64,000 nucleotides of DNA from Clostridia bacterium (GTDB lineage: Bacteria; Bacillota; Clostridia; Oscillospirales; CAG-382). Each line of letters opens with the position of its first letter. The stretch's first letter is position 1. The notes under the pieces were generated by a model. The model ran no database searches. It saw only the letters and a list, made by a program, of their open reading frames with translations, and was not told where the DNA came from. This document shows, piece after piece, positions 1 through 64,000 of this stretch. The stretch covers positions 8,191-72,190 of the forward strand of contig JAFQHL010000031.1 in assembly GCA_017397955.1 (NCBI GenBank), given 5' to 3'. Both the position numbers and the translations under genes were made by a program.

Positions 1-392
1 CCCTTAATGCGATACAAAAAGTTACGGCTGCCCTCTTCAATAGCGGAAAGCACACCTATAACTTCGCCGCTTTCCGCATCATATACCGCAAGGCCTATAA
101 GATCGTCGTTAAAATAAACGCCGTCCGGTAAGCTAACGTCATCTCTGTCAAACCAAAGCTTGCGCCCTGTAAGCAGGGCGGCGGTCTGCCTATCCTCTTT
201 GCCCTCAAAAACAATAGAGGGAATAGAGGGGTGATAACGCTTTACTGCCAAGGATTTTGTTCCCTCGGCATCAAAATACAAGCGGTCTACGCCACGCAAA
301 AAGTCCGGACTGTCGCACCAACAGTCAAAGCGCAATTCGCCCTTAACCCCGCGAGGGGCACCAAGTACCCCTGCTTCCAAAAACTTTTTCAT
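1..392 (-). CDS. rimM: 16S rRNA processing protein RimM (3' end outside window)
   Basis: Manual minus-strand translation from ATG at 392: MKKFLEAGVLGAPRGVKGELRFDCWCDSPDF..., the RimM N-terminal GxxGE motif; canonical position after rpsP-khpA. Confidence 0.9.
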   Translation of the reverse strand, partial: MKKFLEAGVLGAPRGVKGELRFDCWCDSPDFLRGVDRLYFDAEGTKSLAVKRYHPSIPSIVFEGKEDRQTAALLTGRKLWFDRDDVSLPDGVYFNDDLIGLAVYDAESGEVIGVLSAIEEGSRNFLYRIK

Positions 393-395
393 AAG

Positions 396-638
396 TTACT
401 GCACTATGTCTACTATAACGCGCTTGTTTTGCTTTGCCGCGGCGGCACGCATAACCACGCGTATGCACTTGGCTATTTTGCCTTGTCTGCCTATAACCTT
501 GCCCATATCGTCCTTGGCAACAGTAAGCTCAAGCACGCAGGTATCGCCGCTTACCTTTTCAGATACGCTGACTTCATCGGGGTTATCAACAATAGCCTTG
601 GCAATATCCAATAAAACTTGCTTCATAATATTCGGCAC
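396..638 (-). CDS. khpA: KH-domain RNA-binding protein KhpA
   Basis: DMGKVIGRQGK KH motif, ~80 aa, between rpsP and rimM. Confidence 0.93.
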   Translation of the reverse strand: MPNIMKQVLLDIAKAIVDNPDEVSVSEKVSGDTCVLELTVAKDDMGKVIGRQGKIAKCIRVVMRAAAAKQNKRVIVDIVQ

Positions 639-644
639 CTCTGA

Positions 645-887
645 TTATATAGCGCCGTTCTTCTTAAGCAAAGTCTTAACAGTGTCGGTAGGCTGTGCGC
701 CGTTAGCAATCCACTTCTTAGCCTTTTCGTTGTCAATAACGATTTCAGAGGGCTCCTTCATGGGATTGTAGTAACCGATTTCTTCAATAAATCTGCCGTC
801 TCTGGGGAAACGGGAATCAGCAACAACTACTCTGTAAAAAGGTGCCTTTTTTGCGCCCATTCTCTTAAGTCTAATCTTAACTGCCAT
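645..887 (-). CDS. rpsP: 30S ribosomal protein S16
   Basis: [35 protein letters not shown] signature. Confidence 0.99.
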
Positions 888-915
888 TTTCTTTTTCCTC
901 CGAAAAAATATAATA

Positions 916-2244
916 TTATTTTATGCCAAAAGGCAGTCTCATTCTGCCCTTTTTGCCTTTTTTGGTGAACTTCTTCATAATTTCCTTGGTCTGCTCAAAC
1001 TGCTTAAGAAGTCTGTTAACTTCTTCCACAGACCTGCCGCTGCCTGCGGCAATACGCTTCTTGCGCGAAGAGTTCAAAACTTCGGGATGTACCCTTTCGT
1101 ACTTGGTCATCGAAAGTATTATAGCTTCCAGATGGTCCATAGCCTTTTCATCAATCTTAGCATCTTTCAGCTTAGAGGCGTTAACGCCGGGTATCATCCC
1201 CATAAGCTGCTCCAAAGAGCCCATATTTCTAAGCTGACCAAACTGCTCCAGATAATCCTCCAGAGTAAAGCTGGATTCCCTGAATTTACGCTCCAGCTCT
1301 TCCGCCTGCTTGTCGTCATAAGCGTTTTGCGCCTTTTCTATAAGCGAAAGCACATCACCCATACCAAGTATACGGGATGCCATACGGTCGGGGTAAAATG
1401 CTTCAAGATTGTCAAGCTTTTCGCCCGTACCGATGAACTTGATGGGTTTTCCGGTTATGTGGCGTACGGAAAGTGCCGCGCCGCCGCGGGTATCGCCATC
1501 CATTTTTGTAAGGATAACGCCCGTTATGTCAAGCAGATCATTAAAGCTTTGGGCAACGTTAACTGCGTCCTGACCTGTCATTGCGTCAACAACCAATAAG
1601 GTTTCGGTGGGCTGTGCCGCTTCTTTAACTCTGCGTAGCTCCTCCATAAGAGCCTCGTCTATATGCAAACGACCCGCGGTATCCACAATAACCAAATCGT
1701 GGCCGTATTCCTTGGCATATCTAAGCGCTTCGTCAACGGTTTTTACGGGGTCCTGTGTGCCCTTTTCAAAAACCTTAACACCCGCTTTTTCACCTACCAC
1801 CTGCAACTGCTTTATTGCGGCGGGACGGTATATGTCACAGGCAACCAAAAGTGGGCTTTTGCCCTGCTTTTTGTACATAAGTGCCAGCTTGCCCGTATGG
1901 GTGGTTTTACCGCTGCCCTGCAAACCGCACATCAGCACCACCGTGGGGGGCTTGGGGGCGATCACCAGCTTGGAATTGGCTGTGCCCATAAGGGTTATAA
2001 GCTCTTCGTGTACAATTTTTACTATTTGCTGTGCGGGCACAAGACTTTCAAGCACGTCACTGCCCACAGCGCGCTCGCTAACCTTGGCAATAAAATCCTT
2101 TACTACCTTAAAGTTAACATCTGCCTCCAAAAGAGCCAGCTTTATCTCACGCATACCCGCCTTAACGTCGGCTTCCGTAAGCTTGCCGCTGTTTCTTAAC
2201 TTTTTAAAGGCACCCGATATTTTATCTACAAGACCTTCAAACAT
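916..2244 (-). CDS. ffh: Signal recognition particle protein Ffh
   Basis: [19 protein letters not shown] GTPase motifs; RILGMGD; M-domain with [11 protein letters not shown]. Confidence 0.99.
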
Positions 2245-2257
2245 TATTTGTCCTCCG

Positions 2258-2584
2258 TTAAAGCTCCGCCGTTAAGTCTGCGGCAAGGGCGCAAAGCCTT
2301 TCATTACCGGCTTGCCTTGCCTGCTCTGCCACTTCCTCCAAACCGCTGCGCAGTTTTTGGGATTTTTTATAAAAGCACAGCTTTTCTTCAAACTCCAAAA
2401 GCTTGGCTTCCCCCTTCTTTAAAGCATCCCGCACGCCCTGGCGGGTAATGCCCGTGTCCTCACCAATTTCGGACAAAGAAAGGTCGCCGTTGTAGTACAA
2501 ATCCAATACATCGCGCTGACCGTCTTTAAGCAGTGCTCCGTATATGTCCAGCAGGGAAGATATAAGCACCCTTTTGCTATCCAT
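2258..2584 (-). CDS. ylxM: YlxM/p13 family HTH protein
   Basis: LLDIYGALL...DLSLSEIGEDTGITRQGVRD; directly upstream of ffh; start moved to ATG 2584 behind a GGAGG RBS. Confidence 0.9.
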   Translation of the reverse strand: MDSKRVLISSLLDIYGALLKDGQRDVLDLYYNGDLSLSEIGEDTGITRQGVRDALKKGEAKLLEFEEKLCFYKKSQKLRSGLEEVAEQARQAGNERLCALAADLTAEL

Positions 2585-2664
2585 ATTAACGTACACCTCC
2601 GAAAAAGACTTCCCGCTACAGCATCTTAATAAGCGATTTTCTATGCTGTTAACGAGAAAAAACA

Positions 2665-2719
2665 GCTGTAAAGCAAAACACTTTACAGCCATTATATACG
2701 AAGTGTGTCCGTTTGTCAA
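2665..2719 (-). promoter_or_regulatory. Sigma-A promoter of the ylxM-ffh operon with a palindrome at the start site
   Basis: Minus strand TTGACA (2719-2714)-17 bp-TATAAT (2696-2691), followed by GCTGTAAAG-N7-CTTTACAGC (2665-2689). Confidence 0.75.
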
Positions 2720-4845
2720 CAGTTTTTTGCGGTAATTTTAAAATTTTCTTTGTCTTCTTCGCCCCAAAAGGCAAAAGCCTTGGTTAAGCCTTCGTCTTTA
2801 CTCGCCAATCTTGCGGCGTTGCGTTTCAGCATACGGCAAAGACTGCCGTGGCTTAGCCCTTTGGCACGCCAGCGGGCGGCGACAGCGGGCAAAGCCTCAG
2901 CATCGCCTTCGATACGCACGCCTTTTTGCAACAGCTCTTGCTTCAAATCCTTAAAACAGCCCTCTGCCACCGCCGCAAGCTCCTTTTCTCCTGCCGCCGC
3001 AAACATCACCGTTTCGTCTGCTGTCGCGGAAAGCTCCTTTATAACGGGGTCTGCCGCTTTTTCTGCTTTGGAGAAACCTGCCGTGCCTTCAGCACCTTTG
3101 CAAGCGGAAAGCACCAGCAAACAGCCCTTGAAGCTTATTTTCAGCCCGTTTCCGTCGCAAATCACCCCGTCCTCGCATATTTGGCGTATAAGGGATAACA
3201 GCTCACCTTCGGCTTTGTTTATATTGTCAAAAAACAACAGACAGCGCGGCTTTCTGCGTACCTTTTCCGTAAGAATGCCGCCTTCACCTCCTGCTGTGCC
3301 TATAAGTCGGGATACACCGTAGCTTCCTTTATAGTCTTCGGCGTCGAAACAGAAAAAACTGTCCTCGTTTCCAAAAGTAAGTGCCGCACATTCCCTTGCC
3401 AAACTGCGTTTTCCAACCCCTCTGTTGCCTATGAATAACAGCAAAAGCGGTAGTTTTAAAATCCCCGTACCGTATTCTTCAAGCAACTTCGCAACCTTAT
3501 ATACGGCTTCGTCTTGCCCGCGTATTTTTTCTTTAAGCAGTGCGGCGGTGTCCTCCCTTGTTCTTGCCTTTGCGGGTGCAATTCCCGTGTTTGCCTCCAA
3601 CGCCGCCTCTACATCGGTGCTTTCTACCGTGGGTACGGCTCTTTTTCCTGACCACATCATACGCCTTCGTGCCGCACTCTCGTCCATAAGGTCAATAGCT
3701 TTGTCGGGCAAGGACCGCTCTCCTACATATTTCATTGATAAATCCACAGCGGCCTCCAAAGCTTCATCGCTTATTATTACCCCGTGGTGCTCCTCATAGC
3801 GACGGCGCAAGCCCTTTAGTATACGCAGGCAGGCGTCGCGGTCAGGCTCTGTAAGCAACACGCATTGAAAACGCCGTTCCAAGGCTCCGTCCTTTTCTAT
3901 ATATTTTTTGTATTCCTTAAGGGTGGTTGCTCCCATAAGCCTTATTTCGCCCCGTGCCAGATAGGGCTTAAGGATATTAGATGCATCTATTGCGCCTTCC
4001 GCTGCGCCTGCACCCACAATAGAGTGTATCTCGTCGGCAAACAGAATAATGTCCTCTGCGCCTTTGGTTTCTTCTATGATGTTTTTCAGCTTTTCTTCAA
4101 ACTCCCCCCTGTATTTGGTTCCGGCTACCAGCGCGGGGATGTCAAGTACTATAAGACGCACTCCGCACAACGCTTCGGGTACCCGCCCTTCCGCTATGCG
4201 TAAAGCCAGGGACTCTGCCACCGCGGTTTTTCCTACTCCCGGCTCGCCTATAAGGCAAGGGTTGTTTTTGGTTCGTCTAAGCAGAATTTGTATAACCCTT
4301 TCTTCCTCTTTTTCTCTGCCTATCACAGGGTCAATCAGTCCTTTTGCCGCTTTTTCAGTCAGATCGTACCCGTGTTTGTCAAGCAGTGGAGTAGGTTTCT
4401 TTGGCTGCTTCGTAGCTTTGTACACGTATTCATCCTCCTTTGCAAGCTTTTGCGCCCTCTCATATATTCGAGGGGCGGAAACAAAGCTGTCTGCCAGCCG
4501 TTTTGCCGCACATTCCTCAGATATCAACACCAAAAGCAGGTCTCCGCAATCTGCTTTGCCGCCCTGCGCCTCTCGCGCGGCTTTCAGCAACAGCTTTTTC
4601 AGCTTAGGGGTCATATCCGTACTTTCTTTTGTTTCCCCCTGAAATTTTGGCTGTGCCTTAAGCTGCTTTCTTAAATATTGCGGTTTAAGCCCCAAATCGC
4701 AAAGCATATTGCCGCAGGGACTGTCACTTAGGGACAATGCCAGTAACAAATGCTCGGTCCCTACGTAAAAATCACCCAGCGCGGCGGCTTCTATAAATGC
4801 CGTATTTACTGCAATATGTGCCAAATTTGTAAACTTTTCGTTCAT
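2716..4845 (-). CDS. ClpC/ClpA-like AAA+ ATPase with Clp_N domain; second AAA domain degenerate
   Basis: GTEHLLLAL Clp_N; D1 [29 protein letters not shown] intact; D2 GNRGVGKR and FFDNINKA deviate from consensus. Confidence 0.85.
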
Positions 4846-5003
4846 ATTTTCCCTCCAAATGCTGTAAAAACATCTGTTTTCACAAGGATTTTGCCCTAAA
4901 ATAGAGGATTATATTTCCATTTTATTATCTTTTTGTAAAAAAGTTAACGGCGCTCTTCCATAAAAAGGTCTTTTGTGGTATAATCACGGTGAGGTGTTAT
5001 GCA

Positions 5004-5690
5004 ATGGGCTCGCAAAATAATATAAATAGGGGTTACTCCCCAAAAAAAACACATAATATTGCCCATGCAGGCGCACCTAAAAGGGTAAGAAGGCTTACTC
5101 CTGAGGAAATTGAGGAGCGTAGGCTTAAAGCCGCAGAGCAAAGGCGCGAGAAGCGTGAGACTTTTTTTGTTCGCTTTATCTTTGGCGTAGCGGTATATAT
5201 GCTGTGTTGCCTTATTATCTTCGGTTTTGCCGCATCCGTTTATCTCCGTACCACGGATATTGAGCTGGCAGAGCTGAATATTGTAGATGCAAAGGGTAAA
5301 ATTTTATACACGGCAGAGGATGAGGCGTTTATAATAAATAATGTGCCCTATGTTTCTGCAACAGGTCTTGCGGTGCTTTACGATTTTACTTTAGCGGGTG
5401 ACAAAACCAGGGTTTCCATGCACTTCCATAATGTTGACGAAAGTATATCTTTTACGAAGGATTCTACCGGTGTGTACATAAACGGTCAGCCCGTAAGGCT
5501 TACTGCACCTATTATTTTTACAGATGACTATTATATTCCGTTGGAATTGATTAGAAACTATTTTTTAGGCGTAACAATTATATACGACAGTGAAAAAGGG
5601 CTTGCAACACTTTCTGCGGATAAAGAAGCGTTTTCCCTTAAGCTTCATTCTCCCGTAGAAACAGAGCTGCCCAACAAACCGAAAGGATGA
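5004..5690 (+). CDS. Membrane-anchored protein, basic N-tail, one TM helix, copper-amine-oxidase-N/stalk-like C-terminal domain
   Basis: Hydrophobic segment FIFGVAVYMLCCLIIFGFAA; YINGQPVRLTAPII...YIPLE pattern; GAGGTG RBS before ATG 5004. Confidence 0.6.
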   Translation: MGSQNNINRGYSPKKTHNIAHAGAPKRVRRLTPEEIEERRLKAAEQRREKRETFFVRFIFGVAVYMLCCLIIFGFAASVYLRTTDIELAELNIVDAKGKILYTAEDEAFIINNVPYVSATGLAVLYDFTLAGDKTRVSMHFHNVDESISFTKDSTGVYINGQPVRLTAPIIFTDDYYIPLELIRNYFLGVTIIYDSEKGLATLSADKEAFSLKLHSPVETELPNKPKG

Positions 5691-5700
5691 AATTGTTTTT

Positions 5701-7227
5701 ATGAAACCGAGAAAGACAGCAATGCTTCTTGCGGCGGCAATGATTATAGTTACCGTTATTGCGGTAGTGCCTTCCGTAAAAGTACAGGCTTCTTATGTGG
5801 ATGACTTTTTGGCAACCGTAGGTCCTATGTGTACCAACGATATGAGGGATAACCATATTTTGGCATCCTTTACCTTGGCACAGGCTATTTGGGAAAGCGG
5901 TTGGGGTCGCAGTACCTTGGCAACACAGGCAAATAACCTGTTTGGTATCCGCGCCTACAGCACTTGGGATGGCAAGGTTTTTGACAGAAACGAGTGCGTG
6001 CTTTACAACAGCTGGTCACATCTTGTTGCTACAAAGGGTGATGCGTATGTCAAAAACTACTCTTTGTCATTCTGGCGCGCATACGATAGCTGGCAGGACA
6101 GCGTTAATGACCACAGCGGCTTGTTCAACCGTATGTCCATATACGAAAACCTAAGGGGTAATTACGATTATAAATCCTGTGCTACCCTTATCGTTTTGGA
6201 TGGGTATTGCAGTGAGACGGAGTATACCGATTGTCTTATTACTCTTATCGAAAGCTATGACCTGGAGCAGTATAATTACGATTTTGGCGATAACGGTGGC
6301 AACACCACTCAGCCCGAAGACGGCAATAACGAGGTTTCCGGCAACGGCAGCAGCGTAAGCCTTCAGCCCGCAAAGCTTTATATGGAAACAGGCACCGCTT
6401 ATCCTCTCAGTTTTACCGTTACTCCCAAGGGTGCGGAATGTACAGTTACCAGCAGTAACCCCGCAGTTGCTTCTGTAAACGGCAATATACTTACCGCTGT
6501 TTCAGCCGGTAGTACTACTGTTACCCTCGCTTCCGGCTCTCTTTCCGTAAGCTGTGATGTAACTGTTGCCGATAACTACGGCGGCATAGTTGCCGACGGC
6601 GTGTATGTTTTGTGCACGGTTGCAACCGGCACCGTTACCATTCCCGCTGAGGCAACAAGCATCGGTAAGGATGCTTTTCGCGGTAGCGGCGTAACTAAGG
6701 TTATCGTGGGCAACGGCATTACCTCTGTGGAAGACGGCGCATTCAGCGGTATGGGCGGCGGCTTTACTCTTTGCTCTTACGGCAACAGCATTGTTTCTGA
6801 TTACGCGCTGATGAACGCAATCGCCCACATCAATATGAGCACCGGTTGGGTTTTGGATTCCGCAGGCGCACTTATAACGGGCATATCTCTCTACACAACG
6901 GCAGAACTCATAAGTACCTATTACAATGCCGAAGGTGTGGATGTTGATTTAAGTAACAGCACAGGCGAAGCTCTTGGCAATACCGAATATGTAGGCACAG
7001 GATGTGTTGTTACCGTTGGCGGCGTTAGCTACAGCGCGGTAGTTAAGGGTGATACTGACGGTGACGGCATAACCTCCACCTCCGACCTGCTTAACCTTAA
7101 AGGCTACCTCGGCGGAGATAACGGTTATTTGCCTGCCCGCACTTTCCGCAAAGCGGCAGACTTTAACGGCGACGAAAGAATTACTACCGCAGACTATCTT
7201 GCAATCTTCCGTTCCTTCACCGCATAA
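5701..7227 (+). CDS. Secreted GH73 glucosaminidase with Ig-like (Big_2), short LRR and C-terminal dockerin-like domains
   Basis: Signal peptide; LAQAIWESGWG...NNLFGI and RAYDSWQDS GH73 motifs; SSNPAVASV Ig motif; GDTDGDGIT...ADFNGDERITTAD duplicated Ca-loop. Confidence 0.85.
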   Translation: MKPRKTAMLLAAAMIIVTVIAVVPSVKVQASYVDDFLATVGPMCTNDMRDNHILASFTLAQAIWESGWGRSTLATQANNLFGIRAYSTWDGKVFDRNECVLYNSWSHLVATKGDAYVKNYSLSFWRAYDSWQDSVNDHSGLFNRMSIYENLRGNYDYKSCATLIVLDGYCSETEYTDCLITLIESYDLEQYNYDFGDNGGNTTQPEDGNNEVSGNGSSVSLQPAKLYMETGTAYPLSFTVTPKGAECTVTSSNPAVASVNGNILTAVSAGSTTVTLASGSLSVSCDVTVADNYGGIVADGVYVLCTVATGTVTIPAEATSIGKDAFRGSGVTKVIVGNGITSVEDGAFSGMGGGFTLCSYGNSIVSDYALMNAIAHINMSTGWVLDSAGALITGISLYTTAELISTYYNAEGVDVDLSNSTGEALGNTEYVGTGCVVTVGGVSYSAVVKGDTDGDGITSTSDLLNLKGYLGGDNGYLPARTFRKAADFNGDERITTADYLAIFRSFTA

Positions 7228-7241
7228 TTTAAACAAAATTG

Positions 7242-7274
7242 AACACCGCAGACCTTATGGTTTGCGGTGTTTTT
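7242..7274 (+). terminator. Intrinsic terminator, probably bidirectional
   Basis: AACACCGCAGACC-TTAT-GGTTTGCGGTGTT plus T-tract between convergent genes. Confidence 0.8.
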
Positions 7275-7285
7275 GTGTGTTTGCT

Positions 7286-7468
7286 TTATTCTATCTCAAT
7301 ATTATCTACCCCGTGCTCCAATATTATGTTTATCAGCTCATTGCGGGAATAGTTACTTTCTGCCGCAATGCTGTCCAGCTTTGCAAGGGTGCTTTCTTTA
7401 ATTCGTACCGTGATGGTTCTGTGCCCATCCTCCCCACGGCGCTTGATTTTTAATGTCTCGTTTTTCAT
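7286..7468 (-). CDS. Ribbon-helix-helix (CopG-like) DNA-binding protein
   Basis: TITVRI...LAKLDSIA...SRNELIN RHH pattern, 60 aa. Confidence 0.8.
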   Translation of the reverse strand: MKNETLKIKRRGEDGHRTITVRIKESTLAKLDSIAAESNYSRNELINIILEHGVDNIEIE

Positions 7469-7519
7469 ATTACACGCCCTTATATATTATAATACAATTA
7501 TTTATAATATAATTATACC

Positions 7520-7548
7520 TTGACAAAAATATAGTTATATATTATAAT
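7520..7548 (+). promoter_or_regulatory. Consensus sigma-A promoter for the LRR/dockerin gene
   Basis: TTGACA-17 bp-TATAAT in a very AT-rich divergent intergenic region. Confidence 0.75.
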
Positions 7549-7605
7549 TTAATATAATAAGTGATATTGTTTATGATATCAAGTGTGAAAGAGAGGGTAT
7601 TTTTC

Positions 7606-10332
7606 ATGAAAAAACTAACAGCACTTTTTCTTGCCCTAGCCCTGTGCTTAGGGCTGTGTTCGTTTACCGCTTCGGGTGTGAATTCTGCAGGGGATTTAAC
7701 GCCTGCGGCAAGTATTATACCGGTTGTCGAACCTAAAGTATACAATGGCACTTGCGGTGATGTTCTCAACTGGAGTCTTGATGCTGAAACCGGTGTTCTT
7801 AATATAACAGGAACCGGCATGATGCTAGATTACTCAGCTTCAGATTTTTTTCCTGAACTTAACGCTCCTTGGTATAGCTATAAAAGTTATATTAAAACCG
7901 TAAATGTTGACGACGGCGTTACTACTATTGGGAGTGGTGCGTTCTACAACTGCTCCTCCCTTACAAGCGTAACCATTCCCGATAGTGTCACTGATATTGG
8001 GTTCGAAGCGTTTTACAACTGCTCCTCCCTTACAAGCGTAACCATTGGGGACAGCGTTACTTCTATTGGGGAATATGCGTTCCGCGGCTGCTCTTCCCTT
8101 ACAAGCATAACCATTGGGGACAGCGTTGCTTCTATTGGTGAAGATGCGTTCTACGACTGCTCTTCCCTTACAAGCGTACATATAAGCGATATAGCTGCGT
8201 GGTGTGGAATTTACTATGGTAGTTATTATTCTACCCCCTTATGTATGGGTGCAAATCTGTACTTAAACGGCGATTTGATAACAGCGCTTGTTATCCCCGA
8301 TGGCGTAACAACGATTGGGAACTATGCGTTCTATAAATGCGATTCTCTTACAAGCATAACCATTCCCGATAGTGTCACTGATATTGGGATCGAAGCGTTC
8401 TACAACTGCTCCTCCCTTACAAGCGTAACCATTGGGGACAGCGTTGCTTCTTTTGGTGGCGGTACGTTTTATGATTGTTCTTCTCTTACAAGCATAACCA
8501 TCCCCGACAGCGTTACTTATATTGCGCAAGGTGCGTTTTACGGTTGTACTGCCCTTCGAACTGTATATTATACAGGAAATGCCGAGGAATGGGCAGATAT
8601 TAGCATAGGTGCAGATAACACTTCTTTGAAAAGCGCAAATATAATATTTAACTATTGCGTAGAAGACGAATCTTCTGAAGAGAGCGTTGCGGACGTCTCT
8701 TCTGATGACGAGCGTCTTGAAGATTCATCATCTGAGTTGTGGGAAACTTCAGATGAACCTGTTGAAGAGACTTTCGAAGAACAAAGCGAAGACGACAGCT
8801 TTGTTGCAACGGTAGATGTACTTTACGGTGACGTAAACGGCGATGGGAATATCAACAGCCTTGATGCTGCGCAGGTCCTTAAGCACGATGCACAGCTTAT
8901 AATCCTTGATGGTGACGGGATTGTGGCTGCGGACGTTAATGCCGACGGCGAGGTTAACAGCCTTGATGCGGCGCAGATACTTAAGTACGACGCACAGCTT
9001 ATCGAAAGCTTTCCGGCGGGCGACTGTTTTGCAGGAAGTGATGAAACGAGCCAACCCTCCAACAACAGCGAAAATGAAAACGTAGAGGTGTTGCCGTCCA
9101 TAGAGGCAGAAATAGGCGAATATATCACCTTTGGCAGCTATGAGCAGGATAATAATACAGCTAACGGTAAGGAAGCCATAGAATGGCTTGTTCTTGATAA
9201 AAAAGATGGCAGTATGCTTGTGATAAGCAAGTACGGTTTGGATGGCGGAGCGTATTTTTCTGTTTATGATGATGGCAATTGGAAAAACAGCAATGTCAGA
9301 GCCCGTCTTAATAACTCATTTATACAAGATGCTTTTTCAGAAACAGAGCAATACAGGCTTATTACGGTAACAACAAATCCCGACGCCAATCCTGAATATG
9401 ATAGTGATCAAGGCTCTTCGACGCAGGATAGAGTGTTTTTATTGAGCTCCGTAGAAGCAAATCGATATTTTGACTCTGATGCATCAAGGGCGTGCTTACC
9501 TACTGCGTATGCGTTAAGCAAAGGCGTATATGAATGTTATAGCGGCGATTATAAAGGTTACTGCTTTTGGTGGTTGCGTACTGTTGGCAGTGACGAGTGG
9601 GATGCTGCATGCGTTGATGCGGACGGTACCATAGACAATCATGGCGATTCCCAAAGGTCTTACCAGTATGCAATCCGTCCAGCTATGTGGATTTCTACAG
9701 GTGAAATAGAAATAGAGATAGTTCCGGAAGATAGCAGCGAAAGCGAAGGTTATTCTGGCGGTGCAGAAATAGGCGAATATATCACTTTTGGCAGTTACGA
9801 GCAGGATAATAATACAGCTAACGGTAAGGAAGCCATAGAGTGGTTAGTTCTTGATAAAAAAGATGGCAGAATGCTTGTTACAAGTAAATACCTGCTTGAT
9901 GTACAGCCCTTCCATTCTTCTTATAGCGAAACAACTTGGGAGCACAGTGCATTGCGTCAGTGGATGAACAACGATTTCTATAACATCGCTTTTAATTCGG
10001 CAGAAAAAGCAAAAATACCTACGGTAACGGCAATAGCAGATGTAAACGAGTTTGTTTTTACCGTCACATCGGGTAATGACACGCAGGATAAACTGTTCTG
10101 CTTGAACAAGACGGAATTTATACAATATTTCCCTGACCGTAATTCCAGCGCCTGTTCCCCTACTCCGTATGCGGAAGCCTTGGGAACAAGGTCATTCTGG
10201 TGGTTACGCACTTCCGGCGGCACCCGCAGAATGGCGGTTTATGTAGAGACGGACGGCGATATCAATCCCGGCGGCACTATAGTAAGTAATGATTGTTATA
10301 TTCGCCCGGCTATGTGGATAGAAATCGATTGA
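7606..10332 (+). CDS. Secreted BspA-type (LRR_5) leucine-rich repeat protein with central dockerin and two DUF6273-like domains
   Basis: Signal peptide MKKLTALF...; CSSLTSVTIPDSVTxIGxxAF repeats; GDVNGDGNINSLDA...ADVNADGEVNSLDA; two ITFGSYEQD...IEWLVL...WWLRT...RPAMWI domains. Confidence 0.88.
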   Translation: MKKLTALFLALALCLGLCSFTASGVNSAGDLTPAASIIPVVEPKVYNGTCGDVLNWSLDAETGVLNITGTGMMLDYSASDFFPELNAPWYSYKSYIKTVNVDDGVTTIGSGAFYNCSSLTSVTIPDSVTDIGFEAFYNCSSLTSVTIGDSVTSIGEYAFRGCSSLTSITIGDSVASIGEDAFYDCSSLTSVHISDIAAWCGIYYGSYYSTPLCMGANLYLNGDLITALVIPDGVTTIGNYAFYKCDSLTSITIPDSVTDIGIEAFYNCSSLTSVTIGDSVASFGGGTFYDCSSLTSITIPDSVTYIAQGAFYGCTALRTVYYTGNAEEWADISIGADNTSLKSANIIFNYCVEDESSEESVADVSSDDERLEDSSSELWETSDEPVEETFEEQSEDDSFVATVDVLYGDVNGDGNINSLDAAQVLKHDAQLIILDGDGIVAADVNADGEVNSLDAAQILKYDAQLIESFPAGDCFAGSDETSQPSNNSENENVEVLPSIEAEIGEYITFGSYEQDNNTANGKEAIEWLVLDKKDGSMLVISKYGLDGGAYFSVYDDGNWKNSNVRARLNNSFIQDAFSETEQYRLITVTTNPDANPEYDSDQGSSTQDRVFLLSSVEANRYFDSDASRACLPTAYALSKGVYECYSGDYKGYCFWWLRTVGSDEWDAACVDADGTIDNHGDSQRSYQYAIRPAMWISTGEIEIEIVPEDSSESEGYSGGAEIGEYITFGSYEQDNNTANGKEAIEWLVLDKKDGRMLVTSKYLLDVQPFHSSYSETTWEHSALRQWMNNDFYNIAFNSAEKAKIPTVTAIADVNEFVFTVTSGNDTQDKLFCLNKTEFIQYFPDRNSSACSPTPYAEALGTRSFWWLRTSGGTRRMAVYVETDGDINPGGTIVSNDCYIRPAMWIEID

Positions 10333-10404
10333 TCTGTTTTGTAAAGGCAAAACACGTCGTTGGTGTATGTTATTATAAAAATATAATGAAAACGGGGGAC
10401 AAAT

Positions 10405-12234
10405 ATGAAAAGACTAACAGCATTTGTTCTTGTATTTTGTCTTTGCCTGAGTGGTGGATTTACTTATGCTGCGGCGCAGCATGACTATCAACATCTCCCT
10501 AAGGCGCTTAAAATAATATCAAACAACAGCGATACAAGCCTTCAGACTGTTGTAGATCACACTGATATTGCAAGCCCTCAAGCTGTTACCGGTGGTGTGG
10601 AAGACATAAATCCTAAAACCATTTATAGCGGCACTTGTGGCGACAATTTAATGTGGACATTTGATACAGATACAGGTGTCCTTAATATTGAGGGTACGGG
10701 CGATATGGCAAATTATTCATATTATAATAGCTTACGCTCACCTTGGTATGGATATCATGGAGAGATCGAAACCGTAAATATTGCAAATGGCGTAACAACT
10801 ATTGGGAACTATGCGTTTTATGATTGCACTGCTCTTACAAGTATAACCATCCCCTACAGCGTTACCTCTATGGGTGAAAGTGCGTTCTATAATTGCGCCT
10901 TCCTAACAGGCGTAACCATCCCCGACAGCGTTACTTTTATTGGGGACGAGGTGTTTCGAGGATGCCTTTCACTTGAGAACATAACCATTCCCGATAGTAT
11001 TACCTCTATTGGTATCCGTGCGTTCTATAATTGCGACTCTCTCACAAGTGTAACCATCGGAGATAGCGTAACAATTATTGGGGCCGATGCGTTCTACGGT
11101 TGTATTGCTCTTACAAGTATAACCATTCCCAACGGCGTTACCGTTATTGGTAACGAGGTGTTTGCTCGATGCTCTTCCCTTGATAGTATAACCCTTCCCG
11201 ATAGTATTACTTATATTGGTAATGAAGCTTTTGATGATACGGCATATTACAACAATGAAGATAATTGGGAAAACGGCGAATTGTACATTGGCAAGCATTT
11301 AATAAAAGCTTCTTCTGATATAAGCGGTGAATATATCATTAAAAGCGGCACGCTTGCAATTGCTGACGAAGCTTTTTGGGATTGTTATACCCTCACAAGT
11401 GTAATTATTCCTGACGGCGTAACTGCTATTGGGTGCTATGCGTTTGCTTGGTGCTCTTCCCTTAAAAGCATAACTCTTCCTAACAGCGTTACTTCTATTG
11501 GTAGTAGTGCGTTTGCTTGGTGTTCTTCCATTGAGTATATATCCCTTCCCGATAGTATTACTTATATTGGTAATGGAGCTTTTGATGATACGGCATATTA
11601 CAACAACGAAGATAATTGGAAAGACGGCGTGTTGTATATAGGCAATCATTTAATAAGAGCTTCTAATGAAGTGAGCGGTGAATATACCATTAAAAGCGGC
11701 ACGCTTACAATTGCTTCCAGAGCTTTTTTTAGCCGTATTAACCCCACAAGTGTAATTATTCCTGACAGCGTTGCTTATATTGGTGTCTCTGCATTTTATG
11801 ATTGTAATATTCTAACCGTTAAATATGCAGGCAGTCAAGCTGAATGGGATGCTATGTCCATAGGTGAATGTAACGAAAAATTAACATCTGCTAACATTAT
11901 GTTCGGTTTTAAGGGCGAAGAAGACGGCTCTTCTGAGGGCGAAATAACAGAAGAAGTATCTTCTGAAGAAACTACCAATGAAGAGATCTTTGAAGATGAA
12001 ACCACTGAGGATGAATCGTCTGACGATGAAGGGGATATCCTTTACGGCGACGTAAACGGCGACGGCGCTATCAACAGCATTGACGCGGCGCAGGTGCTCA
12101 GACACGATGCTACCCTTATCTTGCTTGATGACACTGCACTTGCCGCGGCAGATGTAAACGGCGACGGTGCGGTTAACAGCCTTGACGCGGCGATGATTCT
12201 TCGCTTTGATGCAGGGCTTATAACCGAGTTTTAA
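10405..12234 (+). CDS. Secreted BspA-type LRR protein with acidic linker and C-terminal dockerin
   Basis: Signal peptide; many LTSITIPxxVTxIG repeats; GDVNGDGAINSIDA...ADVNGDGAVNSLDA. Confidence 0.88.
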   Translation: MKRLTAFVLVFCLCLSGGFTYAAAQHDYQHLPKALKIISNNSDTSLQTVVDHTDIASPQAVTGGVEDINPKTIYSGTCGDNLMWTFDTDTGVLNIEGTGDMANYSYYNSLRSPWYGYHGEIETVNIANGVTTIGNYAFYDCTALTSITIPYSVTSMGESAFYNCAFLTGVTIPDSVTFIGDEVFRGCLSLENITIPDSITSIGIRAFYNCDSLTSVTIGDSVTIIGADAFYGCIALTSITIPNGVTVIGNEVFARCSSLDSITLPDSITYIGNEAFDDTAYYNNEDNWENGELYIGKHLIKASSDISGEYIIKSGTLAIADEAFWDCYTLTSVIIPDGVTAIGCYAFAWCSSLKSITLPNSVTSIGSSAFAWCSSIEYISLPDSITYIGNGAFDDTAYYNNEDNWKDGVLYIGNHLIRASNEVSGEYTIKSGTLTIASRAFFSRINPTSVIIPDSVAYIGVSAFYDCNILTVKYAGSQAEWDAMSIGECNEKLTSANIMFGFKGEEDGSSEGEITEEVSSEETTNEEIFEDETTEDESSDDEGDILYGDVNGDGAINSIDAAQVLRHDATLILLDDTALAAADVNGDGAVNSLDAAMILRFDAGLITEF

Positions 12235-12283
12235 GCTTTAAACAAAATGCAATTTCCATTGGGTTAAAGTTTAATAAACAGAC

Positions 12284-12402
12284 AAGGGGCGATGTGCTGC
12301 AGAGCGGGCGGCACATCGCCTCTTTTGCATTACGGCACCGCGGTGTGACAAAAGGGATTGCGGATAACAAAAAGGCTTTTCGGTGTTGCCGAAAAGCCTT
12401 TT
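12284..12402. terminator. Two terminator hairpins between the convergent LRR gene and ahcY
   Basis: AAGGGGCGATGTGCTGC...GCGGCACATCGCCTCTTTT and AAAAGGCTTTTCGG-TGTTG-CCGAAAAGCCTTTT. Confidence 0.75.
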
Positions 12403-12431
12403 AATGTTATGTTTGTTCTGTACGGAAACGG

Positions 12432-13679
12432 TTATTCCAGATTCCAGCTGTTGAGGTACTTTTCCTGTTCGGGGGTGAGGGTATCAATTTCCACGCCCCA
12501 TGCGGCAAGCTTCATACCTGCAACACGGCGGTCGGTCTCTGCGGGTACATCTACGGTGCCTGCCTTGAGGTTCTTGCCGTTCTCAGCAATATAACGGGCG
12601 CTGAGCGCTTGGATGGCAAAGCTCATATCCATAATCTCTGCGGGGTGGCCGTCGCCTGCCGCAAGGTTTACAAGTCTGCCCTCAGCAATAACATTAAGTG
12701 TGTTGCCGTTTTCGAGAGTATAGCCGTTGATGTTGTTTCTGCGTTCCTTAACGGAAACCGCCATTTTCTCAAGACACGCCATATCAACCTCAACATTGAA
12801 ATGACCTGCGTTGCAGAGGATTGCGCCGTCCTTCATATTAAGGAAGTCCTTTTCGGAAATAACGCCGCTGCAGCCCGTAACGGTAACGAAGAAATCGCCT
12901 ATCTTTGCGGCGTCTTCCATCTTCATAACCTTAAAGCCGTCCATAACCGCTTCAATCGCCTTGATGGGGTCTATCTCCGTAACGATAACGGAAGCGCCAA
13001 GGCCTGCGGCGCGTTTTGCAACGCCTTTGCCGCACCAGCCGTAGCCCGCAACGACCACATTCTTGCCCGCAACAATAAGGTTGGTGGTACGGTTAATACC
13101 GTCCCAAACGGACTGCCCCGTGCCGTAGCGGTTATCAAACAGATACTTGCAGTTGGCGTTGTTAACAAGCACCATGGGGAACTTGAGTGCGCCGTCCCGC
13201 TCCATAGACTTAAGGCGGATAATGCCTGTAGTGGTTTCCTCACAGCCGCCCAGCACATCTGCGGCAAGGTGGGGATACTCGTTGTGGATAAGGCTTACAA
13301 GGTCGCCGCCGTCGTCAATAATGATGTTGGGGCCTACCTCTATAACCTTGCTGATGTGGCGCTTGTACTCCTCTTCGGTAGCGGCGTGCCAAGCATACAC
13401 ATTAAGCCCGCCCTTAACCAAAGCGGCGGCAATATCATCCTGTGTGGAAAGAGGGTTACTGCCTGTAACATACATCTCTGCGCCGCCTGCTGCAAGCACG
13501 CGGCAAAGATAAGCAGTCTTTGCTTCCAGATGGATGGAAAGGGCAACCTTCAAGCCTTTAAAGGGCTTGTCTTTTTCAAATTCCTCTTCAATAGCGCGGA
13601 GCAAGGGCATATTGCTCTTAACCCAGCCTATTTTCATCTCACCCTGTTCCCACAGGTTTATATCTCTAATCTCACTCAT
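12432..13679 (-). CDS. ahcY: Adenosylhomocysteinase
   Basis: SNPLSTQD, DDGGD, EETTTG, KYLFDNRYGTGQS, GYGWCGKG, GHFNVE, GRLVNL, GHPAEIMD; start at ATG 13679. Confidence 0.97.
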   Translation of the reverse strand: MSEIRDINLWEQGEMKIGWVKSNMPLLRAIEEEFEKDKPFKGLKVALSIHLEAKTAYLCRVLAAGGAEMYVTGSNPLSTQDDIAAALVKGGLNVYAWHAATEEEYKRHISKVIEVGPNIIIDDGGDLVSLIHNEYPHLAADVLGGCEETTTGIIRLKSMERDGALKFPMVLVNNANCKYLFDNRYGTGQSVWDGINRTTNLIVAGKNVVVAGYGWCGKGVAKRAAGLGASVIVTEIDPIKAIEAVMDGFKVMKMEDAAKIGDFFVTVTGCSGVISEKDFLNMKDGAILCNAGHFNVEVDMACLEKMAVSVKERRNNINGYTLENGNTLNVIAEGRLVNLAAGDGHPAEIMDMSFAIQALSARYIAENGKNLKAGTVDVPAETDRRVAGMKLAAWGVEIDTLTPEQEKYLNSWNLE

Positions 13680-15018
13680 CGGTGTTCTCCTGCTTTTCTG
13701 CATCCTTCTTTGCAAACCAATCTGCAAACTGGGGCAGATACTTTCTGTGCGCCATAAGCAATTCGTCAAGTACGGGGATAGCGTACTTCTGGCTTGCAAC
13801 CAAGGGGTTAATCATCATAGCAAGGAGCGCTTTGTTGTAGTCACCGCTTACAGCCGCTTCAACGGAGGCTATTTCAAAGGACTTTATTTCCTGTATAAGA
13901 CCGTTGGTAGCTTTGGGGAGCTTGCCAATCTTAACGGGGATAGGACCGTCCTTGGTTATACGGCAGCTAACTTCAACAACTTCGTCTTCGTCAAAGTTTT
14001 CTATAGCCTTGCCCTTATTAAGGGTGTTAACAACTTGAATATCGCCCTTGTCGGTGTAGATGGAGCAGATAAGGTTACAAGCGGCATCGCTGTAAAGTGC
14101 ACCGCCGCGCTTGGAAAGCAGCTCGGGCTTTTCGTTCAAATCGGGGTTCTTGTAAAGCTCAAATAGGTCGGTTTCTACCTGCTTAACCATCTCTGCACGG
14201 GTACCGTTGTGCTCAAACTTTTCAATAGCCTCTTCAAGGTATTCCTTAGCCATATAGAAGTATCTGTGGTAAGGGCAGGGGATAACACCCAGTGCATCAA
14301 CGAAGCCCTTGTTCCAGCTGATGCCGGTGATGTTGTTCATACTCATAGTGCCCCATTTGTCAAGCACTTCCGCAGTTCTGTCTTCACCGTCAACGGAAAC
14401 GCTTGTAGCGAACACCATGTGGTTAAGACCGCCGAACAGTACCTCTACGTCCTCTACAGGCTTGTCAACAATCTTTGCTATGCCGCTGTGCATATTGATG
14501 GGAACATTACAAAGACCGATAGCCTTTTTATGTACGCCGTAGCGGTTGATAGCTTCAGTAACCATACCTGCGGGGTTGGTAAAGTTTATAAGCCATGCAT
14601 CAGGGCAAAGCTCTTTAATGTCCTTACAAATATCAAGTATTACGGGGATAGTGCGGAGCCCTTTGAACAAGCCGCCTGCACCGTTGGTTTCCTGCCCTAA
14701 AATACCGTGGCTTAATGGGATGCGCTCGTCCTTGATTCTTGCATCAAGCAAGCCAACACGCATCTGTGTGGTAACAAAATCCGCACCGGGAAGCGCTTCT
14801 CTGCGGTCAAGGGTGGTGTAAAGCTTAATGGGAAGCCCTGCTTTTTCTATCTGTCTTCTTGCAAGCGCGGAGACTATCTCCAACTTTTCCTTGCCTTCGT
14901 CAATATCAACAAGCCAAAGCTCGTCTACAGGTAAACGGTCATATCTCTTAATAAAGCCCTCTACCAATTCAGGTGTATAAGAGGAACCGCCGCCTATTGT
15001 TACTATTTTTACGCCCAT
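13672..15018 (-). CDS. 6-phospho-beta-glucosidase (GH4, LicH/ChbF-like)
   Basis: IGGGSSYTPE, GQETNGAGG, NFTNPAG, GLCNVP, GLNH motifs. Confidence 0.93.
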   Translation of the reverse strand: MGVKIVTIGGGSSYTPELVEGFIKRYDRLPVDELWLVDIDEGKEKLEIVSALARRQIEKAGLPIKLYTTLDRREALPGADFVTTQMRVGLLDARIKDERIPLSHGILGQETNGAGGLFKGLRTIPVILDICKDIKELCPDAWLINFTNPAGMVTEAINRYGVHKKAIGLCNVPINMHSGIAKIVDKPVEDVEVLFGGLNHMVFATSVSVDGEDRTAEVLDKWGTMSMNNITGISWNKGFVDALGVIPCPYHRYFYMAKEYLEEAIEKFEHNGTRAEMVKQVETDLFELYKNPDLNEKPELLSKRGGALYSDAACNLICSIYTDKGDIQVVNTLNKGKAIENFDEDEVVEVSCRITKDGPIPVKIGKLPKATNGLIQEIKSFEIASVEAAVSGDYNKALLAMMINPLVASQKYAIPVLDELLMAHRKYLPQFADWFAKKDAEKQENTDE

Positions 15019-15040
15019 ATCTATTTATCCTCCTAAATAA

Positions 15041-15913
15041 TTATTTACCGTAGTTTTCAAAGAATATTATAAGTGCACCGGCTTTACCTGCGTTGTTACC
15101 CAAGGAGCAGGGAAGTATCTCGGTGTATTCATCAAGTTTTTCAAAAAGTCCGTAGGTGCGCGCTTTAAGGTCTGCCATAAAGCGGGCAGAGCCGCTGATG
15201 CCGCCGCCTACAAGGAACACCTCGGGGTCAAGAGCTACGCATACATTGCCTATGCAGAAGGCGATATCGCTGAGCCAAGCCTCATAGATTTCTTTAACTG
15301 TTTCGTTGCTGTCGATAAGCTCCATAACCTGCTTGCCGTTAACTGTTCTGCCAAGCGCTTCACTGCAACGCTTTGCAAGCACGGAGGTAGCCTTTGCATA
15401 ACGGGGAACGGTGTTGCCGTCCTCGTCCTTTTCAAAGCCCACAACAGCAAAGCCGTATTCGCCTGCCTTAAAGCTTTTGCCGCGGAACAGCTTGCCGTCG
15501 GTGATAATAGCACCGCCGATACCTGTGCCAACGGTCATAGCACATATAGTGCTCCTGCCCTTACCCGCACCAAGCACGCTTTCTGCCAACGCCGCACAGT
15601 TGCTGTCGTTTTCTATAGAGATGCGGTAGCCCGTCTGCTTCGCCAGCTCCTCTTTAAGATTGTAACGGGTAAAGCGTTCACTGCAGCCGTAGTCGGTATT
15701 TTCACCGCTTACGGGGTTTATAAAACCTGCCATGGATATAGCAACGCCGCCGTAGCCGTCACCGTAACTCTTTATAACCGAAACCAGCTGAGCTAAGAAT
15801 TTCTCCGGCTCGAACTCGGTTGGGGTTTCGCCCATCAGCTCCTCGTTAAAGTTCTCATCCATCACGGCATGCTTTATAAAGGTACCGCCGATGTCCATTA
15901 CTATGTACTTCAT
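15041..15913 (-). CDS. ROK family sugar kinase (beta-glucoside kinase-like)
   Basis: DIGGT, ENDSNCAALAE, GTGIGG, AGEYG. Confidence 0.88.
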   Translation of the reverse strand: MKYIVMDIGGTFIKHAVMDENFNEELMGETPTEFEPEKFLAQLVSVIKSYGDGYGGVAISMAGFINPVSGENTDYGCSERFTRYNLKEELAKQTGYRISIENDSNCAALAESVLGAGKGRSTICAMTVGTGIGGAIITDGKLFRGKSFKAGEYGFAVVGFEKDEDGNTVPRYAKATSVLAKRCSEALGRTVNGKQVMELIDSNETVKEIYEAWLSDIAFCIGNVCVALDPEVFLVGGGISGSARFMADLKARTYGLFEKLDEYTEILPCSLGNNAGKAGALIIFFENYGK

Positions 15914-16647
15914 TTATCGTCCTCCTCTTTTGTTAAGGCTTTTTCAAGATTTGCAAGCCGCTCCTCCAAGCTCTTTATCATCTGGCTTACAGGGTCGGGT
16001 ATATGTATGTGGTCAAGCTCGCTTCTGTTGTTTTTATCACGGTTTACGGGCTTTGCGGGTATGCCCACCGCTGTAGTGCATTGAGGCACCTCGCACAGTA
16101 CCACTGCACCTGCGGCAATTTTTGCATCGTCACCTACTTTAAAGGGGCCAAGCACTTTTGCGCCTGCGCCAACCATTACCCTGTCGCCAAGTGTGGGGTG
16201 TCGCTTCCCCGTGTCTTTGCCCGTACCGCCAAGGGTTACTCCTTGGTAGATGGTGCAGTAGTCACCAATCTCGGCGGTTTCACCTATAACAACGCCCATG
16301 CCGTGGTCAATAAACAGGCATTTGCCTATGGTTGCGCCGGGGTGAATCTCTATCCCCGTAACGGTTTTTGCAATCTGGCTTATGGCCCTTGCCGCAAAAA
16401 AGTGTTTGTTTTTGTATAGCTTGTTGGCAATCCTGTGCGCGGCAACAGCGTGCACGCCGGAGTACAAAAGTACTATCTCCGCCGTGCTTGTTGCGGCAGG
16501 GTCGTGTTTCTTAACATTCTCTATGTAGTCATCAAACGCAGCTTTTTGCTCTTTTGCAAAATCGGCATACTTCAAAACCGCGTCCACGGTTTTTGCGGCA
16601 ACACCTGCCGCCTTGCCGTTAAAGGCAATGTTTATATTAAGCCTCAT
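15910..16647 (-). CDS. cysE: Serine O-acetyltransferase
   Basis: DPAA, TGIEIHPGA, IDHGMGVVIGET, GGTGKDTGKRHPT. Confidence 0.95.
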   Translation of the reverse strand: MRLNINIAFNGKAAGVAAKTVDAVLKYADFAKEQKAAFDDYIENVKKHDPAATSTAEIVLLYSGVHAVAAHRIANKLYKNKHFFAARAISQIAKTVTGIEIHPGATIGKCLFIDHGMGVVIGETAEIGDYCTIYQGVTLGGTGKDTGKRHPTLGDRVMVGAGAKVLGPFKVGDDAKIAAGAVVLCEVPQCTTAVGIPAKPVNRDKNNRSELDHIHIPDPVSQMIKSLEERLANLEKALTKEEDDK

Positions 16648-16650
16648 ATA

Positions 16651-16911
16651 TCAAAGTCCTTCCTTAACTGCGGCAGCCTTTAGCGCTTTTGCAAGCTGGT
16701 CGGCGCAGGAGGTAGGCTTAAAGCCGCAGGTATTCCCCTCGGTGCGCTCGATTATATCCTTGTAGTTCCAGCCCTCAAGTATTTTTCCTATAGCCTTCAG
16801 GTTACCGTTACAGCCGCCGCGGAACGCTATGTTCCGCACCGTACCGTCCTTTTCCATATCAAAAGATACCTCTGCGGCGCAAATGCCCTTGGTTCTAAAG
16901 CTGTATTTCAT
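16651..16911 (-). CDS. TSCPD-domain protein (TIGR03905-like)
   Basis: GIC...GGCNGNL...CGFKPTSCADQLA four-Cys pattern. Confidence 0.85.
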   Translation of the reverse strand: MKYSFRTKGICAAEVSFDMEKDGTVRNIAFRGGCNGNLKAIGKILEGWNYKDIIERTEGNTCGFKPTSCADQLAKALKAAAVKEGL

Positions 16912-17531
16912 TGTTGCTTCTCGCTTTCCTGTATTATCTTTTCCATTTTCGTCTGTGCATCCCCAATTATTCTGTCAAGCACGGAATCAAACAGCGCTAC
17001 CGTTTCCTCAACACTCTCCACCTCTTTGTTGCGTATCATACAGGCGGTACCGTAAATATACGCTCTTATGGAATAGGCACAGAGGGAGCGCAAAGCCGCA
17101 AATCTGGGCTCGCTGGGGATAATCTCCTCTATAATCCTTGCTATGGGCTCGGATATCTTGACACGCAAGCCGTTGTCAAGGTTGGTTTCCGAGGGGTACA
17201 TTGTCAAAATGGTTATGTATGACGGGGTTGCCAGCAAAAACCGCAGGTAGGCAACACATACGGCGGTAAGCCGTTTTTGCGGCGTGCTGTCCTTGTAACA
17301 CTCAATAACTCTGTCTCTAAGGATGTACCAGCGGGAGGAGATGTAATCCATAAGGGCAAAAAGCAGTTCTTCCTTGTTTTTAAAGTGCTTGTAGGGTGCG
17401 GCGCAGGAAACGTTGCAAAGGTTAGCTACGCGTCTAAGGGAAAAGTCATTAAACCCGTGATTTTCCAATTCTTTAATTCCGGCAACCAGCAGACGCTCTC
17501 TAATACTTTCCTCTGCCTTGTTATACTTCAC
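16908..17531 (-). CDS. TetR/AcrR family transcriptional regulator
   Basis: FSLRRVANLCNVSCAAPYKHFKNKEEL HTH. Confidence 0.92.
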   Translation of the reverse strand: MKYNKAEESIRERLLVAGIKELENHGFNDFSLRRVANLCNVSCAAPYKHFKNKEELLFALMDYISSRWYILRDRVIECYKDSTPQKRLTAVCVAYLRFLLATPSYITILTMYPSETNLDNGLRVKISEPIARIIEEIIPSEPRFAALRSLCAYSIRAYIYGTACMIRNKEVESVEETVALFDSVLDRIIGDAQTKMEKIIQESEKQQ

Positions 17532-17641
17532 GGAAAAACCTCCCCCTAAAAATATACATAATCATTATAATACCTTTTTACTTATTTTACAAGTAAAACT
17601 TACAGCTATTTGAAAAAAACATAAAAATTTAATAAAAGCTA

Positions 17642-17695
17642 TTGACAACAGCCGATATAAGTACTATACTTTTGTCAAGGTTAACGGTGTTAACC
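17642..17695 (+). promoter_or_regulatory. aro operon sigma-A promoter with downstream inverted repeat
   Basis: TTGACA-17 bp-TATACT (17642-17670); GGTTAAC-GGT-GTTAACC (17679-17695). Confidence 0.72.
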
Positions 17696-17722
17696 AAGGC
17701 TTTATACTATCGGAGGTGCACT

Positions 17723-18811
17723 ATGAGCAGGCTTGAAGAAGCAAGACGTGAGATTGATGTTATAGACCAACAAATGGCAGAGCTGTTTTGCAAGCGTATG
17801 GAGGCGGTAAAAACAGTAGCAATGCATAAAAAAGAGCACGGCTTACCCATCCACGACCCCATGCGTGAGGCGCAGGTTATTGCGCGCAACTCCGAGAATG
17901 TAGATGATGACACTTTAAAAGAATACTATACAAGCTTTTTGCAGGATCTTATGGGAACTTCGCGGGCATATCAAACGAGGTTGTTGGAAGGGATGCGGGT
18001 AGCATTCAGCGGAACCTTGGGTGCTTTTGCACATATAGCTGTAAAAAAACTGTTTCCAACGGCTACGGCTGTGCCCTACGGTGACTTTACTGCCGCTTAT
18101 CACGCCGTTGAAAACGGAGAGTGTGATGCTGTTGTACTCCCGATAGAAAACAGCTTTAACGGGGAGGTAGGGCAGGTGACAGACCTTATGTTTGCGGGCA
18201 ACCTATACGTAAACCGTATTATTGAACTTGCTGTGGACCAAGACCTGCTTGTTTGTTCCGATGCTGTAGCGGAGGATATAAAAGAGGTTGTAAGCCATCC
18301 CCAAGCCTTAGGTCAATGTGCGGACTATATCCGTGCAAAGGGCTACACAAGTCGAGAATACGGCAATACCGCCCTTGCTGCCAAATATGTGGCAGAAAAA
18401 GGTGATAAAAGCCTTGCCGCCATAGCAAGTGCAGAGGCGGCAGAGCTGTTTGGACTTAAGGTGCTGGAGCGTAACATTAACACCGACCGCGGCAATACTA
18501 CTCGTTTTGCGGTTATGACCCGTGCGGAAAATAGGGTGCGTAGCAACAGCGGTACTCTTTGCTCTATACTTCTTTTCACCGTAAAGCATCAAGCAGGTGC
18601 ATTGGCAAAGGCATTGGATATAATAGGTCTGCATGGCTTTAATATGGGTGTACTTCGTTCCCGCCCCACAAAAGGAAAGATGTGGCAATATTATTTCTAT
18701 GCGGAAGTGGAGGGTGATGTGCGTACCCCCGCCGGTGAGGATATGCTTAGGATGCTTGGCAGATTTTGTGATTGCTTAAAGCACGCAGGCACCTATGAAA
18801 AAGGAGAATAA
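17723..18811 (+). CDS. pheA: Chorismate mutase / prephenate dehydratase with ACT domain
   Basis: REIDVID...R CM domain; LPIENS, SHPQALGQC, NTTRF; GGAGG RBS before ATG 17723. Confidence 0.93.
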   Translation: MSRLEEARREIDVIDQQMAELFCKRMEAVKTVAMHKKEHGLPIHDPMREAQVIARNSENVDDDTLKEYYTSFLQDLMGTSRAYQTRLLEGMRVAFSGTLGAFAHIAVKKLFPTATAVPYGDFTAAYHAVENGECDAVVLPIENSFNGEVGQVTDLMFAGNLYVNRIIELAVDQDLLVCSDAVAEDIKEVVSHPQALGQCADYIRAKGYTSREYGNTALAAKYVAEKGDKSLAAIASAEAAELFGLKVLERNINTDRGNTTRFAVMTRAENRVRSNSGTLCSILLFTVKHQAGALAKALDIIGLHGFNMGVLRSRPTKGKMWQYYFYAEVEGDVRTPAGEDMLRMLGRFCDCLKHAGTYEKGE

Positions 18812-18812
18812 T

Positions 18813-19832
18813 ATGGTACTTACCGTTAATTTACCTACAGAGTCATACGATATAGTAATAGAAGAGGGCGCGCTTGCAAGGGCGGACGATATGCTTGATC
18901 TTAACCGCCGTTGCCTTGTGGTTACCGACGAGGGTGTACCGAAGGAATATGCAGAGACTATAGTAAAAAAATGCGCCGCACCAACGCTTATAACCATTCC
19001 CCAAGGAGAAGGAAGCAAAAGCCTGCAGCTTTTTCAGTCGCTGTGCAGTGCTATGTTAGCGGAAGGCTTTACACGTAGTGACTGCGTTGTTGCCGTAGGC
19101 GGCGGTGTGGTAGGCGACTTGGCAGGCTTTGCGGCGGCGTGCTATATGCGGGGTATTGATTTTTATAATATCCCAACAACCCTCCTTTCTCAGGTGGATT
19201 CCTCGGTTGGTGGCAAAACCGCCGTTAATTTTGGCGGCACAAAGAATATAATAGGTTCATTCCATCAGCCCAAGAAGGTGCTTATAGACCCGTTGGTGCT
19301 TAAAACCTTAAATCCTCGCCATATATCCGCAGGACTTGCGGAAGCTTTAAAAATGGCGCTTACCTCCGACAGAGAGTTTTACGGCATATTCAAAGCGGGC
19401 AAGGCAAAAGAAAGTCTTGCAGAGGTGATAAAGCGTGCATTGCTTATAAAAATATCCGTGGTAGAGCAGGACGAAAAGGAGGGCGGACTTCGCAGAATAC
19501 TCAATTTCGGTCACACGCTGGGGCACGGGATAGAAGCCTTGCAGGGAGATGACGGGTTGTACCACGGTGAGTGCGTGGCATTGGGGATGTTGCCTATGTG
19601 CGGCGACGGTATAAGAGCAGAGGTGACAGAAATCCTTAAAAGCCTTGAGCTTCCTACGGTATTACCTGTGGATTTAGAAGAAGCACTTGCCTTTGCCGAC
19701 CACGACAAGAAATGTGTTACCGACGGCGTTAATATTGTTAGAGTAGACGTGGCGGGTGAATATGTAATGGAAAAGATGCCTCTTGAAGAGTGGAAACAAC
19801 TGATAAGAGACAGGGTAGGAGGAATGATATGA
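18813..19832 (+). CDS. aroB: 3-dehydroquinate synthase
   Basis: GGGVVGDLAGF, PTTLLSQVDSSVGGKT, LNFGHTLGH, HGECVA. Confidence 0.97.
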   Translation: MVLTVNLPTESYDIVIEEGALARADDMLDLNRRCLVVTDEGVPKEYAETIVKKCAAPTLITIPQGEGSKSLQLFQSLCSAMLAEGFTRSDCVVAVGGGVVGDLAGFAAACYMRGIDFYNIPTTLLSQVDSSVGGKTAVNFGGTKNIIGSFHQPKKVLIDPLVLKTLNPRHISAGLAEALKMALTSDREFYGIFKAGKAKESLAEVIKRALLIKISVVEQDEKEGGLRRILNFGHTLGHGIEALQGDDGLYHGECVALGMLPMCGDGIRAEVTEILKSLELPTVLPVDLEEALAFADHDKKCVTDGVNIVRVDVAGEYVMEKMPLEEWKQLIRDRVGGMI

Positions 19833-20932
19833 GTAACCGAATAGGCTCTTATATAAGCTTTACCCTGTTTGGTGAAAGCCACGGGGCAGAGATAGGCGTG
19901 CTGGCGGACGGACTGCCTGCGGGGATTCCCGTAGACGAAGACTTTATAAAAAAACAGCTTAGCAGGCGCAGACCTGTGGGTGCAATCTCCACCGCCCGTG
20001 TGGAGTCAGATGAATACCGAATAGTAAGCGGCGTATTCGGCGGCTATACCACAGGAGCACCCCTTTGTTTACTTATACCCAACAGTAACACAGACAGCAA
20101 GAGCTATGAGGGACTTACCCATCACCCAAGACCCGGTCACGCAGATTACACGGCGCTTGTTAAATACGGTGGCTACAGCGACTACCGCGGCGGCGGCCAT
20201 TTTTCCGGCAGGCTTACCGCGGCACTTACGGCAATGGGTGCGTTGATGCAGTCTGCACTGAAGGCAAAGGGCGTAGAAATAGGCGCACATATAAGCACGA
20301 TTGGTGATATAAAGGACAAAAGCTTTACCCCCTCGGCAGAGGAATTTGCCCTGTCAGCACAGGATTTTCCCGTCATTGATAAAGCCGTGGGTGAAAAGAT
20401 GAAGGCGTATATAGCAGAAGCGGCGGCAGAGGGCGACAGCGTAGGCGGAATTGTAGAGCTTGCCGTCACGGGTGTACCTGCAGGTGTTGGTGAGCCGTGG
20501 TTTGACGGCGTGGAAAACGCACTTGCCCGTGCAATGTTCGGCATACCTGCAGTTAAAGGAATAGAGTTTGGCGCAGGCTTTGACTTTGCCCGCCTTAAAG
20601 GCAGTACAGCCAACGATTTACTGCAAAAGGAACAGGGCAGGGTTGTAACAAAAACTAATAACAACGGGGGCATAAACGGCGGTATAAGTAACGGAATGCC
20701 TGTTATATACCGTTTGGCAATAAAACCAACTCCTTCCATATACAAGGAACAGAACACATTAAATTTAAAGGCAGATACAGTAGCACCTCTACAGATACAT
20801 GGTAGGCACGACCCCGCTATAATCCACAGAGCAGTGCCCGTAACAGAGGCGGTTAGCGCCTTAGTGTTTGCAGACTTGTTGGCACAGCAATATGGCAGGG
20901 CTTGGCTTGTACCCGTAAAGGAGGAAAAGTAA
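19829..20932 (+). CDS. aroC: Chorismate synthase
   Basis: GESHG, RPGHAD, GGGHFSGRLTA, NNNGGINGGISNG, GRHDP. Confidence 0.97.
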   Translation: MSNRIGSYISFTLFGESHGAEIGVLADGLPAGIPVDEDFIKKQLSRRRPVGAISTARVESDEYRIVSGVFGGYTTGAPLCLLIPNSNTDSKSYEGLTHHPRPGHADYTALVKYGGYSDYRGGGHFSGRLTAALTAMGALMQSALKAKGVEIGAHISTIGDIKDKSFTPSAEEFALSAQDFPVIDKAVGEKMKAYIAEAAAEGDSVGGIVELAVTGVPAGVGEPWFDGVENALARAMFGIPAVKGIEFGAGFDFARLKGSTANDLLQKEQGRVVTKTNNNGGINGGISNGMPVIYRLAIKPTPSIYKEQNTLNLKADTVAPLQIHGRHDPAIIHRAVPVTEAVSALVFADLLAQQYGRAWLVPVKEEK

Positions 20933-22176
20933 TGAACTACGGACTTATAGGCGAAAAACTTGGTCACTCCTTCTCTGCAGATATACACGCGCTCCTCGGC
21001 GACTACGATTATGAGCTTAAAGAGATACCCTGTGACGGACTTGAGCAGTTTATAAAAACGGCAGATTTTAAGGGCATAAACGTAACTATTCCTTACAAGC
21101 AGGCGGTTATCCCGTATCTGGATTATCTGGATGCGGGCGCAAAGGCTATAGGCGCGGTTAATACAGTGGTTAACAAAAACGGCAAGCTGTACGGCTATAA
21201 TACGGATTTTTACGGTATGCACTGCCTGCTTCGCCGCATAGGCGCTGTACCCCGTGGCAAAAAGACTATTATTCTGGGCACGGGCGGCACCTCCAAAACT
21301 GCCCTTGCGGTGGTAAAGGCAATGGGCGGCACAGAGGTTTACCGCGTAAGCCGTAATCCGTCGGATGATACCGTAAGCTATGAAGAAGCGGCTAGAAACC
21401 ACAGCGACGCGGCAATAATAATAAATACCACCCCTGTGGGAATGTACCCCAATACGGATGCCTGCCCCATAGATATAAACGCTTTCCCCGCACTAACGGC
21501 GGTGGCGGACGCGGTGTATAATCCCTTGCGCTCCCGACTGGTGCAAGCGGCAACGGAAAAGGGTATTTCCGCCGAGGGCGGGCTGTTTATGCTGGTGGCA
21601 CAGGCGGTAAGAGCGTCGGAATATTTTCTTGGCACCGTATACGCACCTGAAACGGTAAATACCGTCTACAAAACAATGCTTCGCAAAAAAGAAAACATAG
21701 TGCTTATCGGTATGCCATCCTGCGGTAAAAGCACCGTTGGGAATATTTTGGCGGCACGCTTTGGCAGAGCATGTGTGGATACGGACAGAGTTATAGAGGC
21801 CAACGAGGGCGTAAAGATTTCTCAGATATTTGCGGAAAAAGGGGAAAGCGCCTTCAGAGATATAGAATCGGCAACGGTAGCCGAAGTCAGTCTGAGCGGC
21901 GGCGTGGTAATCGCCACGGGCGGCGGTGCGGTGCTTAGGGAAGAAAATCTGCGTGCCCTAAGGCAAAACGGCAGAATTTATTTTCTTGACCGTCCTCTTG
22001 AAAAGCTTATCCCTACCGAGGACAGACCTCTTGCAAACAGCATAGAGGCCATAAAGGAAAAATATAACGAGCGCTGCGGTATATATATCGAAGCGGCAGA
22101 TGTGATAATAAAAGTAAACGACGGCTCTGCCATGGACGCGGCAGAGTGTATAATAGAGGAGTTTTTTGCAGAATGA
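20932..22176 (+). CDS. aroE: Bifunctional shikimate dehydrogenase / shikimate kinase (AroE-AroK fusion)
   Basis: HSFS, NVTIPYK, AVNT, NTD, GTGG; then GMPSCGKST P-loop, FRDIE, ATGGG. Confidence 0.93.
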   Translation: MNYGLIGEKLGHSFSADIHALLGDYDYELKEIPCDGLEQFIKTADFKGINVTIPYKQAVIPYLDYLDAGAKAIGAVNTVVNKNGKLYGYNTDFYGMHCLLRRIGAVPRGKKTIILGTGGTSKTALAVVKAMGGTEVYRVSRNPSDDTVSYEEAARNHSDAAIIINTTPVGMYPNTDACPIDINAFPALTAVADAVYNPLRSRLVQAATEKGISAEGGLFMLVAQAVRASEYFLGTVYAPETVNTVYKTMLRKKENIVLIGMPSCGKSTVGNILAARFGRACVDTDRVIEANEGVKISQIFAEKGESAFRDIESATVAEVSLSGGVVIATGGGAVLREENLRALRQNGRIYFLDRPLEKLIPTEDRPLANSIEAIKEKYNERCGIYIEAADVIIKVNDGSAMDAAECIIEEFFAE

Positions 22177-22610
22177 AAATATTTGTGCTTAACGGTCCCA
22201 ACCTTAATATGCTGGGCATAAGAGAGCCCGATGTGTACGGTAAGGGCACTTACGAGGAGCTTTGTGCCGAAATCCGCGCTTATGCGGAGGCACAGGGCAT
22301 AGAGCTTGAAATATATCAGAGCAACTACGAGGGCGAGCTGGTAGAGATTATCCATAAGGCGTATTACGGCAAGGCAGACGGTATAGTAATAAACCCCGCT
22401 GCTTATACCCATACAAGCATTGCGTTGCTTGATGCGGTAAAAAGCGTAAATATCCCCACGGTGGAGGTACATATCTCCGACGTATCTGCCAGAGAAGCCT
22501 TCAGACAGCAAAGCTATATACGCGCCGCCTGCGTTGCAACAGTGGCCGGCAAGGGCTTTGACGGTTATATAGAAGCTATGCAGATACTTGAAAATAAAGC
22601 TAAGGAGTAA
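22173..22610 (+). CDS. aroQ: Type II 3-dehydroquinate dehydratase
   Basis: NGPNLNMLGIREPDVYG, NPAAYTHTS, EVHIS. Confidence 0.97.
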   Translation: MKIFVLNGPNLNMLGIREPDVYGKGTYEELCAEIRAYAEAQGIELEIYQSNYEGELVEIIHKAYYGKADGIVINPAAYTHTSIALLDAVKSVNIPTVEVHISDVSAREAFRQQSYIRAACVATVAGKGFDGYIEAMQILENKAKE

Positions 22611-22616
22611 GCTGTT

Positions 22617-23837
22617 ATGACAGTAACAATAAAGCCTGCCAAGGCGGTAGGTGCGGCGGTTGCGCCGCCCTCCAAGAGTATGGCGCATCGTCTTCTGATA
22701 TGCGCGGGTATGTGTCAGGGCGAAAGCCTTATTCACGGTGTCTCTTACAGTGAGGACGTTTCCGCAACTATAGACTGCCTTAGGAATTTCGGCGCTTTGG
22801 TAGAACGTGTGGGCGATGGCAGGACGGTGCGTGTTTGCGGCGTGGATATGACAAAGGCATATCCAAAATCTGTACTGAGATGCAGAGAAAGCGGAAGCAC
22901 TTTAAGGTTTTTCTTGCCCTTGGCATTGCTTTCCGGCAAAGAGGCTACGCTTACGGGTGCGCCCTCCTTACTTAAACGCCCTATGACCGTATATAAAGAG
23001 CTGTGCGAGTTTAAGGATTTAAAGTACCTGCAAAAGGACGACAGTATTACCGTAAAGGGTAAACTGCCCTCCGGCAGATATACGGTTTCGGGTAACATAA
23101 GCAGCCAGTTTATAAGCGGTATGCTTTTTGCTTTACCTTTTGCGGAAGGTAACAGCTACATCAATATTATCCCGCCTGTGGAAAGCCGCCCGTATCTGGA
23201 CCTTACACTGTCCGCGCTCAATATATTCGGCATAGAGGCAGGCTGGAAGGATGACCATACTCTATATATCCCCGGCGCACAAACCGCAAAACCCTGCGAA
23301 TGCAGCGTAGAAGGTGACTTCTCCAACAGTGCATTTTTGGATGCACTGAGCGTTTTGGGCGGCGATGTTACGGTAGAAGGTCTTTCCGACGAAAGCCTGC
23401 AAGGCGACCGAGAATACAAAAAGATGTTTGAGTTGCTGAAAACAGGCGCACCTGCCCTGCATATCGGCGATTGTCCCGACCTTGGCCCCATACTTTTTGC
23501 CTTGGCGGCGGCGTGTCACGGGGGCATATTCAGTGGCACAAGGCGTTTAAGACTTAAAGAAAGCGATCGTTCTTTTGCCATGGCAGAGGAACTGAAAAAA
23601 TTCGGCGTATCCTCCACTGTAGAGGAGGACAGCGTGGTTATATATCCTATGGAGTTCCATGCGCCCACGGAGCCTCTTTTCGGTCACAACGACCACCGTG
23701 TTGTAATGTCACTTGCGGTGTTACTCACCAAAGTGGGCGGAACAATAGTCGGTGCAGAGGCTGTCAATAAAAGTTATCCTGAGTTTTTTGATGTGCTGAG
23801 AAGCTTGGGGATAGAGGTGATTGAAAGTGAATCTTGA
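22617..23837 (+). CDS. aroA: 3-phosphoshikimate 1-carboxyvinyltransferase (EPSP synthase)
   Basis: PPSKSMAHR, ESGSTLRF, SSQFISG, LRLKESDR, HNDHRV, KSYPEF. Confidence 0.96.
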   Translation: MTVTIKPAKAVGAAVAPPSKSMAHRLLICAGMCQGESLIHGVSYSEDVSATIDCLRNFGALVERVGDGRTVRVCGVDMTKAYPKSVLRCRESGSTLRFFLPLALLSGKEATLTGAPSLLKRPMTVYKELCEFKDLKYLQKDDSITVKGKLPSGRYTVSGNISSQFISGMLFALPFAEGNSYINIIPPVESRPYLDLTLSALNIFGIEAGWKDDHTLYIPGAQTAKPCECSVEGDFSNSAFLDALSVLGGDVTVEGLSDESLQGDREYKKMFELLKTGAPALHIGDCPDLGPILFALAAACHGGIFSGTRRLRLKESDRSFAMAEELKKFGVSSTVEEDSVVIYPMEFHAPTEPLFGHNDHRVVMSLAVLLTKVGGTIVGAEAVNKSYPEFFDVLRSLGIEVIESES

Positions 23838-25752
23838 TAAAAACACTAGAATACTGATTGTAGGTCTTGGCGTAATGGGCGGCGGCTACGCAAAAGCACT
23901 TACGGATAAAGGCTACAATGTAGCAGCGATAACCCGCAGCCAAAAGACCTTGGACTATGCGCTTGCCCACGGAATCGTAGGCGGAGGTGCGGCATTTCCC
24001 GACTCCGAACTTATCTCTGCGGCAGAGCTTATAGTAATAGCTTTGTATCCGCAAGCGGCAATAGATTGGGTAGCAGAGCATGGCAAGCATATTCGCAAGG
24101 GCGCAGTGGTAACCGATGTTACGGGTGTAAAGTGCGGCGTTGTGGAACAGATGCAGGCGCTAATGCCGGATGGCGTTGAATATATTTCCGCCCACCCCAT
24201 GGCGGGTAGGGAAAGCAGTGGCATAGAGTACAGTGACCCTCGCGTATTCCTTGGAGCAAACTATATCGTTACCCCCACGGAAAAGAACAGCGAGGCGGCA
24301 ATAGAGCTGTGTGCCGACCTTGGGCGTGTGTTGGGCTTTGGGCGCATTTCCGTATTACCGCCCGGAAAGCACGACTCTATGATAGCTTTTCTATCCCAGC
24401 TTACCCATTGTATAGCGGTAACCCTTATGACTTGCAATCAAAGTGAAGGAATGGAGCGTTTTTCGGGTGACTCCTTCCGCGACCTTACCCGTATAGCAAA
24501 AATAAACGACCGTATGTGGTCAGAGCTGTTCTTGGCAAACAAAATGCCCCTGCTTAAGGAGATGGACGGCTTTATAGAAGAGTTTAAGCGACTGCGTACT
24601 ATGATAGCTGAGGACAACGCCGAGGATATGCGCGCCATGATGCGGCTTTCCACGGAACGTCGAACAAAATTTGATAAACCCAAATCACATATAATACCTG
24701 AAGAGAAGGAGGACACTAATATGAGTATGAATTTCAACCGTAAACTGCCTATCCCTATGGAGATAAAAGAGCAGTACCCCTTGACTCTCGAACTGGAAAA
24801 GAGACGTGACGAACAGATAAGCGAGCTTAAGAAAATATTTACGGGAGAGTCCGATAAATTTGCACTTATTATAGGGCCTTGCTCTGCCGACCATGAGGAT
24901 ACGGTTATAAAATATATCCACAATCTCCGTGAGGTGCAGGAAAAGGTTAAGGACAAAATCCTTATCGTGCCCCGCATTTACACCAACAAGCCCCGCACCA
25001 CAGGCGCGGGCTATAAAGGAATGTTGCATCAGCCCAACCCCAATGCCGACCCTGATATGCTTAAGGGGATTATTGCAATCCGTGACCTGCATATAAGGGC
25101 AATGCGTGAGACGGGATTCGCCTGTGCTGACGAGATGCTTTACCCCGAAAACCACCGCTATCTTTCCGACCTGCTTGCATACGTGGCGGTAGGTGCCAGA
25201 AGCGTGGAAAACCAACAGCACCGTCTTACTGCCAGCGGTATGGACATCCCCGTAGGCATGAAGAACCCCACCGGCGGTGACCTTTCCGTAATGATGAACT
25301 CTATCACCGCCGCACAGGGCTCCCACACCTTCCTGTACCGCGGCTGGGAGGTAAAAAGCGACGGCAACCCCTTTGCCCATGCAATCCTGCGCGGATATGT
25401 AGATAAGCGCGGTGTTTCCCACCCCAATTATCATTACGAAGACCTTATAACACTCCACGACCTTTATGCCGCAGGCGGGCAAAGCAACCCCGCGGTAATT
25501 GTGGATACAAACCACGCAAACTCCGGCAAAAAGTATCTGGAGCAACCCCGTATAGCCAAGGATGTACTCCACAGTTGCAACTGCAGTGCGGATATCAGGA
25601 AGCTGGTAAAGGGGCTTATGATAGAAAGCTATATCTACGACGGTTGCCAAAAGATAAGCGAGGACGAAATACTCGGTAAGTCTATTACCGACCCCTGCCT
25701 TGGCTGGGAAAAGACGGAAAGACTTATCTACGATATAGCAGAAATGCTTTAA
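23827..25752 (+). CDS. tyrA: Prephenate dehydrogenase fused in frame to a type I-alpha DAHP synthase (second RBS and ATG at 24721)
   Basis: GLGVMGG, DVTGVK, HPMAGRE, HD...SQLTH, DLTRIA (TyrA); GPCS, RIYTNKPRT, GARS, GMKN, DTNHANS, SITDPC (DAHPS); no stop codon between them; likely GTG start at 23827 (TTG 23821 possible). Confidence 0.88.
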   Translation: MNLDKNTRILIVGLGVMGGGYAKALTDKGYNVAAITRSQKTLDYALAHGIVGGGAAFPDSELISAAELIVIALYPQAAIDWVAEHGKHIRKGAVVTDVTGVKCGVVEQMQALMPDGVEYISAHPMAGRESSGIEYSDPRVFLGANYIVTPTEKNSEAAIELCADLGRVLGFGRISVLPPGKHDSMIAFLSQLTHCIAVTLMTCNQSEGMERFSGDSFRDLTRIAKINDRMWSELFLANKMPLLKEMDGFIEEFKRLRTMIAEDNAEDMRAMMRLSTERRTKFDKPKSHIIPEEKEDTNMSMNFNRKLPIPMEIKEQYPLTLELEKRRDEQISELKKIFTGESDKFALIIGPCSADHEDTVIKYIHNLREVQEKVKDKILIVPRIYTNKPRTTGAGYKGMLHQPNPNADPDMLKGIIAIRDLHIRAMRETGFACADEMLYPENHRYLSDLLAYVAVGARSVENQQHRLTASGMDIPVGMKNPTGGDLSVMMNSITAAQGSHTFLYRGWEVKSDGNPFAHAILRGYVDKRGVSHPNYHYEDLITLHDLYAAGGQSNPAVIVDTNHANSGKKYLEQPRIAKDVLHSCNCSADIRKLVKGLMIESYIYDGCQKISEDEILGKSITDPCLGWEKTERLIYDIAEML

Positions 25753-25837
25753 AGTCGCAGAAAGCGGCATTATGTGCTAAAACATAACACATCGCCGTAA
25801 GGCGGTGGCACTCCCTCCGAAGACTAACATCAAAAAT

Positions 25838-25919
25838 AAACGGTAGGAAGAGCAATTGCTCTTCCTACCGTTTTGTCTATGCTGTTTTTTAGGGGCAGTC
25901 GAGGACGAGAAGTCCCTAC
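25838..25919. repeat. GTAG-type REP-like palindromes; the first probably also acts as a bidirectional terminator
   Basis: 36-bp perfect palindrome AAACGGTAGGAAGAGCAATTGCTCTTCCTACCGTTT (25838-25873); inverted GTAG-GGACTTCTCGTCCTCGACTGCCCC (25919-25892). Confidence 0.6.
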
Positions 25920-25943
25920 GACAAAAAATTATTGTTTTTGCGC

Positions 25944-26774
25944 TTATTTAAGCATCTCAATAAGCTTGCCCAGCACTACCTCAAAGGCGGCGCCGTACCA
26001 ATGGTTGTCAAGCCCCGCGGTGGCTTTAATGCACTCTACCGTGTAGTCGGCGGCTATCTGTGCGCTTTCGTAAGGGGTTTTGCCGCGGAGCAAAGAGCCC
26101 GTAAACGCACTTGCGTAAATATCGCCGGTGCCGTGGCAACTGTTCGGCAAAAAGTCATGCTTGTAATAGCTGTACTCGCCGTTTTCAAACACCACAACGC
26201 CGGTCTTGCCTTCCTCGTAGGAAACACCCGTAAGCACCACATTCTTTGCGCCCAGCGCGGCAAGCTTTGTAATCAAGCCGTCTATGTACGCTCTGTCGTA
26301 CTCGGTCTTGTATTCGGTATCCGTAAGGAAGCAAGCCTCGGTAATGTTAGGCAAAACATAGTCAGCCTTGCCGCACAGCTTTTTCATAGCGTTTACATAT
26401 TCGCCGTCAAAGGCGGGGTAGAGCTTGCCGTTGTCTGCCATAGCAGGGTCAACAATAATTGCCGCACCCTCTTTTGCACAGTTGTCAAACAACGCCGCTA
26501 CAAGGTCAATCTGCTCGGTACTGCCCAGATATCCTGTATAGATACCGTCAAACATTATCCCTTCCTTTTGCCAGTGCGCCATAATAGCGGGTATATCCTC
26601 TGTAAGGTCGCGGAAGGTAAAGCCTGTAAAGCCCGCCGTGTGGGTAGACAAAACAGCAGAGGGTAATACGGCGGTTTCAATACCGCAGGCGGAAATTATA
26701 GGCAACGCCACGGTAAGTGAGCATTGTCCAACGCAGGATATATCCTGCACTGTTAAAACTCTTTTGTAGGACAT
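25944..26774 (-). CDS. pdxK: Pyridoxamine/pyridoxal kinase (PfkB superfamily)
   Basis: QDISCVGQCS, LSTHT, TGYLGS, DPAMADNG, PNITEA, GTGDIYAS. Confidence 0.9.
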   Translation of the reverse strand: MSYKRVLTVQDISCVGQCSLTVALPIISACGIETAVLPSAVLSTHTAGFTGFTFRDLTEDIPAIMAHWQKEGIMFDGIYTGYLGSTEQIDLVAALFDNCAKEGAAIIVDPAMADNGKLYPAFDGEYVNAMKKLCGKADYVLPNITEACFLTDTEYKTEYDRAYIDGLITKLAALGAKNVVLTGVSYEEGKTGVVVFENGEYSYYKHDFLPNSCHGTGDIYASAFTGSLLRGKTPYESAQIAADYTVECIKATAGLDNHWYGAAFEVVLGKLIEMLK

Positions 26775-26814
26775 CTGAATTTCAAGCCTCCTTGCTTAAA
26801 CTATGTACAGTTTA

Positions 26815-27330
26815 TTATTTTTTAATGTTCTGTGCCAAAAGGTCACGTATTTCCTTAAGAACTTCTGCGTTCTTTTCTTCAATCGTGGGTTCAGCGGGAG
26901 CAGGAGCTTCCTCAACAACCTCTTCTTCTTTGCGAAGCTTCTTCATAAGCTCTTCACGCTTCTGCTGGAATACCATTGCGGACTTGATGATAACAAAAAG
27001 AACAATAGCAACCAACAGGAAGTCGATTATGCTTTGAAGAAACTCGCCCCAGTAAATAGCGTTTTCTGCTACCGCTTCGGTAACAACGTTGCCTTCTGCA
27101 TCAAGCACAGCATCCTTTGCGGGGGAGAGAACGGTCTTAATGTCGCCAACTCCACCGTCGCCGATAACTGCCGTAACCAAAGGCATAATAACCTTGTCCG
27201 TAAGCGCGGTAACAATTGCCTTGAAGGAATTACCTATGATAACACCGATAGCCATATCAAGTATGTTACCCTTGGTTATAAACTCCTTAAACTCTGTGAT
27301 AAATCCTTTTTTCCCGTTTTTCTTAGACAT
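26815..27330 (-). CDS. mscL: Large-conductance mechanosensitive channel
   Basis: EFKEFITKGNILDMAIGVIIG...LKEIRDLL. Confidence 0.95.
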   Translation of the reverse strand: MSKKNGKKGFITEFKEFITKGNILDMAIGVIIGNSFKAIVTALTDKVIMPLVTAVIGDGGVGDIKTVLSPAKDAVLDAEGNVVTEAVAENAIYWGEFLQSIIDFLLVAIVLFVIIKSAMVFQQKREELMKKLRKEEEVVEEAPAPAEPTIEEKNAEVLKEIRDLLAQNIKK

Positions 27331-27332
27331 CC

Positions 27333-28076
27333 TTAAAACCTCCTAAGTATTTTTGTTCTTATGTCAATCGCCCTGTCGGGGTAATTGGTAATAACAGCAT
27401 CTACACCTGCCTCCATCAGCGCTTTAAGGTCTTCCTTGCTGTTGGGGGTGTATGGATGTACTCTAAGCCCTGCGGCGTGGCAGTTTGCCACATAGTTGGG
27501 GTCAGCAAGGACCGGTGCAAATGCGGGGTGTAAGGCAGAGGCGGAAAGGTTTTTGCCCAACCTTAAATATTCGGGGTCGTCACCGTAAAGCGGAGCAACA
27601 AAGCTTTCAGGGGATTTCTCCTTCAGCTCCTCAAGGTATTCAATAACAAAGGAGGAGTAAAGCACACGGCTTCTTGCATTGTACTTAGCCTCCAGCTCAA
27701 GCACTTTGTCTACAATACCGGGGTTTGTGCGCTTAAGCTCCACATTTATAACAAGGTCGGTGGGCAATATTGCCTCATAAACCTCGGCAAGAGTAGCTAT
27801 TTTTTCGTCATAAAAACGTTTGCCGAATGCGGCGGAGTAGCCAAAGCTATACTGCTTAAGCTCTGCCAAGGTCATCTCCTCAATAACGCCGTCGCCGTCA
27901 CTTGTTCTGTTAATGCTGGCATCGTGGCAAACCACTATTTCGCCGTCTTTGGTAAGGTGTACGTCCAGCTCTATCCCGTCAGCACCAAGACGTGCAGAAA
28001 GGATAAAAGCCGACAAAGTGTTTTCGGGCGCGTAGGCAGAGGCACCTCTGTGCGCCCAAACGGCTGTATATTTCAT
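27333..28076 (-). CDS. Glycerophosphodiester phosphodiesterase
   Basis: AHRGASAYAPENT, ELDVHLTKDG, HD, NVELK, ITNYPD. Confidence 0.93.
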   Translation of the reverse strand: MKYTAVWAHRGASAYAPENTLSAFILSARLGADGIELDVHLTKDGEIVVCHDASINRTSDGDGVIEEMTLAELKQYSFGYSAAFGKRFYDEKIATLAEVYEAILPTDLVINVELKRTNPGIVDKVLELEAKYNARSRVLYSSFVIEYLEELKEKSPESFVAPLYGDDPEYLRLGKNLSASALHPAFAPVLADPNYVANCHAAGLRVHPYTPNSKEDLKALMEAGVDAVITNYPDRAIDIRTKILRRF

Positions 28077-28094
28077 AAACTGTCAACCTCCCTC

Positions 28095-28286
28095 CTACGC
28101 TTCTCCGTTAAGCTTTGCAAGTAAGGCGTCAGCATCCGCACCGTGTGCGGCACAAGCCTGTGCTATGGTTTCACTTCTGCTGCAGGGGCAACCAAGGCAA
28201 TGCATACCTATGGCAAAGAAATGCTCTGCACATTCGGGATTCTGGTCAAGAATATCGCCAACAATAGAGTCTTTAGTGAATTTCAT
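28095..28286 (-). CDS. DUF1858-type small Cys-rich protein
   Basis: GMHCLGCP...ETIAQACAAHG; start at ATG 28286. Confidence 0.85.
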   Translation of the reverse strand: MKFTKDSIVGDILDQNPECAEHFFAIGMHCLGCPCSRSETIAQACAAHGADADALLAKLNGEA

Positions 28287-30990
28287 CGTACTTTTCCTTT
28301 CTGTTTTTGGTTTTATAAATTTTAATAAGCTCAATTATCATAAGTGTTCCTTGAAACAGCGCAAAGACCGCCGCAGGTATTATAACCGAGTAAAGCGTTT
28401 GGATATAATTCGGGCGGGAATACATTAGATTTTGCGCTATCGAAGGGAGCACAAAACACAGGGCACAGGCGCCTATTGCCACAGCCGCACCTGCAAAAAT
28501 TTGCCATGTTTTAAAGGCAGAGGAGTGCAAAACGTGTTGCTGTTCCGCACCAAAAAGAAGCCCCAACGCCATAAATACGGTAAACGCCAATAGAGTAGCG
28601 GTATAACGGCTTTCTTCCGTGCCGCCAAGGGATTTAAGTAACAGGCTAAGCCCTATAATACCTAAACCGGCTACGGTACCGTATATAAGAGTAAACAGTT
28701 TCCCGCGTATACCGCCGCGGTAATCGGTCTTGTCTTCCAAAAGTCGCCTGTGGTCGGAGGTGAACACGGCAGAGAACGCCAAAATTAAGTTAAGGCAAAC
28801 GCCGCCTATTAAAACGTCCTGCAATCTAAGCGGTGCTTCAATGGGCGCAAACAGTCCTGCAAGCATACACACAAAGCTTGTAATCCCCGCCAATGCCAGC
28901 TGACGGGCAGAGCTTACAATTCGCTTGTAAATCATTTTTGAATAGCGCAGTACCGCTTCCACCGTTTTAAGCCCCCGCTTATACAGCAGTACGTCTGCCG
29001 CGTATTTAACCGTCTCAGGTGAATCTGCTGCGGGAACAAAGCTGGCGTCTGCCGCCTTCATAAGCGCAAGTCTGTCGGTACTATGAGCTGTAACCGCCAC
29101 GGTTTTTCCGCTGTCCTTGCGTAGCTCAAGCACATCCTGCCATTGCAGGTCGTTAAGGTTAAGATACAGCTTGTATTTGTGGTTATCCGCTATGTAAAGC
29201 CCGCGGTCAAGGAACCTTAGCTCTTCAGCGGAAAGCACCTGCTTTTCATTTTCTATTATTCCCGCGTTGCGTGCCATATTAACTGCCGTAACATAGGCAT
29301 CGTCAGAAAGCATAACCGTTTCTATACCGCCTGCGGCACATTTATACACCGCACTGGCAGAATCAAGCTCCAAGGAGGTGTAAAGCCCTATAAATCCGTT
29401 AAGCACCAAGCGGCGTTCCGCCATTACCGTGTTGCGTAAGCTGTCACAGTCGCAAACGGCAGAGGCAACGGCTATTACGTGTTGGGATGCCTCACCCATA
29501 TCGCGGGCAGCTTCCTCCATACGACGGCGTGAATAATCATCAAACCTGTTGTTTGTGCCTTGTGCATCGTAGCCCGCACAAAGCGGCAATATCTCCTCAG
29601 GCTTACCGCGTATTATAAGCAAATTGCTGTCGTTGTGAAGATACAGTGCGCGGCGCACTACGCCGTCCTTATCGTGTTCAGCCTCTATTCTAAAAAAGCT
29701 TTCTTTAAAACTATCAATATTTATACCTATTTCATCACAGGCACGTGCAAGGCAAACATCGGCAGGCATACCGTAAAATTTCTCACCCAAACGCCCCTTA
29801 CTGCCACTTCTGCGTACATCAGAGCACAGCAAGGCATAGGTCATTACTTTTCTTATATCCTCGCGGCTTTCCGGCGTTACGGCATAGTAGCTGCGGTTGA
29901 TGAATACACGCTTCGGTTCCAGCTCACTTAGCGGAAAAGCAACCTCTTTGTCGCACATAACCGTGTCTGTAAGACACAGTGTATCCACTGCCGCCGCCTT
30001 GCGTAGAACCGCCGAGTTCTTGTACATATTCCGTACACCCAGCGCAAAGCCCGTAAGCATAAGCGCGCGCCCGCTGCTTTGCATACAACAAATGGTACAC
30101 GCCAAGGCGTTAAGATACATACTAACCAACGGCTTGCCCATAAAGAAGCCCGTAAGCACCAAAGCAAAACACAGTACGGCAGTGCCTATTGTTAAGACAT
30201 CCAGCGACCTTTTTGTTCTGTGGTATACCTTGGGAAGCTGTTCTTCCGGCTCTGCCCCTTGCTTAAACAAGCGGCAATTACTGCCGGTGCGGCATACTAT
30301 GGCGGTAGCTTTGCCGGATGTTACTATTGTTCCGGCATAAACCATATTGTAGCTGCCGTTTTTTTCGTCATCGCCTAAATATTCCGCATCCTTTTCCGTA
30401 GAAACCTTAACTCCTGTTACCGGTGTTTCCAGTACGCAAAGTCTGTTAGACTCTGAAAGTCTTGCATCGGCGGGTACAATGCTGCCGCTGCCCAGCTCTA
30501 TAATATCGCCGGGGACAAGGGCAACCGTCCCTACAGAAAGCATCTTGCCCTCCCTCAGCACAACGCTTCTAAGGGCGGTGTTGTTTATGCTTTTGTTAAG
30601 TGATGAGGCGGCGCGTTGCTCCAAAAAAGCGTTAATCAGCATTATTGCCAGCAGTATTGCCGCCAAGGGAGTAAATATCTCCGCCCCATTCGTAAATATG
30701 GCGCATACCAAAAGGCTTGCTATCATAAGAGGAGTACATATACCCAACAGCTGTTTTTTTACGCAGTTGCCAAGGGATTCGTCATAAACCTTTTCACGGT
30801 TATTAAGCCCGTGCTCCATACGCGCCTTGCGTACCTGCTGTTTTGTAAGCCCTCTGCTCATATCTGTGCCGAAATGGGCGGCAACCTCAAACGCCTCCAT
30901 CTCCGCAGGGTTAAAGCCGCTTTTGGCTTTACCTGTGCCGGGGGCTATTTGGTATGTGTCTGTGGGTCTTGCCAGCTCTTGTTTTTTCAT
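28273..30990 (-). CDS. Cation-transporting P-type ATPase homolog (Ca2+-ATPase-like) with degenerate catalytic motifs
   Basis: GL...HGLN, LVPGDI...VPADARL, ~10 TM layout; DKTGT, TGES, PEGL and GDGVND motifs altered. Confidence 0.8.
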   Translation of the reverse strand: MKKQELARPTDTYQIAPGTGKAKSGFNPAEMEAFEVAAHFGTDMSRGLTKQQVRKARMEHGLNNREKVYDESLGNCVKKQLLGICTPLMIASLLVCAIFTNGAEIFTPLAAILLAIMLINAFLEQRAASSLNKSINNTALRSVVLREGKMLSVGTVALVPGDIIELGSGSIVPADARLSESNRLCVLETPVTGVKVSTEKDAEYLGDDEKNGSYNMVYAGTIVTSGKATAIVCRTGSNCRLFKQGAEPEEQLPKVYHRTKRSLDVLTIGTAVLCFALVLTGFFMGKPLVSMYLNALACTICCMQSSGRALMLTGFALGVRNMYKNSAVLRKAAAVDTLCLTDTVMCDKEVAFPLSELEPKRVFINRSYYAVTPESREDIRKVMTYALLCSDVRRSGSKGRLGEKFYGMPADVCLARACDEIGINIDSFKESFFRIEAEHDKDGVVRRALYLHNDSNLLIIRGKPEEILPLCAGYDAQGTNNRFDDYSRRRMEEAARDMGEASQHVIAVASAVCDCDSLRNTVMAERRLVLNGFIGLYTSLELDSASAVYKCAAGGIETVMLSDDAYVTAVNMARNAGIIENEKQVLSAEELRFLDRGLYIADNHKYKLYLNLNDLQWQDVLELRKDSGKTVAVTAHSTDRLALMKAADASFVPAADSPETVKYAADVLLYKRGLKTVEAVLRYSKMIYKRIVSSARQLALAGITSFVCMLAGLFAPIEAPLRLQDVLIGGVCLNLILAFSAVFTSDHRRLLEDKTDYRGGIRGKLFTLIYGTVAGLGIIGLSLLLKSLGGTEESRYTATLLAFTVFMALGLLFGAEQQHVLHSSAFKTWQIFAGAAVAIGACALCFVLPSIAQNLMYSRPNYIQTLYSVIIPAAVFALFQGTLMIIELIKIYKTKNRKEKYDEIH

Positions 30991-31026
30991 ATATCCTTAT
31001 TCCCCGACAAAATCTGTCTGCGTGCC

Positions 31027-33297
31027 TTAAATACAAGCAACGCAAAGCTCTCCGTTTTCGGCGGTAATGCTTACCGCGCTAACGGGTGTTCTGTAGTTTT
31101 CTATTATCTTTGCGGCAACCGCATCCTCTACCTGTGTTTGTATAAGCCTACGCAGGTTCCTTGCACCGTACTTGTCGGAATATCCCTTTTCGGTAAGTGC
31201 CTCTACAGCCGCATCGTCCCATACAAGCTGTATGTCCTTTTCCTCCAGTACTTCCTTAAGGTCACCAAGCATTATGCCGCATATTTTCTTAATGTTTTCT
31301 TTGGAAAGGCGGTTAAACACCACTATCTCGTCAACGCGGTTAATAAATTCGGGGCGCAAAAACTTTTCCAGCGCCTTCATTGTACGGTCGCGGTCGTTGG
31401 TGGCGGCATCTGCACTAAAGCCCGCTGTGGGACTGGTGTTTGCAGAGCCTGCGTTGGTGGTCATTATTATAACCGTGCTTTCAAAATTTATCTCTTTGCC
31501 GTGGCTGTCGGTTATTCTGCCGTCATCCAGTATTTGAAGCAGAATATTCATCACATCGGGATGCGCCTTTTCTATTTCGTCAAACAGCACTACGCTGTAG
31601 GGCTTGCGGCGTATCTTTTCCGTAAGCTGACCTGCATCGTCATAGCCCACATAGCCGGGAGGAGAGCCGATAATACGAGATACGGAGTATTTTTCCATAA
31701 ACTCAGACATATCAAGGCGTATAAGGCTTTCGGGGCTGTCAAACAAATAGTTGGCAAGCACCTTAACAAGCTCTGTTTTACCCACACCCGTACTGCCCGC
31801 AAAAATAAAGGAAACTGGCTTTTTTTTGTAGGATATCCCTGCACGACTGCGTTTTATGGCCTTTGCCACCTTGTTTATGGCTTCATCTTGACCGATAATG
31901 CGGCTTTGCAGTTCTTTTTCCAAACGGTCTATTTTTGCAAACTCGTTTTCTGTAATACTGCTGGCGGGTATCCCCGTCCAAATTTCTATAACGCGGGCGA
32001 TATCGTCATCGGTAAGATACAGCTTGTCGCGCTTTTTTGAAAGCTTTTTGAATTCCTCCTGCTTTTGCGCTTCCTCTGTGCGGAGGTCAGCAAGCAGGCG
32101 GTAGCTTTCTTCATTCTGCTCGCCCGCTTCAAGCTCTTCTCTGCGTGCCGCCAAAGATTCAAGCTCCTTGTCCAGCTCCGCAAGCTTGTTCACCACGGGG
32201 GAATCCATAGCAAGGCGGGATGCCGCTTCGTCCATAAGGTCTATAGCCTTATCGGGCAGGTAACGGTCTGTAATATAACGCTCGGAAAGCATTACCATAC
32301 GGCGGATAAGTCCTTCGGTAATCTTAATGCCGTGATAATCCTCGTAGTATTGCTTTATACCCTTGAGGATCTTGACTGTATCTTCAATATTGGGCTCGTC
32401 AATCATAACGGGCTGGAATCTGCGCTCAAGGGCAGAGTCCTTTTCTATATACTTTCTGTATTCCGTAAGTGTGGTTGCGCCAATCATTTGTATTTCCCCG
32501 CGGGAAAGAGCAGGTTTAAGGATGTTTGCGGCGTTCATACCACCCTCTGCCGCACCGGCAGAAACCATGGAGTGTACCTCGTCAAGCACCAAAATGATGT
32601 TGCCCAACTTCTTAACTTCGTCAATAAGCCCCTTGATGCGGTTTTCAAACTGACCTCTGAACTGGGTGCCCGCAACAATAGCGGTCATATCCATAAGGTG
32701 AACTTCCTTGTCCTTTAGCTTATAGGGCACTCTGCCCTCTGCTATTGCGCTTGCCAAAGCCTCTGCAACGGCGGTTTTACCAACACCCGGCTCGCCTATA
32801 AGACAGGGGTTGTTCTTTTGGCGGCGACAAAGTATCTGCATAACTCTGCCCAGCTCTTTATCTCTGCCAACAATCTTGTCCAGCTTGCCTTCTCTTGCCT
32901 TTGCGGTAAGGTCCTGACAAAATTGGCTAAGATGCTTCCTTTCGGATTTCTTCTTATCCTCTGCCTTTTTTTCGCCGTTTTGTGTCTGCTTTGCGCCCTG
33001 CCCGCCCTGCATACGGGGGAATATGGAGCCAAAGTTTATGGCAGGTGCTCTGCCGCTGTCGTCATCGTCAGCGTTTTCTTCGTCATCCGTAGGCATAAGG
33101 GCAGAAACCTCGTCCATCATAGCGTCAAGGTCTTCCTCATTTATACCCATTTTTTCAATTATGTCCGTAACAGGCTTAACGCCCAGTTCTTTGGCACATT
33201 TAAGGCAAAGCCCTTCGTTTATTGTTTTATTTCCCTCTATTCGGGTTACAAACACAACTGCAACCCTCTCTTTGCAACGGGAGCACATTTTTGTCAT
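31027..33297 (-). CDS. ATP-dependent Clp protease ATPase subunit with N-terminal Zn finger (ClpE/ClpC type)
   Basis: CSRC...CLKC N-terminus; [48 protein letters not shown]. Confidence 0.93.
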   Translation of the reverse strand: MTKMCSRCKERVAVVFVTRIEGNKTINEGLCLKCAKELGVKPVTDIIEKMGINEEDLDAMMDEVSALMPTDDEENADDDDSGRAPAINFGSIFPRMQGGQGAKQTQNGEKKAEDKKKSERKHLSQFCQDLTAKAREGKLDKIVGRDKELGRVMQILCRRQKNNPCLIGEPGVGKTAVAEALASAIAEGRVPYKLKDKEVHLMDMTAIVAGTQFRGQFENRIKGLIDEVKKLGNIILVLDEVHSMVSAGAAEGGMNAANILKPALSRGEIQMIGATTLTEYRKYIEKDSALERRFQPVMIDEPNIEDTVKILKGIKQYYEDYHGIKITEGLIRRMVMLSERYITDRYLPDKAIDLMDEAASRLAMDSPVVNKLAELDKELESLAARREELEAGEQNEESYRLLADLRTEEAQKQEEFKKLSKKRDKLYLTDDDIARVIEIWTGIPASSITENEFAKIDRLEKELQSRIIGQDEAINKVAKAIKRSRAGISYKKKPVSFIFAGSTGVGKTELVKVLANYLFDSPESLIRLDMSEFMEKYSVSRIIGSPPGYVGYDDAGQLTEKIRRKPYSVVLFDEIEKAHPDVMNILLQILDDGRITDSHGKEINFESTVIIMTTNAGSANTSPTAGFSADAATNDRDRTMKALEKFLRPEFINRVDEIVVFNRLSKENIKKICGIMLGDLKEVLEEKDIQLVWDDAAVEALTEKGYSDKYGARNLRRLIQTQVEDAVAAKIIENYRTPVSAVSITAENGELCVACI

Positions 33298-33347
33298 AGT
33301 CTGCTAAAAACGCCCGCCTTTTGGGGCGTATACCTCCAAATTTATTG

Positions 33348-34079
33348 TTAAAGAATATTTGCTAAAAAGTTTCCGTTTTCAAAAAATCTGTACAGTACGG
33401 AATTTGCGGGGTCTATGCTTGCTATCCAGTCAAGCCCCGCACTGCTTGCCAAGGGCAGTACAAGCTTCAAGGTAAAGCACAGCAAGAACACTCTGAAAAC
33501 TGCAAGGATAATACCTGCAACGGCACCCAGCATTTTGTTTGCCTGTCTAAGAACGGGTAACGCTACAACCTTATCCAAAATTATTTCTATAATCTTTATA
33601 AGAATTCTTGCGCCAATAAACAACACAAGGTAGGCAAGTGCGTTACAGCAAAGTCTTACACCGGGCTTTGTAAGCGTGTTTTTTAGGTTGGTTCTAACCT
33701 TTTCCAGTCCGTGTTCACGCCAGTCTGCATAGCTGCTTTGTATGCTTTCAAATTTATCCTCTGCACCAAACAGATTAAACACACGCTCCAGGGAGCTTTC
33801 TGCATCCTCATCTTCCTTCACTTTGTCGCTGAATATCTTTTCATAATTAGCTTCGGTAACGGTGCTGTCAATGGCACTGTGCACCACCTCTGCCATTTTG
33901 TCACCTATTACGCTGTTTTGCATTGCCGTAGAAACAGGAGAGCGGAAGGCAAGCGCTACCACCAACGCCAGCGCAAAGCCCAAGGTGCCCAAAATTGTGC
34001 GTACAAAGCCTCTTTGCATCGCCATAATAATGGTAATTGCTATTATGCCAACAATAATTATATCAATTAAAGCGGTCAT
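33348..34079 (-). CDS. CvpA (colicin V production) family membrane protein
   Basis: IDIII...QRGFVR; ANKMLGAVAG. Confidence 0.78.
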   Translation of the reverse strand: MTALIDIIIVGIIAITIIMAMQRGFVRTILGTLGFALALVVALAFRSPVSTAMQNSVIGDKMAEVVHSAIDSTVTEANYEKIFSDKVKEDEDAESSLERVFNLFGAEDKFESIQSSYADWREHGLEKVRTNLKNTLTKPGVRLCCNALAYLVLFIGARILIKIIEIILDKVVALPVLRQANKMLGAVAGIILAVFRVFLLCFTLKLVLPLASSAGLDWIASIDPANSVLYRFFENGNFLANIL

Positions 34080-35320
34080 TCTGCCGATTCCTCCTTGCTG
34101 TCATTAAATAACTCAGCAATGTTGTAAACATCGCCGGTGCCTTCGGTAAGCACCAAAAGCCTATCCTTTTCCACGGTCAAAAGCTCAAGTACGTCCGGCT
34201 CTACCGTGGTGCTTCTTATTTCGCCGTCACTAAGTCGCACCGCGTAAAGCAGGCTGTCGCTTACCACGTAAAGATAATCCCCGTGGCAACGGGCAAGCCT
34301 TACTCCTTTTTCGTAGCTGTCTGCGTATAAAAGGCTTCCGTCCGCTCCGCTGTACAGCTCTATGGTTTCTTCCGCGCTCATTGTTGCCGAAGAATACATA
34401 CGTATAAATCCGTGCTCGTCAATCTCAAAATCGTCAATGCCCGTAATACCAAACTCCGTGAAGGATAAAAGTGCACCGTCTTTATCAAAGAATCTGCAGC
34501 CCTTGTCGGTCAACATCATAAAGCCGTTGTCTTTGTTAAAGCATACCCTGTAGGGATATTCGCCTTCAAAGCTGATGCTTGCAAGGGTGCTTTCGTCGGT
34601 GAGGGGATGCAGCCCCAGCTCTGTTACAAAATTACCGCCCACCGCGGCAACAGATGCGGTAAGCAACCTGTCTGCGCTGTCGTTTATATCCACCGCAAGG
34701 GTGTATTGAGAACCAAAACTGCGTTTGTAAACCTCTCTGTACTTATCGTCGTATACAAAAACAGAGCTACGTGTGGTCTTTTCGTTGCTTGCTACGGCAA
34801 AATAGCCGCTGTCCGTTACCGCCGCCCCGCGGATTGCATAGTTAAAGCTTAAGGTTTTTACGGTATCCAAGGAGTTTTTTATAACAAACTCCTTGCCGCC
34901 CAAATCGTATATATACATATACTTTGCGCTCCACAGTACTTGCGGGTCGTCGGTTTTCAAAGCTACGTCTGCCGATTTGCGCTCGCCGTTAAGGCTGTAC
35001 ACTGTGCTGCCGTTGCTGTTAACCACTGCCAAATCGCCGCGCACAAAGGCAAAACGGTTATCCTCACTTTTATCGTAGTACAGGGTGTTGTACTTGGTAA
35101 CCTGTACGTTGTCACCGCTTAACGAATTAACAAGGTACTTAAAGTTATCCATATTTATTTCGTCGGTGTGGAAAGAAAATCCCCACAGCACCATAATAAG
35201 CGTAAGCAGTAAAACGGAGAACTTGCTTATCATGGTAACGGTACTTAAACGGCGGTAATGTGTACTGCTGTCTGTATCTTTTTTCTTTTTTTTGCCGCTG
35301 AAAACAGAAAACGCGCCCAA
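34076..35320 (-). CDS. Membrane-anchored beta-propeller protein (DUF5711-like)
   Basis: Single N-terminal TM; YIYDLGGK, GYFAV beta-repeats; position before cvpA. Confidence 0.6.
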   Translation of the reverse strand: MGAFSVFSGKKKKKDTDSSTHYRRLSTVTMISKFSVLLLTLIMVLWGFSFHTDEINMDNFKYLVNSLSGDNVQVTKYNTLYYDKSEDNRFAFVRGDLAVVNSNGSTVYSLNGERKSADVALKTDDPQVLWSAKYMYIYDLGGKEFVIKNSLDTVKTLSFNYAIRGAAVTDSGYFAVASNEKTTRSSVFVYDDKYREVYKRSFGSQYTLAVDINDSADRLLTASVAAVGGNFVTELGLHPLTDESTLASISFEGEYPYRVCFNKDNGFMMLTDKGCRFFDKDGALLSFTEFGITGIDDFEIDEHGFIRMYSSATMSAEETIELYSGADGSLLYADSYEKGVRLARCHGDYLYVVSDSLLYAVRLSDGEIRSTTVEPDVLELLTVEKDRLLVLTEGTGDVYNIAELFNDSKEESAE

Positions 35321-35347
35321 AACTACCGCCCCTTTCTTTAATACATT

Positions 35348-36130
35348 TTAATATCCGCTTTTAAACTCAATATTATCCGCGGTCATTTCTTTTATTCGTT
35401 CTTCAAGCTCTTCTTTGTTGTAAAAAACACGGTTAAGATACAATCCTTCCGCAGGTGCTGTAGGCCCCGCATCCTTCCTGTTACAGCTTTCAAGAGCTGT
35501 TTTTATATTGGTCTTTTTTAATAAAGTGCCTACCATAATCCGCACCATGTTATAAAGAAACCCGTCAGCCGCCGTGTAAATACAAATGTAATCGCCGCGG
35601 CGCACTACTCTAAAATAATACAAAGTTCGCACCGTGTCTTTGATTTTACTGCCCGCCGACATAAAGGCACCGAAATCGTGCTTGCCTTCAAAGGCGCGCC
35701 CTCTGGCATCTGCCTCTTTTTCGTCAATAGGGAAGGGGTACAGATGCACAAGCCCCCTTGTAAACGGATCCTTTATTCTGCTGTTCCGTATAACGTAAAG
35801 ATATTCCTTACCAAGTGCGCTGTATCTGGCGTGGAAATCGCTTTTTTCTATCCGTGCCGTGGTAACGCTAATGTCCTCCGGCAGGTGCATATTAAGTGCC
35901 AGCGGCAGTTTTTCCACAGCAATCTCTTTGGGGCTGTCTATGTGGCACACATAAGCCAGCGCGTGTACGCCGCCGTCGGTACGGCTGCAACCCGTAACAT
36001 CGGGACGGTAGCCAAACACCCGCTCTGCCGCATTTTGTATCAGCTCTTGCACGGCGGTAGCGTTTTTTTGCACCTGCCAGCCGCTGTAGCTGGTGCCTCT
36101 GTATGCCAAGGTCAATGCATATACAGGCAT
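35348..36130 (-). CDS. truA: tRNA pseudouridine(38-40) synthase
   Basis: YRGTSYSGWQVQ, SRTDGGVHA, FHARY, GFLYNMVR. Confidence 0.97.
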   Translation of the reverse strand: MPVYALTLAYRGTSYSGWQVQKNATAVQELIQNAAERVFGYRPDVTGCSRTDGGVHALAYVCHIDSPKEIAVEKLPLALNMHLPEDISVTTARIEKSDFHARYSALGKEYLYVIRNSRIKDPFTRGLVHLYPFPIDEKEADARGRAFEGKHDFGAFMSAGSKIKDTVRTLYYFRVVRRGDYICIYTAADGFLYNMVRIMVGTLLKKTNIKTALESCNRKDAGPTAPAEGLYLNRVFYNKEELEERIKEMTADNIEFKSGY

Positions 36131-36945
36131 TATACCGTCACCCCGTATCCGTTAATAAAGAATACGCCAATGCACACCCCAAGCATTACCGTAAAAAACA
36201 CGTAGTCTCTAAAACAGCTTTCCATCTGCTTCATACGGGTTCTGCCCTCTCCGCCGTGGTAACAGCGACACTCCATTGCCTCCGCCAGCTCATCCGCGCG
36301 GCGGAAGGAGGACACAAACAGAGGTATAAGTATGGGTATAAGCGCCTTTGCACGCTTAATCAGTCCGCCGGATTCCATATCCGCACCTCTTGCCTTCTGT
36401 GCTGACATAATCTTGTCGGTTTCTTCAATAAGCGTGGGGATAAACCTAAGCGCTATGGTCATCATCATAGCAAACTCGTGCACGGGCACTTTCAGCTTTT
36501 TAAGAGGAGAAAGCAGTCTTTCGATAGCGTCCGTCAAATCAAGCGGGGAAGTGGTGTAGGTCAGAATAACAAAACTGCCGCATACCAAGCAAATAAGGCG
36601 AATCATCATAAAGCCGGCGTAAATCAGCCCCTCCTTGTAGATTTGGATAAAATACCAATCCACAAGCAAAGTTTCCCCGCTGTAAAAGAATATGTTCAGC
36701 ACAGCGGTAAATATAAGAATAAATATTATCGCTTTAAGGTTTTTAAGCACTATCTTTACGGGTATGCGGGACAAAACCACAAGCACTGCCGTTACAGTCC
36801 CGATAAGCAAAAAGGAAAAGGCACTGTTTGCGGCTATAACGCCCACAATATACACAAGCAGTATAAGTATTTTAAACCGTGCATCGGTTTTGTGCAGTAA
36901 GGATTCTCCGGGGAAAAACTGCCCCAGCGTTACATCTCTAAGCAT
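36130..36945 (-). CDS. ecfT: ECF transporter transmembrane component T
   Basis: DARFK, IALRFIPT, AQKARG, AMECRCY. Confidence 0.95.
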   Translation of the reverse strand: MLRDVTLGQFFPGESLLHKTDARFKILILLVYIVGVIAANSAFSFLLIGTVTAVLVVLSRIPVKIVLKNLKAIIFILIFTAVLNIFFYSGETLLVDWYFIQIYKEGLIYAGFMMIRLICLVCGSFVILTYTTSPLDLTDAIERLLSPLKKLKVPVHEFAMMMTIALRFIPTLIEETDKIMSAQKARGADMESGGLIKRAKALIPILIPLFVSSFRRADELAEAMECRCYHGGEGRTRMKQMESCFRDYVFFTVMLGVCIGVFFINGYGVTV

Positions 36946-36958
36946 CTATAACTCCAAT

Positions 36959-37819
36959 TTATCTTGCTTTGTTTTCAAGTGTTTTCTTTAAGCGCTTAAC
37001 ACCCGCTTCTACCGTGTAAACATCGGTGTTATCAGCAAGTGCGCGTTTTGTAAGCTCTACAAACAGCTTTGTTACCTGCGGTAGGTCAAGGGATGCCTCA
37101 AATAGCTTTTCAGCATTGCTAAACACCTCGGCGGGTGTTCCTTGTAGGTGTACCTTCCCCTTGTCCAGCACCACTATATAGTCGCTGTACTTGGCAATAT
37201 CTTCCATACTGTGGGAGATTATTATCATAGTGCTTTTCTGTTTTCTTCTAAGCTCTAAAAGTCCGCCGATTATCTCCTCACGCCCTGCGGGGTCAAGGCC
37301 TGCTGCAGGCTCGTCAAGCACAAGCACTTCAGGGGTCATTGCCGCAACACCTGCTATGGCAACACGCCGTCTCTGACCGCCGGAAAGCTCAAAGGGTGAT
37401 TTGTTCAGCACCTTGCCGTCAACACCACAAAACTCAGCGGCTTCCCTTACTGCTTTGTCAAGAGCTTCACCCTCCATACCCATGTTTTTCGGACCAAAGG
37501 AAATGTCCTTGTAAACGCTGTCCTCAAAAAGCTGATATTCGGGGTATTGGAATACAAGCCCTACACGAAAACGCACCTTGTTTATTTCTTTGGGGTTTTC
37601 CCATATATCCTTGCCGCCCAGCAGAACAGTGCCCTCTGTGGGCTTGTTCAATCCGTTAAGTAGCATTGCAAGCGTGCTCTTGCCGCTACCCGTGTGACCT
37701 ATAATTCCCACAACACGGTCGTTGCCGAAATCTATACTTACATTGTCAAGTGCCTTTTTTTCAAAAGGCGTGCCGCTTCCGTATATTACAGAAACGTTTT
37801 TTACCTCTATAGAAGACAT
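36959..37819 (-). CDS. ecfA2: ECF transporter ATPase A2
   Basis: GTPFE, GHTGSGKST, FQYPEYQLF, SPFELSGGQ. Confidence 0.93.
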   Translation of the reverse strand: MSSIEVKNVSVIYGSGTPFEKKALDNVSIDFGNDRVVGIIGHTGSGKSTLAMLLNGLNKPTEGTVLLGGKDIWENPKEINKVRFRVGLVFQYPEYQLFEDSVYKDISFGPKNMGMEGEALDKAVREAAEFCGVDGKVLNKSPFELSGGQRRRVAIAGVAAMTPEVLVLDEPAAGLDPAGREEIIGGLLELRRKQKSTMIIISHSMEDIAKYSDYIVVLDKGKVHLQGTPAEVFSNAEKLFEASLDLPQVTKLFVELTKRALADNTDVYTVEAGVKRLKKTLENKAR

Positions 37820-37826
37820 CTGTCAA

Positions 37827-38663
37827 TTATCCCTTTACAAGTTTCTCTATGGCGTCAGCCGCCTCCATAGTGTGCAGAATACCCTTCGGTAGTTTGTAGC
37901 CTAAGGCTATCAGCTCGTCACACAGCTCTGTTATCTGCGGGGTTGCAAGGTTTGCCGCCCTAAGCTTGTCGCCCTCGGCAAAAACCTCCTTAGGTGTGCC
38001 GTCCATCAGTACCCGTCCGTTATCCAGCACTATAACGCGGTCAGCCTCCGCCGCCTCGTTCATATAGTGGGTTATGTTTATAACCGTCATGCCCTTCTCT
38101 TTATTGAGCCCTTTCATCCGCGCGGTGATATCCCGCCTGCCCAAAGGGTCAAGCATAGCCGTCGCCTCGTCAAATATTATACATTCGGGCATCATTGCCA
38201 ACACACCGGCAATGGCAACACGCTGTTTTTGACCGCCTGAAAGCTTATAAGTGGCGTGTTTTGCGTATTCGGTCATATCCACCGCCGCAAGACAATCGTC
38301 AACGGTCTTCCTTATCAGTGCGCTCTCCATCCCCAAGTTTTCAGGTGCAAAGGCAACGTCTTCTTCCACTACGCTGGCAACAAGCTGGTTATCGGGATTT
38401 TGAAAAATCATTCCACATTTCCTGCGTAGCTTAAAAAGCTCATCCTCATCTTTGGTGGAAAGCCCACCAACGGTAATATTGCCCGCATCCGGCATAAGCA
38501 CACCGCATATAAGCTTTGCAAGTGTGCTCTTTCCGCTGCCGTTTCTGCCAAGCACTGCGGTGTAACTGCCTTTTTCAAAGCTTAAATCCAAATTGTCAAA
38601 AATTTTAGTGCCGCCTTCCTCGTCATAAGAGAAGGAAAGTCCTTTTATCTCAATATAAGACAT
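37827..38663 (-). CDS. ecfA1: ECF transporter ATPase A1
   Basis: GRNGSGKST, FQNPDNQ, LSGGQKQR, DEATAMLDP; start at ATG 38663. Confidence 0.93.
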   Translation of the reverse strand: MSYIEIKGLSFSYDEEGGTKIFDNLDLSFEKGSYTAVLGRNGSGKSTLAKLICGVLMPDAGNITVGGLSTKDEDELFKLRRKCGMIFQNPDNQLVASVVEEDVAFAPENLGMESALIRKTVDDCLAAVDMTEYAKHATYKLSGGQKQRVAIAGVLAMMPECIIFDEATAMLDPLGRRDITARMKGLNKEKGMTVINITHYMNEAAEADRVIVLDNGRVLMDGTPKEVFAEGDKLRAANLATPQITELCDELIALGYKLPKGILHTMEAADAIEKLVKG

Positions 38664-38670
38664 ATCAACC

Positions 38671-39528
38671 TCAAACCGTCCAACGGCTGGAAGCACCGCA
38701 AGGCAGACAAAGTCCGCTTTTAACAACGGGCAACCCCAGCTCGTCGCTTTCAACCTTGCCGCCGAATTTGCGGGTAAGAGCATCACCCAATATATAACCG
38801 CAGGTAGAGGGAGAAAGCCCCGCCGTGTAGGAGTTTAACAAAACAAACAACGGGTCGTCGGAAAGCAGGGGGACCAAGTCGGCTACCAAACCGCACAAAT
38901 CTTTCTCAAGTGACCACTTTTCGCCGTTGGGGCCTCTCCCGTAGGAGGGCGGGTCAAGTATAATCGCATCATATTTGTTGCCCCTGCGTATTTCACGGTG
39001 CACAAACTTAAAGCAGTCATCAACAATGTATCTTATGCCGTCGGGACGCACGCCGCTGAGTGCCGCGTTGGTCTTTGCGCGGGCAACCATCCCCTTGGAG
39101 GCATCAACATGGCAGACAAAAGCACCTGCCAACGCCGCAGCAACGGAGGCTCCACCTGTGTAGGCAAACAGGTTAAGCAACTTTATGGGTCTGCCGCTTT
39201 TTCTTATGAGGGAGCTGAACCAATCCCAATTTGCCGCCTGTTCGGGGAACACACCCGTGTGCTTAAAGCCCATGGGAGATACGGAAAACCTAATGTCACC
39301 ATAGCTTATCTCCCATTCCTCGGGCATATTCTTTTTAACCCAACTGCCGCCGCCACCGGAAGAACGGCTGTAGATGCCGTGGGCTTTGGTCCATTCCGCA
39401 CCTTCGCCGCCGCCCCATATCACCTGTGGGTCGGGACGTACAAGCACATAGTCGCCCCATTTCTCAAGGCGTTTTCCGCCGCCGGCGTCTATCAAGGTAT
39501 AGTCTTTCCATTCAAAGGCTATAAACAT
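38671..39528 (-). CDS. Class I SAM-dependent (rRNA-type) methyltransferase
   Basis: HTGVFPEQ, LNLFAYTGG, VDAS, LDPPSYGRG. Confidence 0.88.
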   Translation of the reverse strand: MFIAFEWKDYTLIDAGGGKRLEKWGDYVLVRPDPQVIWGGGEGAEWTKAHGIYSRSSGGGGSWVKKNMPEEWEISYGDIRFSVSPMGFKHTGVFPEQAANWDWFSSLIRKSGRPIKLLNLFAYTGGASVAAALAGAFVCHVDASKGMVARAKTNAALSGVRPDGIRYIVDDCFKFVHREIRRGNKYDAIILDPPSYGRGPNGEKWSLEKDLCGLVADLVPLLSDDPLFVLLNSYTAGLSPSTCGYILGDALTRKFGGKVESDELGLPVVKSGLCLPCGASSRWTV

Positions 39529-39546
39529 AAGGTATCCCCTTTATAA

Positions 39547-40614
39547 TCAATCGTCAAAAAATTTAGTCTGCTCAGCAGTGCCCTTGGGTGCAACAAGCCC
39601 CAAATGGCGGTATGCACCCGCCGTGGCACAGCGCCCTCTGGGTGTGCGGTTTATAAACCCAAGCTGAAGCAGGTACGGCTCGTAAACGTCCTCAAGGGTA
39701 ACAGCTTCTTCGCCCGTTACCGCCGCCAGCGTTTCCAACCCCACAGGCCCGCCGCCGAAATGCTTTATTATGGCGGTAAGCATCCGCCTGTCCGTGCTGT
39801 CAAGGCCTAGTTCATCAATATCAAGACTGCCCAGTGCTCTGTCCGCTATGGCGCGGTCTATAATCCCGTCGCCAATAATCTGTGCAAAGTCACGGACACG
39901 CTTCAGCAATCGGTTGGCTATACGGGGTGTCCCGCGGGAGCGGCTCGCTATCTCCAGCGCGCCGTCGCGGGATATCTCTATCCCCAAAATCCCCGCACTG
40001 CGGGTAACTATTTGCCCTAGCTCCTCGGGTGTATACATTTCCAAACGGAACAGCATACCGAACCTGTCACGGAGAGGGGAGGAAAGCTGTCCCGCCCGCG
40101 TGGTCGCACCGATAAGCGTAAAAGGCTTAAGCGGTATGCGTATGCTCCTTGCCGCCGGCCCCTTGCCCATCATCAGGTCAAGGGCATAATCCTCCATTGC
40201 GGAGTAAAGTACCTCTTCCACCTGACGGGGCAGGCGGTGTATTTCGTCTATAAACAGTATGTCGTTTTTACCAAGAGTGGTAAGCAGTGCCGCCAAATCG
40301 CGGCTTTTTTCTATTGCAGGACCGGAGGTAACCTTAAGGTTTACCCCAAGCTCCTCGGCAATAATCATGGAAAGTGTGGTTTTACCCAAGCCGGGCGGGC
40401 CGTGCAACAGCACATGGTCAAGGCTGTCCCCACGCTCCTTTGCCGCGGCTATAAATACCGACAAATTCTCTTTTACCTTTTCCTGCCCCACATAGTCTTC
40501 AATACACTTGGGGCGCAGGGAATTTTCGTTTTCCGCATCCTCAGCGGAATATCCGCTGTCCATTATACGGCTTTCATAGTCAAATTCATACTCACTGCCT
40601 GTGTTAAGCGGCAT
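39547..40614 (-). CDS. ruvB: Holliday junction branch migration helicase RuvB
   Basis: [40 protein letters not shown]. Confidence 0.98.
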
Positions 40615-40641
40615 ACCCGCACCTCCTTTCGCAGTGCATCA

Positions 40642-41226
40642 CTATATCCTGTTAAGGCGTTTAAGCGCCTCACCTATCTTTTCTTCCAAGCTGAGATTTG
40701 CAGGCAGTCCCTTTAGGGCGTTTGTTGCCTCGTCCCTGCGGAATCCCAATACCGTAAGCGCATCCAGCGCGTCGGAATCCACATTCCCCGCTACGGGCGC
40801 GGATGCCTCGTCGCCTTCTATGGCGGTCAACTTACCCGAAAGCTCCAATATTATCTTTTGCGCCGTTTTCAATCCTACGCCCTGTGCGCGGCTTATGGCC
40901 TTTGCATCACCCGCGTTAACGGCGGCGGTAAGGCTTTGCACCGTCAGCCCCGTAAGTATTGCACCTGCCGCTTTGGGTCCCACGCCGGAAACACCTATAA
41001 GCAGTTTGAAAAGCCCCAGTTCTTCCTCTGTGGAAAACCCGTAAAGCTCCATAACGTCCTCACGTACGTTAAGGTAGGTGTAAAGCAACACCTCTTTACC
41101 ATAGTTTGAAGCAAGGTCACCGTAGGTGCTGCCGCTGACCCAGAGCTTGTAGCACACTCCATTGCAATCCACAGCGGCAAAATCCGTTGCAAGCTTTACC
41201 AGCTTACCCTTTATATAGTAAAACAT
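40642..41226 (-). CDS. ruvA: Holliday junction branch migration protein RuvA
   Basis: VREDVMELYGF, VSGVGPK, GVGLKTAQKI. Confidence 0.97.
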   Translation of the reverse strand: MFYYIKGKLVKLATDFAAVDCNGVCYKLWVSGSTYGDLASNYGKEVLLYTYLNVREDVMELYGFSTEEELGLFKLLIGVSGVGPKAAGAILTGLTVQSLTAAVNAGDAKAISRAQGVGLKTAQKIILELSGKLTAIEGDEASAPVAGNVDSDALDALTVLGFRRDEATNALKGLPANLSLEEKIGEALKRLNRI

Positions 41227-41229
41227 ATT

Positions 41230-41718
41230 CTATCTCCATCCGTAGTTATGGCTGACAAAGTTAGCGTGACAAATAGCTATTGCCAAGGCATCGGCAGTAT
41301 CGTCGGGCTTGGGCACCTCATCAAGATGCAAAAGCAACTTGGTCATATACATAATCTGCCCCTTTTCTGCCCTGCCGTAGCCCACCAAATTTTGTTTGAT
41401 CTGCAAGGGTGTATACTCATAGATATCCACACCGCACTGCTCTGCCGCCAACAGTATTGCGCCGCGGCACTGGGCAACGTCAATGGCGGTCTTTGCGTTT
41501 TTGTTAAAAAACAGCTCCTCTATCGCCACAACATCCGGCTTGTGCCGTTTCAGTATGGCAAGCACATCGTCATAAATCTGCCTTATGCGTTTCTCAAGAA
41601 GGGCATGTGGCTTGGTGATAACGGCACCGTATTCCAAAGCTCTAAAGCTTCCGCCCTCGGCGGCAATAATGCCGTAGCCTACCGTGGCAAGTCCGGGGTC
41701 TATACCCAAAATAACCAT
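41230..41718 (-). CDS. ruvC: Crossover junction endodeoxyribonuclease RuvC
   Basis: LGIDPG, IEELFF, YTPLQIK, GRAEK, DDTADALAIA. Confidence 0.97.
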   Translation of the reverse strand: MVILGIDPGLATVGYGIIAAEGGSFRALEYGAVITKPHALLEKRIRQIYDDVLAILKRHKPDVVAIEELFFNKNAKTAIDVAQCRGAILLAAEQCGVDIYEYTPLQIKQNLVGYGRAEKGQIMYMTKLLLHLDEVPKPDDTADALAIAICHANFVSHNYGWR

Positions 41719-41933
41719 AAGAAATCACAGCACCCCACATTTCTCCGCATAATTATCCATATTCAGCTTATTCTAGCACAATATTAAAATATAGTCAACA
41801 TTAAAAAGCCATGCCGCGGTAAAAAAATTAAATTTGTAAAAAAGGTATTGCCAAAACAGCTTTTTTATATTATTATATTGTCGGTAGTTTAGGACTACGT
41901 TCTCAAATATCAGAAATTTGGAGGTTTTTAAAC

Positions 41934-42167
41934 ATGAAAGAAAGAATAATTGAAGTGCTTGCAAAACAGCTTAGAATAGACCCTTCCGAGATCAATGAAA
42001 GCAGTAACATAATGGAAGATTTGGGTGCGGATTCTCTTGACCTTGTAGAAATACTTATGACTCTTGAGAGTGAAATGGGTATAGTTATTTCCGATGAAGA
42101 TGCGCTTACGCTTAAGACCGTTGGTGACGTTGCCGTTTATCTTGAAAGAGTAACGGGCGACAAATAA
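41934..42167 (+). CDS. acpP: Acyl carrier protein
   Basis: DLGADSLDLVE phosphopantetheine site. Confidence 0.95.
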   Translation: MKERIIEVLAKQLRIDPSEINESSNIMEDLGADSLDLVEILMTLESEMGIVISDEDALTLKTVGDVAVYLERVTGDK

Positions 42168-42168
42168 A

Positions 42169-42816
42169 ATGAGCTACAAAGGCGTTATTTTTGACCTTGA
42201 CGGCACATTGCTTGACACGCTGGGGGATATCTCCGGCGCTGTAAGCTATGCGCTTTCAAGGTTTTCTTTTCCTCCCATTGACAGGGAAGGTGTTCGCGCC
42301 CGTATCGGTGACGGTGCGTATAAGCTTATGGAGCGTTGTTATCCCGCAGGCACAAGCGAGGAGGTTATTAACGATTCTCTTAAGTACTTTAGGGACTATT
42401 ACAGAGAGCATCCCATTGTTACCACCTGCCCTTATGAGGGTATAGAAGCCGCCCTTGCCACCCTTAAACAGGCAGGCGTAAAAATGGCGGTTGCAAGCAA
42501 CAAGGACGATGTGTTGGTTAAGTATGTAATAGAGACCTTCTTCAAGGACACCTTCGTTGCCGCCTGCGGCGTTTCCGAAACCCGCCGCCGCAAGCCTTCT
42601 CCCGATATTCCCGATGCCGCTCTTGAAGCCTTGGGGCTTAGCAAGGAAGAGGTGCTGTTTGTGGGGGATTCACTTACGGATAAGCAGACCGCACTATCCT
42701 GCGGCTTTGACTTTTTATTTGTACCGTGGGGCTACGGATATCCCGAAAAGATACTTCCTGCCACCACCGCAAAAAAAGCTGAGGATATAGTTAAAATTAT
42801 CCTTGGTAACCCTTGA
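42169..42816 (+). CDS. HAD-superfamily hydrolase (phosphoglycolate phosphatase-like)
   Basis: FDLDGTLLDT, SNK, KPSP, VGDS. Confidence 0.9.
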   Translation: MSYKGVIFDLDGTLLDTLGDISGAVSYALSRFSFPPIDREGVRARIGDGAYKLMERCYPAGTSEEVINDSLKYFRDYYREHPIVTTCPYEGIEAALATLKQAGVKMAVASNKDDVLVKYVIETFFKDTFVAACGVSETRRRKPSPDIPDAALEALGLSKEEVLFVGDSLTDKQTALSCGFDFLFVPWGYGYPEKILPATTAKKAEDIVKIILGNP

Positions 42817-42872
42817 TTTTTCGGTAAATATAAAGTATAATGTTATATAATGGATTTATGTAAGGAGGATAT

Positions 42873-44018
42873 TTGGCTTTGAAGTTTATTAAAAACGCAA
42901 AAATAATACTTAAAGACCGTATTGTAGAAGGCAAGGCGCTGGCTTATGACGAAAAAATAAGCGGCGTTGTTTCCGTAGATTCTATACCTGCCGATGCAGA
43001 GGTTATAGACGCAAAGGGCGCGTATGTTGCTCCCGGCTTTATTGATATACATATCCACGGCTATCTGGGTGAGGATGCTTCCGACGGTAAGGCAGAAGGT
43101 ATCCGTAAGATGGCAGAGGGTATTGTTAAAAACGGCGTTACAGGCTGGCTTCCCACTACCATGACCGTTTCCGTGGCAGAGCTTACCAAGGCTTTTGATA
43201 CCATCGGCGCACTCAAAGAGGAAAGCAAGAGCTGGAACGGAGCTGCCATCCTCGGCGTTAACGCTGAAGGTCCTTATATAAACGCATCTAAAAAAGGCGC
43301 ACAGGCAGAAGAACATATACTTACACCCACTGCAGACTTCTTTAAGAAGTACGGGGACCTTATAAAGATAGCCACAATGGCTCCCGAACAGGACACCGAC
43401 TTTGCGGCAATAAGAGAGCTTAAGGCAGAGACAGGCATACTCATCTCTATGGGTCATACAGGCGCTACCTTTGAGCAGGCTATGGAAGCTATCGCCAACG
43501 GCGTAGGCCATGTTACCCATTTGTTTAATGCTCAGACTCCTCTTACCCACCGTGCACCCGGCGTTGTGGGCGCGGCTCTTACCGCTGATGTTTCCGTAGA
43601 GCTTATCTGTGATACCTTCCATATCCACAGCGGTTTATTCTCCCTTATCGCAAAGGTTAAGGGCGATAAGCTTTGTCTTATAACCGACTGTACCCGTGCA
43701 GGCGGCATGCCTGACGGTGAGTACGATCTCGGCGGTCAGAAGTTCTATCTTAATGGCATCAAGTGTCTCCTTGAGGACGGCACTATTGCAGGCAGTGTGC
43801 TCAAGCTCAACGATGCCGTACGCAATGTGCTTGCCAATACCGACCTTCCTCTTTACGAGGTGGTTAACGCCGCATCCCTTAACCCCGCTACCGCTATCGG
43901 CGTGGCCGATAAGAAGGGCTCTATCGAAATCGGCAAGGATGCAGACCTTGTTATATTTGATGAAAACATAAATATACATAAAACAATTATAGGAGGCACA
44001 GTACGCTATGAAGCTTAA
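42873..44018 (+). CDS. nagA: N-acetylglucosamine-6-phosphate deacetylase
   Basis: PGFIDIHIHG, EGPY, KGAQ, GHT, THLFNA, ITD, IAGS. Confidence 0.95.
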   Translation: MALKFIKNAKIILKDRIVEGKALAYDEKISGVVSVDSIPADAEVIDAKGAYVAPGFIDIHIHGYLGEDASDGKAEGIRKMAEGIVKNGVTGWLPTTMTVSVAELTKAFDTIGALKEESKSWNGAAILGVNAEGPYINASKKGAQAEEHILTPTADFFKKYGDLIKIATMAPEQDTDFAAIRELKAETGILISMGHTGATFEQAMEAIANGVGHVTHLFNAQTPLTHRAPGVVGAALTADVSVELICDTFHIHSGLFSLIAKVKGDKLCLITDCTRAGGMPDGEYDLGGQKFYLNGIKCLLEDGTIAGSVLKLNDAVRNVLANTDLPLYEVVNAASLNPATAIGVADKKGSIEIGKDADLVIFDENINIHKTIIGGTVRYEA

Positions 44019-45381
44019 AGTTACCCCTGTTTTGGATCCCCAGTTTGCACCTATGTCCGTTGTATGCAGAGATTTTGAGGAAGCCGTTAAGGCCGACGGT
44101 CAGGATGTTGTTATAGGCGTTGTTCGTAACAACGATTATACCTCTGTTTACAAGACCCGTATCTACAAAGAAGGTACAGGTAAGGACGAAGAGAACTACA
44201 GATATATTGAACGCCTTGTTAAGACCATGCTTTGGGTTTACGGCGGCTATAAGATTATACTTGCAGGCGCGCCCGTTCTCGGTGAACGCATCGTTGCCGC
44301 TTACAAGGACGGCGGTGAGCGTGAGTTTGACTATAAGTTTATGGAACGCGTTTACGAAAAGCCTTTTGAGGTTGTTCTTACCGACCTTGCTAACGCGCCC
44401 GAAAGATACGAAACCGCAAGCCCCATCGGCAGACACCTTGACGGTTGCCGCATAGGCTTTGATGCAGGCGGAAGCGACAGAAAGGTTTCTGCCGTAATCA
44501 ACGGTGAATCCGTTTATTCCGAAGAAGTTGTTTGGTTCCCCAAGACCAACACCGACCCTAAGTATCACTACGAAGGCATACTTAATGCAATGAAGACCGC
44601 GGCTTCCAAGATGCCCCGTGTTGACGCTATCGGCGTTTCCAGCGCAGGTATCTATGTTGATAACCGCATAATGGTTGCTTCTCTCTTCCTCAAGGTTTCC
44701 GACGAGGACTTTGATAAGCACGTTAAGAATATGTATATTGACGTTGCCAAGGAAATCGGCGATGTTCCCCTTGTTGTTGCAAACGACGGCGATGTTACCG
44801 CACTTGCAGGTGCAATGTCCCTTGGTGATAACAATGTTGTAGGTATCGCTATGGGTACCTCCGAGGCGGCAGGTTACGTTGACGGCGCAGGCAATATCAC
44901 GGGCTGGCTTAACGAGCTTGCTTTTGTTCCCTGCGATTTCTGCCCCGACGCAATGGTTGACGAATGGTCCGGCGACTACGGCTGCGGCGTTAAGTATTTC
45001 TCTCAGGACGGCGTTATTAAGTACGCTCCCGCCGCAGGTATTGAGCTTGACGAAAACCTTTCTCCCGCTGAAAAGCTGAAGGTTGTTCAGAAGCTTATGG
45101 AAGAAGGCGACGAACGCGCCGCTAAGGTTTACAGCACCATCGGCGTTTGCTTCGGCTACGCACTCGCTTACTACGCACGCTTCTATGATATCAAGCACAT
45201 CCTTATTATGGGTCGTGTTACCTCCGGTGAAGGCGGCACAATCCTCCTCGGCAAAGCTAAGGAAGTTCTTGAAACAGAGTTCCCCGAACTCGCCGCTAAG
45301 ATGCAGCTTCACATCCCCGATGAAAAGAGCCGCCGCGTAGGTCAGTCCGTTGCAGCAGCTTCTCTTCCCGAAATAGGCTAA
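44008..45381 (+). CDS. ROK family protein with ~140-aa N-terminal extension
   Basis: GFDAGGSD, NDGDVTALAG, MGTS; overlaps the nagA stop. Confidence 0.8.
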   Translation: MKLKVTPVLDPQFAPMSVVCRDFEEAVKADGQDVVIGVVRNNDYTSVYKTRIYKEGTGKDEENYRYIERLVKTMLWVYGGYKIILAGAPVLGERIVAAYKDGGEREFDYKFMERVYEKPFEVVLTDLANAPERYETASPIGRHLDGCRIGFDAGGSDRKVSAVINGESVYSEEVVWFPKTNTDPKYHYEGILNAMKTAASKMPRVDAIGVSSAGIYVDNRIMVASLFLKVSDEDFDKHVKNMYIDVAKEIGDVPLVVANDGDVTALAGAMSLGDNNVVGIAMGTSEAAGYVDGAGNITGWLNELAFVPCDFCPDAMVDEWSGDYGCGVKYFSQDGVIKYAPAAGIELDENLSPAEKLKVVQKLMEEGDERAAKVYSTIGVCFGYALAYYARFYDIKHILIMGRVTSGEGGTILLGKAKEVLETEFPELAAKMQLHIPDEKSRRVGQSVAAASLPEIG

Positions 45382-45394
45382 AATTTAATACATA

Positions 45395-45428
45395 AACAAA
45401 AAACGCCCGCAAAAGCGGGCGTTTTTTG
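45395..45428 (+). terminator. Intrinsic terminator
   Basis: AAAAAACGCCCGC-AAAA-GCGGGCGTTTTTT. Confidence 0.88.
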
Positions 45429-45491
45429 TATTTAAGTCCGTTTTATTGCTCTGTGTTTTTGCTAAAATTCGGTTGAAAGGAGGCAGGATAT

Positions 45492-45692
45492 ATGAAACAA
45501 TGCCTTTACAAAAGCTATGAAGAGCTGCCTATTGTGCTTTCCGCAAAAGAACTTGCCGCCGCCTTGTGCATATCACGTTCGGGGGCATACGGACTTTTAA
45601 AAAGTGAGGGCTTCCCTTCGGTGAAAGTGGGCAACCGAGTGATGGTAGGGAGAGCCGCCTTTATCAAATGGCTGGAAAAAGAGGGGCAATAA
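45492..45692 (+). CDS. Excisionase-like helix-turn-helix protein (HTH_17/MerR-like)
   Basis: ELPIVLSAKELAAALCISRSGAY...FPSVKVG...FIKWL; AAAGGAGG RBS. Confidence 0.85.
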   Translation: MKQCLYKSYEELPIVLSAKELAAALCISRSGAYGLLKSEGFPSVKVGNRVMVGRAAFIKWLEKEGQ

Positions 45693-45792
45693 GTTACTGT
45701 TTTGCATTTGCGTCGGGCAAACTGTTCCATATTGTCTTCGGCGTAACAGATGCATGAGGCGTTGTGTTTTGCATGATGCTTGCGGTATGCTC

Positions 45793-45944
45793 GTAGGGCG
45801 GGGGTTTATCTCCCGCCGCCGCCAAACAAATAAATCAAACATTTCCTTTTGTCAATCAAACATACCTGCCTGTGTTTCCTTATACACGGACATTTGGTTC
45901 TGCAGCCCTGCCTTGCGGCGGCGGGAGATAAACCCCCGCCCTAC
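45793..45944. repeat. REPIN-like doublet of GTAG-type REP sequences (30-bp perfect inverted repeats)
   Basis: GTAGGGCGGGGGTTTATCTCCCGCCGCCGC (45793-45822) and its exact reverse complement (45915-45944). Confidence 0.8.
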
Positions 45945-46002
45945 ATCATTATTGATGTGTTTTGTGTATAATTTTTTGCTTTTCGTGTGCGCCGCGCATC
46001 GT

Positions 46003-46026
46003 TGTGTCGAGCACATCGGCACCTAC
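46003..46026 (-). repeat. Solo GTAG-type REP-like hairpin
   Basis: Minus strand GTAG-GTGCCGA-TGTGC-TCGACAC. Confidence 0.5.
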
Positions 46027-46098
46027 AAACTTATCGTTGATTTTGACGGTATGTGGCTTCGTCGTTAGATATAATTGCCTGAAGACAAATTCTATGAC

Positions 46099-46129
46099 AA
46101 AAATTCCTCTCGTTCAGAGAGGAATTTTT
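46099..46129 (-). terminator. Terminator downstream of dapF
   Basis: AAAAATTCCTCTC-GTTCA-GAGAGGAATTTTT. Confidence 0.75.
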
Positions 46130-46139
46130 ATCGATAATC

Positions 46140-46979
46140 TTATATTTCGATTATGCCGTCGCAAACCTTAACAGCGGGACCTGTCATAAGTACTCGCTCT
46201 TCGGTAACATTTATCACAAGCTTGCCGCCTTTGAGGCATACGGTAATGTCCTCGCCTGCGGGGCAATATCCCAATGCTACCGATACCGCCGCAGAGGCGC
46301 AGGCACCCGTGCCGCAAGCCCATGTTTCGCCGCTTCCGCGTTCCCACACACGCATCTCAATAGTGTGGGGGTCAAGTACTTTTATAAACTCCGCATTAAC
46401 CCGTTCGGGGAAGGCGGGGTGTACCTCCATAGCCTTGCCGTAAACTTCCAAGGGGAAGCCTTGCACATCGTCCACATAGCACACGCAATGAGCACTGCCC
46501 ATGGATACGGCGTTACATAAAAACTCCTTGCCTTCTACCGTAAGGGGTACGGACAAACAGTCGTCGCTGTCCCAAACCACGGGAACAGCGCTTTTTTCAA
46601 ATACGGCTTTGCCAAGGTCGGCTTTTACCGCCACGGCAACACCGTTTTCCACCTGCATATACAGGGTTTTTATGCCGCTTAGAGTCTCCACGGTAATAAC
46701 ATCCTTTTTTGCTATCCCGTTGTCGTACAGGTATTTGCCCACGCAACGGATAGCGTTGCCGCACATCCTGCCCTCACTGCCGTCGGCGTTGAACATACGC
46801 ATTTTTGCATCGGCAACCGAGGAGGGGCAAATCATTATAAGCCCGTCGCCGCCTACGGAAAAATGGCGGTCGGAGAGTTTTGCCGCAACCGCGTTGGGGT
46901 CGGCAAGCTCCGTTTCAAAGCAGTTGATGTATATGTAGTCGTTGCCGCAACCGTGCATTTTTGTGAACTTTAAAAGCAT
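46140..46979 (-). CDS. dapF: Diaminopimelate epimerase
   Basis: KMHGCGNDY, NADGSEGRMCGNAIRC, ERGSGETWACGTG. Confidence 0.97.
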   Translation of the reverse strand: MLLKFTKMHGCGNDYIYINCFETELADPNAVAAKLSDRHFSVGGDGLIMICPSSVADAKMRMFNADGSEGRMCGNAIRCVGKYLYDNGIAKKDVITVETLSGIKTLYMQVENGVAVAVKADLGKAVFEKSAVPVVWDSDDCLSVPLTVEGKEFLCNAVSMGSAHCVCYVDDVQGFPLEVYGKAMEVHPAFPERVNAEFIKVLDPHTIEMRVWERGSGETWACGTGACASAAVSVALGYCPAGEDITVCLKGGKLVINVTEERVLMTGPAVKVCDGIIEI

Positions 46980-46982
46980 GTA

Positions 46983-47651
46983 CTATTCTCCTATTCTCCA
47001 ATCCACCGCATCCGCACCCAAAAAAGCGTTGGCGGCAGAAAAATGTCTGCACCCGAAGAAGCCGTTCCACGCGGAAAGCGGGCTGGGGTGTGCGGCGGTA
47101 AGTATCTTGTGTCGGCTGCCGTCAATAAGGCTTGCCTTAGCCTTGGCATAATTGCCCCAAAGCATAAACACCATGGGCTTTTCGCGCTTGTTAAGCAGTT
47201 CTATAACCTTATCTGTAAACTGCTCCCAACCCATACCGCGGTGACTGCCCGCCTGTCCTTCCCTGACTGTAAGGACGGCGTTGAGAAGAAGCACACCGTT
47301 CCTTGCCCAGTCCGTAAGACAACCGTGGCTTGGCGGCGTTATGCCTAAATCCGCTTGCAGTTCTTTGTATATGTTAACCAAAGATGGCGGCGGAACAACC
47401 CCCTTGCACACGGAAAAACAAAGCCCGTGCGCCTGTCCGAAGCCGTGGTAGGGGTCCTGCCCGAGGATGACTACCTTTACATCGTTATAGTCAGTGGCTT
47501 TAAGGGCGGCAAATATATCGTTCATGGGCGGGAATATTCTGTGGGCGCCCCCAAGGTATTCCGCCTTTAAAAATTGCCTGAGCTTGAGATAGTAATCGGA
47601 AACGAATTCTTCTTTAAGAAGTCCGTCCCAAGTGTTGCCAAGATTAACCAA
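46983..47651 (-). CDS. ung: Uracil-DNA glycosylase
   Basis: GQDPYH, PPSLVNI, LLLN, HPSPLS; TTG start at 47651 behind GGAGG. Confidence 0.96.
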   Translation of the reverse strand: MVNLGNTWDGLLKEEFVSDYYLKLRQFLKAEYLGGAHRIFPPMNDIFAALKATDYNDVKVVILGQDPYHGFGQAHGLCFSVCKGVVPPPSLVNIYKELQADLGITPPSHGCLTDWARNGVLLLNAVLTVREGQAGSHRGMGWEQFTDKVIELLNKREKPMVFMLWGNYAKAKASLIDGSRHKILTAAHPSPLSAWNGFFGCRHFSAANAFLGADAVDWRIGE

Positions 47652-47804
47652 AGCAAAAGCACCTCCCATAAAAAAATCATAGCACAAAAAAGACAATATT
47701 TCAAGGTAAAAAGGGCGCAAATGCTTAAATTGTACTTGAAAAAATATAAATAATGTAGTATTATATTAAGGTACATAAAATGTAAGAATGGGGGTGTTTT
47801 TGCT

Positions 47805-49313
47805 TTGCGTAGTTTTCTTTTCCTTTTTTTGTGTGTTTTGCTTGCGCTGTCTTTTGCGGTGCCCGCTTTTGCACTTGAGGAAAACGCGGCAAAAAACACC
47901 GTTTCTATAAGCCTTACCAACACTGTGGCGGAGTATTCTCCATACGGACACAGGCCTACGGCAGATGCGGGCACTTTTAGCTCTGAGCTTAGGTATGAAG
48001 TAACAGAAAACGAAAGCGGCATGCCGGTTCCTTTGCCTATAATGGAGGTTGGCAGTTATACAGTAAGGGCGTATATCCAAGAAACCGCCACCCACGGCTC
48101 TGCCGAGGCGATTGCCAACTTTACCGTAACGCCCGCTAAGGTTTATTTGTCCGTACCCAACCAAAGCGTTGCCCATACCGCTATGGCAAACCCTGTAAGA
48201 TATTCCGTATCCCCCGCATGGGCGGCAGGAATGTTGGATATAAAAATAAGTTACCGTGCAATAAACTCCCTTTCAGATAAAGGCACAGAAGTCGAAGTGC
48301 CCGTGGATATGGGCAGTTATCTTGTGTATATGGATGCTACACCGCTTAACGAAAAGGTGGAGTGTGCGGGCAAGTACCTTATATACACCGTAGGCGAGGT
48401 GTACGGTGGTCCCGTAACGGAAGAAAAGGCTTTGCTTAGTGTACCCAAGGAGTTTAAAGCAACGGTAGAGACTTTGGATGTCGATTATACGGGAGAACCC
48501 GTTGTACCGCAGTGGAGTGCTAACGTATCGGCGGCGGAATGTACCCTTATGTTCAGCCGTATATATGCGGACGGTACAAGCAGTGCCTATACAAAAACTC
48601 CCCCCACGGACCCAGGCGACTATATTGCGGCTTGCTTTGTTTTGGATACGGTAATAGGCAGCAGCAGGCTTGTTATAAACAAGATGGTTGCAAAGATAAA
48701 TATGGAAGACAGGGTGTATACCTATAATCCTCAGGGAATAGAGATAGAGGAGGCGGTAACGGAGCCTGCGGGTATACTGCTTAAGTACAGCGCATATAAG
48801 TATGTTAACGGTCAAATGGGTGCGGCGGTTGAATTTCCTTTGGTGGAGTGTGGTACCTATCTTATAAGTGCCGCACCGCAGGATACCTACCGTTACAGCT
48901 ACACGGAAAGCGTAAGCTATTGCTACATTACAGTAGAAAAAGCAACACCCATAATAGAAGGCAACGATGTTTTGGCTGTGGAGGACGGCAAATTTAAGGG
49001 CGTAAGCGTAAGCGTGCAGCCCGATTATGCAGATTACAGCGTATCCTATTATAAAGTGCAGGACAACAGCGCAAGCCCTGTTACGGGTGTACCGTCCAAG
49101 GCGGGCACCTATTATGCGGTTGTTACCGTCAAAGAGGATGCCCGTTTGAATTCAGCCACCGCGGTCTACGGGGTTGTTATACAATCCGCCGTGGACGAAA
49201 ACAGCCTTTTTGCCCGTGAGATTATCAAGTGGCTTTGTTTCTTGTTTTGTACCTGCGGGGTAGGCGTGGCACTGTACCACATTATACTTGTAAAGCTTGT
49301 AAGAAGGAGATAG
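47805..49313 (+). CDS. Surface protein with tandem MBG-like beta-sandwich repeats and C-terminal membrane anchor
   Basis: Signal peptide; recurring PxxxGxY motifs (PTDPGDY, PSKAGTY); C-terminal TM plus RRR. Confidence 0.65.
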   Translation: MRSFLFLFLCVLLALSFAVPAFALEENAAKNTVSISLTNTVAEYSPYGHRPTADAGTFSSELRYEVTENESGMPVPLPIMEVGSYTVRAYIQETATHGSAEAIANFTVTPAKVYLSVPNQSVAHTAMANPVRYSVSPAWAAGMLDIKISYRAINSLSDKGTEVEVPVDMGSYLVYMDATPLNEKVECAGKYLIYTVGEVYGGPVTEEKALLSVPKEFKATVETLDVDYTGEPVVPQWSANVSAAECTLMFSRIYADGTSSAYTKTPPTDPGDYIAACFVLDTVIGSSRLVINKMVAKINMEDRVYTYNPQGIEIEEAVTEPAGILLKYSAYKYVNGQMGAAVEFPLVECGTYLISAAPQDTYRYSYTESVSYCYITVEKATPIIEGNDVLAVEDGKFKGVSVSVQPDYADYSVSYYKVQDNSASPVTGVPSKAGTYYAVVTVKEDARLNSATAVYGVVIQSAVDENSLFAREIIKWLCFLFCTCGVGVALYHIILVKLVRRR

Positions 49314-49317
49314 TACT

Positions 49318-50151
49318 GTGAATATATTAGAAGCTGTAGTTTACGGCGTAGTACAGGGCGTTGCGGAGTTTTTGCCCATATCCAGCTCAGGACATTTGGC
49401 ACTGGCGCAAAACTTTTTCGGCAGTCGCAGTATAGACGATTTATTTACGTTTAACATACTATTGCATTTCGGCACCCTTGTTGCGGTGTTTATTATGTAC
49501 GCCGCGGATGTTTGGCAACTTATAAAAAGCGCGTTTTCCTTGCTTGCCCGTCCTTTCAATGGCAAACTGAAGCAACCTCTTAACAGCGGTGAAAAGCTGT
49601 TTGTTATGCTTTGCATAGGCACGCTGGTGCTTATCCCCGCCGCTTTGCTTTCCGATAAGGTGGAAGCGTTGTCATCCGTAAGCTGGGCAATAGGCGTTTT
49701 GCTTTTGATAAATGGCTGTATGCTGTTTGTTTCCGATCGCTTAAGCCGCGGTAACGAAGATTTGGAGCAAAGCAAACTGCGTCGCGCTCTGTATATAGGG
49801 CTGTTTCAGCTGGGTGGCGTTTTGCCGGGTATATCCAGATCCGGCAGTACCATAACGGGCGGTCTTTTTAATAACTTAAACCGTAAAGAAGCATTAAGAT
49901 TTTCCTTCTTGCTTTCAATTCCCGCCATTTTGGGCGCAAATCTTTTGGAGCTTGTATCGCTTGACGGTGATTTGTTCGGCGCGGTTGGCATATCTGCCTG
50001 CCTTGCAGGTATGGCGGCGGCGGCGTTATCGGGCATATTTGCTATAAAAATACTTAACTATTTTGCAAAAAAGAAAAACTTTACCGTTTTTGCCGTTTAC
50101 TGCTTTGCGGTAGGTATGGCGGCTATAATAGGTGATTTGTTTATAAAATAA
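49318..50151 (+). CDS. uppP: Undecaprenyl-diphosphate phosphatase
   Basis: QGVAEFLPISSSGHL, HFGT, PGISRSG, FSFLLSIP. Confidence 0.96.
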   Translation: MNILEAVVYGVVQGVAEFLPISSSGHLALAQNFFGSRSIDDLFTFNILLHFGTLVAVFIMYAADVWQLIKSAFSLLARPFNGKLKQPLNSGEKLFVMLCIGTLVLIPAALLSDKVEALSSVSWAIGVLLLINGCMLFVSDRLSRGNEDLEQSKLRRALYIGLFQLGGVLPGISRSGSTITGGLFNNLNRKEALRFSFLLSIPAILGANLLELVSLDGDLFGAVGISACLAGMAAAALSGIFAIKILNYFAKKKNFTVFAVYCFAVGMAAIIGDLFIK

Positions 50152-50205
50152 GGGTGAGAGCTTTTGGGGCTTCTCTACGTCAAATAATAACAGAACGGGA
50201 ATAAT

Positions 50206-52803
50206 ATGGCAGAAAAGAAAAAAACTAACAGTAACACTAAAAAAACACCCGCCCGCAAACCTGCGGGCAAAACCAACGGCGGTGCAAAGCGCACGGTAAC
50301 TCCTCAAAAAAAGGATAGGTCTGCCTTGGGGCTTATCATCACCTTGGTAGTAAGCGCATTGCTTTTGCTTATGCTGTTCGTAAAGGATATGGCGGTTGTT
50401 GGCGAATACCTGCGTCCTGCCGTCATGGGCGTTATGGGCTTTTGGGGCATGGCTTTACTGCCCTTTTATTTGATAAATCTTATACGCACCTGGTATAAGG
50501 ACAGAAAGAACGATAAGGTTGCGGCAAAATGGTTTTTGTCTGCCCTAAGCTTCTTACTGTTTCTTGCAATATTGCACCGCTTTACCGCGGGCGGTGGCGA
50601 GCTTTTGACATTAAAGGGAAATATGTTTGCCGCAGGCAAAGCAGGCAAAGGCGCGGGCGTTTTAGGCGGTTACCTTTATGTGTCGCTTTCTGCTCTTTTA
50701 GGCTCGGTTGCTACGGCAATAGTGTGTTGGACTTTGTTTTTGCTTACCTTGCCTTTGCTGTTTGACACAACGCCACTTAAGGTTTTGCGCTTTGTAGTAA
50801 ACGGCATACGCACCGTTACCGTGCAGGTAAGTGATGATGTTTATGACGACGGGGAAGAGCTTAGTGCCGTTGTGGAAACTCCCACAAAGAAAAACGTGGG
50901 CAGGGCAGGGGCAGAGCTTAGGGAGCCTCCTCAACGCACTACCACCGAAAAGAAGAAAAAGGTACACCTTATCACCGAGGAGGATTTACCTTATAACGAG
51001 ATTACTACTATTCCCGAACAAATAGAAATCAACCGTACTCGCAAGGCAAAGAAGGTTGAAGAAAAGCCCTTGTATAAGGAGCTTCCTGTTGAGCCTGCTT
51101 TGCAAGAGTCTGATTTGGAAGAACCTGATGTTTCCGAGGAGCCTGTTGTTGAGGTACAGCCCGTGGAACAGCCCGCTTTTGAAAAAACTGTTTTGGAAGC
51201 TCCCATACAGGAAGACCCTGTTGTTACTGATACTCTTGAGGAAGAGCCTGAGGATAAGGGATCCCTTCCTCCCGTTACCGTAGATAAGGAAACGGTTAAC
51301 AACGATGTACCTTATATGTTTCCTCCGCTTAGTTTGCTTGCACCTAAGGAAAGAAGCACCCTTGGTATGTCTGCGGAGGAAAGCCGTCGTACAAGCGAGC
51401 TGCTTATAGATACACTTTCCAATTTCGGCGTTGGCGCAAAGCTTATCAATACCAGCCACGGTCCTACCGTTACCCGTTTTGAACTTCAGCCCGATACGGG
51501 TGTAAGAGTACGCAAAATCTCTAATTTAAGTGACGATATCGCTTTGCATCTTGCGGCAACCAGCGTAAGAATAGAAGCACCTATCCCCGGCAAATCCGCC
51601 GTGGGTATAGAAATTCCCAACAAGACAAAGAGCATTGTAAGGCTTAGAGAATTACTTGAGGATTACGGCTACAAAAACGCCAAAAGCAACCTGCTTTGTT
51701 GCTTAGGTATGGACGTTGTAGGCAACCCCGTACATCTGGATATATCCAAAATGCCCCACCTGCTTATAGCGGGTGCTACGGGTATGGGTAAATCCGTTTG
51801 TATCAATTCCCTTATAGTATCTTTGCTTTACCGTGCCCGCCCCGACGAGGTTAAGCTTATACTTATCGACCCCAAAAAGGTAGAGTTTGCAGATTATAAC
51901 GGTATCCCTCATCTTCTTGTACCCGTAGTGACCGAGCCTAAAAAGGCGGCAGGTTCACTAAGCTGGGCGGTTATGGAAATGGAACGCCGTTTCTCCGAGA
52001 TACAGGAGGTTGGCGCAAGAAATCTGGAAGAGTACAACGAGTTTACTGCAGACGACCCCGAAAAAGAATACATTCCTCAGGTGGTTATAGTTATCGACGA
52101 GCTGGCTGACCTTATGATGACAGCTCCCTCTGAGGTGGAAAACTCCATTTGCCGTCTTGCACAGAAGGCAAGAGCGGCGGGTATGTACCTTATTATCGGT
52201 ACTCAAAGACCTTCCGTTGACGTTATTACAGGTCTTATTAAGGCAAATATCCCTTCCCGTATCGCCTGCAAGGTTGCATCTCAGGTGGACAGCCGTACCA
52301 TACTTGATATTACAGGTGCGGAAAAACTGCTTGGCAAGGGTGATATGCTTTATAACCCCGTTGGCGCAACAAAGCCTTTGCGTGTTCAGGGTGCCTTTGT
52401 AGAGGGCAGGGAGGTTATATCTGTCTGCACATATCTTAAGGAGGCGGCAGAAGCGCATTACAGCGAAGACGTAATGCAGATAATAGAAAAAGAAGCACAG
52501 CTTTGCGGTGAAAAAGGCTCTAAACGCGCCGCTGAGGCAGATGCAGAGGATGGCGGAAATATGGACCCCTTGGAGCTTGATGCACTTGAGGTGGGCTTGG
52601 ATTGCGAATCAATTTCCACATCATTGCTACAGCGCAGACTTGCTATCGGTTACGCCCGCGCCGCAAGGATTATAGACAAGCTGGAAGCAAAAGGGCTCAT
52701 CAGTCCCTATGATTCTGCTACCAAAAAGCGCGTAGTGACTATTTCAAGGGAAGGCTTGGCGCAAATGAAGATGAATGCTGTTGACGGAGGACACGCAGAA
52801 TGA
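50206..52803 (+). CDS. ftsK: DNA translocase FtsK/SpoIIIE
   Basis: N-terminal TMs; GPTVTRFE, PHLLIAGATGMGKS, IDELADLM, TQRPSVDV, gamma domain LQRRLAIGYARAAR. Confidence 0.96.
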   Translation: MAEKKKTNSNTKKTPARKPAGKTNGGAKRTVTPQKKDRSALGLIITLVVSALLLLMLFVKDMAVVGEYLRPAVMGVMGFWGMALLPFYLINLIRTWYKDRKNDKVAAKWFLSALSFLLFLAILHRFTAGGGELLTLKGNMFAAGKAGKGAGVLGGYLYVSLSALLGSVATAIVCWTLFLLTLPLLFDTTPLKVLRFVVNGIRTVTVQVSDDVYDDGEELSAVVETPTKKNVGRAGAELREPPQRTTTEKKKKVHLITEEDLPYNEITTIPEQIEINRTRKAKKVEEKPLYKELPVEPALQESDLEEPDVSEEPVVEVQPVEQPAFEKTVLEAPIQEDPVVTDTLEEEPEDKGSLPPVTVDKETVNNDVPYMFPPLSLLAPKERSTLGMSAEESRRTSELLIDTLSNFGVGAKLINTSHGPTVTRFELQPDTGVRVRKISNLSDDIALHLAATSVRIEAPIPGKSAVGIEIPNKTKSIVRLRELLEDYGYKNAKSNLLCCLGMDVVGNPVHLDISKMPHLLIAGATGMGKSVCINSLIVSLLYRARPDEVKLILIDPKKVEFADYNGIPHLLVPVVTEPKKAAGSLSWAVMEMERRFSEIQEVGARNLEEYNEFTADDPEKEYIPQVVIVIDELADLMMTAPSEVENSICRLAQKARAAGMYLIIGTQRPSVDVITGLIKANIPSRIACKVASQVDSRTILDITGAEKLLGKGDMLYNPVGATKPLRVQGAFVEGREVISVCTYLKEAAEAHYSEDVMQIIEKEAQLCGEKGSKRAAEADAEDGGNMDPLELDALEVGLDCESISTSLLQRRLAIGYARAARIIDKLEAKGLISPYDSATKKRVVTISREGLAQMKMNAVDGGHAE

Positions 52804-53381
52804 TAAAGCAAAAGCTTATAATTCTTTCCGTGTTATTGCTTGTTGCCGTGGTATCAAGTGTAGTTGTGTTTACCGCTTGTGGCAATAAGGATGCGGTTAG
52901 CTTTGAGGGTACGGATGACAAAAGCAGCCCCATAGAAACAGCAATAACCGCCATAGTTAACGGCGATGGAGAGGGCTACTATTCCGCATTTCCGCCGGAG
53001 CTTAAAGAGGCGTACGAGGATGGATATGTAATAAAAGGCACTTTTGCGCCCTGCAATACTATGTCAGAGTACCTTACAAACTATATGGTAAAGGTAAACA
53101 AGGCAAACTATGGCGAGGATTATACCCTTGCGGTAGAGTTTTTTGGTGAAGAACAGATTACCGTTGCCGAGCTTGATGACATGAACAACGACCCTAATCT
53201 GGACTATTACACCTATAAAAGATTTGTTACAGAAGAAAACACCGAGGAGGTATGGCGCATAAAGCTTAAGCTAAGCTATGAAGGTAGCTACGGCAACGAG
53301 GAAAAGGAGCAAAGCGTTTATGTGGTAAAGCAGGATGGCTGTTGGTACCTGCACCCTCATTTTGTATTTTTTGGCTTTTAA
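52800..53381 (+). CDS. Putative lipoprotein (NTF2-like fold possible)
   Basis: Lipobox FTAC; C-terminal VVKQDGCWYL. Confidence 0.65.
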   Translation: MIKQKLIILSVLLLVAVVSSVVVFTACGNKDAVSFEGTDDKSSPIETAITAIVNGDGEGYYSAFPPELKEAYEDGYVIKGTFAPCNTMSEYLTNYMVKVNKANYGEDYTLAVEFFGEEQITVAELDDMNNDPNLDYYTYKRFVTEENTEEVWRIKLKLSYEGSYGNEEKEQSVYVVKQDGCWYLHPHFVFFGF

Positions 53382-53393
53382 AGGGTTTATAGG

Positions 53394-53834
53394 ATGAATG
53401 TAAAAAAATCGGATTTAATAAAAGAGTTTTTTCGTTACGCTTGTGTCGGCGGAATAGCTTTTTTGGTGGATTTTGGCATATTTGCTTTGCTTAGAGAGTT
53501 TATATTTACAGGGGAAGGAAAGACTGCACTTGTTGTTTCCACCGCCGCAGGCTTTTTAGCGGGGCTTACCGTAAACTACCTGTTGTCAATGGCTGTGGTT
53601 TTTCGCAGCGAAAATCAGCAAAAGCAAGGGAAAACCAAAAAGGCGTTCTTTGTGTTTGCCGCCGTCGGTGTGATAGGGCTTTTTCTAACGGAGCTGTTAC
53701 AGCTGGCGGGAGAGGGCATTGTTGGTGACCGTTTGGGTGAGCTTGGCAAGTACGCCGTAAAGATTTGCGTAACGGGTATTGTTTTGTTATGGAATTACGC
53801 GGGCAGAAAAATTTTTGTTTTTAAAGGAGAATAG
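53394..53834 (+). CDS. GtrA family flippase-like protein
   Basis: [21 protein letters not shown]...[12 protein letters not shown]. Confidence 0.9.
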
Positions 53835-53836
53835 GC

Positions 53837-55390
53837 ATGAAGAATAAAAAACACGCCGTTATTATAGGTGCAGGCCCCGCAGGGCTTACCGCCGCTTATG
53901 AGCTGCTTACAAAAACCGATATTCTGCCTATTGTCATAGAAGAAAGTCCTTTTATGGGTGGTATATCCCGTACCGCAAACCACAAAGGAAACCGTATGGA
54001 TTTGGGCGGTCACCGCTTTTTCTCCAAGGATAAGCGGGTAACAGATTTTTGGCAGATGTTGTTGCCCACCCAAGGCGCTCCGTCTTCCGACGATATAATA
54101 ACGGGAAATGTTAAGCCCCTTGCAGAGGGTGGTCCCGACCCCGAAAAAGAGGATAAGGTTATGCTTGTGCGTACCCGTGTATCCCGCATATTTTATTTGC
54201 GTAAATTTTTTGATTATCCTATCTCCATGAAAGCTGAAACCTTTAAGAATATGGGCTTTGGCAGGACGGTTAAAAGCGGTTTTGGCTATCTTAAAAGCTG
54301 TGCTTTTAAAAAGCCGGAGACCAACCTTAAAAACTTTTATATAAACCGCTTTGGCAAACCCTTGTACGAGATGTTTTTTGAGGATTATACGGAAAAGCTT
54401 TGGGGCGTTAATCCGGAGAATATCTCTGCCGACTGGGGCGCACAGCGGGTTAAGGGATTGTCGCTGAAAAAAGCCTTGCTTTCTATGCTTAAAAAAGATA
54501 AAAGCCAAACGGAAACCTCACTTATAGAGCAGTTTATATATCCCAAAAAGGGCCCCGGTCAGCTGTGGGAGACCTTGGCAGACAAGGTGGCAGAGCTTGG
54601 CGGAATAATACTTACGGAAACAAAAGCTTTGGGCGTAATAAGCGAGGGGAACAAAATAACAGGTGTGCGCGTGCTTAGGGAAGGTAAGGAAAGCGTGTTG
54701 GACTGTGACTATGCGCTGTCTTCCATGCCCGTAAAGGACTTGATAGCAGGCTTTGACAGCGCACCCGACGATGTGCGTAGGATAGCTGAGGAATTGCCTT
54801 ATCGTGATTTTATAACCGTAGGTTTGCTTGTGGACAAGCTGCTGCTTGAGAACAAAACCAATATGAAGACCGTTGGTAACATAGTCCCCGACTGTTGGAT
54901 ATATATACAGGAGCGGGATGTAAAGCTTGGCAGACTTCAAATATTCAACAACTGGTCGCCCTATATGGTTGCCGACCCGAAAAACACCGTGTTTATGGGC
55001 TTGGAGTATTTTTGTAACGAAGGCGACGATATGTGGAATATGACGGAGGAGGAGTTTATAAACTTCGCCATAGACGAAGTGGAAAAGATAGATATCCTCC
55101 GCCGTGCCGATGTTAAGGACAGCGTGTGCTTGAAGGTTAAGAAGGCATACCCCGCCTATTTCGGTGCCTACGGGCAGTTTGACAGGGTAAGGGGATTCTT
55201 GGACGGCTTTGAAAACCTGTTCTGTATCGGCAGAAACGGTCAGCACCGTTACAACAATATGGACCACTCTATGCTTACCGCTATGGAGGCGGTGGATGCA
55301 ATATCTAAGGGTAGTACGGATAAACAGGCGGTTTGGGAGGTCAACACAGAAAAAGAGTACCACGAAACCGCTAAAAATGAGGAGAACTGA
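53837..55390 (+). CDS. FAD-dependent oxidoreductase (UDP-galactopyranose mutase / HemY-like)
   Basis: [43 protein letters not shown]. Confidence 0.85.
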
Positions 55391-55392
55391 CC

Positions 55393-57405
55393 GTGGATAA
55401 CCAAGCTTTTACTCTTACGGAAAAACAGCCTTGGTACAAAAGCCTGTTCTACGGCAGTACCTTGTTTGATTTCTGCATGGCACATCCTTATATAACCACG
55501 GCTTTTTTCAGCCTGTGCTGTCTGTTCATAGGTCAACAGCATCAGATACTTAAGGGAAATGCCTGTTATATGCTGGGTACAAACGGTAGCTTTATAGTCT
55601 TGCCGCGGCTTTGCCTTGTCATTGCGGTATTGTTTCTTGCGGTACAGCTGGGTTTTGGCATAAAATCGCGCTTAAATCCCGCGGCAGAGGATAACGGCAC
55701 TCCAAGGCTTATTGCTACGGCGGCGGTATTACTCTCCGTTTTTAGCTTTGGCTTTTTCGGCTTTAATGTTATCAGCCTGTATACGGTTGCCGTGCTTGCT
55801 GCACTTTGCCTTTGTGTTGGATTTCCTCCCGCAAAGGCGCTGATGCGGGCGGCGGCTGTGCTTGGCGGTGCGGGCGGAATACATTATCTTTCTTTTTCTC
55901 AGTATACCGTGGCGGAAAAGACCGTGCTTTTTGCGGCAATTATCTCTGCGGCAAGCCTTATTGTGCTTGCGGCAGACGAGGGCGTTAAGGTTAAGCACGT
56001 GCTGGGCATAATGTTTCTTATGGGCTTCGCACTCCGCCTGGGATATGTGCTTGACGTAAGCCTGCCTGATAACCAGCACGACGTTTTTTCAATATATTTT
56101 AACGCAAAATATCCGCGCCATAACACCTACATTTGGCATATATACGAAACAGGCAGTCTGCCCACAGAAAACGTTTACGCACCCAATTCCTTATCCCAAA
56201 TGTATCACCCGCCTTTGCATCATTATACGGCGGCGTTGTGGATGCGGTTTCAAAATCTGCTGGGGATTGATGCTTTTGCCGCCTATGAAAACGTTCAGTA
56301 CCTAACGCTTTTTTATTCAACAGCTGTTATGGTTGCGGCGGATAAGCTGTTTTGTCACTTTAAATTCAGCGGTGGACTTCGTATGGCGTTATTTGCGCTT
56401 ATAGCCTTCCATCCAAGCTTTTTTATACTTGCGGGCAGTGTAAATAACGATGCGCTTTGCGTTTTGCTTATGTTCATAGCGGCGTTGTTTTCTGTGCGTT
56501 GGTACGGTAATCCAAGCCTTTACAACACGGTGTGTCTGGCATTTGCCATCGGCGGCGCAATGCTGGCAAAGCTTTCGGGCGCTGTGGTAGCTTTTGGCAC
56601 CGCCTATCTTATGCTGGCAAAGCTTTTGGATTTACGGACAGGCATAGTCAACAACTTTAAGAATTTGTGGCATCGTTTTGTGGTCTTTGGCGCAATATGC
56701 TTCCCCTTAGGACTTTGGTGGTCATTACGCTGTAATCTTCTTTACGGGATGCCCCTTGGCTATGTACCCAGTATGGGGCGTGAGGGCAACCCACAGTTTT
56801 TGAAAGGCTTTAGCTATTGGGAACGCTTAAGCGGCAAGGGCACACTAAGTCTTTCAAACCCGTTCCCAAATATCGGCTTAACCGATATCATGGGAAACGA
56901 AGGGGAATTTTATGATTACGGCATAGCCCCCTACGCCTTTAAATCTTCCTTCTTTGGGGAGTATTTTAACAAGCTAAACACGTCCGACTTGCAGCACATA
57001 TTGGCGTGTGTTATGGCTTTTGCCGCACTGGTGCTTATACTGTACAGCGTTGTCGGGATGTTGATAGGCTTTTACGTAGGTTATCGCAACGACCGCAACC
57101 ACAACATCCGCAAAAATGCGTTTTTACAGCAGGGTCAAGAGCAACCCTTTAGGTTTGTGCTTATCTTTCATTTGGCAATGCTTGCAAGCTATACGGTGTT
57201 TTGCTTTGAATATCCCTTCACCTGCACTATGGATTTCCGTTATATCGTGCCCTGTTTGCTTACGGGCGCGGTTGGGGCAGGGGTATTACTTTCCGGTGAT
57301 TACAGATGGAAGAAGCCTTTAAGGTATGCGTATATAGCCGTAACCGTTGTATTCTGCCTTTCCTCAGCGGTGTTTTACGCTATAAGTTACGGCACAGCCG
57401 CGTAA
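55393..57405 (+). CDS. Polytopic GT-C glycosyltransferase (ArnT/PMT-like)
   Basis: QHD, YHPPLHH, SVNNDAL, AKLSG, DFRY motifs among many TM helices. Confidence 0.75.
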   Translation: MDNQAFTLTEKQPWYKSLFYGSTLFDFCMAHPYITTAFFSLCCLFIGQQHQILKGNACYMLGTNGSFIVLPRLCLVIAVLFLAVQLGFGIKSRLNPAAEDNGTPRLIATAAVLLSVFSFGFFGFNVISLYTVAVLAALCLCVGFPPAKALMRAAAVLGGAGGIHYLSFSQYTVAEKTVLFAAIISAASLIVLAADEGVKVKHVLGIMFLMGFALRLGYVLDVSLPDNQHDVFSIYFNAKYPRHNTYIWHIYETGSLPTENVYAPNSLSQMYHPPLHHYTAALWMRFQNLLGIDAFAAYENVQYLTLFYSTAVMVAADKLFCHFKFSGGLRMALFALIAFHPSFFILAGSVNNDALCVLLMFIAALFSVRWYGNPSLYNTVCLAFAIGGAMLAKLSGAVVAFGTAYLMLAKLLDLRTGIVNNFKNLWHRFVVFGAICFPLGLWWSLRCNLLYGMPLGYVPSMGREGNPQFLKGFSYWERLSGKGTLSLSNPFPNIGLTDIMGNEGEFYDYGIAPYAFKSSFFGEYFNKLNTSDLQHILACVMAFAALVLILYSVVGMLIGFYVGYRNDRNHNIRKNAFLQQGQEQPFRFVLIFHLAMLASYTVFCFEYPFTCTMDFRYIVPCLLTGAVGAGVLLSGDYRWKKPLRYAYIAVTVVFCLSSAVFYAISYGTAA

Positions 57406-57422
57406 GCTAAAATAACAAAAGA

Positions 57423-57525
57423 AGGACCGAACTCCAAGTATCAGGAGTCGGTCCTGTTTTTATATACCATGCCGCTATAGCGGTTCGTATAAAAATCCCC
57501 CCGCGGAAAACCGCAGGGGGAAATT
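57423..57525. terminator. Terminator hairpins between convergent genes
   Basis: AGGACCGAACTCC...GGAGTCGGTCCTGTTTTT and CCCCCCGCGG-AAAA-CCGCAGGGGG. Confidence 0.7.
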
Positions 57526-57555
57526 ATTAGCTTTGTGTTATCTTAAGACCGTTAA

Positions 57556-58725
57556 TTACTTAACCTTCTTAGCAACTACAACGCCTGCCATGGAAACAAC
57601 TGCGAGAACTGCAAATACTGCAAGACCTGCGTCGCCGGTGGAAGGAGTAGAGTTGTTGCCGGGCTGTTCAACGGAAGTGTTGTCGTCTTCAGATTCAACA
57701 GGAGCGTTTTCGGAAGGATCGTCAACGGAAACGTCTTCGGAAGGATCGTCAACGGAAACGTCTTCGGAAGGATCGTCAACAGAAACGTCTTCGGAAGGAT
57801 CGTCAACGGAAACGTCTTCGGAAGGATCGTCAACAGAAACGTCTTCGGAAGGATCGTCAACGGAAACGTCTTCGGAAGGATCGTCAACGGGATCGGATTC
57901 GGAAGGATCGTCAACGGGATCGGATTCGGAAGGATCGTCAACGGGATCGGATTCGGAAGGATCGTCAACGGGCTCAGATTCGGAAGGATCGTTTACAGGA
58001 GGCTGTTCAGAAACGGGTTCGCCGCCGTAAACTTCGATTTCGTCGAACTGAAGAATGAAGCCTCTGTTGGAACCAGAACCGTTGTCATCACAATAGAAAT
58101 TGCCGTATTCAGCTTCGGGGCAAGAAGTGTCAAGAATTACTCTGATATAGGAAGCGTTAACGGTTGCAAAGGAAGCAGTGATATCGAAAATCATATCTCT
58201 GTTGTCAGCGGGAAGGTTTGTACCATAGTTAACGTTGCCCTGTTCGGAGTTAGCAACAACATCAAATCTCTTGGTGTAGTCAACTGCGGACCAGTTTGAA
58301 CCGTCAGAAGAAACTTCAACACCAACAAGGTTGCCTATACGGTTGCCGTAAATCTTAACAACGCGAACAACTACAGAAGAGATGCCCTTTTCTGCGCCAA
58401 GATTGAAGGTGTAGGTGTAGTTTCTTAAAGAACCCTTCATTTCAAGGGAGATACCAGCAGCAGCGTCCTTGATTTTGGATTCTTCGGTACCAACACGAAC
58501 CTTACCATCGGTAACCTGACCGGACCAAAGTTCCATAGTAGAGCCCTCTGTAGGAGGATTGCTGTGGTCACCAAGGTTGGGACTGTAGTATTCAAGAACT
58601 TCGTCGCTGGATACGAGGGTATAGGATTTACCTGCAACGAGGTTGGTGTCAGCTGCGCTTGCGGAAACTGCGAAGCAGCAAGCTACCATTACGGATGCGA
58701 GAAGAAATGCGATAAGCTTTTTCAT
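57556..58725 (-). CDS. Secreted wall-anchored protein: beta-sandwich (discoidin/CBM-like) domain, acidic repeat stalk, PSTGD sorting signal
   Basis: Signal peptide ending ASA; EVSSDGSNW...YIRV...DEIEVYG; DDPSE repeats; PSTGD-TM-KKVK. Confidence 0.8.
   Translation of the reverse strand: MKKLIAFLLASVMVACCFAVSASAADTNLVAGKSYTLVSSDEVLEYYSPNLGDHSNPPTEGSTMELWSGQVTDGKVRVGTEESKIKDAAAGISLEMKGSLRNYTYTFNLGAEKGISSVVVRVVKIYGNRIGNLVGVEVSSDGSNWSAVDYTKRFDVVANSEQGNVNYGTNLPADNRDMIFDITASFATVNASYIRVILDTSCPEAEYGNFYCDDNGSGSNRGFILQFDEIEVYGGEPVSEQPPVNDPSESEPVDDPSESDPVDDPSESDPVDDPSESDPVDDPSEDVSVDDPSEDVSVDDPSEDVSVDDPSEDVSVDDPSEDVSVDDPSEDVSVDDPSENAPVESEDDNTSVEQPGNNSTPSTGDAGLAVFAVLAVVSMAGVVVAKKVK
57709..57996. repeat. 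Coding tandem repeat, 27-bp unit, about 10.7 copies
   Basis: TTCGGAAGGATCGTCAACGGAAACGTC-type x6 then ...GGGATCGGA-type x4 plus a partial unit. Confidence 0.95.
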
Positions 58726-58893
58726 CTTTCTTTTTCCTTTCTTTGTTTTATTTTTTTTGCTGATGAAAAATGGCTGTTAACAGGCAAAGCCATATTAACT
58801 ACCATATATTAACACAATTGGATTTAGTTGTCAATATATTTTTTTGCTTTTCTAACGCCTTTGCCTATATTTTATGCAGTAAAACAAATGTAA

Positions 58894-59541
58894 TTACAGT
58901 AAAATTTTGTCAAGTTCCGAAAAATTTGCCGCTACGGCAGCGGCGCCTGTTTCTGTAAGCTCGTCCCTGAATATGCTGCCGTTAACTATCCCCACACAGG
59001 GTATACCGTTATCCGCCGCGCCTTCTATGTCATAACAGCGGTCTCCTATCATAACACAATCTTTCGCGCTTGCACCTGCCATTTCCATGGCGCGGGCTAC
59101 TATGGCGGCTTTGCTCAGGTGCGCATCGCTGAAGCTTGCGGCAGAGATATGGCTGAAATATTTGTCCACCTTTAGGTATTCCAAAACGGTTTTTACAAAA
59201 GGCAAGGGCTTTGAGGATGCTATAAGCAACACTTTGCCCTGTTGCACTGCTTTTTCAAAAAACTCTGCTGCGCCTGCATACAGACTGTTTTGGTATATTC
59301 CTTTTGCTTTGTAATGCTCTCTGTAAAGTTTTATGGTTTCCTCCACTCGTTCTTCTTCTATACCCGCATAGGTCATAAAGGAATATTTAAGCGGCGGACC
59401 TAAAAATTTTGCCATTGTTTTGCTGTCCGGCACAGGCACGCCTTGTTTTTCCATGGCGTAGGTAGCGGATGCTATAACACCGGGGGCAGAGTCGGTAACC
59501 GTACCGTCCAGGTCAAAAAGCAAATATTTTTTGTTTTTCAT
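58894..59541 (-). CDS. HAD-superfamily hydrolase (5'-nucleotidase/phosphoglycolate phosphatase-like)
   Basis: FDLDGTVTDS, GPPL, SSKP, IGDR; start at ATG 59541. Confidence 0.9.
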   Translation of the reverse strand: MKNKKYLLFDLDGTVTDSAPGVIASATYAMEKQGVPVPDSKTMAKFLGPPLKYSFMTYAGIEEERVEETIKLYREHYKAKGIYQNSLYAGAAEFFEKAVQQGKVLLIASSKPLPFVKTVLEYLKVDKYFSHISAASFSDAHLSKAAIVARAMEMAGASAKDCVMIGDRCYDIEGAADNGIPCVGIVNGSIFRDELTETGAAAVAANFSELDKILL

Positions 59542-59653
59542 AAAAAACGCACCTCCAAACATTATAATTATAACTCAAAACCGCGGTGATTACAATAAGG
59601 TGCTTGCAAATTTTGCGTTTTGGCTGTATAATAACTGTAAAGGCGGTGCTTTT

Positions 59654-60877
59654 ATGAAAAGAGTTTGCGTAATAGGCGGCGGCGCGGCAGGGATGATGGC
59701 GGCATATTTTGCGGCTTGCGGCGGTGCGGCGGTAACCCTTATAGAAAAGAACGATTTTTGCGGTAAAAAAATAAATATAACGGGCAAGGGGCGTTGCAAT
59801 GTGACAAATCTTTGCGACGTGGCGGAGTTTATTAAAAATGTGCCCACAAACCCCCGTTTTCTGTACAAAGCTTTGAACAATCTTAGCCCCGAGGACACTA
59901 TGGCGTTGTTTGAGGGCTTTGGCGTGCCCTTGAAGGTGGAGCGCGGCAGGAGAGTGTTCCCCGTGAGTGACAAGGCGGCGGATATATCGGCGGCGCTGAA
60001 AAACGCTTGCGCCGATGCGGGCGTTAAAATCCTCCACGGAAAAGCGCAAAGTATACAGATAAGCGAAGGCGCCGTTGTCGGGGTGAGTCTGCAAGGTGGC
60101 AGGACAATCAAATGTGAAAGCGTGGTTGTTGCCACGGGCGGTGCATCTTATCCCCGCACGGGCAGCGACGGCGACGGCTATCGCTTCGCACAGTCTGCAG
60201 GGCATACCGTAACGCCGCTGAGTCCGTCCTTGGTACCGCTTGTAACCAAAGAGCCGTGGTGTGCCGAATGTATGGGGCTTTCCCTCAAAAACGTTAACCT
60301 AAGCTTTTACAGGGACAGCAAGTTGCTGTACGGAGAGCAAGGGGAAATGCTGTTTACTCATTTTGGCATAAGCGGTCCGCTGGTGCTTTCCGCTTCTTCG
60401 CATCTGGGCGATTGTGACGGGGTAGAGGGTAGAATAGACCTTAAGCCCGCACTGGACAGCGAAACGCTGGATAAGCGCATACTGCGGGATTTCGGTGAGG
60501 CGAAGAATAAGGATTTTGCCAACAGCCTTGGTGCGCTTCTGCCCCAAAAGCTTATACCCGTGGTGGTGCGCCAAAGCGGTATTGACCCACACAAAAAGGT
60601 TAATTCCGTTACTAAAGAGGAAAGGCGCGCCCTTGCGGAGCTTATAAAGGGCTTAAAGCTGACCGTAACGGGTAAGCGACCGATTGACGAAGCCATTGTT
60701 ACCGCCGGCGGTGTTTCGGTTAAAGAAATCAACCCGTCTACTATGGAATCTAAGCTGGTAAGCGGCTTGTTCTTTGCAGGCGAGGTTATAGACGTGGACG
60801 CTTACACGGGCGGATATAATCTGCAAATAGCCTTTTCTACGGGTGCCTTGGCAGGCGAAAACGCGGCATTTGAATAG
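59654..60877 (+). CDS. HI0933/BaiN (YhiN) family flavoprotein
   Basis: GGGAAG, TGKGRCNVTN, ATGGASYP, FTHFGISGP, TAGGV, TGGYNLQ. Confidence 0.93.
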   Translation: MKRVCVIGGGAAGMMAAYFAACGGAAVTLIEKNDFCGKKINITGKGRCNVTNLCDVAEFIKNVPTNPRFLYKALNNLSPEDTMALFEGFGVPLKVERGRRVFPVSDKAADISAALKNACADAGVKILHGKAQSIQISEGAVVGVSLQGGRTIKCESVVVATGGASYPRTGSDGDGYRFAQSAGHTVTPLSPSLVPLVTKEPWCAECMGLSLKNVNLSFYRDSKLLYGEQGEMLFTHFGISGPLVLSASSHLGDCDGVEGRIDLKPALDSETLDKRILRDFGEAKNKDFANSLGALLPQKLIPVVVRQSGIDPHKKVNSVTKEERRALAELIKGLKLTVTGKRPIDEAIVTAGGVSVKEINPSTMESKLVSGLFFAGEVIDVDAYTGGYNLQIAFSTGALAGENAAFE

Positions 60878-60885
60878 ATAAAACA

Positions 60886-60910
60886 AAACGGGGCTGCAAA
60901 AAGCAGCCCC
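60886..60910. terminator. GC-rich hairpin after the flavoprotein gene (T-tract on the minus strand)
   Basis: AAAAC-GGGGCTGC-AAAAA-GCAGCCCC. Confidence 0.6.
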
Positions 60911-61034
60911 AACACTTTAATTATAGCGCAACTTGCGGCAAAAAGTCAATATAAAATCGTAGCCTTTTGGGCGTATTTGCCAATATTCTGCTCTTTGCAC
61001 AAAAACTTTTTATTAAATTTGTATAAAATGTGTA

Positions 61035-61063
61035 TTGAAAACGGGCTAAAACTGTGTTATTAT
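61035..61063 (+). promoter_or_regulatory. Sigma-A promoter, unit 1
   Basis: TTGAAA-17 bp-TATTAT with TGn extension; conserved in unit 2. Confidence 0.75.
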
Positions 61064-61347
61064 AAAGGCACAGGAAGGGTGAGTCCAATGTACACAAAAA
61101 GACAAAGCCCCAAAGTAACAGGCAGGTAGTTGCCGCCGCCCATGGCAGGATAGCCAAATAAAGTTGTTAGGCGGTGCGCTTGTTACAACGAACGGGGCGG
61201 TAAGATGTATTAACATCGCTTGGGAAGCTTTCTTAGAATTGCCGACAGTTTTTTCTTACTTAAAAGAATGTTTAACCAAAGGTTAAAATGTGGGCGGCAT
61301 TACAAGCGGACAGATAGCGGTGTAAGCAGTAGAAAGAGAGGTAACCA

Positions 61348-61380
61348 ATGAAGTTAGATAACAAGACAGAAATGAAATGA
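61348..61380 (+). CDS. Putative 10-aa micropeptide MKLDNKTEMK
   Basis: AGAAAGAGAGGTAACCA-ATG RBS; frame, length and residues conserved in copy 2. Confidence 0.5.
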   Translation: MKLDNKTEMK

Positions 61381-61427
61381 CCCTTGGCTGCGGAACAATG
61401 GAGGCAGTCAAGGGTCATTTCATTTTT
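61370..61427 (+). terminator. Long-stem terminator, unit 1
   Basis: 22-bp stem AAATGAAATGACCCTTGGCTGC / GCAGTCAAGGGTCATTTCATTT plus T-tract. Confidence 0.85.
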
Positions 61428-61617
61428 GCTGTAAAAGCGGAAAAATCCGATAAAAAACAAAAGCGACCTGCACACAAATGTGAACAAGCGCCCAACACTT
61501 TAAGTATAACATAAGCTATGGCAAAAAGTCAATACATAATTGCAGGTTTTAGGATGTTTTGACTAATGTTCTGCCCTTTGCACAAAAACTTTTTATTAAC
61601 TTTGTATAAAACGTGCA

Positions 61618-61646
61618 TTGAAAAATGGCAAAAGCTGTGTTATTAT
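61618..61646 (+). promoter_or_regulatory. Sigma-A promoter, unit 2
   Basis: TTGAAA-17 bp-TATTAT with TGn extension. Confidence 0.75.
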
Positions 61647-61940
61647 AGAGGCACAGGAAGGGTGAGTCCAATGTACACAAAAAGACAGAACCCCAAAGTA
61701 ACAGTCAGGTAGTTGCCGCCGCCCGTGGCAGGATGTCCAAATAAAGTTGTTTAGGCGGCAAGCTTGTTACAGTAAACGGGGCGGTAAGATGTATTTACAC
61801 CGTTTGGCGTTTTTAATAGTTTACGTGTTGTCGATACTTTTTCATGTATAAGAAATATTTTCAAAGGTTAAAATAGATTTGCGGCAATGTAAACAAGTAA
61901 AAGACAAAAACGGTGCAAACCACAGAAAGTGAGGTAACCA

Positions 61941-61973
61941 ATGATGCTGGATATCAAAAATGAACTGAAATAA
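61941..61973 (+). CDS. Putative 10-aa micropeptide MMLDIKNELK
   Basis: AGAAAGTGAGGTAACCA-ATG RBS; homologous to 61348-61380. Confidence 0.5.
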   Translation: MMLDIKNELK

Positions 61974-62020
61974 CCCTTGATTGCGATAATGATAAAGCAA
62001 TCAAGGGTTATTTCTTTTTT
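61967..62020 (+). terminator. Long-stem terminator, unit 2
   Basis: 18-bp perfect stem GAAATAACCCTTGATTGC / GCAATCAAGGGTTATTTC plus TTTTTT. Confidence 0.87.
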
Positions 62021-62113
62021 GCGGCAATTTAATTATCCCGTAAGCCTATGGACTTTACGGAAGCTTAAATATAAAAATAGAGGAGCCGCAGCCCCTCTAT
62101 ATTTTTTGCAAAC

Positions 62114-62647
62114 TTAATAGTTTTCTTTTCTCATTTCAAAGAAGCTTTGAGGATGTGCACAAACGGGGCACATTGCAGGAGCTTTTTTGCCTATTACTAA
62201 ATGACCGCAGTTGCGGCATTCCCACATAATTTCCTCGCTCTTTTCAAACACAGCCTGCATATCCACATTGTTAAGCAGTGCGCGGTAGCGTTCTTCGTGA
62301 GATTTTTCTATAGCGGCAACCATGCGGAACTGCGCGGCAAGCGCGGTAAAGCCTTCTTCTTCCGCATCCTTGGCAAAACGGTCGTACATATCTGTCCACT
62401 CGTAGTTTTCACCTTCTGCGGCGTGAAGCAGATTCTCGGAGGTGTTGCCCAGCTCACCAAGTGCCTTGAACCAAAGTTTAGCGTGCTCTTTTTCGTTATC
62501 AGCTGTTTTTTGGAAAATCTCTGCTATTTGTTCATAGCCTTCTTTTTTTGCAACTGAGGCAAAATAGGTATACTTGTTTCTTGCCTGACTTTCGCCTGCA
62601 AACGCTTCCCATAAGTTCTTTTCTGTTTTTGTACCTTTAAGTTCCAT
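62114..62647 (-). CDS. rbr: Rubrerythrin
   Basis: [28 protein letters not shown]...CPVC. Confidence 0.96.
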
Positions 62648-62792
62648 AATATCCTCCTAAAAAGCGAATTTTTACACTCCGATTATAGCAAATTAAGGAC
62701 AGTATTGCAAGCCCTTTTTGTTGACAAAAAAACAAAATAGTGCTAATATATAATAAGTTTAGTATGTTTACTTTGGGAAGGTAGGTAAAACT

Positions 62793-64000
62793 GTGGCAAA
62801 AATAGTGGTTTTTGACGGCAACAGTATACTTAACAGAGCGTATTACGGCATCCGTCCTCTAAGCACCGCTACGGGTATCCCCACAAACGCTGTTTATGGG
62901 TTTATTAACATCATCCTTAAGAATTTAAAAATGTGCGGAGATGCAGAGTTTGGTGCCGTAGCTTTTGATTTGCGTGCGCCTACATTTAGACACAAAATGT
63001 TTGAGGGCTATAAAGCCAATCGTCACGGTATGCCCGATGACCTTGCGGCACAGCTACCCTACGCCAAGCAGGCGGCAGAGTTCTTAGGGCTTAGGGTTCT
63101 TGAAAAAGAGGGCTACGAGGCGGATGATATCCTTGGTACGCTGGCGGCAAAATCCTGCGCTGAGGGTACGGAATGTATTATAGTTACAGGCGACAGAGAC
63201 AGCCTTCAGCTTATAAACGACTGCACTACCGTTTACCTTGCCGCCACCAACGAAACGAAGATTTTTGACCGCGCCGCGTTTAACGAAAAATACGGTGTGC
63301 AGCCCGAAGTGTTTGTGGATGTAAAGGCGCTTATGGGTGACAGCAGTGACAATATCCCCGGCGTAAAGGGGATAGGAGAGAAGGGTGCGCTTAAGCTGAT
63401 TTCCCAATACGGCAGCCTTGACGGTGTATATGAGGCTGTTGATGATATAAAGGGTAGTGTGGGTGAAAAGCTTCGTGCCGATAAAGACAACGCTTATCTC
63501 AGCCGGAAGTTGGCGGCTATTTGCAAGGAAGTACCCTTGGAAATTATGGTTTCCGATTGCCTTATACAGCGCAAGGACAAAGAGCTGTTGGAGCTTTGCA
63601 AAACTCTTGAGCTTAGTGGTATCGTCGAGCGTTTGGGTCTGAAAGCAGAGGAGCTCGCACCCCAAATTCAGGAAGAAGAGTTTAAAACCTTGGATGCACA
63701 GACGGCGGCAAAGGAATATATGACCGCAAACAAGGTTTATATATACGTGTGTGACAAAATGGTTTACGCTACCGACGGTAAGGGCGTAAATGTTTGCACT
63801 CCCTTTGTGGATGCAGAGGACTTTTTTGCCGCGGTAGAGGGAAAAAGCGTTTTTTGGATGTATAAGGAAACGGCAGAGGCGGCACGAAAGGCGGGCTTTG
63901 ACATAAATCCGCCCCATGGTGACGTGTCCTTGCTTGCCTATTTGGTAAACCCCATAGAGGGCGGTCAAAGCACCCCCGTAAGGGCGGCTAAGGCAATAGG
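62793..64000 (+). CDS. polA: DNA polymerase I (5' part; continues beyond window)
   Basis: Manual translation from GTG 62793: MAKIVVFDGNSILNRAYYG...TNAVYGF...YKANR...EADD...TGDRD...GDSSDNIPGVKGIGEK, the 5'-3' exonuclease domain. Confidence 0.95.
   Translation, partial: MAKIVVFDGNSILNRAYYGIRPLSTATGIPTNAVYGFINIILKNLKMCGDAEFGAVAFDLRAPTFRHKMFEGYKANRHGMPDDLAAQLPYAKQAAEFLGLRVLEKEGYEADDILGTLAAKSCAEGTECIIVTGDRDSLQLINDCTTVYLAATNETKIFDRAAFNEKYGVQPEVFVDVKALMGDSSDNIPGVKGIGEKGALKLISQYGSLDGVYEAVDDIKGSVGEKLRADKDNAYLSRKLAAICKEVPLEIMVSDCLIQRKDKELLELCKTLELSGIVERLGLKAEELAPQIQEEEFKTLDAQTAAKEYMTANKVYIYVCDKMVYATDGKGVNVCTPFVDAEDFFAAVEGKSVFWMYKETAEAARKAGFDINPPHGDVSLLAYLVNPIEGGQSTPVRAAKAI

Follow-up and report, generated by a model that had tools for sequence, protein, structure and literature searches.

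An apparently undescribed RNA gene with very short reading frames, present in two tandem copies and shared by many gut Clostridia

Several kinds of small bacterial transcription units resemble the locus described here in part. Dual-function small RNAs and small-peptide mRNAs, e.g., SR1/SR1P of B. subtilis, RNAIII/hld of S. aureus, and SgrS/SgrT and Spot 42/SpfP of E. coli, are generally short stand-alone transcripts that have their own promoter and intrinsic terminator, encode a small peptide and carry conserved RNA structure. The locus has these elements, with translation of the small ORF inferred, but its peptide is only 8–10 residues, against what appears to be 15 or more in those examples. 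It also has one to four additional 2–3 codon ORFs at the 5' end, and it shows no sequence or Rfam relationship to them. The ribosome-binding 5' stabilisers of Bacillus mRNAs (the STAB-SD of cryIIIA, and the ermC and aprE leaders) appear to place a strong Shine-Dalgarno (SD)-like sequence with extended complementarity to the 16S 3' tail within a few bases of the 5' end. A similar arrangement is predicted here, but the SD is followed by an AUG and a minimal ORF with a conserved in-frame stop, the module is repeated in arrays, and the complementarity is split (AGAAAGG, then GUGA, then UCC with a bulge). The bar minigenes of phage lambda, which appear to be two-codon ORFs that cause peptidyl-tRNA drop-off, have a comparable SD, AUG, 1–3 sense codons and stop. 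The modules described here are chromosomal, conserved across a bacterial class, arrayed and joined to a longer conserved ORF, and there is no evidence of drop-off or toxicity.

The heptapeptide gene of microcin C, mccA, appears to be another very short ORF that is followed immediately by an intrinsic terminator hairpin. However, the C-terminal residue of the peptides reported here is mostly Lys, and not the Asn or Asp that appears to be needed for adenylation, and there is no conserved neighboring gene and hence no mccB-like partner; the flanking ORFs were clustered against each other and not annotated individually. Leader-peptide transcription attenuators similarly have a short ORF that overlaps the 5' arm of a terminator, but here there is no regulated gene downstream, a second terminator usually follows, and the neighbors vary. 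Divergently arranged type I toxin-antitoxin loci, such as tisB/istR-1, zor/orz and shoB/ohsC, appear to consist of a small-ORF mRNA with a small divergent transcription unit just upstream, and tandem duplication and patchy distribution are shared with the locus. The peptides predicted here are hydrophilic and too short, and no complementarity was detected between the two RNAs.

Two tandem units in the window

The window is a 64,000 nt stretch of DNA from a Clostridia bacterium (Oscillospirales, CAG-382; assembly GCA_017397955.1, contig JAFQHL010000031.1, positions 8,191 to 72,190). Positions 60906–61427 and 61489–62020 represent two diverged copies of one transcription unit at an offset of 583 bp. 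These are the only two matches in this genome, both by BLAST and by nhmmer with family profiles. The two copies align over 550 columns and the longest identical run is 39 nt. The features are as follows.

60889..60911 (-): hairpin followed by a T-run (9 pairs, then TTTTGTTTTA), the predicted terminator of the tiny divergent transcript of copy 1
60906..60951 (-): conserved divergent element of copy 1, a sigma-70-type promoter (TTGACT-18-TATAAT; 11 of 12 consensus matches at 60949..60920) whose predicted transcript starts near GUGUUGGGG and runs straight into the hairpin at 60889–60911
61035..61063 (+): main promoter of copy 1, TTGAAA, 17 nt, TG-n-TATTAT (extended -10), with a start predicted near 61069–61071
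61073..61129 (+): 5' module of copy 1, SD-like AGGAAGGGTGAGTCC, then a 13-codon ORF (61088–61129, MYTKRQSPKVTGR and stop)
61130..61330 (+): genus-specific middle region of copy 1, with conserved stems and the internal hairpin TTCTT-ACTTAA-AAGAA at 61253–61268
61331..61380 (+): 3' module of copy 1, SD AGAAAGAGAGGT and micro-ORF 61348–61380 (MKLDNKTEMK and stop)
61374..61427 (+): terminator T1 of copy 1, a 17-bp core stem of 61374–61390 paired with 61405–61421, followed by a T-run; the stop codon (61378–61380) lies inside the left arm
61489..61534 (-): conserved divergent element of copy 2, a promoter TTGACT-18-TATACT with TG (61532..61503, 10 of 12 matches)
61618..61646 (+): main promoter of copy 2, TTGAAA, 17 nt, TG-n-TATTAT, with a start predicted near 61652–61654
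61656..61712 (+): 5' module of copy 2, SD-like sequence, then a 13-codon ORF (61671–61712, MYTKRQNPKVTVR and stop)
61713..61923 (+): genus-specific middle region of copy 2, with a degenerate internal hairpin
61924..61973 (+): 3' module of copy 2, SD AGAAAGTGAGGT and micro-ORF 61941–61973 (MMLDIKNELK and stop)
61967..62020 (+): terminator T1 of copy 2, a core stem of 61967–61983 paired with 61998–62014, followed by a T-run; the stop codon (61971–61973) lies inside the left arm
62077..62100 (strand not assigned): hairpin with T-runs on both strands between copy 2 and the convergent rubrerythrin gene (listed on the minus strand; the plus strand reads ...CCTCTATATTTTTTGC), which could act as a back-up terminator (T2) for copy 2

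The initial annotation had proposed a tandem pair of unannotated units with a promoter, a highly conserved 5' region of about 150 nt, an RBS with a short ORF and a covarying terminator, and every one of these elements is present at the positions given. The region has 10 promoter-like sites against 3.1 +/- 1.8 in shuffled sequences. Each copy has AGAAAG[A/T]GAGGT followed by an ORF of 10 sense codons plus stop. The two terminators were not listed by a simple terminator scan because its loop limit is 8 nt and these loops are 14 nt. The initial annotation did not include the second small ORF at the 5' end of each copy, nor did it recognize that the conserved stretch upstream of each main promoter is a promoter on the opposite strand. 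Its view that both paralogs are under selection is supported by the coding-type substitution pattern of the small ORF and the covariation of the terminator, and an undescribed dual-function RNA or peptide system remains a fair label. However, the 5' region of about 150 nt is specific to this genus and is not the conserved core. The family-wide RNA structure is limited to one internal hairpin and the terminator. A riboregulated peptide, also suggested, has not been shown, and no alternative pairing that is conserved was found.

Assembled contigs from RNA libraries of two studies cover 61112–61388 (1 difference) and 61693–61947 (2 differences), i.e., the interior of both copies, although such contigs cannot show starts, ends or strand. 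No RNA contig lay on the HI0933-like gene (60300–60947), on the spacer between the copies (61434–61595) or on 62001–62081, while a DNA run covers these regions; missing cover in contigs is not evidence. The contig ends near 61693–61695 and 61934–61947 coincide with sequence shared by the two copies and by relatives, and probably reflect assembly breaks and not RNA ends. The very high depth at 61272–61433 sums related organisms and is not a measure of expression.

Conservation of the unit across Clostridia

The unit belongs to a large family found in many Oscillospirales genomes, cultured species included, and in other orders of the class. Carriers include Flintibacter, Oscillibacter, Hominicoprocola and Ruminococcus bicirculans. 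The distribution is patchy, with 23 of 151 genomes of the order and 13 of 151 of the class sample matching the 3' module. There were no matches to any Rfam 15 family (including 6S, raiA, ROOL, OLE, T-box, tmRNA and Weinberg motifs) at gathering score in the whole window, and none on the units in 17 diverse loci. At E<=10 on 60850–62120 only spurious low scores appeared, such as snoRNA and miRNA models, the best at 23.7 bits against a cut-off of 80. Literature searches for the peptide strings and for taxon plus RNA terms found nothing relevant, with the limitation that the supplementary candidate lists of human-microbiome structured-RNA surveys (PMC8040213) were not part of the comparison.

Of 180 matches to the 5' motif in 149 loci, 158 have an SD, a 6–12 codon ORF and a hairpin at the stop within 1.1 kb, which gives 121 distinct units. 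Parts shared across the family are an extended -10 promoter, one to four 5' modules, a lineage-specific middle of 0–500 nt, a second strong SD with an 8–10 codon ORF, M(M)LD[I/N/T]K..., and a terminator whose stem contains the stop codon. The promoter and the first ~30 transcribed bases are conserved in relatives. Each 5' module is a very strong, split SD sequence, then AUG, 1–3 sense codons and a stop (MYR or MYK). The ORFs have 4 or fewer codons in 145 of 162 modules, with more than 20 different tiny peptides that all keep an in-frame stop, and the same holds in 5 of 5 units from other orders; the window copies, with 13 codons, are an exception. Modules are repeated 2–4 times at 41–52 nt or about 99 nt spacing in 27 of 121 units. 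The module is conserved beyond what an SD needs, including its spacer (GUGAGUCC or GUGAUACC before AUG), and exact 21-mers recur across eight families of the order. Two variants, GGUGAGUCC and GGUGAUACC, both read as the complement of the 16S tail GGAUCACC with one extra base, and the upstream AGAAAGG pairs with CCUUUCU. In other orders the 5' and 3' modules share the same RBS type, AGAAAGAGAGGU..CCAAUG.

The duplexes of the SD with the 16S tail are strong. The family median is -15.9 kcal/mol for the 5' module and -13.7 kcal/mol for the 3' module, and only 2.5% and 5.7% of 946 long ORFs of this genome are as strong. The 5' SD of the window copies is only average in strength (-11.1 kcal/mol, 25th percentile), but the 3' SD of copy 1 has -13.8 kcal/mol, which is reached by only about 5% of these ORFs.

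Comparison of the 3' ORF over 119 units shows a substitution pattern of the coding type. Met is ATG in 113. Leu is kept in 113 through four codons (TTA 84, TTG 14, CTG 13, CTA 2), and the six exceptions are Ile, Val or Thr. Asp is present in 114 and Glu in 5, and Lys in 116 (AAG 90, AAA 26). Position 4 varies among Ile (63), Asn (31), Thr (18) and Pro (6), but almost always as the codon form A-N-pyrimidine, which looks partly like a nucleotide-level constraint. Nine of the 158 ORFs have a different N-terminus, such as MIEPK.., MTDPIHAG, MAVPIHAG or VVDPN...

The terminator stem has 95.8% of cells paired and compensatory changes in 15 of 17 pairs, reached by 0 of 500 shuffles; slid controls give 27–51% paired. 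The stop codon is inside the left arm of T1 in the window and in the 51-sequence alignment. A second terminator-like site follows T1 in 74 of 115 units, against 10 in shuffles.

The middle region is replaced or missing across the family. Minimal units measure about 122 nt from the 5' motif to the end of the terminator hairpin and consist of little more than the two modules. In this genus CCCC/GGGG, GUAACAGGC/GCUUGUUAC and CACCGU/ACGGUG are kept in both paralog types and frame a replaceable insert. An internal hairpin with a CUUA loop is found in 44 of 121 units against 5.3 in shuffles, at a distance of 59–96 nt from the 3' SD, and its stems covary. Its arms covary while the 3' SD stays constant, and a role as an SD-sequestering switch was rejected. 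Pairing of GGU..CC with GG..ACC between the 5' and 3' parts is predicted in this genus, but the pairs are invariant there and the 3' partner sequence is different in other lineages, so this pairing was not adopted. Pairing of a 5' AAGGGU with the ACCCUU of the terminator is, by eye, not kept in Flintibacter-type or R. bicirculans units.

About 155 nt upstream lies the conserved divergent promoter that runs straight into a terminator, which predicts an RNA of about 41 nt. By pattern matching, the element lies 148–166 nt upstream of the 5' motif in 48 of 117 units, against 0 in shuffles, and 67 of 74 upstream elements are followed by a hairpin plus T-run on the minus strand. A search with nhmmer and the family element hits the genome of the window only at the two positions listed above. 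Repeated TTTG[C/T]A[C/T]AAAA-like words were seen by eye between the divergent promoters, and no factor could be named for them.

Neighboring genes are not conserved. The 252 flanking ORFs fall into clusters of at most 15, in mixed orientations, and a cis-regulatory role for neighbors was rejected on this basis. Where the next gene is co-directional, a terminator and a new promoter lie in between.

Possible roles of the unit

The reading that is tentatively favored, at somewhat less than even confidence, is that each copy is a stand-alone, highly expressed, ribosome-stabilised micro-mRNA whose product is the conserved peptide. In this model, transcription starts at an extended -10 sigma-A-type promoter, and within about 5–10 nt of the predicted 5' end ribosomes bind a very strong SD and translate a minimal ORF of 2–3 codons in most of the family and 13 in this genus. 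The bound ribosome would protect the 5' end, as in the Bacillus stabilisers. At the 3' end the second strong SD would drive the 8–10 codon ORF, whose first five residues, M-L-D-(I/N/T)-K, are under amino-acid-level selection, and the peptide or its nascent chain would be the functional product. Since the stop codon sits inside the terminator stem, a translating ribosome would melt the hairpin, which would explain why a second terminator usually follows; after release the hairpin would re-form and protect the 3' end. Translation, stabilisation and any activity of the peptide are inferred; there is no direct evidence of translation and none of transcript ends. In addition, a peptide of 8–10 residues with no export signal has few precedents as an effector, and the extended conservation of the 5' module, the internal hairpin and the divergent promoter-terminator are not explained by a simple peptide gene. 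If the model holds, the peptide would be among the shortest conserved chromosomal coding sequences known, and the unit is a natural, conserved example of arrayed 2–3 codon ORFs in a gene family invisible to gene callers and to Rfam.

It is possible, although doubtful, that the RNA itself is the effector and the peptides are by-products. The array of near-identical initiation regions (two to five per RNA, with extended but interrupted complementarity to the 16S 3' tail) would capture or report on initiating ribosomes, or titrate a protein that recognises such sites, as CsrB-type sponges do. The repetition of the 5' module and its conservation as nucleic acid well beyond an ordinary SD are in line with this, but a pure decoy would not need the amino-acid-level conservation seen through synonymous Leu and Lys codons, no partner protein is known, a gene in one or two copies is unlikely to titrate ribosomes, and the motif does not appear to fit a CsrA site, which is probably a GGA in a hairpin loop. 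A more far-reaching form of this idea, considered unlikely but not excluded, is a new class of riboregulator, an abundant RNA whose split SD sites pair with both ends of the 16S 3' tail but skip its core. It would capture, park or gauge initiating ribosomes as a sensor or buffer of translation capacity, with the MLDIK frame read into the terminator as the read-out and the fixed-distance divergent mini-unit tuning transcription of the main RNA. A trans-acting base-pairing sRNA, with the variable middle as the regulatory part and the mini-ORFs and terminator as a stabilising chassis, is also unlikely. The constant ends, the internal hairpin at a fixed distance and the replaceable insert would fit, but minimal units in Flintibacter-type genomes have only about 47 nt from the start of the 5' motif to the 3' SD and lack the internal hairpin, and the best-conserved parts are the ones inferred to be translated.

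Three other readings are considered very unlikely. A conditional terminator, in which translation of the micro-ORF, perhaps stalled by a ligand or a drug, decides between stopping at T1 and reading through to a downstream gene or antisense into the convergent neighbor (rubrerythrin here), has the geometry of a leader-peptide attenuator, and in this genus and in the neighboring genus the next gene is convergent. However, downstream genes differ between lineages and lie in either orientation, co-directional neighbors have their own promoter, a second terminator is common, and no conserved antiterminator pairing was seen. A selfish or addiction-type module related to type I toxin-antitoxin loci is suggested by the divergent promoter, the patchy distribution and tandem duplications in several lineages, the window among them. 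The peptides are nevertheless rich in D, K, E, N, S and Q, unlike known type I toxins, and the predicted divergent RNA consists almost entirely of its terminator hairpin. Its duplex energy with its own main RNA is no better than with unrelated or shuffled ones (medians -27.3, -26.6 and -26.4 kcal/mol, p = 0.28), although duplex prediction on long RNAs is a crude test. The unit is also rare in viral contigs, with about 2 real units among 7 motif hits in the collection searched. Lastly, the RNA might be a decoy or remnant derived from the 5' end of serS that titrates a factor acting on the serS start region, as seryl-tRNA synthetase begins MLDIK in this genome and MLDIK or MLDMK in four other carriers. 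By a rough estimate, a five-residue match to some protein's N-terminus in a genome of about 1,800 genes has a chance of a few percent, and there is no T-box or other Rfam match at serS. In 4 of 4 genomes tested whose micro-ORF has diverged (MTDPIHAG, VVDPNTEQK, and MIEPK.. twice), SerRS still begins MLDIK or MLDMK, so the two do not co-vary.

Organization of the two copies

The 1.2-kb gap between an HI0933-like flavoprotein gene and a rubrerythrin gene holds two diverged copies of one module that are 583 bp apart. The longest identical run between them is 39 nt. Each copy has a TTGAAA-17-TATTAT promoter with an upstream TG, a purine-rich SD-like sequence a few bases after the predicted start that is followed by a 13-codon ORF, a middle part of about 200 nt, a second SD (AGAAAG[A/T]GAGGT) with a 10-codon ORF, and a long hairpin plus T-run whose left arm contains the stop codon. 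The positions are as follows.

59531-60877, plus strand, HI0933-like flavoprotein gene
60949-60920, divergent promoter of copy 1, TTGACT-18-TATAAT
61088-61129, 13-codon 5' ORF of copy 1
61253-61268, internal hairpin of copy 1
61348-61380, 10-codon 3' ORF of copy 1, MKLDNKTEMK
61374-61427, long hairpin plus T-run (terminator) of copy 1
61532-61503, divergent promoter of copy 2, TTGACT-18-TATACT
61671-61712, 13-codon 5' ORF of copy 2
61941-61973, 10-codon 3' ORF of copy 2, MMLDIKNELK
61967-62020, long hairpin plus T-run (terminator) of copy 2
62114-62647, minus strand, rubrerythrin gene

The initial annotation, which described two diverged copies of one module, each with a promoter, a short ORF with its RBS and a long terminator, is therefore correct. 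These are the only two copies in the 1.9-Mb genome, which is 91% complete, as determined by BLAST and by nhmmer with family profiles. Elsewhere in the window, positions 57556-58725 on the minus strand represent a 389-aa ORF with no Pfam family at E<=0.001.

Family membership and distribution

A BLAST search of the 164 species genomes of the same family shows matches in 42, seven of which have E above 0.001 and are probably noise. Most matches cover only the promoter and the first ~30 transcribed bases, but a repeat of the search shows that the 3' SD, ORF and terminator are also kept, while the middle differs. The records include Oscillibacter valericigenes, Flintibacter faecis, Hominicoprocola fusiformis, Ruminococcus bicirculans, Lawsonibacter, and many Acutalibacteraceae and Oscillospiraceae MAGs. 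Two loci, a Patescibacteria record and a Faecalimonas record, look like chance hits. Of 180 matches to the 5' motif (3 or fewer mismatches), 158 have an SD, a 6-12 codon ORF and a hairpin at the stop within 1.1 kb; most of the 22 misses are truncated loci. Removal of duplicates leaves 121 distinct units, which measure 122 to 629 nt from the 5' motif to the end of the hairpin, with a median of 396. The shortest units, from Flintibacter, Hominicoprocola and relatives, have only about 47 nt from the start of the 5' motif to the 3' SD. The two modules are therefore the core.

The strict 5' 21-mer (2 or fewer mismatches) is found in 20 of 301 genomes sampled from the order, in 8 of 26 families, and a reversed-pattern control gave 0. 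An exact 16-mer gave only chance-level hits outside the order, i.e., 4 in a 401-genome sample of the class that held only about 15 genomes of the window's own order, where about 3 are expected by an estimate (reversed control 0). A covariance model of the 3' module (model R1, built from 51 sequences) reaches further. In the order it matched 23 of 151 genomes at E<=0.001, 17 of which have a full-length match at E<=1e-10. These include families where the 5' 21-mer had not been found, one with 6 of 8 genomes. In a class-wide sample it matched 13 of 151 genomes; eleven of these lie outside the order, and all eleven have E<=1.1e-10. Inspection of those loci reveals the whole architecture again, with 5' module variants (GGTGATACC[A/G]ATG, or AGAAAGAGAGGT..CCAATG) and mini-ORFs MFQK, MFR, MY, MNR, MRK, MRI, MR, MKR and MYK, each followed by a stop. 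The family is thus patchy but spread across Clostridia.

Tandem or nearby second copies arose more than once: in the window's genus, in the loci L121 and L038/L127, and in genome G317, which belongs to another order (contig C10, positions 828-1513, locus L179). The spacing of 568 nt in G317 matches the 583-nt tandem pair in the window. The unit is rare in viral contigs; the viral contig collection gave 7 motif hits, about 2 of them real units. A different element is present in two viral contigs (L156 and L161). It reads GGGGGTGAGTCCAATG TAC TAA (mini-ORF MY and a stop) and is preceded about 40 nt upstream by a near-perfect inverted copy (GGATTCACC in L156, GGACTCACC in L161) that could sequester the SD in a hairpin. 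There is no MLDIK ORF downstream of it.

There is no Rfam 15 match at gathering score in the window and none on the units in 17 diverse loci, and at E<=10 only spurious matches appear. Full-text literature searches for the peptide strings and for taxon plus RNA terms found nothing relevant, although one survey of candidate structured RNAs in human microbiomes lists thousands of motifs, including 250 palindromic ones that are mostly terminators (PMC8040213), and an overlap with an unnamed candidate there cannot be excluded.

Coding pattern, initiation sites and secondary structure

A comparison of 119 units aligned on the acidic residue shows a coding-type pattern in the 3' ORF. Met is ATG in 113. 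The next residue is Leu in 113, through four codons (TTA 84, TTG 14, CTG 13, CTA 2), and the other six are Ile, Val or Thr. This is followed by Asp in 114 and Glu in 5, by Ile (63), Asn (31), Thr (18) or Pro (6) at position 4, and by Lys in 116 (AAG 90, AAA 26). Changes at the first and third positions of the Leu codon that maintain Leu are the signature of selection on the amino acid. However, position 4 is nearly always A-N-pyrimidine, which hints at a nucleotide-level constraint as well. The genomes are related, so these counts are not independent events. Nine of the 158 ORFs have other N-termini (MIEPK.., MVEPK.., VVDPN.., MTDPIHAG, MAVPIHAG and one doubtful case).

Of 162 5' modules, 145 carry ORFs of 4 or fewer codons (MYR 48, MYK 37, MY 13, VFM 8 and more than 15 other forms), and the in-frame stop is kept while the codon before it varies. 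The window's genus is the exception with 13 codons, and there the ORF overlaps conserved stems. Twenty-seven of 121 units have 2-4 modules in tandem, at 41-52 nt or about 99 nt spacing. The 16S 3' tail of a carrier reads GGAUCACCUCCUUUCU. Predicted duplexes with it have a family median of -15.9 kcal/mol for the 5' module and -13.7 kcal/mol for the 3' module, and only 2.5% and 5.7% of 946 long ORFs of this genome are as strong. The window's own 5' sites are weaker (-11.1 kcal/mol, 25th percentile) and its 3' sites reach -13.8 kcal/mol. By visual inspection, AGAAAGG pairs with the last seven bases of the tail, and GUGA(G)UCC or GUGAU(A)CC pairs with GGAUCAC with one bulged base. The CCUCC core is partly skipped. 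The 3' SD, AGAAAG-A-GAGGU, reads as the full complement with one extra A. This "split" design is a reading of the sequences only. A short word, GGAATC[T/C], recurs 3-4 nt before the AGAAAGAGAGG of the 3' SD in many lineages (columns ~5-12 of the alignment of 3' modules).

The terminator stem is strongly supported. In 51 sequences, 95.8% of cells pair and 15 of 17 pairs show compensatory changes (109 cells). None of 500 shuffles reached this, and slid controls gave 27-51% pairing. A second terminator-like site follows within 130 nt in 74 of 115 units, against 10 in shuffled sequence, but a stricter test that required perfect stems found only 25 of 116. An internal hairpin with a CUUA-containing loop, e.g., UUCUC-ACUUAC-GAGAA, GUCCCG-CUUA-CGGGAU or GUUUCA-CCUA-UGAAAC, is present in 44 of 121 units, against 5.3 expected. 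It lies 59-96 nt before the 3' SD in all but one, and its stems covary. Copy 1 has this hairpin at positions 61253-61268, whereas in copy 2 it is degenerate. Within the window's genus, further stems are maintained in both paralog types around a replaceable insert, although the alignment has only 8 sequences and few compensatory changes. Single-sequence folds are more stable than shuffles (z = -5.5 and -4.0), largely because of the terminator.

The conserved stretch at the start of the interval delimited in the initial annotation is a promoter on the other strand (60949-60920 and, for copy 2, 61532-61503). On the plus strand it reads hairpin-CCCAACA..TATA..-N17-AGTCAAT. By a strict pattern it lies 148-166 nt before the 5' motif in 48 of 117 units, against 0 in shuffles. 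A profile built from those finds it in 74 of 115 units, and in the own genome only at the two window sites. In 67 of those 74, the minus-strand transcript would run at once into a hairpin plus T-run, which gives a predicted RNA with a median length of 41 nt. No complementarity between this RNA and the main RNA was found beyond that seen with unrelated or shuffled RNAs. The element could represent a tiny RNA, a partner promoter acting through supercoiling or occupancy, or an insulator against read-in. Between the two divergent promoters (60952-61034 and 61535-61617, and the same position in loci L166-L178) there are, by visual inspection, two similar words, roughly TTTG[C/T]A[C/T]AAAA, about two helical turns apart, and a TTCTG word. 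These may be an operator.

Genomic context and possible function

The nearest flanking ORFs of 137 units (252 ORFs) fall into clusters of at most 15 members, in either orientation, and synteny holds only within genera. Where the next gene is co-directional, the terminator of the unit, a second terminator and a new promoter lie in between. The unit is therefore not a leader of a neighboring gene. In one complete Oscillospiraceae chromosome (locus L059) the unit, at positions 2549-2950, lies about 1.4 kb upstream of an rRNA operon (16S, two tRNAs, 23S; positions 4382-8000). In another genome (locus L063, positions 3600-3753) the Rfam scan found a glmS ribozyme about 2.8 kb from the unit, which is ordinary. 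Contigs assembled from RNA libraries of two studies cover 61112-61388 (277 nt, 1 difference), 61695-61947 (2 differences), 61693-61938 and 61662-61934. One contig in each of two runs joins 61095 to 61331, as expected from relatives that share the ends but differ in the middle. Such contigs cannot show strand, ends or level.

The unit is a real, conserved locus that is present in RNA libraries and matches nothing in Rfam 15 or in the literature searched. It appears to represent a new family of small translated RNAs with an unusual architecture, whose function is unknown. The constant features are two or more very strong translation-initiation sites, reading frames kept minimal at the 5' end, a peptide-level constraint on the last frame, and a terminator that the last ribosome would have to unwind. 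These are tentatively interpreted as a ribosome-protected micro-mRNA whose product is the M(M)LD[I/N/T]K... peptide, with translation, stabilization and any activity of the peptide being inferred. However, the 5' module is conserved beyond ordinary SD needs and occurs in arrays, and there are an internal hairpin and a divergent mini-unit. These keep alive a second, less likely reading, in which the RNA itself is the effector through ribosomes or a binding protein. A base-pairing sRNA is improbable, and a conditional terminator, a type I toxin-antitoxin-like module and a serS-derived decoy are each very unlikely.

With respect to serS, the N-terminus of seryl-tRNA synthetase does not co-vary with the micro-ORF in the four divergent cases tested. 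The coincidence between the two is real: the synthetase begins MLDIK in these genomes (own genome, contig C34, locus L151:1483-1530, and loci L152-L155 from other genomes, with MLDMK in one genome), which is the same five residues as the conserved start of the micro-ORF.

Follow-up and report, generated by a model that had tools for sequence, protein, structure and literature searches.

The window analyzed here is a 64,000-nucleotide stretch of DNA from a Clostridia bacterium of the order Oscillospirales (assembly GCA_017397955.1, contig JAFQHL010000031.1). Positions 60,889-62,020 hold two tandem paralogous units, whose neighboring genes encode an HI0933-like flavoprotein, rubrerythrin, and PolA; the second unit faces the rubrerythrin gene. 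Each unit consists, in order, of a strong sigma-A-type promoter, a 5' block with a Shine-Dalgarno (SD) stretch and ATG that opens a mini-ORF, an A-rich variable middle, an extended SD of consensus GAAAGnGAGGT, a 10-codon ORF, and a terminator (Table 1). Conserved AT-rich DNA lies upstream of the unit 1 promoter. The predicted RNA folds have minimum free energies of -119.2 kcal/mol (z = -6.29) for unit 1 and -98.9 kcal/mol (z = -4.14) for unit 2.

Table 1. Features of the two tandem units and of the adjoining minus-strand elements.
Feature	Positions	Strand	Details
Hairpin, G+C-rich, then T run	60889-60911	-	9 pairs, 7 GC; tail TTTTGTTTTA
Unit 1 divergent promoter-like site	60920-60949	-	TTGACT, 18 nt, TATAAT; 11/12 consensus matches
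Unit 1 promoter	61035-61063	+	TTGAAA, 17 nt, TATTAT with TG extension; kept in homologues
Unit 1 predicted transcript, ~360 nt	61069-61428	+	From promoter position and terminator
Unit 1 5' block	61072-61090	+	AGGAAGGGTGAGTCCAATG; SD-like stretch and ATG at the RNA 5' extreme
Unit 1 5' mini-ORF	61088-61129	+	MYTKRQSPKVTGR then stop; 13 sense codons in this genus
Micro-ORF 1 extended SD	61332-61342	+	GAAAGAGAGGT
Micro-ORF 1	61348-61380	+	MKLDNKTEMK and TGA; ATG AAG TTA GAT AAC AAG ACA GAA ATG AAA TGA
Intrinsic terminator 1	61375-61427	+	17-bp stem 61375-61391 / 61404-61420; U tract to 61427; stop codon 61378-61380 in 5' arm
Unit 2 divergent promoter-like site	61503-61532	-	TTGACT, 18 nt, TATACT
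Unit 2 promoter	61618-61646	+	TTGAAA, 17 nt, TATTAT with TG
Unit 2 predicted transcript, ~365 nt	61652-62020	+	
Unit 2 5' block and mini-ORF	61655-61712	+	SD and ATG block 61655-61673; mini-ORF 61671-61712
Micro-ORF 2 extended SD	61925-61935	+	GAAAGTGAGGT
Micro-ORF 2	61941-61973	+	MMLDIKNELK and TAA; ATG ATG CTG GAT ATC AAA AAT GAA CTG AAA TAA
Intrinsic terminator 2	61968-62020	+	Stem 61968-61984 / 61997-62013; U tract to 62020; stop codon 61971-61973 in 5' arm

An earlier note, made from the letters of this DNA, had described an SD and a 10-codon ORF in both units, with the stop codon inside the 5' arm of the terminator. The sequence matches this description, both stems hold the stop codon in that arm, and the synonymous differences that the note listed between the copies (TTA/CTG, AAG/AAA, TGA/TAA) are present. 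The upstream indels it reported are likewise there: in the unit-to-unit alignment (575 columns, mean column identity 87%), they are located 5' of the SD and none falls within the ORF. Because the two units are paralogues, they prove little alone. Orthologues of micro-ORF 1 occur in two genomes of the same genus (MKLDNKIELK) and those of micro-ORF 2 in related genomes (MMLDTK(S/I)ELK).

The unit architecture is widespread. Within the family, 50 of 164 genomes carry it, as do 10 of the 30 families sampled from the order. It also occurs in other orders of the class, and the genome records that contain it number more than 120, nearly all of them labelled Clostridia. This recurrent unit is probably a real and so far undescribed micro-gene. 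When positions 58000-64000 were compared with Rfam 15 at E ≤ 1, only three sub-threshold minus-strand hits were returned, all outside the units; a search of 15 related loci at E ≤ 0.1 gave no hit common to the loci, only one tRNA and four sub-threshold rows anywhere in them. A keyword search of the literature retrieved nothing on such an RNA, and the peptide strings MLDIKSEQK, MMLDIK, MLDIKS, MLDNK, and MMLDTK were absent from the literature searched, the supplements of small-ORF catalogues lying outside that search and being places that could hold them. The terms Oscillospir-, Ruminococc-, Faecalibacterium, and Clostridia are absent from a 2026 review of gut-commensal sRNAs, and even the RNA family by itself would therefore be new ground.

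The surroundings of the units vary between loci. Among 28 loci, the downstream gene is convergent in 17, co-directional in nine, and unclear in two; the downstream products are unrelated, and no conserved downstream gene or other neighbor was detected. No partner, transporter, or modifying enzyme was found linked to the micro-gene. Since the neighbors differ and most are convergent, the unit is a stand-alone gene rather than a leader peptide. A signaling peptide of the RRNPP/Phr type was considered and rejected, given that 9-10 residues leave no room for a signal peptide and that there is no conserved neighbor to act as a receptor. An origin in mobile elements was also rejected; there is no true phage or plasmid match, and the sole match to a viral contig is an ordinary gene start with no hairpin.

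The micro-ORF is retained across these homologues. Sequences lacking the ATG, ribosome-binding site, or frame, which the earlier note had named as counting against its reading, were not encountered in alignment A2, where SD, ATG, frame, and stop are kept in 23 of 23 sequences. A covariance model that makes no demand for any of these four elements gave 28 matches at the level of the order and class, of which 27 keep them all; the ORF of the exception (L044) closes five codons later, in the loop. The copies found only by the model keep SD, start, frame, and stop in four cases out of four, with ATG, GTG, or TTG starts and lengths of 9-10 codons. A pattern scan of the genome collection left the first start base and the last two stop bases free, and at these positions ATG was conserved in 116/116 unique cores and a stop codon in 114/116, counts that overstate independence because the copies are phylogenetically related. 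The stop is lost or shifted in L044/L130 and L062.

These observations bear on whether the ORF is decoded at all. The SD-, ATG-, and stop-like letters could instead form an undecoded RNA motif, such as a site for a protein or a C/U-rich sRNA, as the strong nucleotide conservation of AUGUUAGAUA would suggest; the TGA, TAA, and TAG variants are, in addition, transition-linked states expected of a G-C/A-U/G-U stem pair. However, the ATG is held in every core while the spacer from GAGG to the start ranges from 7 to 12 nt, and is replaced in some copies by GTG or TTG. Where ATGATG has lost its first ATG, the second stays, and the stop survives a change of register relative to the stem (1 nt in L095). 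The units match no Rfam family, and GGA motifs are not enriched in 124 leaders (553 observed versus 685 expected from base composition), a result that also led us to reject a protein sponge of the CsrB/RsmZ type for CsrA. On balance, we consider a purely non-coding motif improbable.

The variation within the ORF is partly of a coding type. At codons 2, 3, and 5, the second base is fixed and the first and third vary: codon 2 is TTA, TTG, CTN, ATH, or GTA (Leu/Ile/Val), codon 3 is GAT, GAC, GAA, or GAG (Asp/Glu), and codon 5 is AAG or AAA (Lys), the conservative look of these residues in the scan set being partly built in because the scan fixed the second base of codon 2, the GA of codon 3, and the AAR of codon 5. 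In the 116 cores, residue 2 is drawn only from Leu/Ile codons and residue 3 only from Asp/Glu codons. After the start, an aliphatic residue or Thr, an acidic residue, any residue, and Lys are kept in each of the sub-families M-L-D-[ITN]-K, M-[IV]-E-P-K, and M-T-D-F-K. Independent one-codon deletions in L042 and L046 leave the frame intact, and nearly all copies have an ORF of 8-11 codons. Of the 116 cores, 98 have AAA or AAG as their final sense codon and two have AAC. The encoded peptides of 8-11 residues are hydrophilic and rich in D, K, E, S, and Q; for about a quarter of the units they were read by eye, the automatic SD-to-ORF caller having chosen wrong upstream starts. Comparative evidence hence supports the note's proposal of a translated peptide, through the invariant ATG behind an SD at a variable spacing, the frame that is always closed, inside the terminator stem or just ahead of it, and the pattern at codons 2, 3, and 5. 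Its caveat that the hairpin also constrains the last codons was right, as the final two or three pair with the 3' arm and the U tract.

Other features point to constraints on the RNA. Synonymous sites are unusually conserved, with TTA in 104/116 and GAT in 109/116 cores and with AGT and TCA dominating; in the long ORFs of the window, TTA makes up 7% of Leu codons, and AGT and TCA 14% and 5% of Ser codons. The dominance of such rare codons suggests that nucleotide-level constraints act too. Residues 4 and 6-9, in turn, change radically (I/T/N/P/F; E/S).

Ribosome binding is predicted to be strong at both ends of the RNA. The 16S 3' end of this genome is unassembled, the sole match to a pattern search for it not being rRNA, and that of two relatives with assembled rRNA (GGATCACCTCCTTTCT) was used in its place. 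The SD is complementary to it over about 10 nt, and the duplexes predicted between it and the four SD blocks all have energies of -15.2 to -15.5 kcal/mol (5' block of unit 1, -15.5; GAAAGAGAGGT, -15.2; GAAAGTGAGGT, -15.3), an energy of -15 kcal/mol being reached at only 364 of 127,956 window positions. In 117 RNAs, the 3' SD is predicted to be unpaired with a median probability of 0.67, compared with 0.45 for the leader, and exceeds 0.5 in 85% of them. The 5' block begins 2-3 nt past the predicted start site, and its mini-ORF has exactly three sense codons in 89 of 124 related units. The leader between the modules ranges from 129 to 433 nt in the 124 units, in which no conserved pairing region was found. 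A conserved riboswitch-like middle was rejected, the motifs CACGGCGGTG and ATATAGAT occurring in only 18-29 of these units and the 3' SD being predicted to be open rather than sequestered.

These modules could serve a regulatory RNA that is bound and translated by ribosomes, with the RNA as the effector and the peptide irrelevant. The SD and ATG modules would then hold ribosomes for stability, or for binding or sensing 30S or 70S particles, and the stop would only avert non-stop stalling at the 3' end. Such a role would fit the conservation of synonymous sites with codons rare in the window's own genes, the radical changes at residues 4 and 6-9, a variable 5' mini-ORF of three codons that can hardly encode anything, and the four SD and ATG modules of one relative (L046). 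For mccA, it is ribosome binding rather than translation that matters for termination and stability (PMC4231749). A regulatory seed would be expected in the middle of the RNA, yet this part is conserved in neither length nor motifs, and the coding-type variation in codons 2, 3, and 5 and the maintained ORF length also count against this role. We regard a peptide-independent RNA as unlikely.

Covariation supports the terminator hairpin. In an alignment fitted to the model, 16 of whose entries read the same hairpins from the reverse strand, 97.3% of 1,955 cells are paired, with compensatory changes in all 17 pairs and no match among 500 shuffles; slid controls gave 22-52% paired. The stop codon occupies positions 4-6 of the 17-bp stem, and a terminating ribosome must accordingly open the helix. 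This raises the idea, already present in the earlier note, that translation affects termination: a ribosome at the stop would melt the 5' arm, so that translation sets read-through into downstream DNA. Leader-peptide attenuators (cat-86, ermC, and ARE-ABCF leaders) act likewise, with a short ORF of similar size beside a hairpin that a ribosome would open. These attenuators precede the gene they regulate, whereas here there is no conserved same-strand downstream gene, the nearest gene is most often convergent, and unit 2 faces the rubrerythrin gene. Moreover, the U tract ends only about 75-85 nt beyond the start codon, and over so short a distance the polymerase would in most cases have terminated before any ribosome got there. 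Transcription and translation are uncoupled in Firmicutes. Control of read-through by translation is for these reasons very unlikely, and an effect on termination is unlikely to be the purpose of the buried stop.

We propose that this arrangement is mainly a by-product of fitting so small an ORF up against an A-tract/U-tract terminator. It would ensure that the ribosome is released ahead of the RNA 3' end, probably with no control of termination. The effect on RNA stability that the earlier note offered as the other option is plausible by likeness to mccA and to the STAB-SD element.

RNA-library contigs from two studies cover both units. Unit 1 is spanned by contigs at 61112-61388 (X7, one mismatch) and 61118-61356 (X19, no mismatches), and unit 2 by contigs at 61662-61934 (X13), 61695-61947 (X7), and 61693-61938 (X20), although assembled contigs of this kind cannot show absence, strand, ends, or level and may include DNA. 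Stretches free of contigs, such as the promoters and the upstream gene, were not counted as evidence. In relatives, the contigs pile up on the bin of the SD and ORF, with summed depths of 881, 3,153, and 12,267. This suggests that the RNA of the micro-gene is highly expressed, the contigs being consistent with abundance and no proof of it.

Several known systems resemble the units in part. Dual-function sRNAs (RNAIII/delta-haemolysin, SR1/SR1P) have ORFs of 26-43 codons and defined base-pairing regions. The units resemble them as stand-alone, terminator-ended small RNAs with a small ORF, but have only 9-10 codons and no pairing region of the conserved kind was found. A close counterpart in design is the mccA mini-mRNA of the microcin C operon of E. 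coli and H. pylori, which comprises a seven-codon ORF with a very efficient SD and an immediate intrinsic terminator; its short transcript is highly abundant, very stable, ribosome-bound, and repeatedly translated (PMC4231749, PMC6495379). The units share the short ORF, strong SD, and immediate intrinsic terminator, with abundance reflected only in RNA-library contigs that are consistent with it. In contrast to them, mccA opens an operon that continues with mccB-E and its transcript is about 105 nt, whereas the units carry a leader of 130-430 nt that has a separate ribosome-binding module at its 5' end, and they are chromosomal and vertically inherited in Clostridia. That 5' module recalls the STAB-SD of cry3A in Bacillus thuringiensis, in which, according to the description of the element in PMC4113751, an SD-like stretch close to the RNA's 5' terminus base-pairs with the 16S 3' end and shields the RNA from RNase J1. 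The 5' block of the units likewise sits at the RNA 5' end, with a predicted 16S duplex of -15.5 kcal/mol. STAB-SD directs no initiation; in the units, the ATG is conserved and so, among most relatives, is an in-frame stop three codons on.

On these grounds, each unit would be a stand-alone gene whose product is an abundant, mRNA-like small RNA, about 360 nt long, that carries a translated ORF of 9-10 codons at its 3' end. Ribosomes may load on both SD and ATG modules. The 5' module would act as a ribosome-dependent stabilizer that blocks RNase J1, by analogy with STAB-SD, and the 3' hairpin would bar 3' exonucleases. With an ORF so short and an SD so strong, one ribosome may remain on the message and translate it repeatedly, as on the mccA mini-mRNA. 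The hydrophilic peptide M-(M/K)-L-D-x-K-x-x-x-K would thus be made in many copies and serve as the effector, perhaps as a modulator inside the cell or as a signal that is exported. We give an even chance to this reading, in which the unit is an abundant, ribosome-stabilized mini-mRNA and the 9-10-residue peptide (M-L-D-x-K-x-x-x-K) its product. Among the points against the peptide, the synonymous sites are too conserved for a purely peptide-level constraint, residues 4 and 6-9 change radically, and the hairpin constrains the last codons. To our knowledge, there is almost no precedent for a stand-alone effector peptide of 9-10 residues.

Annotation pipelines and protein databases do not see genes of this size. 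Should the ORF be translated, a conserved peptide of 9-10 residues would join the biology of the Clostridia that dominate animal guts and have been little studied. The units would also provide a naturally occurring Gram-positive parallel to the mccA mini-mRNA, in which ribosome-dependent RNA stabilization, the repeated translation of very short ORFs, and termination where a hairpin encloses the stop codon could all be studied.

A further element lies on the minus strand upstream of each unit. Among related units with enough upstream DNA, a divergent promoter-like site was detected on the minus strand in 26 of 48, compared with one of 48 on the plus strand. At unit 1, the G+C-rich hairpin lies directly downstream of this site and would thus end a tiny minus-strand RNA. 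A small divergent transcription unit adjoins the gene in some type I toxin-antitoxin loci, which also resemble the units in that a long 5' UTR precedes a small ORF; the tiny ORF, strong SD, and immediate terminator, on the other hand, recall mccA as the precursor of a modified peptide. It could hence be supposed that the micro-ORF encodes the precursor of a RiPP, microcin-C-like or otherwise, or else a type I toxin that has an antisense partner. This has already been largely refuted. RNAduplex comparison of the first 16 nt of the divergent RNA with the main RNA revealed no complementarity (median z = -0.38; 1/25 below -2), the hydrophilic peptide has far too few residues to cross a membrane, and no copies reside on phages or plasmids. 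MccA, which requires a C-terminal Asn for its adenylation, ends in that residue, whereas the peptides here end mostly in Lys, otherwise in Arg, Asn, or Gly, with no fixed Asn. There is no linked or conserved modifying enzyme, and 20 neighbors of related loci compared with Pfam included nothing like mccB (a ThiF/E1-like adenylyltransferase). A precursor or toxin of either type is thus highly improbable.

A bolder reading combines the divergent element with the mini-mRNA, and we advance it tentatively, as possible but short of an even prospect. The units would represent the smallest widely conserved stand-alone protein-coding gene family known in bacteria, a class-wide set of very abundant mini-mRNAs in Clostridia (mostly gut Oscillospirales-type) for a cytoplasmic or exported peptide of 9-10 residues (M-L-D-x-K-x-x-x-K) with a specific target. 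A 5' start-stop loading module and a ribosome cycling on the 3' micro-ORF would yield a long-lived message, and together with a conserved divergent promoter firing a hairpin RNA of about 30-75 nt, this would constitute a new kind of regulatory unit. The same arrangement of hairpin and divergent site was seen in related loci. In the window, the hairpin at unit 1 may also be the terminator of the upstream HI0933-like gene.

The two units at 60,889-62,020 of the window are tandem paralogues, probably small-RNA genes, and each carries a 10-codon micro-ORF whose position, as placed by the earlier note, is exact in the window sequence. The duplication includes both ORFs (60880-61440 against 61470-62030; mean column identity of the alignment 87%), and the genome contains only these two copies. 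As that note also described, indels in the unit-to-unit alignment are confined to the stretch 5' of the Shine-Dalgarno sequence (SD), and both stop codons sit in the 5' arms of long terminator hairpins followed by U tracts. In both units, an A-rich, folded middle RNA of about 240 nt is followed by the extended SD, the ORF and the terminator. Predicted minimum free energies are -119.2 kcal/mol (z = -6.3) for unit 1 and -98.9 kcal/mol (z = -4.1) for unit 2. The units are flanked by an HI0933-like flavoprotein gene on one side and a convergent rubrerythrin gene on the other. Elsewhere in the window, the long ORFs at 55393-57405 (+; 670 aa) and 57556-58725 (-; 389 aa) match nothing in Pfam at E<=0.001; because they overlap other listed ORFs, they are only possible genes.

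Features of the two units, with window coordinates
Feature	Sequence or description	Unit 1	Unit 2	Basis
Region of the divergent promoter-like site, minus strand	TTGACw, 16-19 nt, TAnAnT	60889-60949	61470-61532	
Upstream conserved DNA	~100 bp	60960-61034	61545-61617	
Promoter-like site	TTGAAA, 17 nt, TGnTATTAT	61035-61063	61618-61646	
Second SD-like block with ATG, at predicted RNA start	AGGAAGGGTGAGTCCAATG	61072-61090	61655-61673	
5' mini-ORF opened by the block's ATG	13 codons	61088-61129	61671-61712	
Extended SD, unit 1	GAAAGAGAGGT	61332-61342		sequence read directly
Extended SD, unit 2	GAAAGTGAGGT		61925-61935	sequence read directly
Micro-ORF 1	ATG AAG TTA GAT AAC AAG ACA GAA ATG AAA TGA	61348-61380		sequence read directly
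Micro-ORF 2	ATG ATG CTG GAT ATC AAA AAT GAA CTG AAA TAA		61941-61973	sequence read directly

In RNA libraries of two studies, assembled contigs span unit 1 at 61112-61388 (X7, 1 mismatch) and 61118-61356 (X19, 0 mismatches), and unit 2 at 61662-61934 (X13), 61695-61947 (X7) and 61693-61938 (X20). Contigs of relatives, 90-95% alike, concentrate on the bin containing the SD and ORF (61332-61395), with summed depths of 881, 3,153 and 12,267; contigs report presence in RNA libraries but not strand, ends or level.

BLAST with unit 1 matched 50 of 164 genomes of the same family, genome G000 counted among them, in genera g1 (9/12), g4 (31/61), g6 (8/10) and g11 (1/10); the remaining 11 genera of the family gave no match. 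Conservation at this distance is limited to two blocks, one made up of the RNA's first 35 nt and the other of the SD with the ORF and terminator. From alignment A2 (23 sequences, 98 positions, 17 pairs) a covariance model was built for the 3' block; it detects the element in 17 of 151 genomes sampled at order level (10 of 30 families) and in 10 of 151 sampled at class level, other orders included. A degenerate pattern scan over 185,579 species genomes yielded at least 122 stretches. Among the matches listed, 77 of 80 titled rows bear Clostridia-type names, including Oscillospiraceae, Acutalibacteraceae, Faecousia, Eubacteriales, Ruminococcaceae and Monoglobaceae; the other three are “uncultured bacterium”, a Bacteroidaceae-labelled bin and Verrucomicrobiota. 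The Verrucomicrobiota row is a chance match that lacks the hairpin. Locus L083 is a true copy on a 2,989-base contig of the Bacteroidaceae-labelled bin, a label that probably reflects a binning error and not transfer. Of 100 loci submitted to the model, 98 were recognised as carrying the element, and four further copies emerged beyond those caught by the pattern, so that some genomes contain two or three tandem units. The phage and plasmid collections searched gave no match, and the sole match on a viral contig is the start of an ordinary gene, not a copy. As copies are related by descent, all family counts overstate independence.

In the pattern, the start was free at base 1, codon 2 at bases 1 and 3, codon 3 at base 3, codons 4 and 6-9 at every base, and the stop at bases 2 and 3. 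Among the matches listed, comprising 116 unique SD and micro-ORF cores, the start codon is always ATG and lies 7-12 nt from GAGG. Codon 2 is TTA in 104 cores, with ATH in 6, CTN in 4 and TTG in 2; codon 3 reads GAT in 109, GAA in 4, GAG in 2 and GAC in 1; and at the stop position stand TGA in 60, TAA in 46 and TAG in 8, with TGG and TGT in one core each. At codons 2, 3 and 5, base 2, which is not among the free positions, is fixed and bases 1 and 3 vary, which at sequence level is a coding signature. Covariance-model hits need no start, stop or frame. The earlier note had regarded homologs without the ATG or frame as telling against a peptide; 27 of the 28 order- and class-level copies begin with ATG, GTG or TTG and reach an in-frame stop within the 5' arm, the exception being L044. 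There, and in L130 from the pattern scan, TGT replaces the stop and the ORF ends in the loop. The ORF is one codon shorter in L042 and L046, a 1-nt deletion in L062 is followed by a new in-frame stop two codons later within the stem, and L095 keeps its stop despite a 1-nt register shift relative to the stem. All four model-only copies have 9-10-codon ORFs. The peptides are of three types (M(M)LD[ITN]K..., M[IV]EPK... and MTDFK...), MLDIKSEQK being the most frequent (15 of 116 cores among the matches listed); that they are precursors of a modified peptide or toxin is most improbable.

The hairpin constrains the last codons, as the earlier note cautioned, and this applies to the last two or three. 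AAA/AAG codons at the ORF end pair with UUU/CUU, and the stop's middle base covaries with the terminator 3' arm (G-C in 61, A-U in 52). Because G-C, G-U, A-U is also the transition path to be expected in a stem generally, the number of stop codons is, by itself, weaker evidence than it appears. In addition, synonymous sites are unusually fixed: TTA, AGT and TCA predominate across the family, and in the window's long ORFs TTA makes up 7% of Leu codons and AGT and TCA 14% and 5% of Ser codons. CTT, the window's commonest Leu codon, occurs once in the 116 cores among the matches listed, and residues 4 and 6-9 of the peptide show radical changes. These features indicate that some nucleotide-level requirement also acts, for which an initiation region that is open and A/U-rich is a candidate among other possibilities. 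The translated peptide proposed earlier is partly supported, by the retained start, stop and frame and the coding-type variation, but sits less well with the oddly fixed synonymous sites and radical residue changes. From the sequences, we consider it likely that the micro-ORF is translated at all; an untranslated micro-ORF is unlikely.

A ribosome terminating at the stop must open the stem, with possible exposure of the 3' end or a delay in release, and translation might in this way control termination. However, the downstream gene is not conserved, so no role is seen for stem opening in read-through control, and we judge this reading very unlikely. Across 28 related loci, the closest long ORF on the downstream side converges on the unit in 17, runs in the same direction in 9 and is unclear in 2; these ORFs encode unrelated products, such as aminotransferase, GH94, beta-lactamase-like, TraB and radical SAM proteins. 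The convergent neighbours and unrelated products rule out a leader of the downstream gene.

As the window genome's own rRNA is unassembled, the 16S 3' end was taken from relatives; it is GGATCACCTCCTTTCT, matched exactly 6 times in all, in the two whose rRNA operons are assembled. The four SD blocks are predicted to form duplexes with this end of -15.2 to -15.5 kcal/mol. Of the 127,956 22-nt windows in the 64-kb window, only 364 reach -15 kcal/mol; the pairing is strong, yet stronger sites exist in the window. The variable base of GAAAGnGAGGT (A, C or T) is the single base predicted to bulge. The 3' SD is predicted to be accessible, with a median unpaired probability of 0.67 against 0.45 for the leader, and exceeds 0.5 in 85% of 117 RNAs. 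The 5' block is recognisable by pattern in 124 of 183 units, where its mini-ORF has exactly three sense codons in 89, two in 11 and four in 4; by our own arithmetic, base composition would place a stop exactly at codon 4 in ~6%. The codons vary (MYR, MYK, MFR, MKR, MEK, others) and the stop is mostly TAA; the window's genus, with 13 codons, is the exception. At L046 (upstream of 1501-1593), four successive 5' blocks precede the micro-ORF, three opening 3-codon mini-ORFs (MEK, MEK and MEN, each then a stop) and one without ATG. The two SD and ATG modules of a unit might alternatively park ribosomes on a regulatory RNA, which we regard as doubtful.

We conclude that the unit is a stand-alone mini-mRNA, starting from what is observed: its architecture and conservation, SDs that are strong and predicted to be accessible, and representation in RNA libraries. 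The SD and start-stop module at the 5' end would keep a ribosome there and guard against 5' exonuclease, much as described for STAB-SD (PMC4113751). The 3' hairpin would shield the other end. The micro-ORF would be translated efficiently, perhaps repeatedly by one ribosome, by analogy with the 7-codon mccA message; for mccA, PMC4231749 and PMC6495379 report repeated translation by the same ribosome and an RNA that ribosome binding also renders exceptionally stable. The working of mccA is the most similar to that of the unit, but the defining features of its family, mccB and a C-terminal Asn, are missing. The peptide would be the product, and we give even chances to its being the effector.

An Rfam search of the window units and related loci returned no family. 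An attenuator, type I toxin, CsrB-type sponge and Phr-type signal were rejected, the unit failing the tests for each. The peptide strings gave no paper in the searchable literature, though supplementary microbiome small-ORF catalogues may list the peptide, and terms for the carrier taxa are absent from a 2026 review of gut-commensal sRNAs. As a small ORF carried by an sRNA-like transcript, the unit belongs to a known kind, and it is unusual in size, breadth and two-module design.

Each unit also has a divergent promoter-like site, conserved in L086, L095, L098, L120 and others. Among 48 related units with enough upstream DNA, it occurs in 26 on the minus strand versus 1 on the plus strand. Divergent transcription would begin at about NTGTTGG and immediately enter a hairpin and U tract, giving an RNA of only ~30-75 nt; its first triplet varies (ATG, GTG, TTG), and no complementarity to the main RNA was found. 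Conservation across orders extends to the ~100 bp upstream of the promoter, as in TTTCTsC..TTTGCAyAAAAA and TTTGTATAAAATG; this stretch could act as a UP element, second promoter or regulator site. In related units, the middle of the RNA spans 129-433 nt and is 39% A, with lineage-specific motifs (18-29 of 124 units). One sub-family sharing such mid-leader motifs (L038, L040, L055-L064, others) has a small CACGGCGGTG..ACGC hairpin whose stem bases covary, then TTATATAGAT, an anti-SD-like TyCrCCTTTTG and a TTCTCCTTAGAGAA hairpin. The lower stem of the terminator is ACCCTTG(A/G) in 99 of 145 unique hairpins, and the apical part often bears a conserved motif (e.g. L068, L078, L088, L126), GTAAAGAAAC in 26 and GTGAAAGA in 11 of the 145.
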